From an uncultured Bacteroidaceae bacterium (GTDB taxonomy: Bacteria; Bacteroidota; Bacteroidia; Bacteroidales; GCA-2748055), in NCBI GenBank assembly GCA_964595055.1, contig CAZQOV010000002.1, positions 1-50,831 of the forward strand: a stretch of 50,831 bases of DNA, given 5' to 3'. The position numbers and the translations under genes are program-made. The stretch's first letter is position 1, and each line of letters starts with the position of its first letter. The notes beneath the pieces were generated by a model. That model saw only the letters and a list, made by a program, of their open reading frames with translations, was not told the DNA's origin and searched no databases. Below are positions 1-50,831 of this stretch, piece by piece.

Positions 1-93
1 GCCCAGGTTTTTCTTGGACAATTAGTTTTTGAGAATCAATTTAGCTAAAATAATAGTATTTTAGATTGGTAAAATTAGTTTATTGGATTATAA

Positions 94-141
94 AGCCCGT
101 TGTCAGAAAAGCTTAAAAATGGCTTAACTGTTCAACGGGCT
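94..141 (-). terminator. Candidate stem-loop terminator downstream of the transketolase gene pair
   Basis: AGCCCGTTG (94-102) pairs perfectly with CAACGGGCT (133-141). It lies ~20 nt past the stop of the minus-strand ORF ending at 163. The trailing T-run on the minus strand is weak (TTATAAT). Confidence 0.3.
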
Positions 142-162
142 CTACATTAGGGGGTAAAAAAA

Positions 163-1095
163 TCAAACCAGACTTTTTGCCTTTTCAATAATTGACTCTT
201 TTGAAATTTTATACTTTTCCAGTAATTCAGGATAAGACCCTGTTTCGGTAAATTTGTCTTCAATTCCAATAAATTCCATCTGGACAGGTAACTTTTTTGT
301 TAAAACTTCTGCCACAGCGCTACCCAAACCTCCAATAATCGAATGTTCTTCGATTGTGATAATCCGTTTGGTTTTTTTAACAGAATTAATTAATGTATTC
401 TCATCGAGGGGCTTAATTGTCGAAATATTCAGAATTTCAGCCGATATTCCGGCAGCTTCCAGTTCAGCAGCCGCCTCCATAGCCATCGACACGGGAATTC
501 CACACGCGGCAATAGTTATATCCCTACCTTCCTTCACTTTTCGTATTTTACCAAAAATATAGGGTTCATCGTTTTCGAATAATACTGGTGTCGGGTTGCG
601 GCAAATTCTCAGATAAACTGGTTTATCAAGAGACATGGCTTGTCTAAGCGCTTGTTGCATTTCTATTACATCTGCGGGAACAATTACATTTAGATGAGGC
701 ATAGTTCGCATTATTGCGACATCTTCAATGGATTGGTGACTTGCACCGTCATAAGAATCTGATAGTCCTGCGTAACTACCAACTAAAATAACAGGCAGCT
801 TATTATAGCAAATTACATTCCGTATTTGTTCGGTAGCTTTCAATGTAAGAAAAACAGCAAAAGTATTCACTACCGGCTTGAGGCCGCAGAGGGCTAAACC
901 TCCTGCCAAGTCAACCATATTTGCTTCCGAGACGCCCACGTTAAAAAATCTTTCAGGGTATTTCTCACCGAAAAAAGAGGTTCGAGTACTTGAAGAGACA
1001 TCAGCATCCAAAACAGTAAGCCTTGTGTTTTTTTCAGCTATCCGGAGTAATTCTTGTCCATAAATATCCCGCATCGCTATGTCAGTTGATTTCAT
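163..1095 (-). CDS. Transketolase, C-terminal subunit (pyrimidine-binding plus C-terminal domains) of a split transketolase
   Basis: 310-aa ORF with ATG start. MRDIYGQELL..VLDADVSSSTRT..FPERFFNVGVSEANMV..GLKPVVNTFAVFL is the typical transketolase Pyr-domain core. It overlaps the upstream N-terminal subunit gene by 14 nt. Confidence 0.9.
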   Translation of the reverse strand: MKSTDIAMRDIYGQELLRIAEKNTRLTVLDADVSSSTRTSFFGEKYPERFFNVGVSEANMVDLAGGLALCGLKPVVNTFAVFLTLKATEQIRNVICYNKLPVILVGSYAGLSDSYDGASHQSIEDVAIMRTMPHLNVIVPADVIEMQQALRQAMSLDKPVYLRICRNPTPVLFENDEPYIFGKIRKVKEGRDITIAACGIPVSMAMEAAAELEAAGISAEILNISTIKPLDENTLINSVKKTKRIITIEEHSIIGGLGSAVAEVLTKKLPVQMEFIGIEDKFTETGSYPELLEKYKISKESIIEKAKSLV

Positions 1096-2008
1096 TTGAA
1101 TATGTATTTAATGTGTTTTCCAATTCTGTTTTACCCGCTTTATAGGATTCATCATCTATGGGACTTCCATGCCATTTGAAATTATCTTCCATAAATGAAA
1201 CTCCTTTACCCTTGTGCGTTTTATAGATAATAACACAAGGCTCTCTTTCATTTTCCTGTGCCCATTTTAATGACTCCAGAATTTCATCCACTTTATGTCC
1301 GTCATAGACTTTTGGGGCAACATTTAGATTAAATGCCCTGAATTTTTCCGACAAAGGATCGAGTGGCATAATTGTATCACTTGGACCGTCGAGTTGGACT
1401 TTATTGTAGTCGACCATAATAATCAAACGGGCAGGCTTAAATTTTGCTGCCGACATAACTCCTTCCCAGCTTTCTCCTTCATTGAGGCATCCGTCACCTA
1501 CAATTACAAAAGTCCGGTACAGTTTTTTCAGTACTCGTGCAGCCAAAGCCATACCAACACCTACGGAGATACCATGCCCCAGAGGTCCGGTGGAAAGCTC
1601 AACGCCGGGTGTTTTTACCATGCAAGGATGTCCCTGAAACCGACTGTCAATCGACCTGAACATTTCTGTAAGCTCTTCAAGAGGAAAGAAACCTTTGTGG
1701 GCTAGCAGGTTATATAGCATCGGAGCAGCGTGACCTTTGCTGAGTACCAACCTGTCCCTGTCTTCCCATTTGGGATTTTCAGAGTTTATACTCAATATAT
1801 GAAAATACATCGTCGTCAGTAATTCAGCACAAGATGCCGATCCTCCCCAGTGTCCGTTTCCTCTTTTATGAATCATATCAAATACCTCAATCCGGCTTTG
1901 TTGGGCAAAATATTTAATTTTAGCAATTTTCCTGCTAATGTCAGTTTCCCCTTCAATATCATCCGGAACCAGGTAATATTTTTGTTTATAATTCATTCTG
2001 TTACTCAT
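1082..2008 (-). CDS. Transketolase, N-terminal (thiamine-diphosphate-binding) subunit
   Basis: 308-aa ORF with ATG start. It carries GHWGGSASCAELLTTMY, LSKGHAAPMLY and the GDGCLNEGESWE TPP-binding motif. It is adjacent to and overlaps the C-terminal subunit gene. Confidence 0.9.
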   Translation of the reverse strand: MSNRMNYKQKYYLVPDDIEGETDISRKIAKIKYFAQQSRIEVFDMIHKRGNGHWGGSASCAELLTTMYFHILSINSENPKWEDRDRLVLSKGHAAPMLYNLLAHKGFFPLEELTEMFRSIDSRFQGHPCMVKTPGVELSTGPLGHGISVGVGMALAARVLKKLYRTFVIVGDGCLNEGESWEGVMSAAKFKPARLIIMVDYNKVQLDGPSDTIMPLDPLSEKFRAFNLNVAPKVYDGHKVDEILESLKWAQENEREPCVIIYKTHKGKGVSFMEDNFKWHGSPIDDESYKAGKTELENTLNTYSNEIN

Positions 2009-2867
2009 TTTATTTAATTATTTAAAGATTTCGTTGATAAAATAGTAGTTGTAAAATTAGTTATCATTCAGGTTCAAAATTTTAAAAAAATTAGCGACTA
2101 TTTTAAATATTTAAATAGGAATAACTTCATTCTGATAAGAATGTATAACTTTTACCCCCACAAGAGTTTTTGAATAATTTAAAATAATGTTGATGTTTCT
2201 ATTTCCGGGGATAATATCGTAAATCCTTACCATTAAAAAATCAGGTGTACAGTGAATAATTTTAAAGCATTCCTTAATAAAAAACGATGGAATAATTTCC
2301 CTTTTCAGACCTGGAAATGCACCTTTTGAATATTTTTTTACCGAGTTTAATGTCTTTTTTCCATGATAAACTTCTTTGAGTTGATTAGTTTAATATTTAC
2401 TATCTACAACTTGATTTCGAATAGATTGCCAAAATAACTATAAGCGAAAGTTGGTTTGGCATGACCAAACGGATTTATATCACATCCGCCGTAGCACTTG
2501 CAGCACCGATGGTCAGAGGAGTTTGAAGGTTCGTTCCTGCCTTTCCCGGCCTGATGGTTTCCGGCTAATTGTATTTCACCTATTACCAGCATGATCTTTT
2601 TCAACGGTTTGCATTTTTAATTCATTAAAATCTTCTAATTTTCTGATAAGTCAAAGCTTTTTTTAGGCGAACCTCTTATATAAATTTCACTTTTTCGCTT
2701 CCATTCCAAACCATGCTTTTTATCCCCCTAAAAAATAGAAGGTTATGCTGTAAAAAATCTTTATTTGATTCTGGAATTTCCATAATTTTAACGGGTATTC
2801 CCTGTAGACGCTTAAACACCTATACAAAAATAATTTTTAGTTCACCATACCCTTAACACTTACCATC

Positions 2868-3821
2868 ATGAGAACCCTAAGCTTTATCTTTTTATTCAGC
2901 TTTTTCTTCCTTCTGTTCTCCTGTGAGAAGGATGATAATGACAACAATGTCAATCAGGATAATAATGACACTGTTCTGGCAAATAATTCTGCTATTCTTG
3001 CCGGCGATCCTGTTGGAGATCATTCAGAAGACAAAAATTTGCTCTGGAAAACCGGTGAGATCATTATGGATAATTCCCCAGGTCTTTTTGAGGTCGATGA
3101 ACTGTTTATTGGCCGTACCAGCTCCTCTTCCAGTTACATCTACTGGATAATCCCAATAAAAAATACCAGCAGCAATCATTATGCCTTTGTTGAAGCAACA
3201 GGCATTAAAATTCTCGATAGCCAGAACAAGGTCATATACGAAGACAATTTTTTCAATTATACCTTTGTGGAAGGAAGCTGTGGTAATCCTGAAAATTCCA
3301 CTTCTCTTACCAATACTTTTCTGAAAGCCGGTGAAACCGGCTATTTTCTGGGAATTGACCAGGTCGATTTCTCCCGGGTCGCTAAAATCAGACTATCATC
3401 CATAGACTACAGTGAAACTCCCTACTTCCCTTCGGAGATAAAAGCGATTCCTTTATCCTATAGCGTTTCCGGTCAAAATGTCGAAGTAATGGTGGAGAAT
3501 CAGGGGAACCAGACGCTTTATATTTCTACCTCCCCTTATATATTGATGGATCAAAACAACGCCCCTCTCACCTGGACCTATCTTGATCCGGATGCCAGCA
3601 GTTCTGTTGAGGAAGAGGTTATTGCAGCGAAAGGAATGGGAGAAATGGTTGATGAAAGCTGGTACAAGGGATCAGGCAGTAAAATCAGGGTTATCCTGGA
3701 TGTAGATCTGGAATCTTCTGCCAAATCGATAAGCTTGAAAAGTTCAGAAACAAACATCCATAAACATTACCGAAACCTTAGGAAAGAAAGAGACCGAAGA
3801 CTAAGGCAGATTGAAAATTAA
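2868..3821 (+). CDS. Hypothetical lipoprotein
   Basis: 317-aa ORF with ATG start. It has a signal peptide and lipobox-like LLFSC followed by an Asp/Asn-rich linker (EKDDNDNNVNQDNND). No recognisable catalytic motif. Confidence 0.6.
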   Translation: MRTLSFIFLFSFFFLLFSCEKDDNDNNVNQDNNDTVLANNSAILAGDPVGDHSEDKNLLWKTGEIIMDNSPGLFEVDELFIGRTSSSSSYIYWIIPIKNTSSNHYAFVEATGIKILDSQNKVIYEDNFFNYTFVEGSCGNPENSTSLTNTFLKAGETGYFLGIDQVDFSRVAKIRLSSIDYSETPYFPSEIKAIPLSYSVSGQNVEVMVENQGNQTLYISTSPYILMDQNNAPLTWTYLDPDASSSVEEEVIAAKGMGEMVDESWYKGSGSKIRVILDVDLESSAKSISLKSSETNIHKHYRNLRKERDRRLRQIEN

Positions 3822-3952
3822 ATGAAATTGTTGGGGTTCCCCATACCTCTGGCCGGGAAGTTGAGATAAGATTTACAGAGGAGAGGCAAAAAAGCTTGTT
3901 TCCAATCAATTCAAGCGTAAAATTTGCAGCAAAATGAGAAAAACTTTTCTGC

Positions 3953-6760
3953 TTACCTTCCCCTCATCCTTCTCAAATCGTACCGGAAACTCAACAAATA
4001 ATACCGCCCGATTACATTCTGTTGACGGTCTTCAATATAACTCTCGGTGAGGGTACGGGAAATGGCTTCATTTTCATCCAGGAGGTCCCTGACAGTGAGG
4101 GTGACTTCTCCCCGCTGGTTTTTGAAAAGTTTTTTCCCAATGCTCATGTCCAGCAAGGCAAAGTGCTGATTATACCCTTCCGATAACCCCCGGTAATAGG
4201 AATGGGTGAGACGGCTGTCAAAAACAATCCCATAGGGTAATATCCAGCGCAATTTAAAGCGGGAGAGCTGGAAGAGATAATTTTCACTCAATGCTTCATT
4301 AAAACTGCTAAGGGGGACACTGTAACTTGTATTGGAGGATAAGGTGAAATCCACTCTTTCACTGATATTACTAACCAGGGCAAGTCCCAGAGCCAGGGTG
4401 CGGTCGATGGAGTAACCGGTTTCTGAATTGATTTTTCCGGGATTTCCGGACATGTTTACGGAACTGTTAAGATTAAGATTACACCGGATAAACTCTATGG
4501 GGATCCCGTAATTCATAAAGAGGCTTCCGCTGTAATAACCCTCAAAGTTCTCGGGTATGAATAGCTGGGTTCCTTTTTTTATTTCCACGCCATGAATTAT
4601 TGTATCCGATAACGGAATGTAAAGTGCGTTGGAAATATGATCCCGGTCGGCTTTGATCCTGGCCCCGACATAAAAAAGACTGGATTTTTCAATATTTGCG
4701 CGGGAATACCTGAAAATGAGATTATGCGATAGTTCCTGATTCAAAGCGGAATTTCCCATACTGATCTGCAGACTGTTGGTATTATCGATCACCTCCTGCA
4801 ACTGTTTTACAGAGGGTACATCCGTTGTTGTCCGAAAGATAAGCCTCAGGTTTTGTCCCTTTTCCCCTTTATAATTGAATAGGGCATTGGGAAGAATGCT
4901 GTTGAACGCGTAATGCTTGTTTGAAGGGTTGGGAAATTTCTGATCGTTTCTTAAGATCGTGTTTTCGTAATTGAACCCTGCCATGAACATTGTTTTATCT
5001 TTCCTGAAACGATAAGCCATTCCTGCATGATTTTTATCAAATTGGTTATCGAAAATTCCTGAAACAATGGAGTCAATAGAGCTGTATTCAGAAGATTCGG
5101 GATCATAATCCCAGGTTCTCCGGTTTGATTCATTCCAGTTTCTGGAATAGCGGTACGAGAACTGGATCAGGCTATTTTCTGAGACCGGCCCCGTGTAAGC
5201 TAATCTCCCGGCCACCGAATTTGAAGGCAAACCGTTCTCGGAATATTGATCAAGGCTGTCGATATCAATAAAATCGTCCCGGTAAAATTCATTCCTTGCG
5301 AGAAGGTAATTTCTCCCCTCACGATTCGCAAAATTGCTGTTGAAATGAAGGGAGACAGATCTGCCGGTTTTTTCAAACCGATGCATGAACAGCAGATCAC
5401 TTGCAGCATTTATAGCTGATGCCCTGGAAAGATAATCGCTGCTTGTTTTGCTGATCAGTTGGCTTTTATCCAAAGTTTCACCCAGTAGCATAGAGTTGTA
5501 TGTATTGTTCTGGATACTGATATTGGGGCGAAACATGATCCGGTTCCTTTCGCTGGGTTGATAATCTATTCTTGCAAATATCCTGTGATTGGCATTCCTG
5601 CTATCCACTTCATCAAGTTCAGTATATTCCTGTTCATTCCTTGATCCCAACAGGTATTGCCTGTATACATCCTTCCGGTTATAAGTGTTCATATGATTGA
5701 AAAAATAATTAACCGAGGCATCCACTTTTTCTCCCCAGCTATCTGTATAATTCAATCCAAAGCTGTTGAGGGTTGAAACCCCATCCTTTTTCCCTGTCAT
5801 AAAATCCCGGGCCATTTGGCCACCACCCGGGGTTAATCCTCCTGCCCTCATTCCTCTCATGCCGCCTCCACCCATTCCCCGCCTCATGTTCATGGAGCCT
5901 AGCAAATCCTGGGATGAAAAATCCTGACGGTTTACATTATTCGACTGTCCGATCAGAGTTATTCTCCTATCCCCGTTAAAACTGTTTAAATTCCCGGAAA
6001 TTCCGTATTTTTCCTCCGGTCCGGCTCCTGCATAAAACGTTCCGAATTGTCCGTTTCGCATATTTCTTCGGGTAACTACGTTCATGGTGCGGGTTCTGTT
6101 TCCGTCATCAAAACCGGTGAACTGGGATTGTTCCGATTGTTCCTCATAAATCTGGATCTTTTCAATAATTTCGGCGGGAAGATTCCTCAATGCCAGGCTG
6201 GGATCAGTATTAAAGAATGGCCGTCCGTCTACCAGCAGTTTTTCCACCCTCTCTCCCTGAGCTTTTACTGAACCTCCAGAAACCTCCACGCCGGGCATTT
6301 TAGCAACCAGATCTTCTCCGCTTGCATCCGAAGTGGTTTTATAAGCATCTGAGTTGTATTCAATGGTATCCTCCTTAATAACAGCCAGGGGTGTAGATTT
6401 TGTTATGCTTACTTCTTCCAGATCCTGTGACAATTGTTGAAGCTTTATTTCGCCGATAAGGTTAAACCCCGGCATCAGGTTCAGGTCCTTCCTGTATTCA
6501 TGATACCCCATGAAGCTAATGCGGATACGATTTCTTTCTCCCCTTAGATTTCGTATCAAAAATTCTCCCTTATCGTTGGTAATTCCGGCAATTTGTTTAC
6601 CGGTATTCATATCCTCTACAATAACATGAGCTCCGGTAAGTGGAGTACTGTTATCCGAGTCGATTACTTTCCCTGCAACTATGGAATTTTGTGCGGATGC
6701 AAAGGAGAAGCAAAATAACATCAGCAAAGCTAAAAGCGGATAAACGGGTAGTGTTTTCAT
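3953..6760 (-). CDS. Outer-membrane beta-barrel protein, TonB-dependent-receptor-like (CarboxypepD_reg N-domain plus plug-like region plus barrel)
   Basis: 935 aa with signal peptide ending ASAQ. The CarboxypepD_reg-like stretch is VAGKVIDSDNSTPLTGAHVIVEDMNTGKQIAGITNDKGEFLIRNL. The plug-like region is MPGVEVSGGSVKAQGERVEKLLVDGRPF..IEKIQIY. A long Tyr/Asn-rich barrel ends in an aromatic-rich C-terminus. A Gly/Met-rich insertion (MRRGMGGGGMRGMRAGG) is also present. Confidence 0.8.
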   Translation of the reverse strand: MKTLPVYPLLALLMLFCFSFASAQNSIVAGKVIDSDNSTPLTGAHVIVEDMNTGKQIAGITNDKGEFLIRNLRGERNRIRISFMGYHEYRKDLNLMPGFNLIGEIKLQQLSQDLEEVSITKSTPLAVIKEDTIEYNSDAYKTTSDASGEDLVAKMPGVEVSGGSVKAQGERVEKLLVDGRPFFNTDPSLALRNLPAEIIEKIQIYEEQSEQSQFTGFDDGNRTRTMNVVTRRNMRNGQFGTFYAGAGPEEKYGISGNLNSFNGDRRITLIGQSNNVNRQDFSSQDLLGSMNMRRGMGGGGMRGMRAGGLTPGGGQMARDFMTGKKDGVSTLNSFGLNYTDSWGEKVDASVNYFFNHMNTYNRKDVYRQYLLGSRNEQEYTELDEVDSRNANHRIFARIDYQPSERNRIMFRPNISIQNNTYNSMLLGETLDKSQLISKTSSDYLSRASAINAASDLLFMHRFEKTGRSVSLHFNSNFANREGRNYLLARNEFYRDDFIDIDSLDQYSENGLPSNSVAGRLAYTGPVSENSLIQFSYRYSRNWNESNRRTWDYDPESSEYSSIDSIVSGIFDNQFDKNHAGMAYRFRKDKTMFMAGFNYENTILRNDQKFPNPSNKHYAFNSILPNALFNYKGEKGQNLRLIFRTTTDVPSVKQLQEVIDNTNSLQISMGNSALNQELSHNLIFRYSRANIEKSSLFYVGARIKADRDHISNALYIPLSDTIIHGVEIKKGTQLFIPENFEGYYSGSLFMNYGIPIEFIRCNLNLNSSVNMSGNPGKINSETGYSIDRTLALGLALVSNISERVDFTLSSNTSYSVPLSSFNEALSENYLFQLSRFKLRWILPYGIVFDSRLTHSYYRGLSEGYNQHFALLDMSIGKKLFKNQRGEVTLTVRDLLDENEAISRTLTESYIEDRQQNVIGRYYLLSFRYDLRRMRGR

Positions 6761-7211
6761 TTTTATATGGTATGAGGAATGGTTCTGCCTTATTTAGACA
6801 CCAGATGTAAAGAAATCATTCGCTTATTCACAGAAAGTTTACCCGAAATGAGAATTAATCCCTGCCCAGAAGCTAATGCTTCCAAACCCACACCATGATC
6901 TTCATCCTGAAGACCCCGTGAGAAACGAGGCTGGAGAGGAAGGACCTAACCCGGGGATTTAAAAGGACTCTGTAATTGCAACTTACAGCAGGCGATTCCA
7001 ATAAGAACATCAAATCAATTGACCAGGAATGTAACCGGGAACAGAGTGAGCGATAGAAAGCAAAAGTGGCTTCGATGAGGTCTGTCATCTAATTCGGGAG
7101 AAATTCCTGAGCTCCGGGAGGGTGGACTATTGAATCAAAGTTCCATTTTGAAAGTAACATGATCTCTTAATGGTCTTTTTAAACACCCTTTTTTACTTAA
7201 TGTTTCCTTAT

Positions 7212-8963
7212 TTAATCCACCCTTAATACCTCAACAAAATAGGCGCCGCGCGAAGTTCCGTCTTTATCAACCAGCCAGGTTTGAATATTTGCATCACCGG
7301 CCTGGAGCTCACACTCAAACTGAACTCCTGAAGCTCCGGAGGGAACTTTCATCTTCTCATCAAACTGATCCCCAATGAGTAACCTTGCTTCTTTTGCTGT
7401 AAGCGGAAAATTTGCTACTTCAGGTCGCTCGCGGAGTACAAAGATATATTTGCCAGGTTCTGTAATCCTGACACGCCATGGACCGTTTTTTTCAGGTCGG
7501 TTCAAAATATGCGGCTGATTCCACGGGGGCGATTTGTCGATCATCCAGTCATGTGCATTTAAAACAACCGGGTTTTGATGTTTTGAACCTATATATAATG
7601 GAGTTGTTTCATCAAAACTTTGACTTACATCTTCCCACCAGCGATCATATTCAAGTCTTAATTTATCCGCCACTTCAGGATAGGAATTAATTAGGTTAAT
7701 TTCCTGGCCGGGGTCCTTGTTGATATCGTATAATTCTTTGTTATCCACCAATCTCCAGTGATCCGTCATAACGGATGTCTGTTTCCATTTGATCGGATCC
7801 AATACCCGCTGATTATGTACAAAAAGGGTCCGGTCCGGCCACTTGTCCCTATTTCCGGTTAGCAGGGGAACAAGAGAAGATCCGTCAAAATCAATAGTTT
7901 CAGGAGGGGCGATGTCGCATAATTCCAGTAAGGTAGGCATGATATCAATATGCGCCGTAAGCTGATTCACATCACGACCTCCTGTAATTCCGGCAGGTGG
8001 ATAATAGGCAAAACAAAAAACACGGTGTCCCCCTTCATAATGCGACGCCTTGTTTCCCTTCATACCGGCATTAAAACGCTTTGACCATTCTTCCTGCTGT
8101 TCATCCGGATAAATGTTTGGCCCCATACAGGTTCCGTTGTCACTCATAAAGAGAATTATGGTATTGTCAAGAAGTCCCCAATGTTCAAGACGTTCCATCA
8201 TCACTCCCAGATTATCGTCAATCGTAGATATCATGCCCCAGTATATTCTGAGGCGATCGTTTGTATCGGTATCTTTATAGATCTGTTTGTATCGTTCCGG
8301 TACATGTGGACGGGTCTGATGTGCGGCATTGACAGGAAGGTACAGGAAAAAGGGCTGATCCCCGCTCTCTCTGATAAAGCGGAGAGCTTCTCCAAACCAT
8401 ACATCGGTACAATATCCCTGAAACCTTCTCCACTTTCCGTTGTCATTATAGTGGTCCTCGAAATAATCGTTGCCCCAGTAGTCGGGGGTTTGTCCTACAC
8501 CTCCTGCATAGTGAACTATTGCATCATCAAAGCCCCTGAACCTTGCACCATAGGGGTAATTGTCGCCAAGATGCCATTTCCCGAAGATCCCGGTCCGGTA
8601 CCCGGCATTTCGGAATACTTCCGCAATGGTAACCTCATCCTCTCTTAACAGATTCCTGCCAATAATGGTATGCCAAACCCCGGCACGTACAGAATACCTG
8701 CCGGTCATCAAAGCTGCACGGGTGGGGGCACAGGTCGGATCAACATGGAAATTGGTTAACCTGACACTCTTTTCCCGCAGCTGATCTATATTTGGAGTTT
8801 TTAAAAAGGGATGACCCTGAGCACTAAGATCTCCATAGCCCTGATCATCAGTGACAATCATTATAACATTTGGACCTTCTTTCGATTCCGGATGAACCGG
8901 GCTTGAGAATGCAGCCGGTACAGTTGCAATAAGTATAGCTGGCAACGTAAAAATCGTCTTCAT
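7212..8963 (-). CDS. Arylsulfatase (Cys-type, formylglycine-dependent sulfatase family)
   Basis: 583 aa with a signal peptide. VIMIVTDDQGYGDL and the C-x-P-x-R formylglycine motif in PTCAPTRAALMTGR are present. The GKWHLG and MSDNG motifs are typical of the family. Confidence 0.92.
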   Translation of the reverse strand: MKTIFTLPAILIATVPAAFSSPVHPESKEGPNVIMIVTDDQGYGDLSAQGHPFLKTPNIDQLREKSVRLTNFHVDPTCAPTRAALMTGRYSVRAGVWHTIIGRNLLREDEVTIAEVFRNAGYRTGIFGKWHLGDNYPYGARFRGFDDAIVHYAGGVGQTPDYWGNDYFEDHYNDNGKWRRFQGYCTDVWFGEALRFIRESGDQPFFLYLPVNAAHQTRPHVPERYKQIYKDTDTNDRLRIYWGMISTIDDNLGVMMERLEHWGLLDNTIILFMSDNGTCMGPNIYPDEQQEEWSKRFNAGMKGNKASHYEGGHRVFCFAYYPPAGITGGRDVNQLTAHIDIMPTLLELCDIAPPETIDFDGSSLVPLLTGNRDKWPDRTLFVHNQRVLDPIKWKQTSVMTDHWRLVDNKELYDINKDPGQEINLINSYPEVADKLRLEYDRWWEDVSQSFDETTPLYIGSKHQNPVVLNAHDWMIDKSPPWNQPHILNRPEKNGPWRVRITEPGKYIFVLRERPEVANFPLTAKEARLLIGDQFDEKMKVPSGASGVQFECELQAGDANIQTWLVDKDGTSRGAYFVEVLRVD

Positions 8964-9255
8964 GAGGGCTTTTTTTATTGTTTTGAGTGTAAAAAGAATG
9001 CCTGTAATATATTGATTTCTCAGGATATTTTAATAACTCATTTTGCGATTGTAAATCTATATATTTTGCAAGTTATTATCTAAATAAAGTGATAAGAAAC
9101 CGCTTTTTTTTTACTGGCTGCATTTCAGCAAACTAATATGCATGCTGATGAAAGCTTTAATCCTGGATTAGTTTTTTAAGGGCTCAAAATATGATGGTTG
9201 CATAGTTTTAACTGTAGCACTTTTTTCCCTAAATTTATCCCTAAAAACAAGGGTC

Positions 9256-10002
9256 ATGAAAAAAATCTTATGCCTCACCCTCATGCTATTTCTGGGCCTT
9301 TTGCTTTTCGCCCAGAATTACGATAAGCAGATTTTTCCCACCGGCAAGGGAGATCTGACCATTGTTCCCATCGGACATCCCAGCATTATGTTCGTATGGA
9401 ACAACCTCACCATCCATGTGGATCCTGTTTTGCGTGAAGCCGATTACCTGCGATTTCCCGATGCAGACGTGATTCTGCTCACCCATCATCATGGCGATCA
9501 TACCGATAAGGAAGCTGTTAGTATGCTCTATACCGACACTACCAGGGTGATCCTTACCGAACAAAGCCTGGAAAAACTTGCTGAGCTGGATCTCGATCAT
9601 ACCGAGGTGCTCCATTACTGGGATTCTACCAGCTTCAAAGGACTTGGAGTGGAGGCCGTTCCGGCATACAATATTCAGCATAAACGTTCGAATGGCGAAC
9701 CTTACCATCTGCGAGGTGTGGGTAACGGTTATGTGCTGACCTTCGAAGATTTTAAAGTCCTTATTGGTGGCGACACAGAAGACATACCCGAGTATGAAAA
9801 GCTCCGTGACTACCACATCGATGCTGCCTTTCTCCCCATGAATGTTCCCTATACCATGACACCCCGCATGGTGGCCCACGCCGCCAGCATGATCCGGCCA
9901 AAAATTCTCTATCCTTACCACTACGGCAATACCAATACCGATGAGCTGTTTGAGCTGATGGAGGATGATCCATGGGTGGAGATAAGGATTTTGAATTTTT
10001 AA
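9256..10002 (+). CDS. Secreted MBL-fold metallo-hydrolase
   Basis: 248 aa with N-terminal signal peptide (LLLFAQ). The H-x-H-x-D-H motif appears as LLTHHHGDHTD. The long antisense ORF 9286..9921 has no motif support. Confidence 0.8.
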   Translation: MKKILCLTLMLFLGLLLFAQNYDKQIFPTGKGDLTIVPIGHPSIMFVWNNLTIHVDPVLREADYLRFPDADVILLTHHHGDHTDKEAVSMLYTDTTRVILTEQSLEKLAELDLDHTEVLHYWDSTSFKGLGVEAVPAYNIQHKRSNGEPYHLRGVGNGYVLTFEDFKVLIGGDTEDIPEYEKLRDYHIDAAFLPMNVPYTMTPRMVAHAASMIRPKILYPYHYGNTNTDELFELMEDDPWVEIRILNF

Positions 10003-10030
10003 GAATCAAGTTTTAACGAATAATTTAATA

Positions 10031-10315
10031 GTTGTGCAGTTATGCAGTTTTTCATCAGTTATGGATGTAATAGATGATAGTGTTTGAAGCTGGAATAAGG
10101 ATTATATTAAGTTTTGCATTTTTTTTATTAAACAAGGTAAAAAATGATAATACCTGGAAGAGGGTGATAATCTTATTAATGAATAAATCAAAAACAAACC
10201 ACCCCCTATTCAAAGCAAACTGCACAACTGCCTAACTGCAAAACCAGAACTCCTCCTCCCCATGGTAGGGATTCCCCCACCAAAAAAGTAGTAAGCTCCT
10301 CCATGGGGATTCGGA
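10031..10315. repeat. Copy R1 of a dispersed element: octamer-tract inverted repeats flanking ~167 bp, plus a C-rich box
   Basis: GTTGTGCAGTTATGCAGTTT (10031-10050) is the imperfect reverse complement of AAACTGCACAACTGCCTAACTGCAAAAC (10218-10245). This is followed by CTCCTCCTCCCCATGGTAGGGATTCCCCC and a second partial copy, CTCCTCCATGGGGATTCGG. It has the same architecture, inverted, as 21170-21444. Confidence 0.6.
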
Positions 10316-10347
10316 ACCATCCTTATATTCATTTTTGTTATTAGGGA

Positions 10348-10355
10348 TATATTTG
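10348..10355 (+). promoter_or_regulatory. Candidate Bacteroidota -7 promoter box (TAnnTTTG) for the 10389 gene and V-ATPase operon
   Basis: TATATTTG lies 34 nt upstream of the ATG at 10389. A TTTG is present at 10334-10337, but its spacing is shorter than the canonical -33/-7 distance. No comparable box occurs directly upstream of atpE. Confidence 0.35.
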
Positions 10356-10388
10356 TTATCTGAATAACAAAGATGTTTTTTTTACGGG

Positions 10389-11123
10389 ATGAATCAAAAA
10401 TTAAGAGGGAGTAAAAAAACTATTCTTGTAATTGCCGATTGTTATTACGGGAGGATGTATGCTGGCAGATTTGCGGTTAAGAACCTCGTCGACAGGGATT
10501 CTACCTTAATACTATTACAGACCTATCAGCCTCCACAACAAAGAAAAGAAAAGGGTAACGGGATTTCCCCCTTACTGAAAAGAATTGCAGAGCGTGAATT
10601 AAGAGAATTCAAAGCCCGCTTATTGTGCGAGTTTGATCTGCCTTCAAGCAAAGTGCAAACCCTGGTGCGTGAAGGGGAATTGAATAAGATTATTGATCAG
10701 GATTTTGCTGTTATCCCAAATCTTTGTATCGTTATCGGTTCTATGAACGAAGGGAATTCAGCAAAAATTCCCTGTTGGAATGTAATTGCTTCCCTTATGA
10801 TGGCCAGTGTACGGCCGGTTTTTCTTATTACGGATTGTATTACAGTGATTGAAAATTCAAGAATATTAGCCATAACCGGGAAACAAAATCCAAAAACTCT
10901 GAATTATCTGGGTTTTATTAAGGAGCTAAAAAATAAATTCGGTTACCAGTTGGAGGTAATTGCTCCCGAAGACGGACAGAAAATCGCCCTGGAGGCAGAA
11001 TCTGCTGCACATTTTAAGGAATACAGCGAGTTGGAAGGGAATTATTCAAATTTCATTGAACAAATGTTTTATGAGCGGGTAATTTCTGTGAGCTCCTTAA
11101 GAGGTTGGACAAAAGACAAATAA
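10389..11123 (+). CDS. Hypothetical protein, possibly a degenerate universal-stress-protein-like fold, co-oriented with the V-ATPase operon
   Basis: 244 aa with ATG start. The N-terminal half has a USP-like pattern: KKTILVIADCYYG.., then ..LILLQTYQ.., then ..NLCIVIGSMNEG....VRPVFLI. The similarity is weak and judged by eye only. Confidence 0.35.
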   Translation: MNQKLRGSKKTILVIADCYYGRMYAGRFAVKNLVDRDSTLILLQTYQPPQQRKEKGNGISPLLKRIAERELREFKARLLCEFDLPSSKVQTLVREGELNKIIDQDFAVIPNLCIVIGSMNEGNSAKIPCWNVIASLMMASVRPVFLITDCITVIENSRILAITGKQNPKTLNYLGFIKELKNKFGYQLEVIAPEDGQKIALEAESAAHFKEYSELEGNYSNFIEQMFYERVISVSSLRGWTKDK

Positions 11124-11156
11124 TAGTTAAACAATTAATATATAATAAGATCCGAT

Positions 11157-11780
11157 ATGGAAATGCAAAGTAAAATAAAAGAATTAACCGAAAAAATCCA
11201 TCGCGAAGGTTTGGAAAAAGCCAATGAAGAGGCGGAAAAGATCCTTCGGGAAGCTCGGGCGGAAGCTGAAAAGACCCTCAGTGACGCGAAAAAGGAGGCG
11301 GAAAAGATTCGGGAAGATGCAAAAAAAGAAGCCGAGGACTTTTCCGAGAGGATGAAGTCTGAAGTTCGCATGTCTCAGCAACAGGCTCTTGCCGCGTTTA
11401 AGAAAGAGATCACCGAATTGATCCAGGCCGAGGTTATTTCTGAACCGGTTGAATCCGGTATGGAAGATACAAAGTTTGTTCAGAAATTGATGGAAACCGT
11501 GGTGAAAAACTGGAAACCCGATTCTGATCGCGCAGACCTTCAGGTACTTGTGCCAAAAGAACAACTGGAAAGCACAGAAAAATATTTGCAGGAAAAAGCT
11601 GGTGAACTGATGAATAAAGGATTGGTGGTTAAGGAATATCCCGGAATAAGTAAGGGCTTTGAAATTCAGCCGAAGGATGGTCATTATAAGATCAGTATGA
11701 CCGACGAGGCTTTTGAATATTTTATCAGGGAGCATTTTAAACCCAAAACCGTAGAATTTTTATTTGGAGGAGACAAATAA
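11157..11780 (+). CDS. atpE: V-type ATP synthase subunit E
   Basis: 207 aa with a Lys/Glu/Ala-rich N-terminal coiled coil (EEAEKILREARAEAEKTLSDAKKEAEKIREDAKKEAE) and a globular C-terminal half. It is the first gene of the V-ATPase cluster, and its stop overlaps the next start (TAATG). Confidence 0.75.
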   Translation: MEMQSKIKELTEKIHREGLEKANEEAEKILREARAEAEKTLSDAKKEAEKIREDAKKEAEDFSERMKSEVRMSQQQALAAFKKEITELIQAEVISEPVESGMEDTKFVQKLMETVVKNWKPDSDRADLQVLVPKEQLESTEKYLQEKAGELMNKGLVVKEYPGISKGFEIQPKDGHYKISMTDEAFEYFIREHFKPKTVEFLFGGDK

Positions 11781-12619
11781 TGAGTCATCACAAATATCAT
11801 TATCTGATATCAGGCTTACCCGATCTTTCTTTCGACGACCAGAAGAAGATTTTTGAGATCGCTGATTTTAAGGAGATGCTTGAAGATTCTTTGTATGAAG
11901 AAGATTTTGATCAGGTTAAGCTTGTGTTTTTAAAAGATGATAATGAAAATCTTGTTAATTTTCTGGCAACGGGAGAACTAAAAGCCGGACTCTCCGGGAA
12001 TTTTACTGCCGCCGATTTTAAAGAAATGCGGGAAGATACTTCGTTTCCGGGAGCTGAGGAAGAACGCTACCCCTCATATATGACAGAGCTTATCATGAAA
12101 TACGAAGGAGAGGAAAGCTTTTCCCCTGTTGATTACCGGCATTTGCTTGCCGATAAATATTATGACCATATCATGGAAAAGGGTAGCGATTTTCTCAAGG
12201 AATTCACCCTTTTGAATTATAACATAGAAAATCTGAGGGCTTTTATTGAATCCGGCAAGTATAAAATGGATCAGGAGCGTTTCATTACAGGAAATAACAG
12301 TATGGCCTTGCATCTGCAACAATCGGTTTCAAGAACGCTTACCAGGGACCCTGAATTTGATCTTTTTGATGAGGTGGTGAGTCTTTCCGAGATTACTTCA
12401 ATAGCTGAAAAAGAACTTAAGTTTGACCAGCTGAAATGGAACCTGATTGATGAAATGATCTTTTTCGAGTATTTCAACATAAACTGGATCCTGGGCTACT
12501 TACACAAATTATTCATTCTGAGACGCTGGGCCAATCTGGATGCCCACAGCGGTGAGGAGAAACTCAGAAAAATCATTACCGGTCTGGAAGAATATGCTGC
12601 CGGTAACCTGGAAAGCTAA
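11780..12619 (+). CDS. DUF2764-like protein, the V-ATPase-operon-associated protein of Bacteroidota (probable subunit C/d substitute)
   Basis: 279 aa. It sits between the E and A subunit genes, as in Bacteroidota V-ATPase operons. The N-terminus YHYLISGLPDLSFD is as I remember for the family. Assignment is by position and memory of the motif, not by search. Confidence 0.6.
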   Translation: MSHHKYHYLISGLPDLSFDDQKKIFEIADFKEMLEDSLYEEDFDQVKLVFLKDDNENLVNFLATGELKAGLSGNFTAADFKEMREDTSFPGAEEERYPSYMTELIMKYEGEESFSPVDYRHLLADKYYDHIMEKGSDFLKEFTLLNYNIENLRAFIESGKYKMDQERFITGNNSMALHLQQSVSRTLTRDPEFDLFDEVVSLSEITSIAEKELKFDQLKWNLIDEMIFFEYFNINWILGYLHKLFILRRWANLDAHSGEEKLRKIITGLEEYAAGNLES

Positions 12620-12678
12620 GCCAGAAAAAAGTGAACCTTATATATTCAAAATAATAGAACTGGAAAAAAATATAAAAA

Positions 12679-14454
12679 ATGACAATAGGAAAAGTTAAAG
12701 GTATCATCGCAAACCTCGTGATTGTGGAAGTGGATGGAGCGGTTTCACAAAACGAGATCTGTATGATCAAACATAGCGAAGCAGACCTGATGGCCGAGGT
12801 GATAAAAATTGAGGGAAACCTGGCCTATGTACAGGTATTTGAAAGCACAAGGGGGCTGAAGCCTCTGACCGATGTGGAATTTACCGGAAGAATGCTGGAG
12901 GTTACACTCGGTCCTGGTATTCTAAGTCGAAATTATGACGGACTTCAGAATAACCTTGACACCATGACGGGGATTTTTCTTAAACGAGGGGAATATACCG
13001 CTCCCCTGAATGAGAATAAAGAATGGGAATATACCTCCTTGGCAGAAAAAGGGGATACAGTTGAAGCCGGAGATTGGCTGGGACAGGTCAAGGAAAACCT
13101 TATACTGCATAAGATTATGGTTCCCTTCACGCTGGAAGGAAGCTGGAAAGTAGCTTCTGTTGCTGGTGACGGAAATTATAAAATCAAGGACACCATTGCC
13201 GTTCTGGAGAATTCGAAAGGTGAGAAAAAAGAAGTTAACATGGTCCAAAAATGGCCGGTAAAAAAACCCTTGAAATCATTTGTCAATAAACCAAGACCTT
13301 TCAAAATCCTTGAAACGGGTATTCGGGCGATTGATACCCTAAACCCCATTACTGAAGGAGGAACCGGTTTTATTCCCGGACCCTTTGGATGTGGAAAAAC
13401 CGTACTTCAGCATGCCATTTCCCGTCAGGCAGAAGCTGATATTGTTATTGTGGCAGCCTGTGGTGAGCGAGCCAATGAGGTTGTGGAGATATTCAAAGAG
13501 TTCCCCGAGCTTGAAGATGCGAGAACGGGAGCAAAACTTATTGAACGTACAACCATTATCGCGAATACCTCCAACATGCCGGTAGCTGCACGTGAGGCTT
13601 CCGTTTATACGGCAATGACACTGGCAGAGTATTACCGGAATATGGGATTGAAGGTGCTTATGCTTGCCGATTCTACGTCAAGGTGGGCACAGGCACTCAG
13701 GGAGATGTCAAACCGTATGGAAGAGCTTCCTGGGCCTGATGCATTCCCTATGGATCTCCCCGCCATCATTTCCAATTTCTATTCCCGCGCAGGTTTTGTT
13801 GAGCTTAAGAATGGCACAACCGGTTCCATCACCTTTATCGGAACCGTTTCTCCTGCAGGTGGTAACCTGAAAGAACCGGTAACCGAAGCCACGAAAAAAG
13901 CGGCAAGATGTTTTTATGCGCTTTCGCAGCAACGTGCAGACAGTAAGCGTTACCCTGCCATCGATCCGATAGACAGTTATTCAAAGTATATGGAATATGA
14001 CGAGGTACGGGAAACCATGAAGGAAAGTATCTCTGAGAACTGGCTCGATATTGTCGATTTTACCCGCGATATTCTGATCAAGGGTAAAGAGGCTCAGGAA
14101 CAGATCAACATACTTGGTGACGACGGGGTTCCGGTGGAACACCACATTCTTTTCTGGAAATCAGAGCTTATCGATTTTGTGATCCTTCAGCAGGATGCAT
14201 TCGATGAAATAGACCGGATGTCACCCATGGAAAGGCAGAAATATATGCTGGAAAAAGTTATTACCATTGTAAACACCGATTTCAGTTTTGAGAAATTTGA
14301 AGAAGTGGCTTTATACTTCCGTAAGCTCATCAATGTGTTGAAACAAATGAACTATTCGGAATTCGAGACGGATCAGTTTAAAGAATATGAGTCAGAGCTC
14401 GAATCCATGATCGGTGAAAGAAAAACTGAAAAGGAATCCGAGCTGGCAGAATAA
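12679..14454 (+). CDS. atpA: V-type ATP synthase catalytic subunit A
   Basis: 591 aa. It has Walker A GPFGCGKTV, Walker B region VLMLADSTSRWAQALRE, and the non-homologous insert typical of A subunits. Confidence 0.95.
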   Translation: MTIGKVKGIIANLVIVEVDGAVSQNEICMIKHSEADLMAEVIKIEGNLAYVQVFESTRGLKPLTDVEFTGRMLEVTLGPGILSRNYDGLQNNLDTMTGIFLKRGEYTAPLNENKEWEYTSLAEKGDTVEAGDWLGQVKENLILHKIMVPFTLEGSWKVASVAGDGNYKIKDTIAVLENSKGEKKEVNMVQKWPVKKPLKSFVNKPRPFKILETGIRAIDTLNPITEGGTGFIPGPFGCGKTVLQHAISRQAEADIVIVAACGERANEVVEIFKEFPELEDARTGAKLIERTTIIANTSNMPVAAREASVYTAMTLAEYYRNMGLKVLMLADSTSRWAQALREMSNRMEELPGPDAFPMDLPAIISNFYSRAGFVELKNGTTGSITFIGTVSPAGGNLKEPVTEATKKAARCFYALSQQRADSKRYPAIDPIDSYSKYMEYDEVRETMKESISENWLDIVDFTRDILIKGKEAQEQINILGDDGVPVEHHILFWKSELIDFVILQQDAFDEIDRMSPMERQKYMLEKVITIVNTDFSFEKFEEVALYFRKLINVLKQMNYSEFETDQFKEYESELESMIGERKTEKESELAE

Positions 14455-14491
14455 AACAGAATCGGGTATCATCATAAAAAAACTTAAAGAG

Positions 14492-15853
14492 ATGAAAAAA
14501 AAGGCATTTCAAAAAATATACACAAAAGTCAGTAAAGTAACAAAAGCTACCTGTTCTTTGCAGGCCGATAATGTCGGTTTCGAGGAACTTGCCCTGGTAA
14601 ATGGAAAACTTGCCCAGGTGGTAAAGATAATCGGAGATGAGATCACCTTGCAGGTATTTGCCGGAACTGAAGGGATTCCGACCAATGCAGAGATAATGTT
14701 CCTTGGCCGTTCCCCATCCTTGAAGATAGGTCCCGACATGGAAGGACGATTCCTGAATGCATATGGTGACCCCATTGATGGCGGCCCCGAGTTAACGGGT
14801 AAAGATATGGAAATTGGCGGTCCTTCTGTGAATCCGGTAAGGCGTGAACAGCCTTCTCAGCTTATTGCTACCGGTATTGCAGGTATCGACCTGAATAATA
14901 CACTGGTTACCGGTCAGAAGATCCCGTTTTTTGCCGATCCTGATCAGCCTTTTAACCAGATCATGGCACTTCTGGCTCTGAGGGCTGAAGCTGATAAAAT
15001 CATTCTTGGGGGTATGGGACTTTCCAATGATGATTACCTGTTTTTCAAAAACACCTTTGAAAATGCAGGAACCCTGGAAAGAATCATTGCGTTTGTGAAT
15101 ACAACCGAAGATCCTCCTGTTGAACGCCTTATGGTTCCTGATATGGCTCTGACAGCGGCTGAGTATTTTGCCTCTGAGCATAATCAAAAAGTGTTGGTAT
15201 TGCTTACCGATATGACACTCTATGCAGATGCACTGTCCATTGTGTCGAACCGTATGGATCAAATCCCTTCAAAAGATAGCATGCCTGGTTCACTATACAG
15301 TGATCTTGCCAAAATTTATGAAAAGGCTGTACAATTCCCTGATGGAGGTTCTATTACCATTGTTGCCGTTACTACTTTATCAGGAGGCGATATAACCCAT
15401 GCCATTCCTGATAATACGGGATATATTACTGAGGGACAGCTTTTCCTCCGTCGTGATACCGATGTGGGTAAGGTAGTGGTTGACCCCTTCCGCTCACTTT
15501 CCAGGCTGAAGCAGCTTGTGATTGGAAAGCAAACCCGTGAGGATCATCCACAGGTGATGAATACCGCCATCCGTTTATACGCCGATGCAGCTAATGCAAG
15601 GACCAAACAGGAGAATGGTTTCGACCTGACCGGTTATGATGAAAGAGCACTGAAGTTTGCCGAGGAATATACCCGCGACCTGCTTGCTGTGGATGTTAAT
15701 CTCTCTGTGAATGAGATGCTTGATAAGGGTTGGATGCTATTGGCTTCACACTTCTCGCATAACGAGGTGGGGATTAAGGAAGATCTTGTGAAGAAATACT
15801 GGCCCAACAGTGAAGAGAGAAGTAAAGTGGAAGAAAACGTGCAAAATAAATAG
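14492..15853 (+). CDS. atpB: V-type ATP synthase subunit B
   Basis: The track ORF starts at a GTG (14414) that overlaps atpA. The first ATG, at 14492 (MKKKAFQKIYTKV), gives a 453-aa B subunit. VLVLLTDMTLYADALSIVSNRMDQIPS is the typical degenerate nucleotide site. Confidence 0.92.
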   Translation: MKKKAFQKIYTKVSKVTKATCSLQADNVGFEELALVNGKLAQVVKIIGDEITLQVFAGTEGIPTNAEIMFLGRSPSLKIGPDMEGRFLNAYGDPIDGGPELTGKDMEIGGPSVNPVRREQPSQLIATGIAGIDLNNTLVTGQKIPFFADPDQPFNQIMALLALRAEADKIILGGMGLSNDDYLFFKNTFENAGTLERIIAFVNTTEDPPVERLMVPDMALTAAEYFASEHNQKVLVLLTDMTLYADALSIVSNRMDQIPSKDSMPGSLYSDLAKIYEKAVQFPDGGSITIVAVTTLSGGDITHAIPDNTGYITEGQLFLRRDTDVGKVVVDPFRSLSRLKQLVIGKQTREDHPQVMNTAIRLYADAANARTKQENGFDLTGYDERALKFAEEYTRDLLAVDVNLSVNEMLDKGWMLLASHFSHNEVGIKEDLVKKYWPNSEERSKVEENVQNK

Positions 15854-15862
15854 TCAGATTTT

Positions 15863-16464
15863 ATGGAACTTAAGTTTCAATATAATAAGACATCGCTTCA
15901 GGCGCTGAATAAACAGCTCCAGATCAGAATGAGAGCATTGCCAACCCTTAAGAATAAGGAATCGGCCCTAAGGATGGAAGTAAAAATGGCAAAGAAACGA
16001 ACCCTTGCACTTACTGAAGAGTTGGAGAAACTTATTCGACTTCAGGAGGAGGATATGAGAATGTGGAATGAATTTGATTCTACGCTTATGAAAGTTGAGG
16101 AGGTAAAAGTTGCCTACAAAAAAATTGCCGGGGTTAAAACTCCGGAAATGGAAGATGTGATTTTCCGTGTAGAAGACTTTGATGTTTTTCTGAATCCCAA
16201 ATGGTTTCCTCAGGGAATCGATATTATGAAAGAATTGATGCGCCTTGTGATTGAAAAAGAATTATCGGTCAGAAAGATGGAAATGCTTGAATATGCGCGT
16301 AAAAAAACCACCCAGAAGGTGAATCTTTATGAAAAGGTCCAAATTCCGGCCTACGAGGGTGCCATTATGAAAATCAAACGTTTCCTGGAAGATGAGGAAA
16401 ATCTCACAAAGGCGGCTCAGAAGATAGTAAAAACCAGACAACAAAAAACAGCGGAGAAAGCATT

Positions 16465-16468
<4 letters not shown>
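15863..16468 (+). CDS. atpD: V-type ATP synthase subunit D
   Basis: 201-aa coiled-coil protein. The N-terminal part is LQALNKQLQIRMRALPTLKNKESALR. The C-terminal QKVNLYEKVQIPAYEGAIMKIKRFLEDEE matches the subunit D pattern. It has an ATGA overlap with the next gene. Confidence 0.85.
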
Positions 16469-18968
<2,500 letters not shown>

Positions 18969-19001
18969 ACGTTTTTTATTCGTAGTAGATAATTTAGAGT
19001 T

Positions 19002-19037
19002 GAATCCGGGTGGTTTGTGCTATCCGGATTTTTTTAT
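19002..19037 (+). terminator. Rho-independent terminator of the V-ATPase operon
   Basis: AATCCGG (19003-19009) pairs with CCGGATT (19024-19030) across a 14-nt loop. It is followed by a T7 run, 35 nt after the atpK stop. Confidence 0.7.
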
Positions 19038-19216
19038 GGAAAAAATTTTTCAAATTGACTGGCCTGCACAATAGCGAAAAATTCGGAGTATTTTACAAAT
19101 CCAATTTTGCCGATCCAAATTAAACGTCTTTTCAGGCTACCAGAATATGCCAAATTTTGTACCTTAGGTCCCTCGTTTCATTGTTATATACCTTGAAATC
19201 AGTTTCTAAATCACTC

Positions 19217-20476
19217 ATGGGCCTGAAAAGAAATATCCTTTTAAAAAGAACGGTAATTATCAGCCTTGTTGCTTTCAGTGTGCTGATTACTATCGGTATC
19301 GCTCTTGTTTTCAGAAGCAGTATAAAACGGGATTCCCGGCATATCCGGTTCGTAAGCCTGGCAGCAGATGTGGAAACCGAAATTCTCAAAACAAGGATCA
19401 GCCTGGATCAGATACCCCTCGGAAATTCTCCAAATTCTTTAAGCGAACTCGAAGACCGGCTTGATACAGTGAGATTGTTACTTACCGAATTACATTCCCT
19501 TATTTATACCAATTATAAGCCTTATGTTACCCAAAGGAATGTATTCGATTTCAGTGCCCAGTATGATAGCATCCTTTTCCAAATGAACAAAATTGAAGAT
19601 CGGGTCAGGAATTGGTCTCCCGGCCATGATCCCCTGGCCGATGCTCGTCTTTTTGACTTTTTCAATACATTTATTCTGAGTTACAAGAAATATGAAACCC
19701 ATCTTCCGAACTTGCTATTGATGGATAATTCCCGGTATAAACTGGAGATCCTGGTAATTGTTTTGCTTAACCTTATCCTTATTTTACTGGCCGGGTATAT
19801 CATCAACCGCCTGATTAATCAGTTGATACAGGCTGACCGAAATGTTGTCAGGAAAACTATCGATGTAGAAAAACGGGAAAGAGAGAGAATTGCCGCTGAT
19901 TTACACGACGGTTTGGGAGCCATTTTATCGGGATTGATTATACACATCCAGGTTTTGGAGAAAGAATATAAGGATAATCCGCAGCTTAGCGGACAATTAA
20001 AGTATTTGAATTCACTTTCGAATAATGCTATAAAAAGCATAGAAGATGCCATAAATAATCTTAACCCTTCACACCTGTCAAGATACGGACTGGTAAAGAG
20101 CTTGCAGAGAATTATAGATGAGCTCAACCAGCTTGGGAAAACTCAATTCTCCATCGATGCCCGGGATTTGGATCTGAAATTACAGGAAAGCAATGAACTT
20201 TTATTGTTCAGAATTTGTAATGAATTATTGAACAATGCACTTAAGCATTCAGAAGCTGCCCATGCACAATTTATCTTTTATAATATCAAAAAGGAATTTC
20301 ACCTGAAGTACCAGGATGATGGCATAGGTTTTTCCATGGACTCACTTTCACCGGAAGACGAACGTGGAGGCCTGTACAATTTAATTCGCCGGGTGGAATC
20401 GATGGAAGGTAATTTCAGAATAAACAGTGAACCCGGTGAAGGTGTGGAAATAGAAATTATTTTAAATTTGAGCTAG
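19217..20476 (+). CDS. Sensor histidine kinase (HisKA_3 / NarL-partner type) with two TM helices bracketing a ~170-aa extracytoplasmic domain
   Basis: The track start at 19157 is TTG. The first ATG, at 19217, gives MGLKRNILLKRTVIISLVAFSVLITIGIALVF (TM1). TM2 is LEILVIVLLNLILILLAGYII. The H-box is ERERIAADLHDGLGAIL, the N-box is NELLNNALKHS and the G-box is DDGIGF. Confidence 0.85.
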   Translation: MGLKRNILLKRTVIISLVAFSVLITIGIALVFRSSIKRDSRHIRFVSLAADVETEILKTRISLDQIPLGNSPNSLSELEDRLDTVRLLLTELHSLIYTNYKPYVTQRNVFDFSAQYDSILFQMNKIEDRVRNWSPGHDPLADARLFDFFNTFILSYKKYETHLPNLLLMDNSRYKLEILVIVLLNLILILLAGYIINRLINQLIQADRNVVRKTIDVEKRERERIAADLHDGLGAILSGLIIHIQVLEKEYKDNPQLSGQLKYLNSLSNNAIKSIEDAINNLNPSHLSRYGLVKSLQRIIDELNQLGKTQFSIDARDLDLKLQESNELLLFRICNELLNNALKHSEAAHAQFIFYNIKKEFHLKYQDDGIGFSMDSLSPEDERGGLYNLIRRVESMEGNFRINSEPGEGVEIEIILNLS

Positions 20477-20492
20477 GGAGACGCTAACCATT

Positions 20493-21152
20493 ATGGAAGG
20501 AAAAATTGATCTGCTCGTTGTTGATGACCATAAGATCTTCAGGGATGGTCTGAAACTGTTGTTGTCCCATTTTAACTTTGTTGGGGAAATTTTTGAAGCT
20601 TCCAATGGCAAGGAATTTTTGGACCTTCTGGACAGGCATGATCCGGATATCGTTTTGATGGATATTAATATGCCGGTAATGGGGGGCATAGAGGCTACGC
20701 GGGAAGCCTTAGACAGATATCCCGACCTCAAGGTAATTGTACTTACTACTTTTCATGATGAAGATTATGTAGAACAGATGATGATCATGGGAGTGGAAGG
20801 TTACATGCTCAAAAGAAGCACACCGGATGAATTTGAAGCAGCCTTGAAAAGAGTACAAATGGGCGGTAATTATTTTTCTGATGAAATTGTAAAAACTGTG
20901 GCAAAAAACCTTCAACGGATTCGAAATGAGGCTGAAAAAAAATCTTCATTGCCCTCATTTACCCAAAGAGAAAGAGAAGTCCTCGACCTTATCTGTCAGG
21001 GCTATAATAATGAACAAATTGCTGACCTGATCCATGTAAGTTCTAAAACCGTGGAAAAACACAAAAGCAATCTCTTTCAGAAGACGGATACCAATAATAC
21101 GGTGAATTTGATTATTTATGCCTTTAAAAATGGGCTGGCGGAGGTCGGGTGA
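20493..21152 (+). CDS. Response regulator, NarL/LuxR family (REC plus LuxR-type HTH)
   Basis: 219 aa with acidic pocket LLVVDDH and phospho-acceptor context PDIVLMDINMP. The C-terminal FTQREREVLDLICQGYNNEQIADLIHVSSKTVEKHKSNLFQK is a LuxR HTH. Confidence 0.9.
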   Translation: MEGKIDLLVVDDHKIFRDGLKLLLSHFNFVGEIFEASNGKEFLDLLDRHDPDIVLMDINMPVMGGIEATREALDRYPDLKVIVLTTFHDEDYVEQMMIMGVEGYMLKRSTPDEFEAALKRVQMGGNYFSDEIVKTVAKNLQRIRNEAEKKSSLPSFTQREREVLDLICQGYNNEQIADLIHVSSKTVEKHKSNLFQKTDTNNTVNLIIYAFKNGLAEVG

Positions 21153-21169
21153 TTTTAGTTTATACAATG

Positions 21170-21444
21170 GGAGTGGGGGATGGAGGACGATTGGGGTTCA
21201 GAGGTTATAAGAAGTTATGCAGTTGTGCGGTTATGCAGTTGTGAGTCTACTCAGAAAACTAGTCTTTCGGCATTTTGTGAAAGTTAGTTATTCTTTAGTA
21301 TGATTGTAATTCAGTATTTTAATTTGTGCGAATTTGTGTTCCCATTTGTGTCCATTCCTGCCCGCCGAGGCGCAGGTCAAAGTATTGGCAGGCGGGTGTG
21401 GATAATTGACTTTTCGAAGTGGACTCACAACCGCACAACCATAA
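21170..21444. repeat. Copy R2 of the dispersed element: G-box plus octamer-tract inverted repeats flanking ~174 bp
   Basis: The G-box is GAGTGGGGGATGGAGGACGATTGGGGTT (21171-21198). GTTATGCAGTTGTGCGGTTATGCAGTTGTGAGTC (21214-21247) is the imperfect reverse complement of GACTCACAACCGCACAACCATAA (21422-21444). The element lies between convergent gene ends. Confidence 0.6.
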
Positions 21445-21485
21445 AGTATTGCCATCGAAACCCTGCACTCCGGAATCAAAACAAA

Positions 21486-22832
21486 CTACAAAAACGAAGA
21501 AATATCCACTCCCCCAAGATTTCCCGATGACATTATAAGGATTACCGTATTTTCTTCCTTCAGCTTTTCCGCAACATCATTTTCCAGAACTTTTGGATCA
21601 GTGATGACTTTCAGTCCTGTTTTTTCAAAACTTTCATAAATAAACTGGGGATCAATTTCAGGAAGTTTTTTGTGTTTTACCACTTCAGGATTAAAAAAAA
21701 CGTATGCTTCATCAGCGGGTTCAAGGCTTCCTTTATACCGGGGGATGAATTCTTTGTTCAGGCTGCTGAATGTGTGAAGTTCCAGGAAGACAATTAATTT
21801 TTTTTCCGAATAGTTTTCTTTAAATCCTGCAACAGTTGCACTAACCTTGGATGGTGCATGCGCAAAATCCATGAACAGCATTTTGTTTTTATCCTCATAG
21901 ATCAGTTCCTGTCGTTTGGCCGCTCCACGAAAGCTTTCCATGCTTTGCATAAAGGCTGATGATTCTATACCCAGTGCCTGACAAATTTTGAGGGCTCCTG
22001 AAAGATTTTCAATGTTATATCTCCCGATAAGCCTGGTTTCGAGTGTCGTGCCCTTATGAATTATTTCCGTTCCTGAAGAAGTGATCCGGTAAGGAATTGC
22101 ATAATAGGGAAAGGCTTTTGCATGAAAATTTGCTTCTTTTATGATCCCGAAGAGTTCATTATCTCCTTCATAATAAAAGATTGTTCCGTCCGGATCAGTC
22201 ATTTTTACCAGTTCAGCAAATTGTTGTTTATATAATTCGTAATCGGGAAATACATTCATATGATCCCAGGCAATACCGGTAATGAGGGTAATATGTGGTT
22301 TGTAGTGTGCAAATTTGGGACGTGAATCAATGGGAGAACTCAGGTATTCATCTCCTTCGAATACCGCGATCTCCGAGTCTTTATGCAATCCAACCATGGT
22401 CTCGAATCCCTCAAGCTGAGATCCTACCATATAATCGAACGATATTTCCAGGTCTCTCAGCACATGCATTACCATGGACGTTATGGTGGTTTTCCCATGG
22501 CTTCCGGCAATTACTACGCGCTTTTTGTTTTTTGTTTGCTCATAAAGGTATTCGGGGAAGGAATATATTTTAATATTCAGCTCCTGTGCCCTTTTTAATT
22601 CGGGATTATTCTTTCTGGCATGCATTCCCAGAATTACTGCATCGGTTTCTTTGTTTATCTTTTCCGGAAACCAGCCCCATTCGGGTGGCAGTAGTCCGTA
22701 TCTATGCAGCCTGCTTTTTGAAGGATCGAAAATCTCATCATCGGAACCTGTTATTTCATAGCCTTTTTTGAACAAGGCAATCGCAAGATTGTGCATAACC
22801 GCACCACCAATAGCAATAAAGTGGATCTTCAT
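21486..22832 (-). CDS. mpl: UDP-N-acetylmuramate:L-alanyl-gamma-D-glutamyl-meso-diaminopimelate ligase (murein peptide ligase)
   Basis: A start at the ATG at 22832 gives MKIHFIAIGGAVMHNLAIAL, a MurC/Mpl-type N-terminus. The P-loop is AGSHGKTTITSM. Length (448 aa) and domain order are Mur-ligase-like. Confidence 0.85.
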   Translation of the reverse strand: MKIHFIAIGGAVMHNLAIALFKKGYEITGSDDEIFDPSKSRLHRYGLLPPEWGWFPEKINKETDAVILGMHARKNNPELKRAQELNIKIYSFPEYLYEQTKNKKRVVIAGSHGKTTITSMVMHVLRDLEISFDYMVGSQLEGFETMVGLHKDSEIAVFEGDEYLSSPIDSRPKFAHYKPHITLITGIAWDHMNVFPDYELYKQQFAELVKMTDPDGTIFYYEGDNELFGIIKEANFHAKAFPYYAIPYRITSSGTEIIHKGTTLETRLIGRYNIENLSGALKICQALGIESSAFMQSMESFRGAAKRQELIYEDKNKMLFMDFAHAPSKVSATVAGFKENYSEKKLIVFLELHTFSSLNKEFIPRYKGSLEPADEAYVFFNPEVVKHKKLPEIDPQFIYESFEKTGLKVITDPKVLENDVAEKLKEENTVILIMSSGNLGGVDISSFL

Positions 22833-22935
22833 AAAGCAAAAGTTTATAATGTTGGTACTTGCTAGTTGAATGTGCTGTATTTCTTGCAAAATTCAGCAAA
22901 AGGAGATTTTCTAAAAGGTCATTCAAAGTTAACTT

Positions 22936-23047
22936 ACACCGTTCACCGATCACCGATCACCGCTCACCGCTCACCCTTCACCGCTCACCGCTCACCGTTT
23001 ACCGTTTACCGTTTACCGTTCACCGTTCACCGCTCACCGTTCACCGT
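22936..23047. repeat. Tandem heptanucleotide array, 16 units of TCACCGN (minus strand NCGGTGA)
   Basis: Read directly: ACACCGT, TCACCGA x2, TCACCGC x2, TCACCCT, TCACCGC x2, TCACCGT, TTACCGT x3, TCACCGT, TCACCGC, TCACCGT x2. There are no spacers. The array overlaps the last 7 codons of the 23027..23431 gene and ends ~100 nt upstream of the mpl start. Confidence 0.95.
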
Positions 23048-23431
23048 ATCCTCCTCCAGCTTCTCAGCCTTCTTTTCCAGTTCTTTCAGTCTCTCTTTGG
23101 TGTTCATTTCATCCGGTTTGTCAGGAGTTACTTCAGGTGGGGAAATGATCAGGGTTTCAGTCTCTGTTTTTTGGGCAGCAGATATGGTCCATACCAGACT
23201 AAAAATGGCTCCAAGGATCGCAATGATAAGAATTGTGAGTGCCATTTGCCTGGGTCCGCCTGCCCTGCGGGCTTCGAAAAATGCTGCGAAGGCCAGTATA
23301 GCAGAAATAACGGCAATGATAGATCCCAGTATGGAATTATGCATGTAAAAAGTTATCAGAAAAGCCACTGCAAGCATTAACAAGCTTAGGATTGCGAGGC
23401 CGGAGCCCTGAGTAGAATTTTCTTTACGCAT
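23027..23431 (-). CDS. Hypothetical small membrane protein (three predicted TM helices plus a charged C-terminal tail)
   Basis: 134 aa with ATG start. Hydrophobic segments are LAILSLLMLAVAFLITF, ILGSIIAVISAILAFAAFF and LTILIIAILGAIFSLVW, followed by KERLKELEKKAEKLEED. The last codons and the TGA stop (DTVNGER*) are encoded by the heptamer array. Confidence 0.55.
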   Translation of the reverse strand: MRKENSTQGSGLAILSLLMLAVAFLITFYMHNSILGSIIAVISAILAFAAFFEARRAGGPRQMALTILIIAILGAIFSLVWTISAAQKTETETLIISPPEVTPDKPDEMNTKERLKELEKKAEKLEEDTVNGER

Positions 23432-23482
23432 AAATTAAGATTAACAAATTCTTTATATTCAGCTAATATAAAAAGAAATCCA

Positions 23483-25639
23483 TTATTCTTTTATGCTGGC
23501 TATCAGAATTTCCAGAATCTTTTTTGCAGCCACTGATATGGATGTTCCGGGACCAAAAATAGCCACAACACCGGCATTGTATAGGAAGTCATAATCCTGA
23601 GTGGGGATAACCCCCCCGGCAACAACCATAATATCCTCCCGGTCGAGTTTTTTAAGTTCTTCAATTACCTGGGGGATTAATGTTTTATGTCCTGCGGCCA
23701 GGCTGGAAACGCCCAGTACATGCACGTCATTTTCCACAGCCTGGCGGGCAGCTTCTGCAGGGGTTTGGAACAGAGGGCCAATATCCACATCAAAACCAAT
23801 ATCTGCATAACCGGTGGATACCACTTTTGCTCCACGATCATGTCCGTCCTGTCCCATTTTGGCGATCATAATCCTGGGTTGTCTTCCTTCAAGGGCAGCA
23901 AATTCTTCCGTGAGTTCCCTGGCTCTTTTAAAATTTGTATCCTGCGCCGATTCGGAAGAATAAACGCCCGAAATTGAGCGGATTACCGCTTTATACCTCC
24001 CACTTACTTTTTCAATTGCGTAAGAGATTTCTCCAAGGGTAGCTCTTTTCTTAGCTGCTTCGACCGATAACTCCAGGAGGTTTGCTTCACCGGTTTCTAC
24101 TGCTTTTGTTATTGCCTCAAGAGCATTATCCACCTCTGCCTGGTTCCTTTCTGCTTTGAGTTTATTGATCCTTTTAATCTGTGCTTCCCGAACGGCAGTG
24201 TTATCAACCTCAAGAATATCAATTGGATCTTCTTTGTTCAGCCTGAATTTATTAATACCCACAATGGTATCCTTTCGCGAATCAATTCTGGCCTGTTTTC
24301 TTGCGGCTGCTTCTTCAATTCTCATTTTTGGCAAGCCCGTTTCAATTGCTTTTGCCATCCCGCCAAGTTTTTCAACTTCTTCAATCAGCGTCCAGGCTTT
24401 TTCTGCAATCTCTTTGGTTAGGGTTTCTATGTAATACGATCCTGCCCATGGATCCACCGATTTTGTAATTCCGGTTTCTTCCTGAAGATAGATCTGTGTA
24501 TTTCTGGCAATCCTGGCTGAGAAATCTGTGGGGAGTGCTATAGCTTCATCCAGTGCATTGGTGTGAAGAGACTGGGTATGCCCCAGAGCTGCTGCCATGG
24601 CTTCCACACATGTTCTTGCTACATTGTTGAAGGGATCCTGCTCGGTCAAACTCCATCCTGAAGTCTGCGAGTGAGTCCTCAAAGCCATGGATTTCGGATT
24701 CTTAGGATTAAATTTCTTAACGATCTTTGCCCAAAGCATTCGTGCAGCACGCATCTTGGCGATTTCCATGAAGTGGTTCATCCCAATCGCCCAGAAAAAT
24801 GAAAGACGGGGGGCAAAGGCATCAATATCTATTCCTGCCTCGATTCCGGTACGGATGTATTCCAATCCGTCGGCAAGTGTATAGGCCAGTTCAATATCGG
24901 CAGTTGCTCCTGCTTCCTGCATGTGATAGCCGGAGATACTGATGCTGTTGAAACGGGGCATATTCTTCGAAGTGTATTCGAAAATGTCGGCAATAATCTT
25001 CATGGAGGTTTCAGGCGGATAAATATATGTATTCCTTACCATGAACTCCTTGAGAATATCATTTTGTATTGTACCTGTAAGCTCCCCGAGTTTTGCACCC
25101 TGCTCAAGAGCGGTAACAATATAGAAAGCCATAACCGGGAGCACAGCACCATTCATGGTCATCGATACCGACATTTTATTCAAAGGGATCTCATCAAAAA
25201 GGATCTTCATGTCAAGGATAGAGTCGATTGCTACACCGGCTTTGCCAACATCTCCCTCTACACGTTCATGGTCTGAATCGTAACCGCGATGGGTAGCAAG
25301 ATCAAAAGCAACCGATAGCCCTTTCTGTCCGGCAGCCAGGTTCCTTTTATAAAAAGCATTCGATTCTTCAGCTGTTGAGAATCCGGCATATTGTCTTATT
25401 GTCCACGGACGCATAACATACATGGTAGAGTAAGGACCTCTTAAAAAAGGAGGAAGACCTGCAGCATATTCGAGATGCTCCATATTCCTAAGGTCTTCTC
25501 GGGTATATACCGGTTTCACAAGAATATGTTCAGGGGTTTCCCAATCCTTTTCAATCAGGTTATCCTTTTCCCATTGTTTGATATCTTTTTTTTCAGGTGC
25601 TCCTGATTTGAAATTTATATTTTTAAAATCTGGCTTCAT
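23483..25639 (-). CDS. mutB: Methylmalonyl-CoA mutase large (alpha, catalytic, B12-binding) subunit
   Basis: The TIM-barrel core includes [30 protein letters not shown] and GLSVAFDL. The C-terminal cobalamin domain carries D-x-H-x-x-G as [12 protein letters not shown]. The start at ATG 25639 ([10 protein letters not shown]) sits 13 nt after the mutA stop. An upstream ATG at 25675 would overlap mutA. Confidence 0.95.
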
Positions 25640-25652
25640 GATTTCTTCTTTT

Positions 25653-27518
25653 TTACTTGATTCCCAATTTGGCATTAAAAGCTTTCAATTCTTTCAGTAC
25701 ATTCGATTTTACATGAATGAAATGTTCAATGCCTTCCGCTTTGAGCTTTTCAATGTCATCTTTCGGATAACCGGCAACGACCAGGATTGCATCTTTACTT
25801 ATTTTAACGGCCTGGTCGACCATTGCCGTGTATTCTTCATCGCTACTGCATAGGACAATGATATCAGCATTTGCACCTTTTGCAGCTTTCATGCCTTCTT
25901 CAACACTTTCAAAACCTATATTGTCAATGATATTATAACCTGCGCAGGCAAAGAATCCGGATGCAAATCCTGCTCGTGCTTTTCTCCATGTCGGATTGCC
26001 ATAGGTAAGAAGAAAAACTACAGGAATATTGCCAGATCTTTCAACCTTTAACCTGAGATCTTCGAAAGCCATTGCCCCCCTGTATCTTTCAAATTTTTCT
26101 ACCCCATTGGCACCTTTTTCTTCATTGGTATCGAAAGCGATCTGGGGCTTAAAATCCTCGTGAATGACCTCAGTTGAATTGGGATACCGGTTTGTACCAA
26201 GCAGGACTTCACGACCTGTGGCAATGTCCATATCTCTTTGTCTTGCCGTCTCCTTCAACATATTCTGTATATAACCTTTTTTCATGGCTTCGGTGTACCC
26301 TCCATGTTCCTCTATTTCCAGGAATATTTTCCATGCTTCTTCGGCTACTGAATTTGTCAAATTTTCAATATAGTAGGAGCCTCCAGCCGGATCTACCACT
26401 TTGTTAAGATGTGCTTCTTCTTTTAGTATAATCTGGGTATTCCTGGCTATCCGCTCTGAAAACTCAACCGTTTCCCGGAATGGTTTGTCAAAAGGAACAA
26501 CGGTCAGGGAATTGGTTCCTCCAAGTGCTGCCGACATACTTTCTGTTGTGGCACGCAGCATGTTTACGTATGGGTCATAAATGGTCTGGTTCCATTCAGA
26601 TGTGGTATTATGAATATAAACCCTGAAGGAGCGTTCTTTATCCGGTTCCCAGGAACGAATCAAATGGGCGAAGAGCATCCTTGCTGCCCTGTTTTTAGCT
26701 ATTTCCATGAAATAGGATGAGCCAGTGGCAAAATTAAACTGGAACAGGGGGGCTATTTCATCAATTGAGAAACCCTTCTCTGTGAGCCTGTCTGCATATT
26801 CAGCAACCTGCGAAAGTGATACCCCCAGCTCCTGAATAACAGATCCACCAGCATTATGCACATATTCACCATTGATGGTAAGTAGTTTTAAAAACGGCAA
26901 TATTGTAAGTGTTTTAGGTATAGTTTTGGCAATTAGTTTTATTTCATCCTCCAGTATGTTTTGAAATTTGCCGTTTTGATTAAGGTATCCGAGTGGATCC
27001 ATGCTGACAGATCCCATGATCCGTTCACCTTCAATATTTTTCTCTTCCACAACGGCAAGAAGATAGTTGATAATGGCCGTTGAATTTTTTGAGGTGATAA
27101 AGTGAACATATATACACTCGAAAAAGATTCCTTCCAATAGCTGATCAAAATCGAGCCTGGTAAATTCCAGTTCATCGGGAATTATAAAAGCAAGGGCAGT
27201 AGCACCTCTGTTAAGAGCATGACGAGCTTTTTTATTGGCTTTTTCAGTAGTTTTTACCACTATATCTTCCCTTATCTCCCAATCGTTAAGTTGTATTTTA
27301 TTCGAACGGGTATAAGGAAATTCATTGGGAAGTGAATCCAGGTATTCAAGACCTTTTATATCTTCACTATGATAATAGGGGCGGATGTCAATGCCTTCCT
27401 TGGTTGTCGTTATCAGTTTCTTGTAAGGTGCACCTTTAAGGTCCTGCTGTATTTTATCTTCCCACTCCTGCTTCGAAACAGGAGGAAATTCCCCGAAAAG
27501 CTTCTTTGCGTTGTTCAT
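25653..27518 (-). CDS. mutA: Methylmalonyl-CoA mutase small (beta) subunit
   Basis: It has mutase-family core motifs ([41 protein letters not shown]). The C-terminal domain lacks the D-x-H-x-x-G histidine. It lies directly upstream of mutB. The track start at 27545 is TTG, and the first ATG is at 27518 ([13 protein letters not shown]). Confidence 0.88.
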
Positions 27519-27793
27519 AATCCTATGCTTTATTTGAAACTGCAAAGAAAATGAATTTCAGGGAAATGGGGAAATGATATTTGTCAAATGTGCAAGGAAT
27601 ATTTGGGGAGAGCCATACCCGAGGTGTCCGGAACGGTTGTTTCTGCAGTCTCGCCAATTAATCTTATACCTGAAAGTTTTGAAACCTCATGAATCAAACC
27701 CTGAATTTTGAAATGTCACTTAAGGTTTACCGCTTTCTCAACACAGGTAATACAGGTTAAAATTAAGGTCACAAACAATCACCGTCACAGCGC

Positions 27794-28804
27794 TCATTCC
27801 TCTTCCTCCTCTTCCTCTTCTTCTGTATCAACATTAAGCGACATTAACTGATATCCCCTGGTGGAAATCGAACTGGGCTTATTCTCATTTACTTCCTTGA
27901 CCAGCATGTAGGTTCTTTCTCCTGTGTTTTTATCCGTCTGGTCCATTTCCATCACAAATCCTCCATAATAAGCGGCTGTAGCAGCAGAAAATACATTGGA
28001 TGTGACCATTCTGGCCCAGAGGTCTGGTGAGATTTCATGAGTCATCCATACTGTACCTTCATCCTCCTCATCTTCATAACGGTACTCATCGCATTTATAA
28101 CCCGCAATCTTTTTGGTTTTTCCTGTTTTTTTAAGGTTCTCATTGTAAATGCTGTAGTCTTCTATCTTCTCAATTTCTTCTTCCTCCTGATCTTCCCATG
28201 AACTTTCATCAACTGAATCAATCGCATAACTGGTTACAATTCCGGTTTTTTCTTTACCGTTGTCCGTGAGTATTAGCATTGCTCCATTTTTTGTGTCAAA
28301 GATCATGGTTGAACTTGCATTGTCCTGATAAAATTCCATAGCAAAACCCGAATAGGTTTTGGAATAATGAGTGGTATAATTCATCTCACCTTCGGTCTCT
28401 CCGCTTTGATCCCAGCTTTGAACGGTCATCAGTATGTTTCCCTGATAATCATAATTTTCCTGAACATTGGCAGGAGCCATGTTTAAGCCCATTTTTTTCA
28501 TCATCGCCGCAGCCATAGCATCGGAAGGATCTGCTACTGTTTTTTTATCTTCGGTGGAGCTTGCACGGTCTTCCGAATTTTCGCTTTCTTCTTCACTTCC
28601 AAACATATCCTCAAACACATTTTCGACTCCTTTATCCACCTGTTTATTCATTTCATCTGTAATTTCCTCGTCAGCCTTCTGGGCAGCACGATTTGTTGCC
28701 TGTTTCATTTTTTTCTCCAGGAATCTTCCAACGGGCTGAGCATTGGTTTCGAAAAAAAATGAGGCAATAAACACCATAATGATAATAAAACTTAGCTTTT
28801 TCAT
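27794..28804 (-). CDS. Secreted, highly acidic hypothetical protein with a C-terminal Glu9 tail
   Basis: 336 aa with signal peptide MKKLSFIIIMVFIASFFFETNAQ. It has multiple Asp/Glu runs (EEESENSEDR, QEEEEIEKIED, EDEEDEG) and ends in TEEEEEEEEE. No recognisable catalytic motif. Confidence 0.6.
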   Translation of the reverse strand: MKKLSFIIIMVFIASFFFETNAQPVGRFLEKKMKQATNRAAQKADEEITDEMNKQVDKGVENVFEDMFGSEEESENSEDRASSTEDKKTVADPSDAMAAAMMKKMGLNMAPANVQENYDYQGNILMTVQSWDQSGETEGEMNYTTHYSKTYSGFAMEFYQDNASSTMIFDTKNGAMLILTDNGKEKTGIVTSYAIDSVDESSWEDQEEEEIEKIEDYSIYNENLKKTGKTKKIAGYKCDEYRYEDEEDEGTVWMTHEISPDLWARMVTSNVFSAATAAYYGGFVMEMDQTDKNTGERTYMLVKEVNENKPSSISTRGYQLMSLNVDTEEEEEEEEE

Positions 28805-28827
28805 GATTTTGGTTATTTAGTTTCAAT

Positions 28828-28835
28828 CAAAATTA
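28828..28835 (-). promoter_or_regulatory. Candidate -7 promoter box (TAATTTTG on the minus strand) for the acidic-protein gene
   Basis: The reverse complement of CAAAATTA (28828-28835) is TAATTTTG, which matches TAnnTTTG. It lies 24-31 nt upstream of the ATG at 28804. Confidence 0.35.
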
Positions 28836-29037
28836 TGAAAAATTATGTTTCCATTCCATATCTAATGCCGGGTTTTGATAAATAATTAACCTATGAGGAT
28901 GAAAAAAAGGATGTACTCTATAAAGGTTAATCCTGATTTTTTTAAAAAGGTTGTTTTTAGCTTTGGGCCGGTGTAATTTTGATCAGCTTAAAGGATGTGT
29001 GAGAAATCGGAAGCTTAAATAATAACCCTGATAATAA

Positions 29038-29325
29038 TGGCTGAAAAAGACTTTAATTCTGACCATTGCGGATTACGCAAGAAAGCTGATCAAAAACCCA
29101 AATCCCTTAGAGCAAGGCTATGGCGGTGGCACACGAAGTGGTGTCCGGGATGAATCCAAAGGGATTGCGATTTTCTCCATCGATGGGAGAGTAGTTTACA
29201 GCGGACTTATACAGGAGGAAAAGTTGAGGACGACATTTGATGTATCCTATTTGGAAACCGGAACCTATATCATCGCCATTACAGGAAAAGAGATTAACTT
29301 TAGAGCTTCTTTTGTAAAACAATAA
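29038..29325 (+). pseudogene. Orphan T9SS C-terminal sorting domain (Por secretion tail) without passenger domain or start codon
   Basis: This frame is open for 95 codons. Its only ATG/GTG/TTG is a TTG at 29224, 34 codons before the stop. The translation ..LIKNPNPLEQ..GIAIFSIDGRVVYSGLIQEEKLRTTFDVSYLETGTYIIAITGKEINFRASFVKQ* follows the type A CTD pattern ((Y)PNP, then v.iyd..Gr.v, then l..G.Y.i, then a basic/aromatic end). Four stop codons lie in the 19 nt immediately upstream. Confidence 0.55.
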
Positions 29326-29403
29326 CAGCTTATTCGGAACGAAGTATTTTCACGGACCCTGCTAATAAGTCCCGGGATATTTATCGGAGAAAACAAAGTG
29401 CAT

Positions 29404-29823
29404 TTATCTCGAATAAAGGGCGTAATATTCGACTTCCATACTTGCATCATCTACGGTATAGATCATCTTTACCTCATTTAGACCATTGTTAACGGTCCCT
29501 TCACCATGAATATAGAGGTTTGAGATAAGCTGGTTTTCAATGAGAAGAACAGAATCATTTTGCCGATTTGCATAAATAAACTCCGCATTTCCCTGGTTAT
29601 GAAAATTGGATATGATAAAGAGATTTTCCTGATCATTTACCTGATCTATTTCAACAATATACTTTCGATGGCCAGTGTATGGTGAGTTTTCCTCACAGCG
29701 ATAAATACCCTCCAGGCTTTCATAGGTTTTTTCTGTTTTTTCTTCCTCACAGGAAATGGAGAAAAAAAGAAGAAACAGCAGAACAATGTTAGAAATTTTC
29801 TGTTTTCTCAATCCCTTTCTCAT
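29404..29823 (-). CDS. Hypothetical small lipoprotein, last gene of the minus-strand arm of the 29.4-36.6 kb locus
   Basis: The track start (29892) is GTG. The ATG at 29823 gives MRKGLRKQKISNIVLLFLLFFSISCEEEK, a signal peptide with a Cys and an acidic linker. It overlaps the 3' end of the MORN-repeat gene by 35 nt. Confidence 0.5.
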   Translation of the reverse strand: MRKGLRKQKISNIVLLFLLFFSISCEEEKTEKTYESLEGIYRCEENSPYTGHRKYIVEIDQVNDQENLFIISNFHNQGNAEFIYANRQNDSVLLIENQLISNLYIHGEGTVNNGLNEVKMIYTVDDASMEVEYYALYSR

Positions 29824-30991
29824 AATGTTTTTTTTCAACGCTAATACCTTCTTTATTAAATGCTTCGGCAAGTCCGTCTCTTTTTCCTTCACAATATCGA
29901 ATTATACTCATCTTTTCTCCGGTTTCATAATAGGTGATCCATTCTCCTTGTTTAAGATCGTTCTTATATTGACCCATATTTTTTATGGCTCCTGACCCGT
30001 AATAAACTGTAAATATGCCTTCTGCTTTACCATTCTGATAATCTCCTTTTTGTTTCACATTCCCGTTTTGATGATAAATGAGCCATTCTCCTTGGAATGT
30101 GTTGTTTTTGTATTTACCCTTTGTATAAACAGATCCATCAGGATAATAACTTTCCCAGATCCCGGACTTTTTCCCTTTATGGTACTCTCCTTTTTCCATT
30201 ATTGCCCCTTTTTTCTTTGGTTCTCCGCCCTTAAAATATTTGACATAGCTTCCATTAAGGGTGTCATTGGTATAAAAACATTCCAGTGAAATTGAACCAT
30301 CGGGATAATAGCCGGTCAGTTTTCCATTCAACATCGAATTTTTATAGAAACATTCCTTCTGGGGAGCACCATTTTCGTATTCCTTATAATAGCTGATGAA
30401 ATGATTCGTGTAGTGGCCGTTTTCCTTTTCCGACCTTTCTCTGATTTTTCCATTTTCGTAATAAATCTCCTGGGGTCCGTGTTCAGAGCCCTTAAGATAG
30501 TTTTTTACATACCTGAGTTTTCCATCCTCAAACCATGCCTTAACAGATCCACAAATCTGTCCGTTTTTGTAGGAAATGCTTTCATTCAGATTTCCGTTAG
30601 TATGATAAATATGTGTAATTCCATGCAGTACATCGTTGGAATATTCCGCTTCCTGATAAAGGCTGCCGTCGGGATAGTAATATTTCAGTGTACCGTTCAA
30701 TTTTCCGTTGTCATATGGAAGGTGCTGTTTTAATGTACCCTCCGGATAGTAATCCAACCATGTTCCGTCGAGTTTATCATTCAAAAACTCACCTTTTTGC
30801 CATATGGAACCATTGGGGTGATAGATGATATAACTCCCTTCCCTGACTGTGTCCATACCGTTAATGATTACCTGGTACTTTTCACGGGTTGCATTTTCCT
30901 TATTTTCATAATGGGTTATGATCCAGTCCTGCGAATCAAGACGGAAGGGCAGAAGGACAAATAATAGTAGAAAAGAATAGCACAATTTCAT
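29789..30991 (-). CDS. MORN-variant-repeat protein (the family often auto-annotated as 'YwqK antitoxin'), exported
   Basis: 400 aa with N-terminal signal peptide MKLCYSFLLLFVLLPFRLDSQ. It contains more than 12 tandem ~23-aa repeats of the type YY.nG.l..e..y.nGk.hG (for example YYPDGSLYQEAEYSNDVLHG and YYPDGSVYTKGKYKNNTFQG). Its ATG overlaps the upstream stop (ATGA at 30988-30991). Confidence 0.8.
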   Translation of the reverse strand: MKLCYSFLLLFVLLPFRLDSQDWIITHYENKENATREKYQVIINGMDTVREGSYIIYHPNGSIWQKGEFLNDKLDGTWLDYYPEGTLKQHLPYDNGKLNGTLKYYYPDGSLYQEAEYSNDVLHGITHIYHTNGNLNESISYKNGQICGSVKAWFEDGKLRYVKNYLKGSEHGPQEIYYENGKIRERSEKENGHYTNHFISYYKEYENGAPQKECFYKNSMLNGKLTGYYPDGSISLECFYTNDTLNGSYVKYFKGGEPKKKGAIMEKGEYHKGKKSGIWESYYPDGSVYTKGKYKNNTFQGEWLIYHQNGNVKQKGDYQNGKAEGIFTVYYGSGAIKNMGQYKNDLKQGEWITYYETGEKMSIIRYCEGKRDGLAEAFNKEGISVEKKHYEKGIEKTENF

Positions 30992-31797
30992 TTTACCTCC
31001 ATTAACATTTGTACACCTTCAATGGCCGAATTGTTTCCGTAATCCATCAGCATGGCCAGGGCATAGGATCCGGAGGGAGGATTAACCGGGAGGGTCAATT
31101 GAACTTTTCTTTTAAACCCCGGGTAAATGCTGAACCGTGTTTTTTTGAACTGCTCTTCTTCAGCGGTTTCAAGGTTTGCCAGAGCTAAAAATACATGGGC
31201 ATCTACTACTTTATCCCCTTCATTGGATATAGTCGCTTCAAAGGTCCGAAAGGGTTTTCCCGGTTTTGTGATTTCTTTCAGACCATTTATTTTCGCTTTA
31301 TAATTCTGATTTGCACGCGGACTTTGTTTAACGAGTACCACGATTCTGGGAACAATAATCACACCCGTAGCAAGTTGTTTATCAGCATCAGACGGATTTT
31401 GTTCTTTGGATACTTCTACATTAACCATGCCCCACCGGGTGCTATAGCCATTTCGGGGAACTGACATGATCAACTCAATTTCAGCGCTTTCATTTGGATT
31501 CAGTTCGACAAATGCGGGATTTATATTGATCCAGTTAAACAAACTATGCTGAGAGGTTCCTGGTTCAAGGCGTTTTTTCCTTCCCTCAATATCGAGCTCA
31601 TAATCGGTCAGGTTGAAAGTGTATTTTTGTCTTTGGGGCGAATGATTGCGCAGTGTAAGCGTACGGGTTTGTATTTCCCCCGGATTCGCATCAAATTTCA
31701 CCAGTACGGGTGCCACTTCGAAATCCTGTGCCTTAATATCTATTGATAAGCTTGCCAGGCAGAGAAAACCAAGGAATAACCTATTGCTCATTCTCAT
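30988..31797 (-). CDS. Exported two-domain beta-sandwich protein, candidate periplasmic chaperone-like component
   Basis: The track start (31863) is TTG and overlaps a -7 box. The ATG at 31797 gives MRMSNRLFLGFLCLASLSIDIKAQ, a signal peptide. Two ~110-aa all-beta-looking halves follow. The first (QTRTLTLRNHSPQRQKYTFNL..WININPAFVELNPNESAEIELIMSVP) has the pattern of PapD/DUF916/NEW3-type Ig-like domains. The functional label is inference only. Confidence 0.45.
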   Translation of the reverse strand: MRMSNRLFLGFLCLASLSIDIKAQDFEVAPVLVKFDANPGEIQTRTLTLRNHSPQRQKYTFNLTDYELDIEGRKKRLEPGTSQHSLFNWININPAFVELNPNESAEIELIMSVPRNGYSTRWGMVNVEVSKEQNPSDADKQLATGVIIVPRIVVLVKQSPRANQNYKAKINGLKEITKPGKPFRTFEATISNEGDKVVDAHVFLALANLETAEEEQFKKTRFSIYPGFKRKVQLTLPVNPPSGSYALAMLMDYGNNSAIEGVQMLMEVK

Positions 31798-31860
31798 AAT
31801 TGAACATGTTTTAAGATGAAAAAACAAGATTTCCCGATTCATATTGTATTTATTGGGTTT

Positions 31861-31868
31861 CAAAAATA
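31861..31868 (-). promoter_or_regulatory. Candidate -7 promoter box (TATTTTTG on the minus strand) for the 30988..31797 operon
   Basis: The reverse complement of CAAAAATA (31861-31868) is TATTTTTG, which matches TAnnTTTG. It lies 64 nt upstream of the ATG at 31797, and its position argues against the TTG start at 31863. Confidence 0.4.
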
Positions 31869-31920
31869 ATTATTTTTATACAGGAAATGTATAATAAATT
31901 GATGCATAGTTGAATATCAC

Positions 31921-31970
31921 GAAAACTGCGAAACTGCAGCAGGTATTTACCCCTGTATCCCCATTCCATG
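31921..31970. repeat. Partial copy R3 of the dispersed element (AACTGC tract plus C-rich box)
   Basis: GAAAACTGCGAAACTGCAGCAGG followed by CCCCTGTATCCCCATTCCATG parallels the right end of R1 (AAACTGCACAACTGCCTAACTGC...CTCCTCCCCATGG). No partner inverted repeat is seen nearby. Confidence 0.4.
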
Positions 31971-32239
31971 TAAGTACCTGTAAATGTTGGTATTGAAGCA
32001 TATTTATGTTCTTATATTGACCTTTCTCCTGATATAAGGGCTCATTAAAATCGGGTAAAAACCCCTGGCTTTTATGGGTAATTGATCCCTTTTTTCGCGT
32101 GAAGGCCCTGTTTTTTCTGGTTTTTCCTTCAAATATTTTTGATCTTGATATGACCAGTCCCTTCTTCTATCGGCAGATTTTGCTTGAAAGAGGCAGGTAA
32201 AGTTGTCATTAAAAATAAAATTTTTTTATCCAAATTTTA

Positions 32240-32950
32240 ATGATTATGAGAAAAGTACTTTTAACGACGGCAGCATTGCTGATCTTTAGTGTAGGGCTTT
32301 TTGCCCAGGCGGTTAAGGACAGGCAGGTGATCCCTGTTTCTGTCAATCTTAACCAGGTTTTGAGAATGACCATAACAAACGGAGGGAACATTGAATTTGT
32401 TTTCAATTCCATTGATGATTACCGGGATGGGTTGTCGGCAGATGAAGCAACTTCGGGTTCTGCAAACCCTGGATCATCTGAGGGTTTTTATCAGACAGAT
32501 TTTACCATTTCATCCTCTACCCGTTGGAAGATTGATTATGGCTCCGAGCAAGCAACCTTTATCGGAACGGATAATCCGGCCAATGAGCTTGCGCTTGACA
32601 ATGTAGGGTTTACTCTCGAAAATGAAGGAACCAAGGATTTCGAGGGGGCCGGTCAACCGCAGGGTACAACGGCAGGGTCCAGTCTTTACAGCGGGCCTAC
32701 TGATAATGCGAATGAAGTTGCTGCGCTTGAAGTTTATCCTGTTGCGCTTATTGAAGACAATGATGACGCTACTGTATCAAATGCCGGAGATGCAACCGAA
32801 AATTCTTTTAGCCTTCTCTGGAGATGTGGTACCGCTGAAGCGGGAGCAATTGTTCCCATGAATGCAGTGAGTTTGCTGAATCAGCAGCCCAGCCCTGAGC
32901 CTGACCGGTATGTTACCAATGTAATTTTTGAACTTGCAGTTGACAATTAA
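32240..32950 (+). CDS. Secreted hypothetical protein, candidate surface-structure subunit A (paralog of the 33039 gene)
   Basis: 236 aa with signal peptide ending FAQ-A and no lipobox. It shares three collinear motifs with the next gene: IEFVFNSIDDYRDGL, ELALDNVGFTLEN, and FSLLWRCG...PDRYVTNVIFELAV at the C-terminus. It has an acidic low-complexity insert at aa ~130-185. Confidence 0.6.
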   Translation: MIMRKVLLTTAALLIFSVGLFAQAVKDRQVIPVSVNLNQVLRMTITNGGNIEFVFNSIDDYRDGLSADEATSGSANPGSSEGFYQTDFTISSSTRWKIDYGSEQATFIGTDNPANELALDNVGFTLENEGTKDFEGAGQPQGTTAGSSLYSGPTDNANEVAALEVYPVALIEDNDDATVSNAGDATENSFSLLWRCGTAEAGAIVPMNAVSLLNQQPSPEPDRYVTNVIFELAVDN

Positions 32951-33038
32951 TACGCACAGATTCAATAAATTTCAATAGAAATAGTCAACATCTTCGTTGA
33001 CTATTTCTATTTTTGCCTTCTGATTATATTGGATTTTT

Positions 33039-33599
33039 ATGAGAATTATTGTCCTGACTTCTGTATTGCTTGCTTTTTGCGCTTCATCATATTCCCAGGA
33101 ATGGAATTATGCGCGCTTATCGATATTGTACGGAAGTAACATACCATTTAATTTCAATTCCATAGAAAAATATCGGACCGGAATTGAAATTACTGAAGGT
33201 ACGGTTTTGGGGATTACACTTGTAGATTCTTCTCAGCTTGGCCGAAGTCTCGAAGGTTTTGATCTGAATATAAGAACATTTAATGGTGCTACCATGATAA
33301 AGGGAGAATCTTCGAATCTCAGTCTTGAAAAAGTTCAGATTAAGGCTGAAAATTACCTTGGCCTGGAGGGGGGCTTCTCCAATGATTATGTTGATTTAAG
33401 CTCGGTATGGACAACACTATTTTCATATACCGATCCGACATTTGCCGATCTTAGCTGGGATCTTCATCAACTGAGTTTGTCATACCGCTGTGGTGTTCCT
33501 GTTTCGGCAGGAGGAAATGGCACCCTTCTGGGTGAAGAACCAGATTATTATAACATAGAGATTGAAATTGAGCTGGTTCCTACCGGACCCGGTTTCTAA
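33039..33599 (+). CDS. Secreted hypothetical protein, candidate surface-structure subunit B (paralog of the 32240 gene)
   Basis: 186 aa with signal peptide ending YSQ-E. Its motifs IPFNFNSIEKYRTGI, NLSLEKVQIKAEN and LSLSYRCG...PDYYNIEIEIELV are collinear with those of the upstream gene. Confidence 0.6.
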   Translation: MRIIVLTSVLLAFCASSYSQEWNYARLSILYGSNIPFNFNSIEKYRTGIEITEGTVLGITLVDSSQLGRSLEGFDLNIRTFNGATMIKGESSNLSLEKVQIKAENYLGLEGGFSNDYVDLSSVWTTLFSYTDPTFADLSWDLHQLSLSYRCGVPVSAGGNGTLLGEEPDYYNIEIEIELVPTGPGF

Positions 33600-33609
33600 T
33601 TCTTTAAGA

Positions 33610-36603
33610 ATGTGCAGCAGTGGACTGAAAAGTCTGTTTTTTTATATAACCTATCATTCTAAGTGCATACGTTTTGAATCCGTTCTTATCCTGTCCTTGC
33701 TGTTTGTTTTTTTTCCTGACGTTAATGGAGAAAAATTGCAAAGGGACAGTGTGCTGCATTTTTCCTTCGCCAGGGAAAATACCAGGATGGAAGAAGCTGG
33801 TGCGTATTTTAACGTAGTAACTATTGAAAACCGTGGAGATGAGAACGTCAGTGGCACATTGTTTTTCCGTCCACCGGAGAACTGGATCCTGATCGGGTCA
33901 AAAACCTATCCGATTGATTTGGATCCGGGTGAAAAAATTGTCCTTCCCATTCGAATCGGGATTCCGAAGAGTACAATTGGGGGAACCTCCTACCTCATTA
34001 GGGCTGTTCTCAGGACCAAAGGCCAGGTCTATTATCGGAACGCTTATCTTTCGATTAAGAAAAAATCGGATTGGAGAATGATCGTTGACAGAAGTGACGT
34101 TTATTTGAGTGATTTCAAACCTACGGGAAATTTTTCTGTTCACCTCAGAAACCGCGGGAATTCGAATGAATTGATAAAGCTGAAATTTGATAAGGGAGCT
34201 TTGTTGAGGTTTCAAACCTTTATTGAGGCGGATAGCATTCTTTTCGTTGAATTGCCTGCTTATAAAGACACGGTCCTGTCTTTTGGAATTTCTCAAAGAA
34301 AAGACCTTTCCTACACGGAAATCCGCGCACTCAAACAGAGCTGGAAGTCAACCAGTGTTTACATAGAGGCCAGCACATCAGAAAAAAAGGAATATGATGG
34401 TATTCGGGTTATTCCTCTTGTCAGCAAAAAATTCAATGATACTCCCTTGAGGACTTCTCCCCTCAATCTGGATTTGACCCTCTTCAATTTGCTTTCCTAT
34501 CAAAGACCCAAAGCTTCGTTTAAAGTACATGGAAAGCTTCTCTTGCCAGAGGAGCGACAGTTTCAATATTCTGTCGGAATGTATAACCTTTATTTCAACT
34601 CTCAGATGTATGAGCATCTGGATTTCTTAAGAATCTTCCGATATATGCTCAGGTACAATGATCCAAAAACCCAGTTGTGGGTAGGAGACCGGCTGGGGAC
34701 CGGGTCGTTGCATACAATGACAGGAAGGGGGCTCCGTGCAAAACATAGTGTGAAAGACAGGCATAATGTTTACTTCAATTTCATTCAGAATCCTTATGGA
34801 GGAAACCTGGGGTCATATGCAGGTTACGGAACAATGCTGGGAAAAATGGCCGTAAATACCGGAATTACCGTTGAAAATGCTTCCGCTAATAAGAACTCCA
34901 ATTATTCTTTCCACCTTGGAGGTACATACAGGTTTTTCGGTCGCCATACCCTGAGGCTTCAAACGGCAACAACGCTCAGCAAATTCATCCCTGACAGATA
35001 CCTGGAGAAAGATACCACTACTCTTGGTTTTGCGTACAGGTTAAGTTATCATTTCAAAGACGATCAGACGAGCCTGCGAATTGATAATACAAATACCTCA
35101 TTTACTTTCTTAAAAAATGCCGGAATTAATCGGTTTGATGTGGATTTAAAATACAGGGTGAATGAAAAACTCCGCTTTTACAATTTATATCATCACAACA
35201 GTTATTCTGCCAGTCGGTATCCTTACAATTTTTATCATCCTGAAAACAGAAACATAAATGACAATGGTAGATTTATTCTTTCTTACACCCAGGGCGATAT
35301 GGTTTACCAGCTCGGCCCACAATTCTATAGCACCATACGGAAGAATTATAATCCCGGGACAGGCGTGGCTACACGATACGAGAATTACCAGCCCGGGATA
35401 ATGACTTCGATGACCTTCAATATTGGAGGGTTGAGAAGCATCACCCCCAACTTCTCTTTTAATACTATGTATTTTAAATATTCCACCGACATTCCCGGAG
35501 ATGAAAGCTTTTCTCTATCCGGTCACTGGAAGTATACCGCTGGCATCAGCTATTACGATCAGGCTTTTAAACTGAATGCGTATTATTCAAGTGGCGAAGC
35601 TTCGGATATTTATCGAAGTGTGGTGATTGATGAGGATCCGCAAATCAATCAGGCGATACATCTCCGGCCACATTACGAAAGGTATTTTAATGATGAAACC
35701 ATTCGATTGAGTGCTCATATAAATTATTCCTATTATATGCCCTCACAGCGGGAGAACACCATATTTAATGTAACAGCCGATTTTTCACTCAAATCGGGTT
35801 GGGATCTGTTTAGCAGCTTCAATGTTTACAGAAATTCACGGATGGATAATGATGTGGGAAGGATTACAACGCGCGACATGAATTTGCTTGCCGGTTTTCG
35901 CAAAAGCTTTGATGTTCAGCAACCCAGAATGAAGTATCATGATCTGACCCTGGTAGGATTTAACGATCAAAACGGGAATAATATTAAGGATAAAGATGAA
36001 AAACCCATTTCCAATGTATTGATCAACATCATAAGAGATCCGGAAAAAAATGAAGAACACAAGACCCGTTTTGCAGAAACCCGCATGATCACAGATCCCA
36101 ATGGAGAGATACATTACGGGAACATTCCGGAAGGCAATTACGATTTGAAGATTACCCCCCTTTCCAACCTCGAGGATTTGTATTTTCTGGATGGTCAGAA
36201 TCAGGTCCTTACGGCTGATGAGGATAAGGTCCATTATCTTCCACTGGTTGAGAGCTATAAAATTAAAGGCAAGGTAATAGTTGATCGTGACCCAAACAGT
36301 AGTGAAGGGAAAATAAACCTGGAAGGCATACGTATTTCTGCTGTGGGTGAAAATGGGTCGAATTATTCAACACTTACCACTTCTGATGGCCGTTATGTTC
36401 TCAACTTGCCAAAAGCTCATTTTTACACGGTGAAAATATATAATGTTTTTGGAAGCCGCTTCATGCTTGAACAGGGTGAATTTGAAGTCCAGTTTATGGA
36501 AAACAAAACCATTAACCTTGACTTCCGGTTTAGTGAAGAAAGAAGAGCAATTGAATTCAATGATGGCGAGCAGTTGTTTGATTTTAATATAGACCGGAAC
36601 TGA
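33610..36603 (+). CDS. Large outer-membrane protein: two N-terminal Ig-like modules, a beta-barrel-like core and two C-terminal CarboxypepD_reg/SdrD-B-like domains (usher-like architecture)
   Basis: The track start is TTG (33562), inside the upstream gene. The ATG at 33610, 10 nt after that gene's stop, gives 997 aa with a hydrophobic leader (VLILSLLFVFFPDVNG). N-terminal modules include FNVVTIENRGDENVSGTLFF..LDPGEKIVLPIRIGIP and FSVHLRNRGNSNELIKLKF. The ~550-aa Tyr/Asn/Gly-rich section has alternating-hydrophobic strands. C-terminal segments are VGFNDQNGNNIKDKDEKPISNVLINII..TDPNGEIHYGNIPEGNYDL and KGKVIVD..GIRISAVGENGSNYSTLTTSDGRYVLNLP. Confidence 0.6.
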   Translation: MCSSGLKSLFFYITYHSKCIRFESVLILSLLFVFFPDVNGEKLQRDSVLHFSFARENTRMEEAGAYFNVVTIENRGDENVSGTLFFRPPENWILIGSKTYPIDLDPGEKIVLPIRIGIPKSTIGGTSYLIRAVLRTKGQVYYRNAYLSIKKKSDWRMIVDRSDVYLSDFKPTGNFSVHLRNRGNSNELIKLKFDKGALLRFQTFIEADSILFVELPAYKDTVLSFGISQRKDLSYTEIRALKQSWKSTSVYIEASTSEKKEYDGIRVIPLVSKKFNDTPLRTSPLNLDLTLFNLLSYQRPKASFKVHGKLLLPEERQFQYSVGMYNLYFNSQMYEHLDFLRIFRYMLRYNDPKTQLWVGDRLGTGSLHTMTGRGLRAKHSVKDRHNVYFNFIQNPYGGNLGSYAGYGTMLGKMAVNTGITVENASANKNSNYSFHLGGTYRFFGRHTLRLQTATTLSKFIPDRYLEKDTTTLGFAYRLSYHFKDDQTSLRIDNTNTSFTFLKNAGINRFDVDLKYRVNEKLRFYNLYHHNSYSASRYPYNFYHPENRNINDNGRFILSYTQGDMVYQLGPQFYSTIRKNYNPGTGVATRYENYQPGIMTSMTFNIGGLRSITPNFSFNTMYFKYSTDIPGDESFSLSGHWKYTAGISYYDQAFKLNAYYSSGEASDIYRSVVIDEDPQINQAIHLRPHYERYFNDETIRLSAHINYSYYMPSQRENTIFNVTADFSLKSGWDLFSSFNVYRNSRMDNDVGRITTRDMNLLAGFRKSFDVQQPRMKYHDLTLVGFNDQNGNNIKDKDEKPISNVLINIIRDPEKNEEHKTRFAETRMITDPNGEIHYGNIPEGNYDLKITPLSNLEDLYFLDGQNQVLTADEDKVHYLPLVESYKIKGKVIVDRDPNSSEGKINLEGIRISAVGENGSNYSTLTTSDGRYVLNLPKAHFYTVKIYNVFGSRFMLEQGEFEVQFMENKTINLDFRFSEERRAIEFNDGEQLFDFNIDRN

Positions 36604-36725
36604 AATGAGACAAGAAATCCTTCCCGGAATGCATGCAAGGATGCAATGGTTCCGTTGCTAAAGCAAGGTAAGGCCATGCATGTTAACAGGAGAGACCAAC
36701 CGGGAGCGGATCCCGAATGTTCAAT

Positions 36726-38114
36726 TTATCTGCCGATCATCCTGGAGGGGTCAACCCATTGGTCGAACTGTTCCTCTGTGAGGTAGCCAAGTTCAAGAGC
36801 AGCCTCCCTAAGCGTGGTGTTGTCACTAAAGGCTTTCTTTGCAATTTCGGCGGCTTTCTCATAACCAATATGAGTGTTTAATGCCGTTACCAGCATCAGA
36901 GAATTGTAAAGATTTTTTTCGATGTTTTCTCTATGTGGCGCAATCCCTATGGCACAGTTGTCATTGAATGATACACAAGCATCACCCAACAATCTGGCCG
37001 ATTCCAGGAAATTATAGATCATCATTGGTTTGAATACATTGAGTTCAAAATGGCCATTGCTTCCGCCGATATTTATGGCAACATCATTTCCCATCACCTG
37101 GGCACAAACCATGGTAATTGCTTCAACCTGTGTAGGATTTACTTTGCCCGGCATGATTGAGGAACCGGGTTCATTTGCCGGGATAATGATTTCACCGATA
37201 CCGCTTCTCGGTCCTGAACTCAAAACACGAATATCGTTGGCAATTTTCATCAAACTGACGGCAACGGTTTTTAAAGCTCCCGAAGCCTCTACAATAGCAT
37301 CGTGAGCCGCAAGAGATTCAAACTTGTTAGCGGCTGTAACAAAGGGCAAACCGGTTAAATCCGCAATTTTTTGAGCAACAAGCTCTGAATAGCCTTTAGG
37401 CGTGTTAATGCCGGTGCCTACGGCTGTACCTCCCAGGGCAAGTTCACGCAGATGCTCCATGGTGTTTTGAATGGCTTTTAATCCGTGGTTGAGCTGTGAA
37501 ACATACGCGGAAAATTCCTGTCCCAAAGTCAATGGTGTGGCATCCATCCAGTGAGTCCGGCCTATTTTTACGATATCATCAAAAGCTTTCGATTTTTCAT
37601 CGAGGGTATCCCTTAGCTTTTTTATTCCCGGTAGAGTTACCTCTACCAGCATTTTATAGGCAGCGATATGCATGGCCGTTGGGAAGGTGTCATTGGAAGA
37701 CTGGGATTTGTTTACATCATCGTTGGGATGAATGAGGCGTGTGCCTTCTCCTAGTTTATTCCCCATTAATACATGAGCCCGGTTGGCAATTACTTCGTTC
37801 ACGTTCATGTTAGACTGAGTTCCTGAACCTGTTTGCCAGACCACAAGGGGAAACTGTTCGTCATGTTTTCCTTCTGATATTTCATCACAAACCTTGGAAA
37901 TCAGATGGGCTTTTTCTTTATCCAGTACTCCCAGTTCTTCATTGGTTTGGGCTGCAGCCTTTTTAAGGTAGGCAAAGGCTCTGATAATCTCACGGGGCAT
38001 GGTTCCTTCCCCGATTTTAAAATTGCTTTTTGAACGCTGGGTTTGCGCCCCCCAGTATTTATCGGCAGGAACCTTTACGGTTCCCATCGTGTCTTTTTCG
38101 GTTCTGAATTTCAT
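36726..38114 (-). CDS. fumC: Class II fumarate hydratase
   Basis: It carries the [13 protein letters not shown] signature and the N-terminus [28 protein letters not shown]. The start at ATG 38114 avoids overlap with the upstream gene's stop at 38128. Confidence 0.95.
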
Positions 38115-38127
38115 GGTCGAATAGATT

Positions 38128-38601
38128 TTAAATTGCATCCGGTATTTCTACCAGCATAATAACAACATAGTGATTATTTTCAGGATCGGTTGAAATTCCG
38201 ACCCCACACTGGGTATATTCTCCCACTAATGATTCAGCATATTCAGGAGAGTTCTTTAGAAAGTTCATTATGGCCCCGGAGGTTTTTTCTTCAATGAAAA
38301 AGGTGAGGAGTTTATGGGAGGTTCCTCCAAGATTGTCGGCTAGTTCATTAAGATCCTGATCAGCTTTTGGGTCATCAAGCGCATAATCATTGGCGGCTAT
38401 TTTCTCTGCCACCATTCTGGCTTCTTTAAAAAGAAGAAATTGTTCCACAAGGCTGTTAAGCTCTTGGCTGGTCCGGTAATTATTAATTTCCAGGTAAACT
38501 TCCCTTTCTATTTGAGAGATCTGGTGAAAGCTTTCTTCTTCTCCGCATCCAGGTGCGAGAAAAAGTATGAAAAGGATGATGATGAACGTGTTTTTATTCA
38601 T
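38128..38601 (-). CDS. Lipoprotein with a CAP/SCP (PR-1-like) domain pattern
   Basis: The ATG at 38601 gives [23 protein letters not shown], which contains a lipobox. The rest follows a loose CAP-domain pattern ([14 protein letters not shown]...[12 protein letters not shown]...[22 protein letters not shown]...HYVVIML). The assignment is moderate and made by eye. Confidence 0.5.
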
Positions 38602-38668
38602 GTTTAAAAATTTAATGAACCAGTAAGTGATAAAAGGGAAAAATTTTTCCCTTAGTACATTATCAGAT

Positions 38669-39013
38669 TTAAAAAAGTTTATCAATATTATCTGGCGGAT
38701 CTCCAATCACCGCCTTATGCCTGGATAATACGACAGGTCTTTTGAGAAGTTTCGGATTCTCTGTAATTATCTTTATCCATTCATCATCATTAAATGATTT
38801 TCCTTTTAATTCCTTTTTGTAATGATCTTCCTGTATCCTGACAAGTTCTGAAGGGGGAAGGTTGGATTTAAGAATAATCTCCCTGAGTTCATCTTCAGTA
38901 ATCCCATTTTTTATGTATTCCCTGATTTCAATGTCATCAGTGATGGAACGGAGATGCTCAAGTCCTGCACGGCTTTTTCTACAGCGGTTGTTGTGATATA
39001 TTATGTATGGCAT
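38669..39013 (-). CDS. ArsC/Spx/YffB-family redox protein
   Basis: MPYIIYHNNRCRKSRAGLEHL carries the family N-terminal Cys motif (hNP.C.KSR), and KLLKRPVV lies near the C-terminus. An upstream in-frame ATG at 39040 is also possible. Confidence 0.8.
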   Translation of the reverse strand: MPYIIYHNNRCRKSRAGLEHLRSITDDIEIREYIKNGITEDELREIILKSNLPPSELVRIQEDHYKKELKGKSFNDDEWIKIITENPKLLKRPVVLSRHKAVIGDPPDNIDKLF

Positions 39014-39265
39014 AAAAAGATGGTATTTTAACGATTTCATTCAAAAATACCAAAAAATGAGAGGATACTCAATGTTTTTATGAGCAGACTGAATAAGTTC
39101 CTGCCTGTTTATTACGAAAAGGAGTGTTTAGCCATGTGGAATAACTGATTCGAAGGAAAAGAAAACACTTTTAAGAAAATGGCTAATCTGCTTTGGCAAG
39201 GTATAAAAGGAGGCAGTAACGGGACAGTCTGGAATTCGAGACAGCGGATTTTCTCTAAGACTGGA

Positions 39266-40453
39266 TTACCCTAGTTTATTTCTATTGAGAAGTACAATCC
39301 CCACAGCACCAAAGGAGAAAAAAGCGGCATATCGAAAAGTTGACTCAAACCCTATTTTATCTGCCAGGAACCCTGCAAATGTCACCATTACAGCACTGAT
39401 AAAAAAGTTTAGCAACATGAATGTGCCATTCAGGAAAGCCATGCTGCTGGTGCGTTGATCGTGGATAAGGGCAAGCAAAACAGATGTTGGTGCGAAAATA
39501 AAAAAGCCCATTATTCCAAGGATCACAATTTGCCATACCCCTGATGAGATAAGGAAAAGGAGCATAAGGAAAGGAGCAATAATGGTGATCAGGAGAAGGG
39601 TATTGGTTCTTCCCAGTTTATCGGACAGGGAACCGGATATAAAAGTTCCGGTAGCGCCCGATAACTGGAGGATAGAGAGTGAGGCATCGGCAAAAAAATG
39701 GCTCTCTCCCCGTGCTGTCATGAAGGTGGGCAAATATAATGTAAGTGAGGATTTCATGGCACCCAGAAAAAAGGTTATACCGGCAGTAACGGTAAAAACC
39801 GGCAGGTACTTCAGGAAAAGTTTGAAATAATTGAGTCGGTGGGTACTTTTCCTAATATTTCCCGATATTTCTATATCTCGTAGCCTCCAGTACATGAGAC
39901 CGCTTGCAAGCAAGCCGGCAGGCATCATCTTCCATGTACCCTCGAGGCCCCAGAGACTGATGACACCATATATTACCATCGGACCTGCTGTTCTGGCGAG
40001 CTCTCCTCCCAGCATATAAAAGCTCATGCCTTTACCAATCCTTTTTCCTGATATTTTTTTGACCATAACCGGGGTAGGGACGTGAAAGATGGTGGAGCTC
40101 AGACCTGAAACGAGCAGCAAGAGAGCAAGAAAGATATAGGCAGGGGCAATCCCGATTAAACTCATGGCTACTCCGGTAACTGCAGGAGAGAAGATGACCA
40201 GGTAGCGCATTTTCATTCGATCGGCCATAATTCCTACAGCCGGATTGAAAAGGGATGGAATTCTTTGAATGACATGGAGAACTCCGGCCATCCCGTATGA
40301 GATCCCCAGTTTTTCAATAATAAATGGAAGAGCTGGAGCTAGAAAAGAGGTATAAATATCGTGCAGAAAATGGGAGACCCCCAAAAGGGTTACATTTGCG
40401 GAGTGAAAATCATCTCCCTTTCTTCCGGTACTTGTTTTATCAGTCAAATTCAA
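39266..40453 (-). CDS. MFS transporter
   Basis: 395 aa with ~12 hydrophobic segments and an MFS loop 2-3-like motif, GIMADRMKMRY. The first codon is TTG, overlapping the upstream stop as TTGA. The next in-frame ATG would remove TM1. Confidence 0.75.
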   Translation of the reverse strand: MNLTDKTSTGRKGDDFHSANVTLLGVSHFLHDIYTSFLAPALPFIIEKLGISYGMAGVLHVIQRIPSLFNPAVGIMADRMKMRYLVIFSPAVTGVAMSLIGIAPAYIFLALLLLVSGLSSTIFHVPTPVMVKKISGKRIGKGMSFYMLGGELARTAGPMVIYGVISLWGLEGTWKMMPAGLLASGLMYWRLRDIEISGNIRKSTHRLNYFKLFLKYLPVFTVTAGITFFLGAMKSSLTLYLPTFMTARGESHFFADASLSILQLSGATGTFISGSLSDKLGRTNTLLLITIIAPFLMLLFLISSGVWQIVILGIMGFFIFAPTSVLLALIHDQRTSSMAFLNGTFMLLNFFISAVMVTFAGFLADKIGFESTFRYAAFFSFGAVGIVLLNRNKLG

Positions 40454-41262
40454 TCTAGTTTCTGAATAAGTTTTTTCATAAGGGTAATCATTCGCGGAGC
40501 TGCTTTACCTGCAGCTTCTTTCACATCTTCTACGGATACCTCAACAATTTTACCGGGAACCCCAAGGTCTGAAATAATTGAGATGGCAAAACAGGGGATG
40601 CCCATCTGATGGGCAACAATTACTTCAGGCACTGTAGACATCCCAACGGCATCTCCTCCTATAATTCGAAAATACTGGTACTCCTTTGGAGTTTCCAGGG
40701 TTGGTCCGGTTACGCCCACATAACAGCCTTTCTGTACCTTAATTTTACTTTCAGCAGCCGCTGTTTCCGCCAAATGAATTAATTTTTTGTTATAAGGCTC
40801 ACTCATATCCGGGAATCGGTCTCCGAACTCTTCATAATGCGGTCCGATAAGGGGATTGGGCATGTGGTTGATGTGATCATCGATAATCATAAGATCCCCG
40901 ATCTCGAAATCCGGATTAATGCCTCCACAGGCATTGGATACAAACAGATATTTGATTCCAAGGTATTTAAATACCCTTATGGGAAAGGTAACCTCCTGCA
41001 TAGTGTAGCCTTCATAATAATGAAACCTGCCCTGCATGGCAACACATTTTTTGCCTCCCAGCTCTCCGAAAATCAATCTCCCAACATGACTCGGGGCAGT
41101 GCTTACCGGGAAATTCGGAATGTCTTTATACTCGATAATCGTTTTGATATCAATGTCATCAACCACACCACCCAGTCCGGTTCCAAGGATAATGGCTACT
41201 TCCGGTTCAAAACTCACCTTATTCTTTATGAAGAGTACGGTTTCTTTTATTGCTTCTAACAT
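40450..41262 (-). CDS. Purine nucleoside phosphorylase (trimeric PNP/MTAP family, inosine-guanosine type)
   Basis: 270 aa with AIILGTGLGG, GRFHYYEGY, NACGGIN and DAVGMSTVPEVIVA motifs. Confidence 0.9.
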   Translation of the reverse strand: MLEAIKETVLFIKNKVSFEPEVAIILGTGLGGVVDDIDIKTIIEYKDIPNFPVSTAPSHVGRLIFGELGGKKCVAMQGRFHYYEGYTMQEVTFPIRVFKYLGIKYLFVSNACGGINPDFEIGDLMIIDDHINHMPNPLIGPHYEEFGDRFPDMSEPYNKKLIHLAETAAAESKIKVQKGCYVGVTGPTLETPKEYQYFRIIGGDAVGMSTVPEVIVAHQMGIPCFAISIISDLGVPGKIVEVSVEDVKEAAGKAAPRMITLMKKLIQKLD

Positions 41263-42304
41263 AATTTATGATTTGTGTATTAAAATTGATTTCATCCTGA
41301 TTGAGAAACTCAACAAAAACGGGGATATAAAACATTCTGTCTGATATTGAGGTCAGTTCTTCTTTAAATTCCCTGAGTTTTACAGCATCTTTTTCTGTTG
41401 TCAGAAGTATGCTGTTTTCCCGCTTCATCCCTGAAAAACGAGCCATGATCTTATGGATGTCTCTGATGGAATATGGATGATGGTCTCCAAATCTGATTTC
41501 ATGGATATCTGTGCTGATTCTTCTGGCAAAGGGTTTGACGGTTCTGGGATTGGCAATTCCTGTTACCAGAAGTATTTCCGGTTTTGTTTTTCGATATTGG
41601 TCAAAATTGCCGGAAAATAAGGGTTGAACATCCCCGGAGGTCAATTGTGTATAGTATAAATGTTGAAAATCATGCAGTTTTGTTTCTTTAGCCCGTATCC
41701 GCATATCAATAGCTTTGAGTTTGCCAGGGGATTTGGTTACAAGAATTATATTTGCCCTTTTTTTTGCTGTCCAGGGTTCTCTTAACCTGCCTGAAGGTAA
41801 GGGTGAATCTTTTATCATGGGGTTGTTGAAATCATCGAGAAGAATACTCATCCCCGGTTTTACATACCGGTGCTGAAATGCATCGTCCAGCAGGATTACA
41901 TCAGGAGCGGGATTATGAGATAAAAGTTTTGTTATACCCCGCCTTCTTTTTTCATCCACGGCTACCATGATTTGGGGAAATTTTCTTTTCATCTGACAGG
42001 GTTCATCACCAATTTGGGAAGAATTCGAATTTTCATCAGCCAGGATAAATCCACGGGTTTTTCTCTTGTATCCCCGACTCAAAACGGCTACCCTGAATTC
42101 TTCTTTTAACAACCTGATCAGGTATTCAATATGTGGTGTTTTTCCGGTTCCTCCAATTCTCAGGTTTCCTACTGAGATAACGGGGATCTTAAAATCTTTT
42201 GAAGGGAGTAAACCCCAGTCGAAGGATTTGTTACGTAAGATAACACCCAGGGTATAAACACCGGATACAGGAAGCAGCAAATATGATAGTAATCCCTTTT
42301 TCAT
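41219..42304 (-). CDS. lpxK: Tetraacyldisaccharide 4'-kinase
   Basis: 361 aa with an N-terminal hydrophobic anchor. The P-loop is VISVGNLRIGGTGKTP, followed by ILLDDAFQH. Its 3' end overlaps the PNP gene start by 44 nt. Confidence 0.88.
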   Translation of the reverse strand: MKKGLLSYLLLPVSGVYTLGVILRNKSFDWGLLPSKDFKIPVISVGNLRIGGTGKTPHIEYLIRLLKEEFRVAVLSRGYKRKTRGFILADENSNSSQIGDEPCQMKRKFPQIMVAVDEKRRRGITKLLSHNPAPDVILLDDAFQHRYVKPGMSILLDDFNNPMIKDSPLPSGRLREPWTAKKRANIILVTKSPGKLKAIDMRIRAKETKLHDFQHLYYTQLTSGDVQPLFSGNFDQYRKTKPEILLVTGIANPRTVKPFARRISTDIHEIRFGDHHPYSIRDIHKIMARFSGMKRENSILLTTEKDAVKLREFKEELTSISDRMFYIPVFVEFLNQDEINFNTQIINYVRSNKRNRTLHKE

Positions 42305-42556
42305 CTCGCAGGATGCAAAATTAATAAATTTCGCCGAGGAGAAATGGGATAATGGTAAAAGGGAAAATGAAAAGCTTAAGGAAGCAGCAGCAGTCCCTTT
42401 TTAGCGAACAATGTATTTTAAGAAACTGTTTAAGAATTCAACTGAAAAACTTACAATCTACTGGTCATATGTTCATTTCTCCTCCCAGACCCTGCACCTG
42501 CAGAGGAGAGGGCTTGGGAGAAGAAAAGAAAGAAATGCTTTCTACTGATAATTAAC

Positions 42557-44320
42557 CTATCTTATTCTGACCTCAAAAGGCATTCTTGCCTGCAGCCCTT
42601 TCATAGATTGTATGTCCTTTAGCATTTTGTAATAATAATAATGTTCACCAAGTTCATTTTCGAGAACATCCAGTCTGGCGTTACCTGTAAAGTCCTCAAT
42701 AATTTTCTGGAAAGGATCTGGGATTTCGGGCAATTTAACTGTTCTGTAAGTTTCAATGCCTGCTTCAATAGCTGCCATTTCAATCGCTTTATCAAGTCCT
42801 CCAAATTCATCAATTAATCCGATAGCAAGGGCATCTTCACCGCTATAAACATGTCCCCGGGCAAGCGCATCTACCTCTTCATAGGTCAAATTACGGCCCT
42901 CAGCAACCACATTAACAAATTCTTCATAGAAGTTATCTACTTGTTCTGCTAGTTTTTGTTTTTCAATAGCATTCAGAGGCTTTAAGGGAAAGCCGAAATC
43001 TGCATGCTCATTGGTTTTTACGATATCGGAAGTAATTCCCAGTTTGTCATTCATCAGTTCTTTTAAATTCGGCCATATCCCGAACACACCAATAGAGCCT
43101 GTTATGGTAATTGGACTGGCAAGGATTTTTGTTGCCGGAGCTACAATATAATATGCAGCGGAAGCGGCCACGTCACCCATGGAAGCGATCACCGGTTTTG
43201 TTTCAGTTGCAAGTTTCACTTCTCTCCAAATGATGTCTGAAGCCATTGCAGATCCTCCCGGGGAATTGACCCTCAGAACGATGGCTTTTATTGAACTGTC
43301 TTTTCTTGCCTCCCGTATGCTTTTGGCAAACCTGTCCGCCCCAACCATATCCATCGCCCCTTCGCCATCTATGATATCGCCACTGGCATAAACGACTGCA
43401 ATCTTATCTCTTGCAAGTCCCTTTTGTTTGCGTTTTTTGGGAACTTTATCCAGATTGGCAAATGTCACAGTCTTTATGTCTTTATCCTCGGGTGTTTCAG
43501 TTAATGATTTAATCTCATCAATAAACTGATCATAGTAGATCAGGTCATCTACCAGATTGTTTCTTAACGCATCATCAGCATTAATGGCATTCAAACTGCC
43601 GGCCATCTGGTTTAATTCTTCAACTGAAATTCCACGAGCCGCAGATATCTCATCTACCATATGCCCCCACAAAGAATTCAGATATTGTTGGATTTGCTCA
43701 CGGTTTTCTTCGCTAAGACGCTCATAAAGAAGGGGCTCTACTGCTCCTTTATACTCCCCATGTTTAAACACCTGCATTTCAACCCCAATTTTATCCAGCA
43801 TTCTTTTGATGAAAATTACCTCGGCACTCATTCCAATAATGGGAAGTTGTCCTTCAGGAGCAAGAAAGATCTTATCTGCTGCCGTGGCAAGAAAATAAGA
43901 AGATTGTGTTAACAGGCTCGAGTAACAATAAACAAATTTTCCCTCGCTTTTAAAATCAAGGATGGCATTTCTGATTTCGTTTAATGTGGCTATTCCTGTG
44001 GGAACAATCTCCAGGTTCATTACCATACCGGCAATATTTTCATTTTGTTTTGCCTTTTCCAGATTCTCAAGAATCAAATCCAGTCCTAAACGGCTTTCAG
44101 GCTCAAAAGTAAGAGGACTGAAATACTCGAAAGGGGATTTGGGATGTCTGTCGAATATGGGTTGGCTGAATTCTGCATAAAGTACTGTATTTTCCTCCAG
44201 GGCAACAGGTTTTTCTTTAGAAGCAGCATTAATAATTCCCATAATAATAAATACAAAAATAACCAGGCCTATGATTACGCCAAGTATGGATGCAAATGTG
44301 AATTTGAAGAAGCCTTTCAT
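42557..44320 (-). CDS. sppA: Signal peptide peptidase SppA, 67K type
   Basis: 587 aa with an N-terminal TM helix and two tandem S49/ClpP-like halves. The second contains VNSPGGSAMASD and ASMGDVAASAAYY. Confidence 0.88.
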   Translation of the reverse strand: MKGFFKFTFASILGVIIGLVIFVFIIMGIINAASKEKPVALEENTVLYAEFSQPIFDRHPKSPFEYFSPLTFEPESRLGLDLILENLEKAKQNENIAGMVMNLEIVPTGIATLNEIRNAILDFKSEGKFVYCYSSLLTQSSYFLATAADKIFLAPEGQLPIIGMSAEVIFIKRMLDKIGVEMQVFKHGEYKGAVEPLLYERLSEENREQIQQYLNSLWGHMVDEISAARGISVEELNQMAGSLNAINADDALRNNLVDDLIYYDQFIDEIKSLTETPEDKDIKTVTFANLDKVPKKRKQKGLARDKIAVVYASGDIIDGEGAMDMVGADRFAKSIREARKDSSIKAIVLRVNSPGGSAMASDIIWREVKLATETKPVIASMGDVAASAAYYIVAPATKILASPITITGSIGVFGIWPNLKELMNDKLGITSDIVKTNEHADFGFPLKPLNAIEKQKLAEQVDNFYEEFVNVVAEGRNLTYEEVDALARGHVYSGEDALAIGLIDEFGGLDKAIEMAAIEAGIETYRTVKLPEIPDPFQKIIEDFTGNARLDVLENELGEHYYYYKMLKDIQSMKGLQARMPFEVRIR

Positions 44321-44432
44321 TTCATAGTGTTTTTGGGTTAATAAAGATTTTCTTTTTGTTGGACTTGAGCAATAAAGTTACAAAGATTACAAGGATTTAA
44401 ACAAATAAACTTAGTTTTACATTAAATTGTTT

Positions 44433-44915
44433 ATGGAAAATGTTTTTTTATTAACCGGTAGTAACCTTGGAGATCGAAAGGCATTTTTGGATTATGCATG
44501 TCGAGAGATGAAAAAAAAACTCATCATGCGATCCCTTTCTTCACTTTACGAATCCGAACCATGGGGCTATTCAAGTGATATGCCTTATTTGAATCAGTGC
44601 ATGAAAGTTAACACTGATCTTGAGCCCTATGACTTACTCGCTTTTTTGCAAGAGATTGAGAAGAGTGTTGGGAGAACCAAAAAAGGTGGGAAATATGAAG
44701 ATAGACCTCTTGATATGGACATTTTATATTATGGAAAACTCATTATTCAGAGTGAAAAGCTTATCATACCACATCCCAGACTCCATTTACGGGCTTTTAC
44801 TCTTGTTCCACTCAATGAAATAGCTCCTTTATTCAAACATCCCGTATTCATGAAAACCTCTGCTGAGTTGCTCAGGGAATGCAGAGATGAGCAAATGCCC
44901 CGAAAAATTGAATAG
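44433..44915 (+). CDS. folK: 2-amino-4-hydroxy-6-hydroxymethyldihydropteridine diphosphokinase (HPPK)
   Basis: MENVFLLTGSNLGDR is followed by YESEPWGY, RPLDMDIL and IIPHPRLHLRAFTLVPLNEI motifs. The track start at 44427 is TTG, and the ATG at 44433 is used here. Confidence 0.88.
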   Translation: MENVFLLTGSNLGDRKAFLDYACREMKKKLIMRSLSSLYESEPWGYSSDMPYLNQCMKVNTDLEPYDLLAFLQEIEKSVGRTKKGGKYEDRPLDMDILYYGKLIIQSEKLIIPHPRLHLRAFTLVPLNEIAPLFKHPVFMKTSAELLRECRDEQMPRKIE

Positions 44916-45004
44916 AAATACAACCTTTCCTCCAATATTTTAACAGACAGCATTATTTGTCGCAAAATATTTTTAAATTTCTTTTCATAATAGAATTTAA
45001 TCAT

Positions 45005-45012
45005 TATTTTTG
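45005..45012 (+). promoter_or_regulatory. Candidate -7 promoter box (TATTTTTG) for rpsT
   Basis: It matches TAnnTTTG and lies 51 nt upstream of the rpsT ATG. Confidence 0.4.
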
Positions 45013-45062
45013 CATCCCGTTTTTCGATAAAAGGAATAGAGAAAATTAAAAAAACGAACATA

Positions 45063-45320
45063 ATGGCAAATCATCCGTCAGCAAAAAAAAGAATGAGACA
45101 AAGCGAGTCCCGCAGGATATCAAATCATTATTATGCCAGGACCATGCGCAAAGCGCTTAAGACCTTAAGATCTGCCACAGAAAGAGAAGAAGCAGAGAAA
45201 ATGTATCCTTCTGTAGTTTCCATGCTCGACAAACTGGTAAAAAAGAAAGTTATCCATAAAAATAAAGCGGCCAATTTAAAATCAAGTCTGGATAAACATC
45301 TGACCGGCTTGAAAGGATAA
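45063..45320 (+). CDS. rpsT: 30S ribosomal protein S20
   Basis: 85 aa, very basic. [29 protein letters not shown] is the canonical S20 N-terminus. Confidence 0.93.
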
Positions 45321-45348
45321 TAAATACTTTTTATATAGCTATTCATCA

Positions 45349-45377
45349 GCCACCCTTTTTTCAGGGTGGTTTTTTTG
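45349..45377 (+). terminator. Rho-independent terminator of rpsT
   Basis: GCCACCC (45349-45355) pairs with GGGTGG(T) (45364-45370) across an 8-nt loop. It is followed by a T7 run, 29 nt after the stop. Confidence 0.75.
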
Positions 45378-45485
45378 TTTTTCCTGCTTTTCGGAATCTC
45401 ATCCTGTAATCTACAGAAAATCAAATTTATGTAAATAAATACGCTGAGATTTTGGCTTTTTTCCTATTAAGGATAAAAGAGCAGA

Positions 45486-46187
45486 ATGATTATGGAATAC
45501 AAAAATCTCAGCATCAAGAACTGGGCGGTAGAAGACAGGCCCCGGGAAAAACTGGCGAAAAGGGGAGTGGAAAACCTGAGTGATGCAGAATTACTGGCTA
45601 TACTTATTGGTTCAGGAACGAAAAACAAATCTGCCCTGGAATTATCCAAGGAACTTCTGTTTTCCACCTCTCACAATCTGCTTGATCTTGGTAAGCTCAG
45701 TCTGGACGATTTGACAAAATTTAAAGGGATCGGAAAAACCAAAGCTATCATCATTCTGGCTGCACTTGAAATAGGGAGAAGGAGAAAATATGCAGAACCG
45801 GTTCAAAAGGTTCAAATCAGCTCAAGTAAAGATAGCTTTAAAATTTTTCAGCCTCTACTGGGCGATTTGCCGCATGAAGAATTCTGGCTTATGTTATTGA
45901 ATCGTTCCAACCGGCTCATTGAAAATGTATGCATAAGCAAAGGAGGAACCAGTGGTACGGTTATTGACACAAAAATAATTCTGAACAAAGCATTAAGCCG
46001 GCTTTCTTCAGCAATTATTGTTTGTCATAATCATCCTTCAGGTAATATTCAACCCAGTCAGGCTGATATTAAAATTACGGAAAAACTGAAAACAGCGGCC
46101 TCTACAATGGATATAATGCTCCTTGATCATATCATTATTGCCGATACACGATACTATAGTTTTTCGGATGAAGGAAAATTGATATGA
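45486..46187 (+). CDS. radC: RadC-family JAB/MPN domain protein (UPF0758)
   Basis: 233 aa with an N-terminal helix-hairpin-helix region (EDRPREKL..LSDAELLAILIGSG). The JAMM motif is VCHNHPSGNIQPSQADIKIT. Confidence 0.9.
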   Translation: MIMEYKNLSIKNWAVEDRPREKLAKRGVENLSDAELLAILIGSGTKNKSALELSKELLFSTSHNLLDLGKLSLDDLTKFKGIGKTKAIIILAALEIGRRRKYAEPVQKVQISSSKDSFKIFQPLLGDLPHEEFWLMLLNRSNRLIENVCISKGGTSGTVIDTKIILNKALSRLSSAIIVCHNHPSGNIQPSQADIKITEKLKTAASTMDIMLLDHIIIADTRYYSFSDEGKLI

Positions 46188-46241
46188 AGATAACGGGGTG
46201 AAGATAATACCAGGAAAAACAGATTGAGGGTGATGGTTAAA

Positions 46242-46736
46242 TTATGTACCCGGAAAGATCTTTAGGTATATTTCAAACAGGAAGGTGTAGAAGACAGTAA
46301 ATATAACAGACCATAGTACATTTGCACCGGCAAGGTATGATAACATTATTGGCTTTTTACCGAAAAATCTGACAACAAGAAAAGCTCCAACAGGGATTGA
46401 TAGTAATATGGGGGTAGCGAATGCTATGCCTATGAGCCCATATTTTGTTCGAATATTTATTATACGTCGATTTCGTTTTGTGAATTTCTTTTTTTTCCTT
46501 TTTTTAAAAAGGGGTTCTTTTAGCGAAAAAAACTTTTTCAGATATGGAGCCAGGTGATTTTTCCACAAATGAATGACCAGATCTGAAAGATAGCTGAAGA
46601 AAAAAATCCCGAGCAATCCGCCAATGTTTGTCAATATAATAGTTTTGGCTATCCCCATATTATACTCAAGAATCGCCAGTGGGAATGTCATGGCAAACTT
46701 GAAGCTGCTGAAAAAAATAACAGATAATTCTTTCAA
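46242..46736 (-). CDS. Hypothetical membrane protein (about four TM helices with a Lys/Arg-rich central loop)
   Basis: 164-aa ORF whose first codon is TTG. An in-frame ATG at 46691 is an alternative start. Hydrophobic segments flank KKRKKKKFTKRNRR. Confidence 0.5.
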   Translation of the reverse strand: MKELSVIFFSSFKFAMTFPLAILEYNMGIAKTIILTNIGGLLGIFFFSYLSDLVIHLWKNHLAPYLKKFFSLKEPLFKKRKKKKFTKRNRRIINIRTKYGLIGIAFATPILLSIPVGAFLVVRFFGKKPIMLSYLAGANVLWSVIFTVFYTFLFEIYLKIFPGT

Positions 46737-46791
46737 ATTCTAAACTTTATTCAAAAATATGGATTTTTGATTTACCGATAAAGGGCCCGTT

Positions 46792-48354
46792 TTATTTATC
46801 GATTTGGCTCAGGAGAGTGTATAGGCTGTATTCGTCTTCTTCTGTTAGTTCCAATCTGAGTTTCCATTCTTCAAGATTGGCAGAAAAGGATAATGACTTT
46901 AGTTTACTGAAAAAAGTTTCGAGTCCTATTTCTACCTTTTCTCCCATCCTGTGGTCAATAATATCCTGTATGTTTTCAGAATAAGACCCGGCGTCCAGAT
47001 TTAAATAAAAGCAAATGGGATCCTGAATCAGGATATCACTGTATTCAGTCCGCGTTACATTATCCTCAATTTTTCCTTTTTCACTAATCCTGATGATGAT
47101 ATCTTCCTTGTTGGAAATAATGAGATCCCGGTTATTTACGGATATATAAACCGGGAAACCTCTGCTTTTGACAACATAATACTTTTCCTTTCTGACAAGA
47201 GCATCTTCTTCTTCTGCAACCTCAAGGAACCGGTTTAACCAAGATGCATTACGCATGCGGGTGGCTGATACAATTACCGGCATATTTTCTTCCGGATCAA
47301 AAAATCTCCCTGGTTTTTCTTCTTTCTTATCTTCTTCAAACTTAAAACGGTGAACCTCATTTATTGAAAAGGCCATTTCTCCACTGAATGCATCACTTAC
47401 ATTTTCTTCTGTCAAATCAAATGCATTCGTCATTTCCTCAAAGACTTTGTTAAAATCTTTATTTATAAATTTGAGAAGGTCAATAATTTTTTCCGGATTT
47501 ACATTGGAGTTTCCTATAAAGACCAGATCTTCAGATGGAATATAATCGAGCAAGGCTTTGATGGCTTCTTTATCCATGACGTTGAACTTGTTCACCGTCT
47601 CCTGCAATGACCTGTTTAGCCTGAGATTTGTAGTAAGATCAATTGCTCCTTTCTGGAATTCCAGAAAAACATGGCCATAATTGTTTTTTATTCCACCCAA
47701 TAGATCCATTGCATTTCCGAACCGGTCCAATCCTTCGAGATTTGTCGAAGTAACCCAGGCATTAATGTCCTTTTGTCTGGCCAGAAATTTATTAAAATCC
47801 TTATCCGAGAGTATTCTTTCTTCATCCTTCAGATCAATTAATTCCTTGGCAACCGATTGAAGGTTCTCCTCCCATTTGCCCATCCCGGAAAGAGCCAAAG
47901 CAATGGAATTATTATATAAAATAATACCTGCTTTCTGTTTAATAAGATCATAGTCATCCAGTTCCATTCGTTCAAATTTCTCATCGATTTCCGTTTCCAA
48001 TTCTGCTATTCTATTTTCGAACTCGCTTTTATCCTTTATGGGCATGATCAGGCCAAGGTAAGAGGGCTCTTCACCAAAAACAAAAATACTTGAAAAGTTA
48101 TCCATATCCATCCCTGACAACTCCGGATTTGCTATAATTTTTGAGCCGAATACAGCCCCGAAGTCTTCTTGTTCAAGAAAGGAAAGTTCACTTATCTTGC
48201 CTTTCTCAATAAGGTTTCCCGGATGAAGGGTTACGACAAACTTTACATTTTCAGGGATGTACCGGAAGATTTGTTTTGCAGGCCTCTCGCAGGAGTTAAA
48301 TAACAATACCCACAAAAAGGAAAATAAAACCGGGGTTCTCAGGGCTCTTTTCAT
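46792..48354 (-). CDS. Hypothetical lipoprotein (~520 aa; size and N-terminus reminiscent of the Bacteroidota DUF4836 family)
   Basis: ATG start with a signal peptide and lipobox-like LLFNSC. The family suggestion comes from memory of size and organisation only. Confidence 0.45.
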   Translation of the reverse strand: MKRALRTPVLFSFLWVLLFNSCERPAKQIFRYIPENVKFVVTLHPGNLIEKGKISELSFLEQEDFGAVFGSKIIANPELSGMDMDNFSSIFVFGEEPSYLGLIMPIKDKSEFENRIAELETEIDEKFERMELDDYDLIKQKAGIILYNNSIALALSGMGKWEENLQSVAKELIDLKDEERILSDKDFNKFLARQKDINAWVTSTNLEGLDRFGNAMDLLGGIKNNYGHVFLEFQKGAIDLTTNLRLNRSLQETVNKFNVMDKEAIKALLDYIPSEDLVFIGNSNVNPEKIIDLLKFINKDFNKVFEEMTNAFDLTEENVSDAFSGEMAFSINEVHRFKFEEDKKEEKPGRFFDPEENMPVIVSATRMRNASWLNRFLEVAEEEDALVRKEKYYVVKSRGFPVYISVNNRDLIISNKEDIIIRISEKGKIEDNVTRTEYSDILIQDPICFYLNLDAGSYSENIQDIIDHRMGEKVEIGLETFFSKLKSLSFSANLEEWKLRLELTEEDEYSLYTLLSQIDK

Positions 48355-48734
48355 GATAAGTTTAGTTAAATATTTACAATCATCAAGATAGAAAATTTTC
48401 CTGGTTATGGCCGATATCCTTTATCTTTTTTTTGACAATCTGCTATATTTTCTGCGAATGAGAAGTTTGATGAACCTCCGGCTTTTCATGTTTTTATCAA
48501 GTATCTTAAGTAGTGTTATTGGTTAGAAATGCAGAAAGTAACAGCCTGGCAACACTTGTGGCCACATGACAGTAGCGGTAAGGTGGTTAATTAAGGTGCA
48601 GAAAATCAATTCCATGCATGAAGAGATAAAAATAAAACCAGACCTCCTGGTCAGTGACCTTTGGGCTGGCTGAAACATGGATTAAGCTTTAGAATGTTCC
48701 ATCTTCTGTGAGGGTTTGTTTGCGCTTGAAAAAG

Positions 48735-50147
48735 TCATTTAGAAGCACAAGAATACTTGATTACCAGTTTAGGCCGCATGTTTTCCCTGGGATAATCACT
48801 TGAGGCGAACTTCAGGCCCCCGGGAAAGGGGTTTTCTTCATCGGCATGCATGAAAATGAATCCATGATTTGGGGCGGCAATCTCCTGAACGGGAACAAAA
48901 AGAGAAGTTATGTCATATACTCTCTGATTTGAACTTAATTCGGGATGTCTTTCAACGATTACCTGATTGGCTTCTATGCTTTTGGGTTGATTATCCCATG
49001 TTACCTCATCTTCATTCCAGGGTTCAACGATTTGTCGAAAAACCAGTTTTTTGCCATTCGGGTCAATGTGTTCCGGAGAAGTTTTATGGAGACTGTCCCA
49101 AACAAAAGTATCGAAGTGTAAAATCAGTTTTACACTTTCAATCTTAGCTGATTTTGGCAGATCCGACAAATCAAACTCAATCAGGCTTCTTTTTGTTCTC
49201 ATTACAGTAAGGGGCGATTCTGTAAGAAAACTTGCTTCGAAATAGTGATAATCGCCAAAGTTGTCCAAAGGATCAAGATCTGTAACCATAGCATCTTTGC
49301 CTTCTTCGGGTCCCGGTTGGATAATCACCCGTTCCAGCGTATCCTTGGACAATTTGAAGATATAAGGATCATCCGGGGTGGTATTTTTGAATACTTTCAT
49401 TCGAATGTCTCTATCAATGGAGGGATAGCCTGGTTTTTCGACAATCACATGGAGGATTTTATAACCCGGTTTTAAAAGGATTCTGTTGATTTTAGGTTTT
49501 AGCCCGTATTTAACAATTTGACCATCCGGGGTAAAAACCGTCATTTGGGCCGAAACCATCGAAGAAGGAGAAAGATTGATTGGATTATCGGCAATAACGC
49601 CAACATAGGCGATTACCGGTCGGACAATATCAAACCCAAAACTTGCATAACCAAAGTCATCCGGGTAAGCATTATGAGTTGGTAATACCTGAGGAATTAT
49701 CCGCGTTGTTTCTCCAGGCCTTATGATGAATGACACTGGTAAGGAATCATCAACAAGAAAAGCTTTGGGTGACCCCCCCCGGGGGGCCGCATAAACAATT
49801 TCCCCTTCAGGACCGATTACCAAAAACTTGGTAAGATCAAAATTTCCTGCAGCCATTTCTATTTTACCTGTGATATAACCGTTTCCGAAAACCAGTAAAG
49901 GAATAATTTCATCTTCCATGACAAATTCCCCTTTATCATTTTTTATGGATAACTGTATATGCCATGAATGATGAATATTGCTTGAATCTTTCGATTCTGG
50001 TGAATCAGATTTGTGCGTTTCCCTGGTCAGGTCTAAAGCAAATTCTATTTTGCCTTTTTGCACACTTTCGGTTTTTTCACATGAACTCCATAGCAGCACA
50101 CAAGCGAAAAAAATACCAAAAGAAAGAAATCTTGTTACTGTTTTCAT
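48735..50147 (-). CDS. Lipoprotein with a C-terminal DNRLRE-type domain
   Basis: 470 aa with signal and lipobox LLWSSC. The C-terminal third has RSLIEFDLSDLPKSAKIESVKLILHF and VEPWNEDEVTWDNQP, the hallmark pattern of DNRLRE domains. It contains a C8G6 tract at 49773-49786. Confidence 0.6.
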   Translation of the reverse strand: MKTVTRFLSFGIFFACVLLWSSCEKTESVQKGKIEFALDLTRETHKSDSPESKDSSNIHHSWHIQLSIKNDKGEFVMEDEIIPLLVFGNGYITGKIEMAAGNFDLTKFLVIGPEGEIVYAAPRGGSPKAFLVDDSLPVSFIIRPGETTRIIPQVLPTHNAYPDDFGYASFGFDIVRPVIAYVGVIADNPINLSPSSMVSAQMTVFTPDGQIVKYGLKPKINRILLKPGYKILHVIVEKPGYPSIDRDIRMKVFKNTTPDDPYIFKLSKDTLERVIIQPGPEEGKDAMVTDLDPLDNFGDYHYFEASFLTESPLTVMRTKRSLIEFDLSDLPKSAKIESVKLILHFDTFVWDSLHKTSPEHIDPNGKKLVFRQIVEPWNEDEVTWDNQPKSIEANQVIVERHPELSSNQRVYDITSLFVPVQEIAAPNHGFIFMHADEENPFPGGLKFASSDYPRENMRPKLVIKYSCASK

Positions 50148-50220
50148 GGTCTCTGATTTTAGTTAATAAAGTTAATAAAACATCCTGCCAATGTCAAGAT
50201 GTAAATTTCTCAATAAGGGT

Positions 50221-50300
50221 TGCGGGGGGGTGGGAAACAAAGGACAGGCAATAGAGCTGGGAAAACAGGACAGGGAAGTTGTACTTGAGGCAGATGTATG
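50221..50300. repeat. G-rich box with a direct repeat, possible degenerate copy R4 of the dispersed element
   Basis: GCGGGGGGGTGGGAAACAAAGGACAGG and TGGGAAAACAGGACAGGG form a direct repeat. GAAGTTGTACTTGAGGCAG follows. Compare the R2 G-box GAGTGGGGGATGGAGG...GAAGTTATGCAGTTGTGCGG. Confidence 0.3.
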
Positions 50301-50449
50301 AATCATGGCTTAGAAGGAATTTCTCAAAGAATCGGTTTTCAAAACTTATTAACATGCCTGTTATATAATTTTAAAAAAGTGTAATTTTAAATCCTCGGAA
50401 GTTTTTAACAAACAATTTTGATAATCAGCTAGATAGAACCTATTTTTTT

Positions 50450-50831
50450 GTGGATTGGTATTTAATATTTGATACAGAAACAACTGGCTTGCCCTTGCGG
50501 GATAATGCACCGATTGAAGAACTGGACAATTGGCCCCGCCTGGTTCAATTGGCCTGGCAGATACATGACGTAAAGGGTAAATTCCTAGAAGCCAGAAATT
50601 ACATCATTAAACCGGATAATTTTATTATACCCTATAACGCGCAGAAGGTTCATGGCATTTCAACGGAGAAAGCAAATGATGAAGGTGTTGAGATTCATTC
50701 TGTACTGAACAGGTTTTCCCGTGACCTGGAAAGAACACGAATAATTGCGGGACATACTATTGAGGTTGACCTGAAGATACTGGCGGCTGAATTTTTGCGG
50801 GCGGGAAGGGATAATCCTTTGCAGAAAATAC
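50450..50831 (+). CDS. DnaQ-like 3'-5' exonuclease domain protein (DEDDh), 5' partial, running off the window
   Basis: The frame is open from 50375 to the window end and has no ATG. GTG at 50450 gives (M)DWYLIFDTETTGLP, the Exo I motif. An Exo II-like IIAGHTIEVDLKIL follows. The gene is absent from the ORF track because no stop falls in the window. Confidence 0.75.
   Translation, partial: MDWYLIFDTETTGLPLRDNAPIEELDNWPRLVQLAWQIHDVKGKFLEARNYIIKPDNFIIPYNAQKVHGISTEKANDEGVEIHSVLNRFSRDLERTRIIAGHTIEVDLKILAAEFLRAGRDNPLQKI

What the first reader, a model, noticed from the sequence alone, without database searches (positions are those of the whole stretch)
29404..36603. Divergent six-gene envelope locus with a chaperone-usher-like parts list but no recognisable pilus family (candidate undescribed surface-assembly system)
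Plus arm: two small paralogous Sec-signal proteins (236 and 186 aa) are followed 10 nt later by a 997-aa protein. That protein is built as leader, two ~90-aa Ig-like modules, a ~550-aa Tyr/Asn/Gly-rich barrel-like core, and two C-terminal carboxypeptidase-regulatory/SdrD-B-like beta-sandwiches. Minus arm, transcribed from the same 376-bp control region: an exported two-domain beta-sandwich protein whose first domain resembles the N-terminal modules of the big protein (TLTLRNHSPQRQKYTFNL versus FSVHLRNRGNSNELIKLKF). It is translationally coupled (ATGA) to an exported MORN-repeat protein and a small lipoprotein. Subunits, a periplasmic Ig-fold partner and an NTD-barrel-CTD1-CTD2 outer-membrane protein together form the logic of chaperone-usher pili (PapD/PapC, Csu). 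Bacteroidota are known for lipoprotein-type (type V, FimA/Mfa) pili and T9SS cargo. None of these proteins shows a pilin lipobox or a T9SS C-terminal domain, and I cannot place the subunits in any named family.
Basis: partly seen in the sequence, partly recalled or inferred. Interest (0 to 1): 0.8.

Follow-up and report, generated by a model that had tools for sequence, protein, structure and literature searches.

The report
Bacteroidota donor-strand pilus gene cluster
This six-gene cluster from an uncultured Bacteroidota bacterium most likely builds a surface fibre whose main subunit is related to the "TLP-1" tubular fibrils imaged in pond water in 2024, whose genes and producer were never identified; it would be assembled by an outer-membrane pore that resembles, but is not detectably related in sequence to, the E. 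coli pilus "usher".

Summary
A-B-C (236 aa, 186 aa, 997 aa) was contiguous in 52 of 52 related loci with enough sequence. D-E (two Ig-like domains; MORN repeats) were adjacent in 54 of 55 loci and lay next to A-B-C in 28 of 37 genomes.

New here: the AlphaFold model of A has as its best PDB matches the cryo-EM fibrils TLP-1a/b (Foldseek E 3e-5). These are donor-strand-exchange tubular pili whose genes and producer are unknown. A profile of the A superfamily hits only those two chains in the whole PDB (E 4.5e-4), aligned over the donor strand. B is a paralogue of A (hhalign 96.5%) that lacks exactly that donor strand, as tip subunits do. C models as two Ig-like domains, a barrel of about 26 strands, and two beta-sandwiches. 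Its best barrel matches are the ushers FimD and PapC, but TM-scores are low, no plug is inserted, and no sequence homology is detectable (hhalign 1.3%). D shows no PapD signature.

Verdict: probably a chaperone-usher-like pathway, unreported in the papers I could search, for TLP-1-type pili in environmental Bacteroidota. It is not a member of the classical family. D's chaperone role is inferred only.

The parts
32240..32950 (+). A: major fibre subunit (pilin). Sec signal peptide (residues 1-22), then an N-terminal donor strand and an incomplete Ig-like head. The probable true start is the ATG at 32246.
   Evidence: The AF2 model has pLDDT 83.3 and pTM 0.75. Its Foldseek top PDB hits are 9ikk_A and 9ikj_A, TLP-1b/1a (E 3.4e-5 and 5.3e-5, probability 1.0), followed by the CfaB, CS17, CooA and EcpA pilins. 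The superfamily profile hits only the TLP chains in the PDB (E 4.5e-4). There are 512+ homologues, all unnamed, and no Pfam family.
32309..32350 (+). Donor strand (N-terminal extension) of A, residues 24-37, AVKDRQVIPVSVNL.
   Evidence: It aligns with the beta1 donor strand of TLP-1 (VTVTMDL). It is nearly invariant across the family. It is unstructured with low pLDDT in the monomer model, as the paper reports for TLP-1 relatives. It is exactly the segment missing from B.
32974..33011 (+). Terminator-like or attenuator hairpin (16-17 bp stem followed by a T run) between A and B.
   Evidence: Found. A hairpin of dG <= -12 kcal/mol is present directly after A in 95 of 95 distinct related loci (median -21.9, against -9.5 for shuffles), with lineage-specific stem sequences.
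33039..33599 (+). B: paralogue of A without a donor strand. Candidate tip or initiator (acceptor-only) subunit. It has a conserved C-terminal PTGxGF.
   Evidence: hhalign A versus B gives probability 96.5%, E 7e-10, with a 13-residue N-terminal deletion in B. Mature N-termini of the B family read QEWN.ARL across 75 sequences. B is always found between A and C.
33610..36603 (+). C: outer-membrane assembly or secretion platform with usher-like architecture. Leader; Ig-like module 1 (33754-34059); Ig-like module 2 (34072-34434); barrel of about 26 strands (34465-35907); C-terminal sandwich 1 (35935-36285); C-terminal sandwich 2 (36319-36537).
   Evidence: The AF2 model has pLDDT 80.3. Pfam gives SdrD_B and CarboxypepD_reg at residues 784-943. 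The best barrel-containing Foldseek matches are FimD (9bog_D E 4e-9, 9fy9_D, 6e14_D) and PapC (7lhg_C), followed by LptD and TonB-dependent receptors. There is no sequence homology to ushers.
31798..32239 (.). Divergent intergenic control region between D and A (442 bp with the ATG start of D).
   Evidence: No convincing invertible-promoter repeats. The sigma-70 consensus scan gives no more sites than shuffles over the locus and is not designed for other promoter types.
30988..31797 (-). D: exported protein with two tandem Ig-like domains. Candidate periplasmic partner or chaperone of A and B.
   Evidence: Its signal peptide ends ...IKA|QDFEV. Domain 1 gives weak hits to fn3_5, Cep192_D6, WxLIP_PGBD, ASH and MSP. 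Domain 2 gives weak hits to fn3_5 and HYDIN-type Ig. It is adjacent to A-B-C in 28 of 37 genome loci. It shows no PapD signature.
29789..30991 (-). E: exported MORN-repeat protein, translationally coupled to D (ATGA overlap). Accessory, role unknown.
   Evidence: MORN_2 E 1.6e-39 with 10 repeats. E is adjacent to D in 54 of 55 loci.
29404..29823 (-). F: small lipoprotein (lipobox FSIS|C followed by the acidic stretch EEEK). Lineage-restricted accessory.
   Evidence: Present in Bacteroidales and Paludibacter loci and absent from Flavobacteriales loci.

Best explanation
The locus encodes a donor-strand-exchange pilus of the TLP-1 type together with its export machinery.

- A is the major subunit. 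After Sec export and signal-peptide cleavage, its N-terminal strand (VIPVSVNL) completes the incomplete Ig-like fold of another A subunit, which builds the fibre.
- B is a paralogue that keeps the acceptor fold but has no donor strand. It can therefore sit only at the end assembled first, as a tip or initiator.
- C is the outer-membrane pore and assembly platform. Two Ig-like domains at its N-terminus and two beta-sandwich domains at its C-terminus, which would lie in the periplasm if it is oriented as ushers are, flank a large barrel, as in ushers.
- A conserved hairpin after gene A keeps A in excess over B and C.
- D-E(-F) is an accessory envelope module, and D is the best candidate for a periplasmic chaperone that caps the open groove of A and B.

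Shown: gene content and synteny; A/B paralogy and the missing strand in B; the fold and N-terminal sequence link between A and TLP-1; the domain plan of C.

Inferred: fibre formation by A, the tip role of B, export through C, and (most weakly) the chaperone role of D.
For: - The A model's top two PDB matches are the TLP-1b and TLP-1a fibril protomers (E 3.4e-5 and 5.3e-5). The next matches are chaperone-usher pilins at E >= 9e-3.
- A 119-sequence superfamily profile hits only 9ikk_A and 9ikj_A among 177,635 PDB sequences (E 4.5e-4 and 1.4e-3). The alignment covers the donor strand and the next two strands.
- The TLP-1 paper shows that this strand is the donor in donor-strand exchange. It also reports that the closest predicted folds are unannotated Flavobacteriales proteins with a signal peptide and an N-terminus that AlphaFold leaves disordered. 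The A model behaves the same way.
- B is a paralogue of A lacking exactly that strand.
- A-B-C was contiguous in 52 of 52 loci, within varying genomic contexts.
- C has the plan Ig x2, barrel of about 26 strands, sandwich x2. FimD and PapC are its best barrel-containing structural matches, aligning over 820-995 columns.
- A terminator-like hairpin follows A in 95 of 95 loci.
- D-E lies next to A-B-C in 28 of 37 genomes. The arrangement persists down to 41-45% D identity (loci L150-L164).
- The genomes that carry the locus are freshwater and sediment Bacteroidota MAGs, which fits a pond-water fibril.
Against: - There are no experimental data for this locus.
- The A-TLP-1 link is modest: TM-score 0.44, and sequence similarity only in the N-terminal ~60 residues. 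A C-terminal profile finds nothing in the PDB.
- In TLP-1 the donor strand comes from subunit n+4, so the tube consists of four strand-linked protofilaments. Single-file extrusion through one usher-like pore does not obviously produce that.
- C has no inserted plug domain and no detectable homology to ushers (hhalign 1.3%). Its Foldseek scores against LptD (E 2.5e-8) and TonB-dependent receptors (E 1.5e-6) are not far behind those for ushers, and TM-scores are at most 0.38.
- D has no PapD signature. It was not modelled here. It lies outside the fetched flanks of A-B-C (at least 2.5 kb on each side) in 9 of 37 genomes.
- A is unusually conserved for an exposed major pilin: 57-91% identity across orders.
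Confidence: 0.6

Rival explanations
1. A and B form donor-strand fibres, but assembly is chaperone-free, as for TasA or the archaeal cannulae. C is only a secretion pore or anchor, and D-E-F is a separate envelope module that is merely often co-located.
For: A-B-C stands alone among housekeeping genes in 9 of 37 genomes. D-E also occurs alone, next to a gyrB-like gene (my reading of its translated N-terminus; no family search was run), in L142, L147, L153 and L156. D has no PapD signature. Chaperone-free donor-strand polymers are known (the TLP-1 paper compares TasA; the cannulae paper's title).
Against: D-E adjacency to A-B-C is kept in both Bacteroidales and Flavobacteriales, in two different orientations, and down to about 41% D identity. 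Subunits with an open hydrophobic groove usually need capping in the periplasm of bacteria with two membranes (established knowledge of chaperone-usher systems).
Confidence: 0.2
2. The locus builds a non-filamentous cell-surface complex, the two-membrane counterpart of the Gram-positive WxL/WxLIP clusters. D (WxLIP-like) would hold A and B on the surface, and C would be their translocon or anchor.
For: 49 of 60 D-family members give weak WxLIP_PGBD (DUF916) hits, the best at 28.6 bits against a cut-off of 27.3, and one is named DUF916 by NCBI. The commonest WxL cluster is one WxLIP plus two WxL proteins. WxLIP is two perpendicular Ig domains, and AlphaFold predicts that it inserts a strand into WxL (PMC10599100). 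This mirrors D + A + B.
Against: A and B give no WxL-domain hit. D lacks the C-terminal membrane helix of WxLIP. Its Pfam hits are equally good to several generic Ig families. The best structural relatives of A are fibre protomers.
Confidence: 0.1
3. The locus is a highly diverged true member of the chaperone-usher family, with C homologous to PapC/FimD and D homologous to PapD.
For: Ushers are the best barrel-containing Foldseek matches and align end to end. Domain 1 of D gives weak hits to MSP, ASH and Cep192 Ig families; from my own recollection of Pfam's clans (not checked here) these belong with PapD_N. The secondary PDB matches of A are chaperone-usher pilins.
Against: hhalign gives 1.3% for both D versus five E. 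coli chaperones and C versus four E. coli ushers. There are no Usher, PapD_N, PapD_C, Fimbrial or SCPU Pfam hits. C has about 26 strands and no plug insert, against 24 strands plus a plug in ushers. Only classical E. coli operons were used as reference, so archaic and alternate clades remain untested.
Confidence: 0.07
4. C is a nutrient or lipid transport barrel, and A and B are its substrate-binding or periplasmic partners, with no fibre involved.
For: Foldseek also matches LptD, TonB-dependent receptors and MtrB. CarboxypepD_reg domains also occur in SusC-type transporters (established knowledge).
Against: C has no plug, TonB box, or TonB-dependent receptor or LptD family hit. There are no SusD-like or ABC partners conserved nearby. 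A and B have a pilin-like fold with a donor-strand asymmetry.
Confidence: 0.03

Closest known systems
TLP-1a/TLP-1b fibrils from Tsinghua Lotus Pond water (PDB 9IKJ/9IKK; Wang et al., PNAS 2024, PMC11494351)
   Same: They are the best structural match of A in the PDB and the only sequence-profile match. The shared features are the N-terminal donor-strand motif, the split beta2a/beta2b strand, a signal peptide, and an N-terminus that is disordered in monomer predictions. The paper's closest predicted relatives are unannotated Flavobacteriales proteins, and the A family lives in Flavobacteriales and Bacteroidales MAGs from freshwater and sediment.
   Different: Mature A has about 214 residues against 236-237. 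Sequence similarity is confined to the first ~60 residues, and the TM-score is 0.44. Whether A forms an 8-nm tube with n+4 strand exchange is unknown. The paper identified neither genes, organism nor assembly machinery, whereas this locus supplies candidates for all three.
Chaperone-usher pili (type 1/P pili FimC-FimD, PapD-PapC; class 5 CFA/I, CS1; archaic Csu)
   Same: The logic is shared: Sec-exported Ig-like subunits with an N-terminal donor strand, a strand-less tip-type paralogue, a large outer-membrane barrel flanked by N- and C-terminal beta-sandwich domains, a periplasmic protein with two Ig domains encoded nearby, and a hairpin after the major subunit gene. FimD and PapC, and CfaB, CS17 and CooA, are among the top structural matches.
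   Different: There is no detectable sequence homology for C or D. The barrel has about 26 strands without an inserted plug. Two N-terminal Ig modules replace the single usher N-terminal domain. The chaperone candidate sits in a separate, sometimes distant operon coupled to a MORN protein. In TLP-1 the donor is subunit n+4 rather than n+1.
Gram-positive WxL clusters (WxLIP = DUF916+DUF3324 plus two WxL proteins; PMC10599100)
   Same: Both combine one two-Ig-domain protein with two paralogous small secreted beta-sandwich proteins. A predicted strand insertion from the Ig protein into the partner is reported for WxLIP. D-family members give marginal DUF916 hits.
   Different: A and B have no WxL motif or domain. 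D has no membrane helix. The host has two membranes and the locus has a dedicated outer-membrane barrel. The similarity is at the Pfam threshold only.
Bacteroidota type V pili (FimA/Mfa1)
   Same: Same phylum, and both are strand-exchange polymers of beta-sandwich subunits.
   Different: Type V pilins are lipoproteins matured by proteolysis. A and B have signal-peptidase-I-type leaders without a cysteine, and they hit no FimA or Mfa family.
Cyanobacterial tubular (CT) pilus of Microcystis (PMC12397347)
   Same: It is a recently found tubular pilus with a pilin-like paralogue. The authors propose that an outer-membrane porin acts as an usher-like platform.
   Different: The phylum and the gene set (glycosyltransferase, methyltransferase) differ. 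The pilin appeared nowhere among the listed matches of A.

Membership tests
TLP-1 fibril protomer family | Protomer fold similar to 9IKJ/9IKK | tested here: met
   Foldseek of the A model against the PDB ranks 9ikk_A and 9ikj_A first and second (E 3.4e-5 and 5.3e-5, probability 1.0, TM 0.44 and 0.40). The next hit has E 9e-3.
TLP-1 fibril protomer family | Sequence similarity, including the N-terminal donor strand | tested here: met
   The A6 profile hits only the two TLP chains in the PDB (E 4.5e-4 and 1.4e-3), aligned over profile positions 29-90 and chain residues 6-65. The C-terminal profile A7 finds nothing, so the similarity is N-terminal only.
TLP-1 fibril protomer family | Assembles into an 8-nm tubule with donor-strand exchange from subunit n+4 | not testable with these tools
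   This needs multimer prediction or electron microscopy of fibres.
Chaperone-usher pathway | Usher family signature (Pfam Usher) or profile homology to FimD/PapC-type ushers | tested here: not met
   There is no Usher hit in Pfam or NCBIfam. hhalign of C (24 sequences) against FimD, HtrE, ElfC and YehB gives probability 1.3%.
Chaperone-usher pathway | Usher architecture: N-terminal domain, 24-strand barrel with inserted plug, two C-terminal sandwiches | tested here: inconclusive
   The AF2 model shows Ig x2, about 26 strands with no inserted domain, then two sandwiches. FimD and PapC are the best barrel-containing Foldseek hits (E 4e-9 to 1e-7), but TM is at most 0.38 and LptD follows closely.
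Chaperone-usher pathway | PapD-like periplasmic chaperone (PapD_N/PapD_C) | tested here: not met
   hhalign of D against FimC, YadV, ElfD, YcbF and YehC gives probability 1.3%. PapD_N is not among the 25 Pfam families listed for the 60 D members, out of 50 matched.
Chaperone-usher pathway | Polymerising subunit with an N-terminal extension, and a tip subunit lacking it | tested here: met
   A carries the strand that aligns to the TLP-1 donor strand, and B lacks exactly those 13 residues.
Type V pili (FimA/Mfa) | Lipoprotein pilin precursor (lipobox cysteine) and a FimA or Mfa family domain | tested here: not met
   The A and B leaders end ...FAQ|AV and ...YSQ|EW without a cysteine. There are no such Pfam hits.
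T9SS cargo | C-terminal sorting domain (Por_Secre_tail type) | tested here: not met
   None of the six proteins has a hit at E <= 1 in Pfam or NCBIfam.
WxL/WxLIP surface complex | WxLIP (DUF916+DUF3324+membrane helix) together with WxL-domain proteins | tested here: inconclusive
   WxLIP_PGBD hits are weak in 49 of 60 D members (best 28.6 bits, cut-off 27.3), alongside equally good generic Ig hits. DUF3324 is not among the listed hits, D has no membrane helix, and A and B have no WxL domain.
TonB-dependent / SusC transporters | N-terminal plug domain and TonB-dependent receptor barrel signature | tested here: not met
   There are no Plug or TonB_dep_Rec hits. The model has Ig domains, not a plug, before the barrel.

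The most novel reading that the evidence does not exclude
This locus type is the long-missing genetic basis of the orphan TLP-1 class of environmental tubular pili. It would define a previously unrecognised, Bacteroidota-specific chaperone-usher-like assembly pathway: a plug-less barrel of about 26 strands, a strand-less initiator subunit, and a two-Ig-domain/MORN/lipoprotein accessory module. That pathway arose independently of, or diverged beyond recognition from, the proteobacterial chaperone-usher system, and may share ancestry with Gram-positive WxL/WxLIP surface complexes.
Probability: 0.45. Interest if true: 0.9.

Novelty: new variant of a known kind. Interest (0 to 1): 0.8.

Why it matters
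Fibrils of unknown origin dominated cryo-EM images of filtered pond water. TLP-1, one kind whose structure was solved, was explicitly left without genes, organism or assembly route (PMC11494351). This locus offers all three.

- It names a producer group: uncultured freshwater and sediment Bacteroidales and Flavobacteriales.
- It supplies a subunit family with no Pfam entry, comprising about 250 clusters at 50% identity.
- It provides a conserved candidate machine, which makes the biogenesis question directly testable by heterologous expression or complex prediction.

It would also add a second pilus pathway, independent of lipoprotein pilins, to a phylum thought to rely on type V pili. It would show that the design of donor-strand pilin plus tip subunit plus outer-membrane platform exists outside the recognised chaperone-usher family.

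Tried and rejected
1. Direct sequence searches of C, D and their profiles against the PDB found nothing useful.
2. Pfam and NCBIfam on all six proteins, and on 52, 60 and 119 family members, gave no family for A, B or F and only generic Ig hits for D.
4. I built reference profiles from the E. coli K-12 fim, yad, elf and yeh operons and compared them with hhalign. Both comparisons were negative. Archaic (Csu) and class 5 (Cfa/Coo) chaperones and ushers could not be fetched and remain untested.
5. A C-terminal-only profile of the A superfamily against the PDB, meant as a second, independent sequence link to TLP-1, found no hit.
6. I looked for the paper's reference protein A0A2M8AA21 among the representatives closest to the TLP fragment. 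No UniProt accessions were on record, and the paper's supplements are not held.
7. I searched the literature for any description of the TLP-1 locus or of chaperone-usher pili in Bacteroidota. Nothing turned up in the held library.
8. I looked for an invertible promoter in the divergent region and found only AT-rich chance repeats. The sigma-70 scan gave no more sites than shuffles.
9. D could not be modelled, because both structure-prediction jobs went to C and A.

Full report
**1. What is in the sequence.**

The region 29404-36603 holds six ORFs in two divergent arms.

- Plus arm: A (32240-32950, 236 aa), B (33039-33599, 186 aa) and C (33610-36603, 997 aa). C starts 10 nt after the B stop.
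- Minus arm: D (30988-31797, 269 aa from the ATG that homologues support), E (29789-30991, 400 aa, whose ATG overlaps the D stop as ATGA) and F (29404-29823, 139 aa, lipobox FSIS|C).

All six have N-terminal export signals, read directly from the sequence. Pfam and NCBIfam recognise only three things. C carries SdrD_B and CarboxypepD_reg sandwiches at its C-terminus, E carries MORN_2 repeats (E 1.6e-39), and the first half of D gives a scatter of sub-threshold Ig-like hits. A, B and F match nothing. Two corrections apply. The control region is 442 bp rather than 376 bp. The similarity between D and the N-terminal modules of C is weak (BLASTP E 0.75, hhalign probability 8.5%).

**2. The genes form a conserved unit made of two modules.**

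- Homologues of C, D and A are all unnamed proteins from Bacteroidota metagenome-assembled genomes.
- A scan of 185,579 species genomes with the A profile found 102 carriers. All 80 that were listed are MAGs of Bacteroidales, Paludibacter, Porphyromonadaceae and Flavobacteriales (Crocinitomix, Cryomorphaceae). Many isolate names in the record titles point to lakes, groundwater, biofilm or wastewater reactors.
- I searched all fetched loci with HMMs of the six proteins. A-B-C was contiguous and co-oriented in 52 of 52 loci with enough sequence.
- D-E(-F) lay divergently upstream in 25 genome loci and convergently downstream in 3. It was outside the fetched flanks in 9, out of 37 loci with at least 2.5 kb of flank on both sides.
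- A D-centred scan of metagenomes gave the reciprocal picture. E followed D in 54 of 55 loci, and A-B-C was nearby in 14 of 21.
- Some D-E pairs sat alone beside a gyrB-like gene (my reading of its N-terminal sequence), with no A-B-C within 10 kb.
- F is missing from the Flavobacteriales loci. Flanking genes differ from genome to genome.

The core is therefore A-B-C. D-E is a strongly but not obligatorily linked second operon, and F is a lineage-specific addition.

**3. What A is.**

AlphaFold2 on a 52-sequence alignment gave a confident model (pLDDT 83.3, pTM 0.75). It is a beta-sandwich head preceded by an unstructured segment at residues 27-40.

- Foldseek against the PDB ranked two chains far ahead of everything else: 9ikk_A and 9ikj_A (E 3.4e-5 and 5.3e-5, probability 1.0). 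The next matches, at E >= 9e-3, were the chaperone-usher pilins CfaB, CS17, CooA and EcpA, plus an archaeal cannula subunit.
- 9IKJ and 9IKK are TLP-1a and TLP-1b, 8-nm tubular fibrils reconstructed from filtered water of the Tsinghua Lotus Pond. Their protomers polymerise by donor-strand exchange: the N-terminal beta1 strand of protomer n+4 fills the cleft between beta2a/b and beta7 of protomer n.
- The authors found no matching sequence by metagenomics or mass spectrometry. They noted only that unannotated Flavobacteriales proteins have the same predicted fold, with a signal peptide and an N-terminus that AlphaFold leaves disordered (PMC11494351).
- I found no later paper in the held library that identifies the genes.

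Sequence evidence agrees with the fold match.

- The family profile's best two PDB hits are the TLP chains (E 0.089).
- An exhaustive search of 1.84 billion cluster representatives yielded 247 clusters at 50% identity.
- A 119-sequence superfamily profile built from those hit only the two TLP chains among 177,635 PDB sequences (E 4.5e-4 and 1.4e-3). The consensus "avipvsVtLnsilRLnvtsGgnIeFvfntidqyknGis" aligned to "QNVTVTMDLQPVLQLSMQGSETVSFVFSQISEYIGGLT".
- The 60-residue TLP fragment matches many representatives at E 5e-7 to 1e-4.
- A profile of the C-terminal third finds nothing. The sequence link is therefore confined to the donor strand and the following strands, which is also the most conserved part of the family.

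I conclude that A is a relative of the TLP-1 protomers but not identical to them. Mature A has about 214 residues against 236-237.

**4. What B is.**

hhalign shows that A and B are paralogues over their full length (probability 96.5%, E 7e-10). There is one clean difference: B lacks the 13 residues AVKDRQVIPVSVN that form the donor strand. Across 75 B sequences the mature protein begins QEWN.ARL, directly at the equivalent of beta2. A subunit that can accept a strand but cannot donate one can occupy only the end of a donor-strand polymer that is assembled first. That is the position of tip adhesins such as FimH, PapG and CsuE in chaperone-usher pili (established knowledge). B is therefore most simply a tip or initiator subunit. 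This is an inference from anatomy.

**5. What C is.**

The 24-sequence AlphaFold2 model (pLDDT 80.3, pTM 0.55) shows the following:

- two N-terminal beta-sandwich modules;
- 26 consecutive long strands between residues 286 and 766, with no inserted domain and only two short helices after strand 3;
- two C-terminal sandwiches.

In Foldseek the top hits are ciliary proteins that my notes take to be built of Ig-type repeats, so they would reflect the Ig modules of C. Among barrel proteins the best matches are the ushers FimD (9bog_D E 4.1e-9, plus 9fy9_D, 6e14_D and 9fxs_D) and PapC (7lhg_C E 1.2e-7), aligned over 820-995 columns. LptD follows (E 2.5e-8), then TonB-dependent receptors (from E 1.5e-6). 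TM-scores are at most 0.38.

Profile comparison with four E. coli ushers is negative (probability 1.3%). C therefore shares the domain order of an usher but differs in strand number, lacks a plug, and shows no recognisable homology.

**6. What D, E and F are.**

D has two tandem Ig-like domains. Domain 1 gives marginal hits to fn3_5, Cep192_D6, WxLIP_PGBD (DUF916), ASH and MSP. Domain 2 gives marginal hits to fn3_5 and HYDIN-type Ig. It has no similarity to five E. coli PapD-type chaperones (probability 1.3%) and no PDB sequence relative.

The DUF916 lead is suggestive. In Gram-positive WxL clusters, one WxLIP protein made of two perpendicular Ig domains accompanies two WxL proteins, and AlphaFold predicts that it inserts a strand into them (PMC10599100). 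The resemblance to D + A + B is close. However, the Pfam scores sit at threshold and are no better than generic Ig hits, so this stays a lead.

E is an exported MORN-repeat protein translationally coupled to D. F is a small lipoprotein whose cysteine is followed by acidic residues. I cannot assign roles to E or F.

**7. Regulation.**

A 16-17 bp hairpin followed by a T run sits just after A, at 32974-33011. A hairpin of at most -12 kcal/mol occurs directly downstream of A in all 95 distinct related loci. The median is -21.9 kcal/mol, against -9.5 for shuffled sequence, and the stem sequences differ between lineages. Partial termination after the major subunit gene is how pap-type operons achieve a large excess of major subunit over minor subunits and usher (established knowledge). 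Its conservation here fits A as the bulk component.

**8. Mechanism proposed.**

- A is exported by Sec. Its open groove is kept capped in the periplasm; D is the candidate, at roughly 35-40% likelihood.
- Subunits are delivered to C, whose Ig modules would be docking sites (periplasmic if C is oriented as ushers are).
- B enters first, and A subunits follow by strand exchange.
- The fibre winds into its final form outside the cell.

One difficulty remains open. The n+4 exchange in TLP-1 implies four strand-linked protofilaments, and a single pore does not obviously produce these. Several C copies, or assembly on the cell surface, would be needed.

**9. Comparison and novelty.**

The locus works like a chaperone-usher system but fails the sequence-based membership tests for usher and chaperone. 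It is not a type V pilus (no lipobox), not T9SS cargo (no C-terminal sorting domain) and not a TonB-dependent system. Its subunit belongs with the TLP-1 fibrils, whose genetics were unknown. I rate it a new variant of a known kind: donor-strand pili assembled at an outer-membrane platform. Interest is high because it turns an orphan structure into a testable genetic system and points to an unrecognised pilus pathway in environmental Bacteroidota.

Noticed in passing
window 32974-33011, and the A-B intergenic regions of L001-L170: A strong hairpin plus T run lies immediately after the major subunit gene. It is conserved in position in 95 of 95 distinct loci, but its stem sequence is lineage-specific (GAAATAGTCAAC... 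in Bacteroidales, AAGATTGATCAAC... in Paludibacter). It is probably an attenuator that sets the A:B:C stoichiometry.
   Followed up: partly
window 33582-33599 (C-terminus of B); B family alignment: The B family ends in a conserved ...EL.PTGxGF carboxy-terminus that is absent from A. It could be a docking or sorting motif for C. This was not tested.
   Followed up: no
L142, L147, L153, L156 (D-E alone); L002, L027, L031, L035, L051-L054, L062, L079 (A-B-C alone): The two modules can be separated. D-E sits beside a gyrB-like gene (judged from its translated N-terminus only) with no A-B-C within 10 kb, and A-B-C sits among housekeeping genes with no D-E inside the fetched flanks of about 4-9 kb. 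Whether such genomes carry the other module elsewhere could not be checked.
   Followed up: partly
L141 (three tandem A copies); L063 (E-D-A-B duplicated before E-D-A-B-C): Some loci carry tandem paralogues of the major subunit. This recalls the two closely related protomers TLP-1a and TLP-1b seen in one water sample.
   Followed up: no
C homologues in L023, L033, L041, L054, L057, L058, L060, L070, L076, L084 (1215-1537 aa) and P0024 (1465 aa): Paludibacter-type C proteins are 200-500 residues longer than the window's C. The extra domains were not examined.
   Followed up: no
window 29404-29823 (F) and the F family: The lipobox cysteine is usually followed by acidic residues (CEEEK, CD.., CE..). 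This resembles the Bacteroidota lipoprotein surface-export signal recalled from the literature, so F may be surface-exposed.
   Followed up: partly
window 27794-28804 (-): This ORF, just outside the locus, encodes a 336-aa, very acidic protein with a hydrophobic, signal-peptide-like N-terminus, ending in a run of nine glutamates. It was not analysed.
   Followed up: no
Genome scan, L007-L086: Every listed genome carrying the A gene is a metagenome-assembled genome, and no cultured isolate appeared among the 80 shown. That may explain why the system has escaped study.
   Followed up: partly
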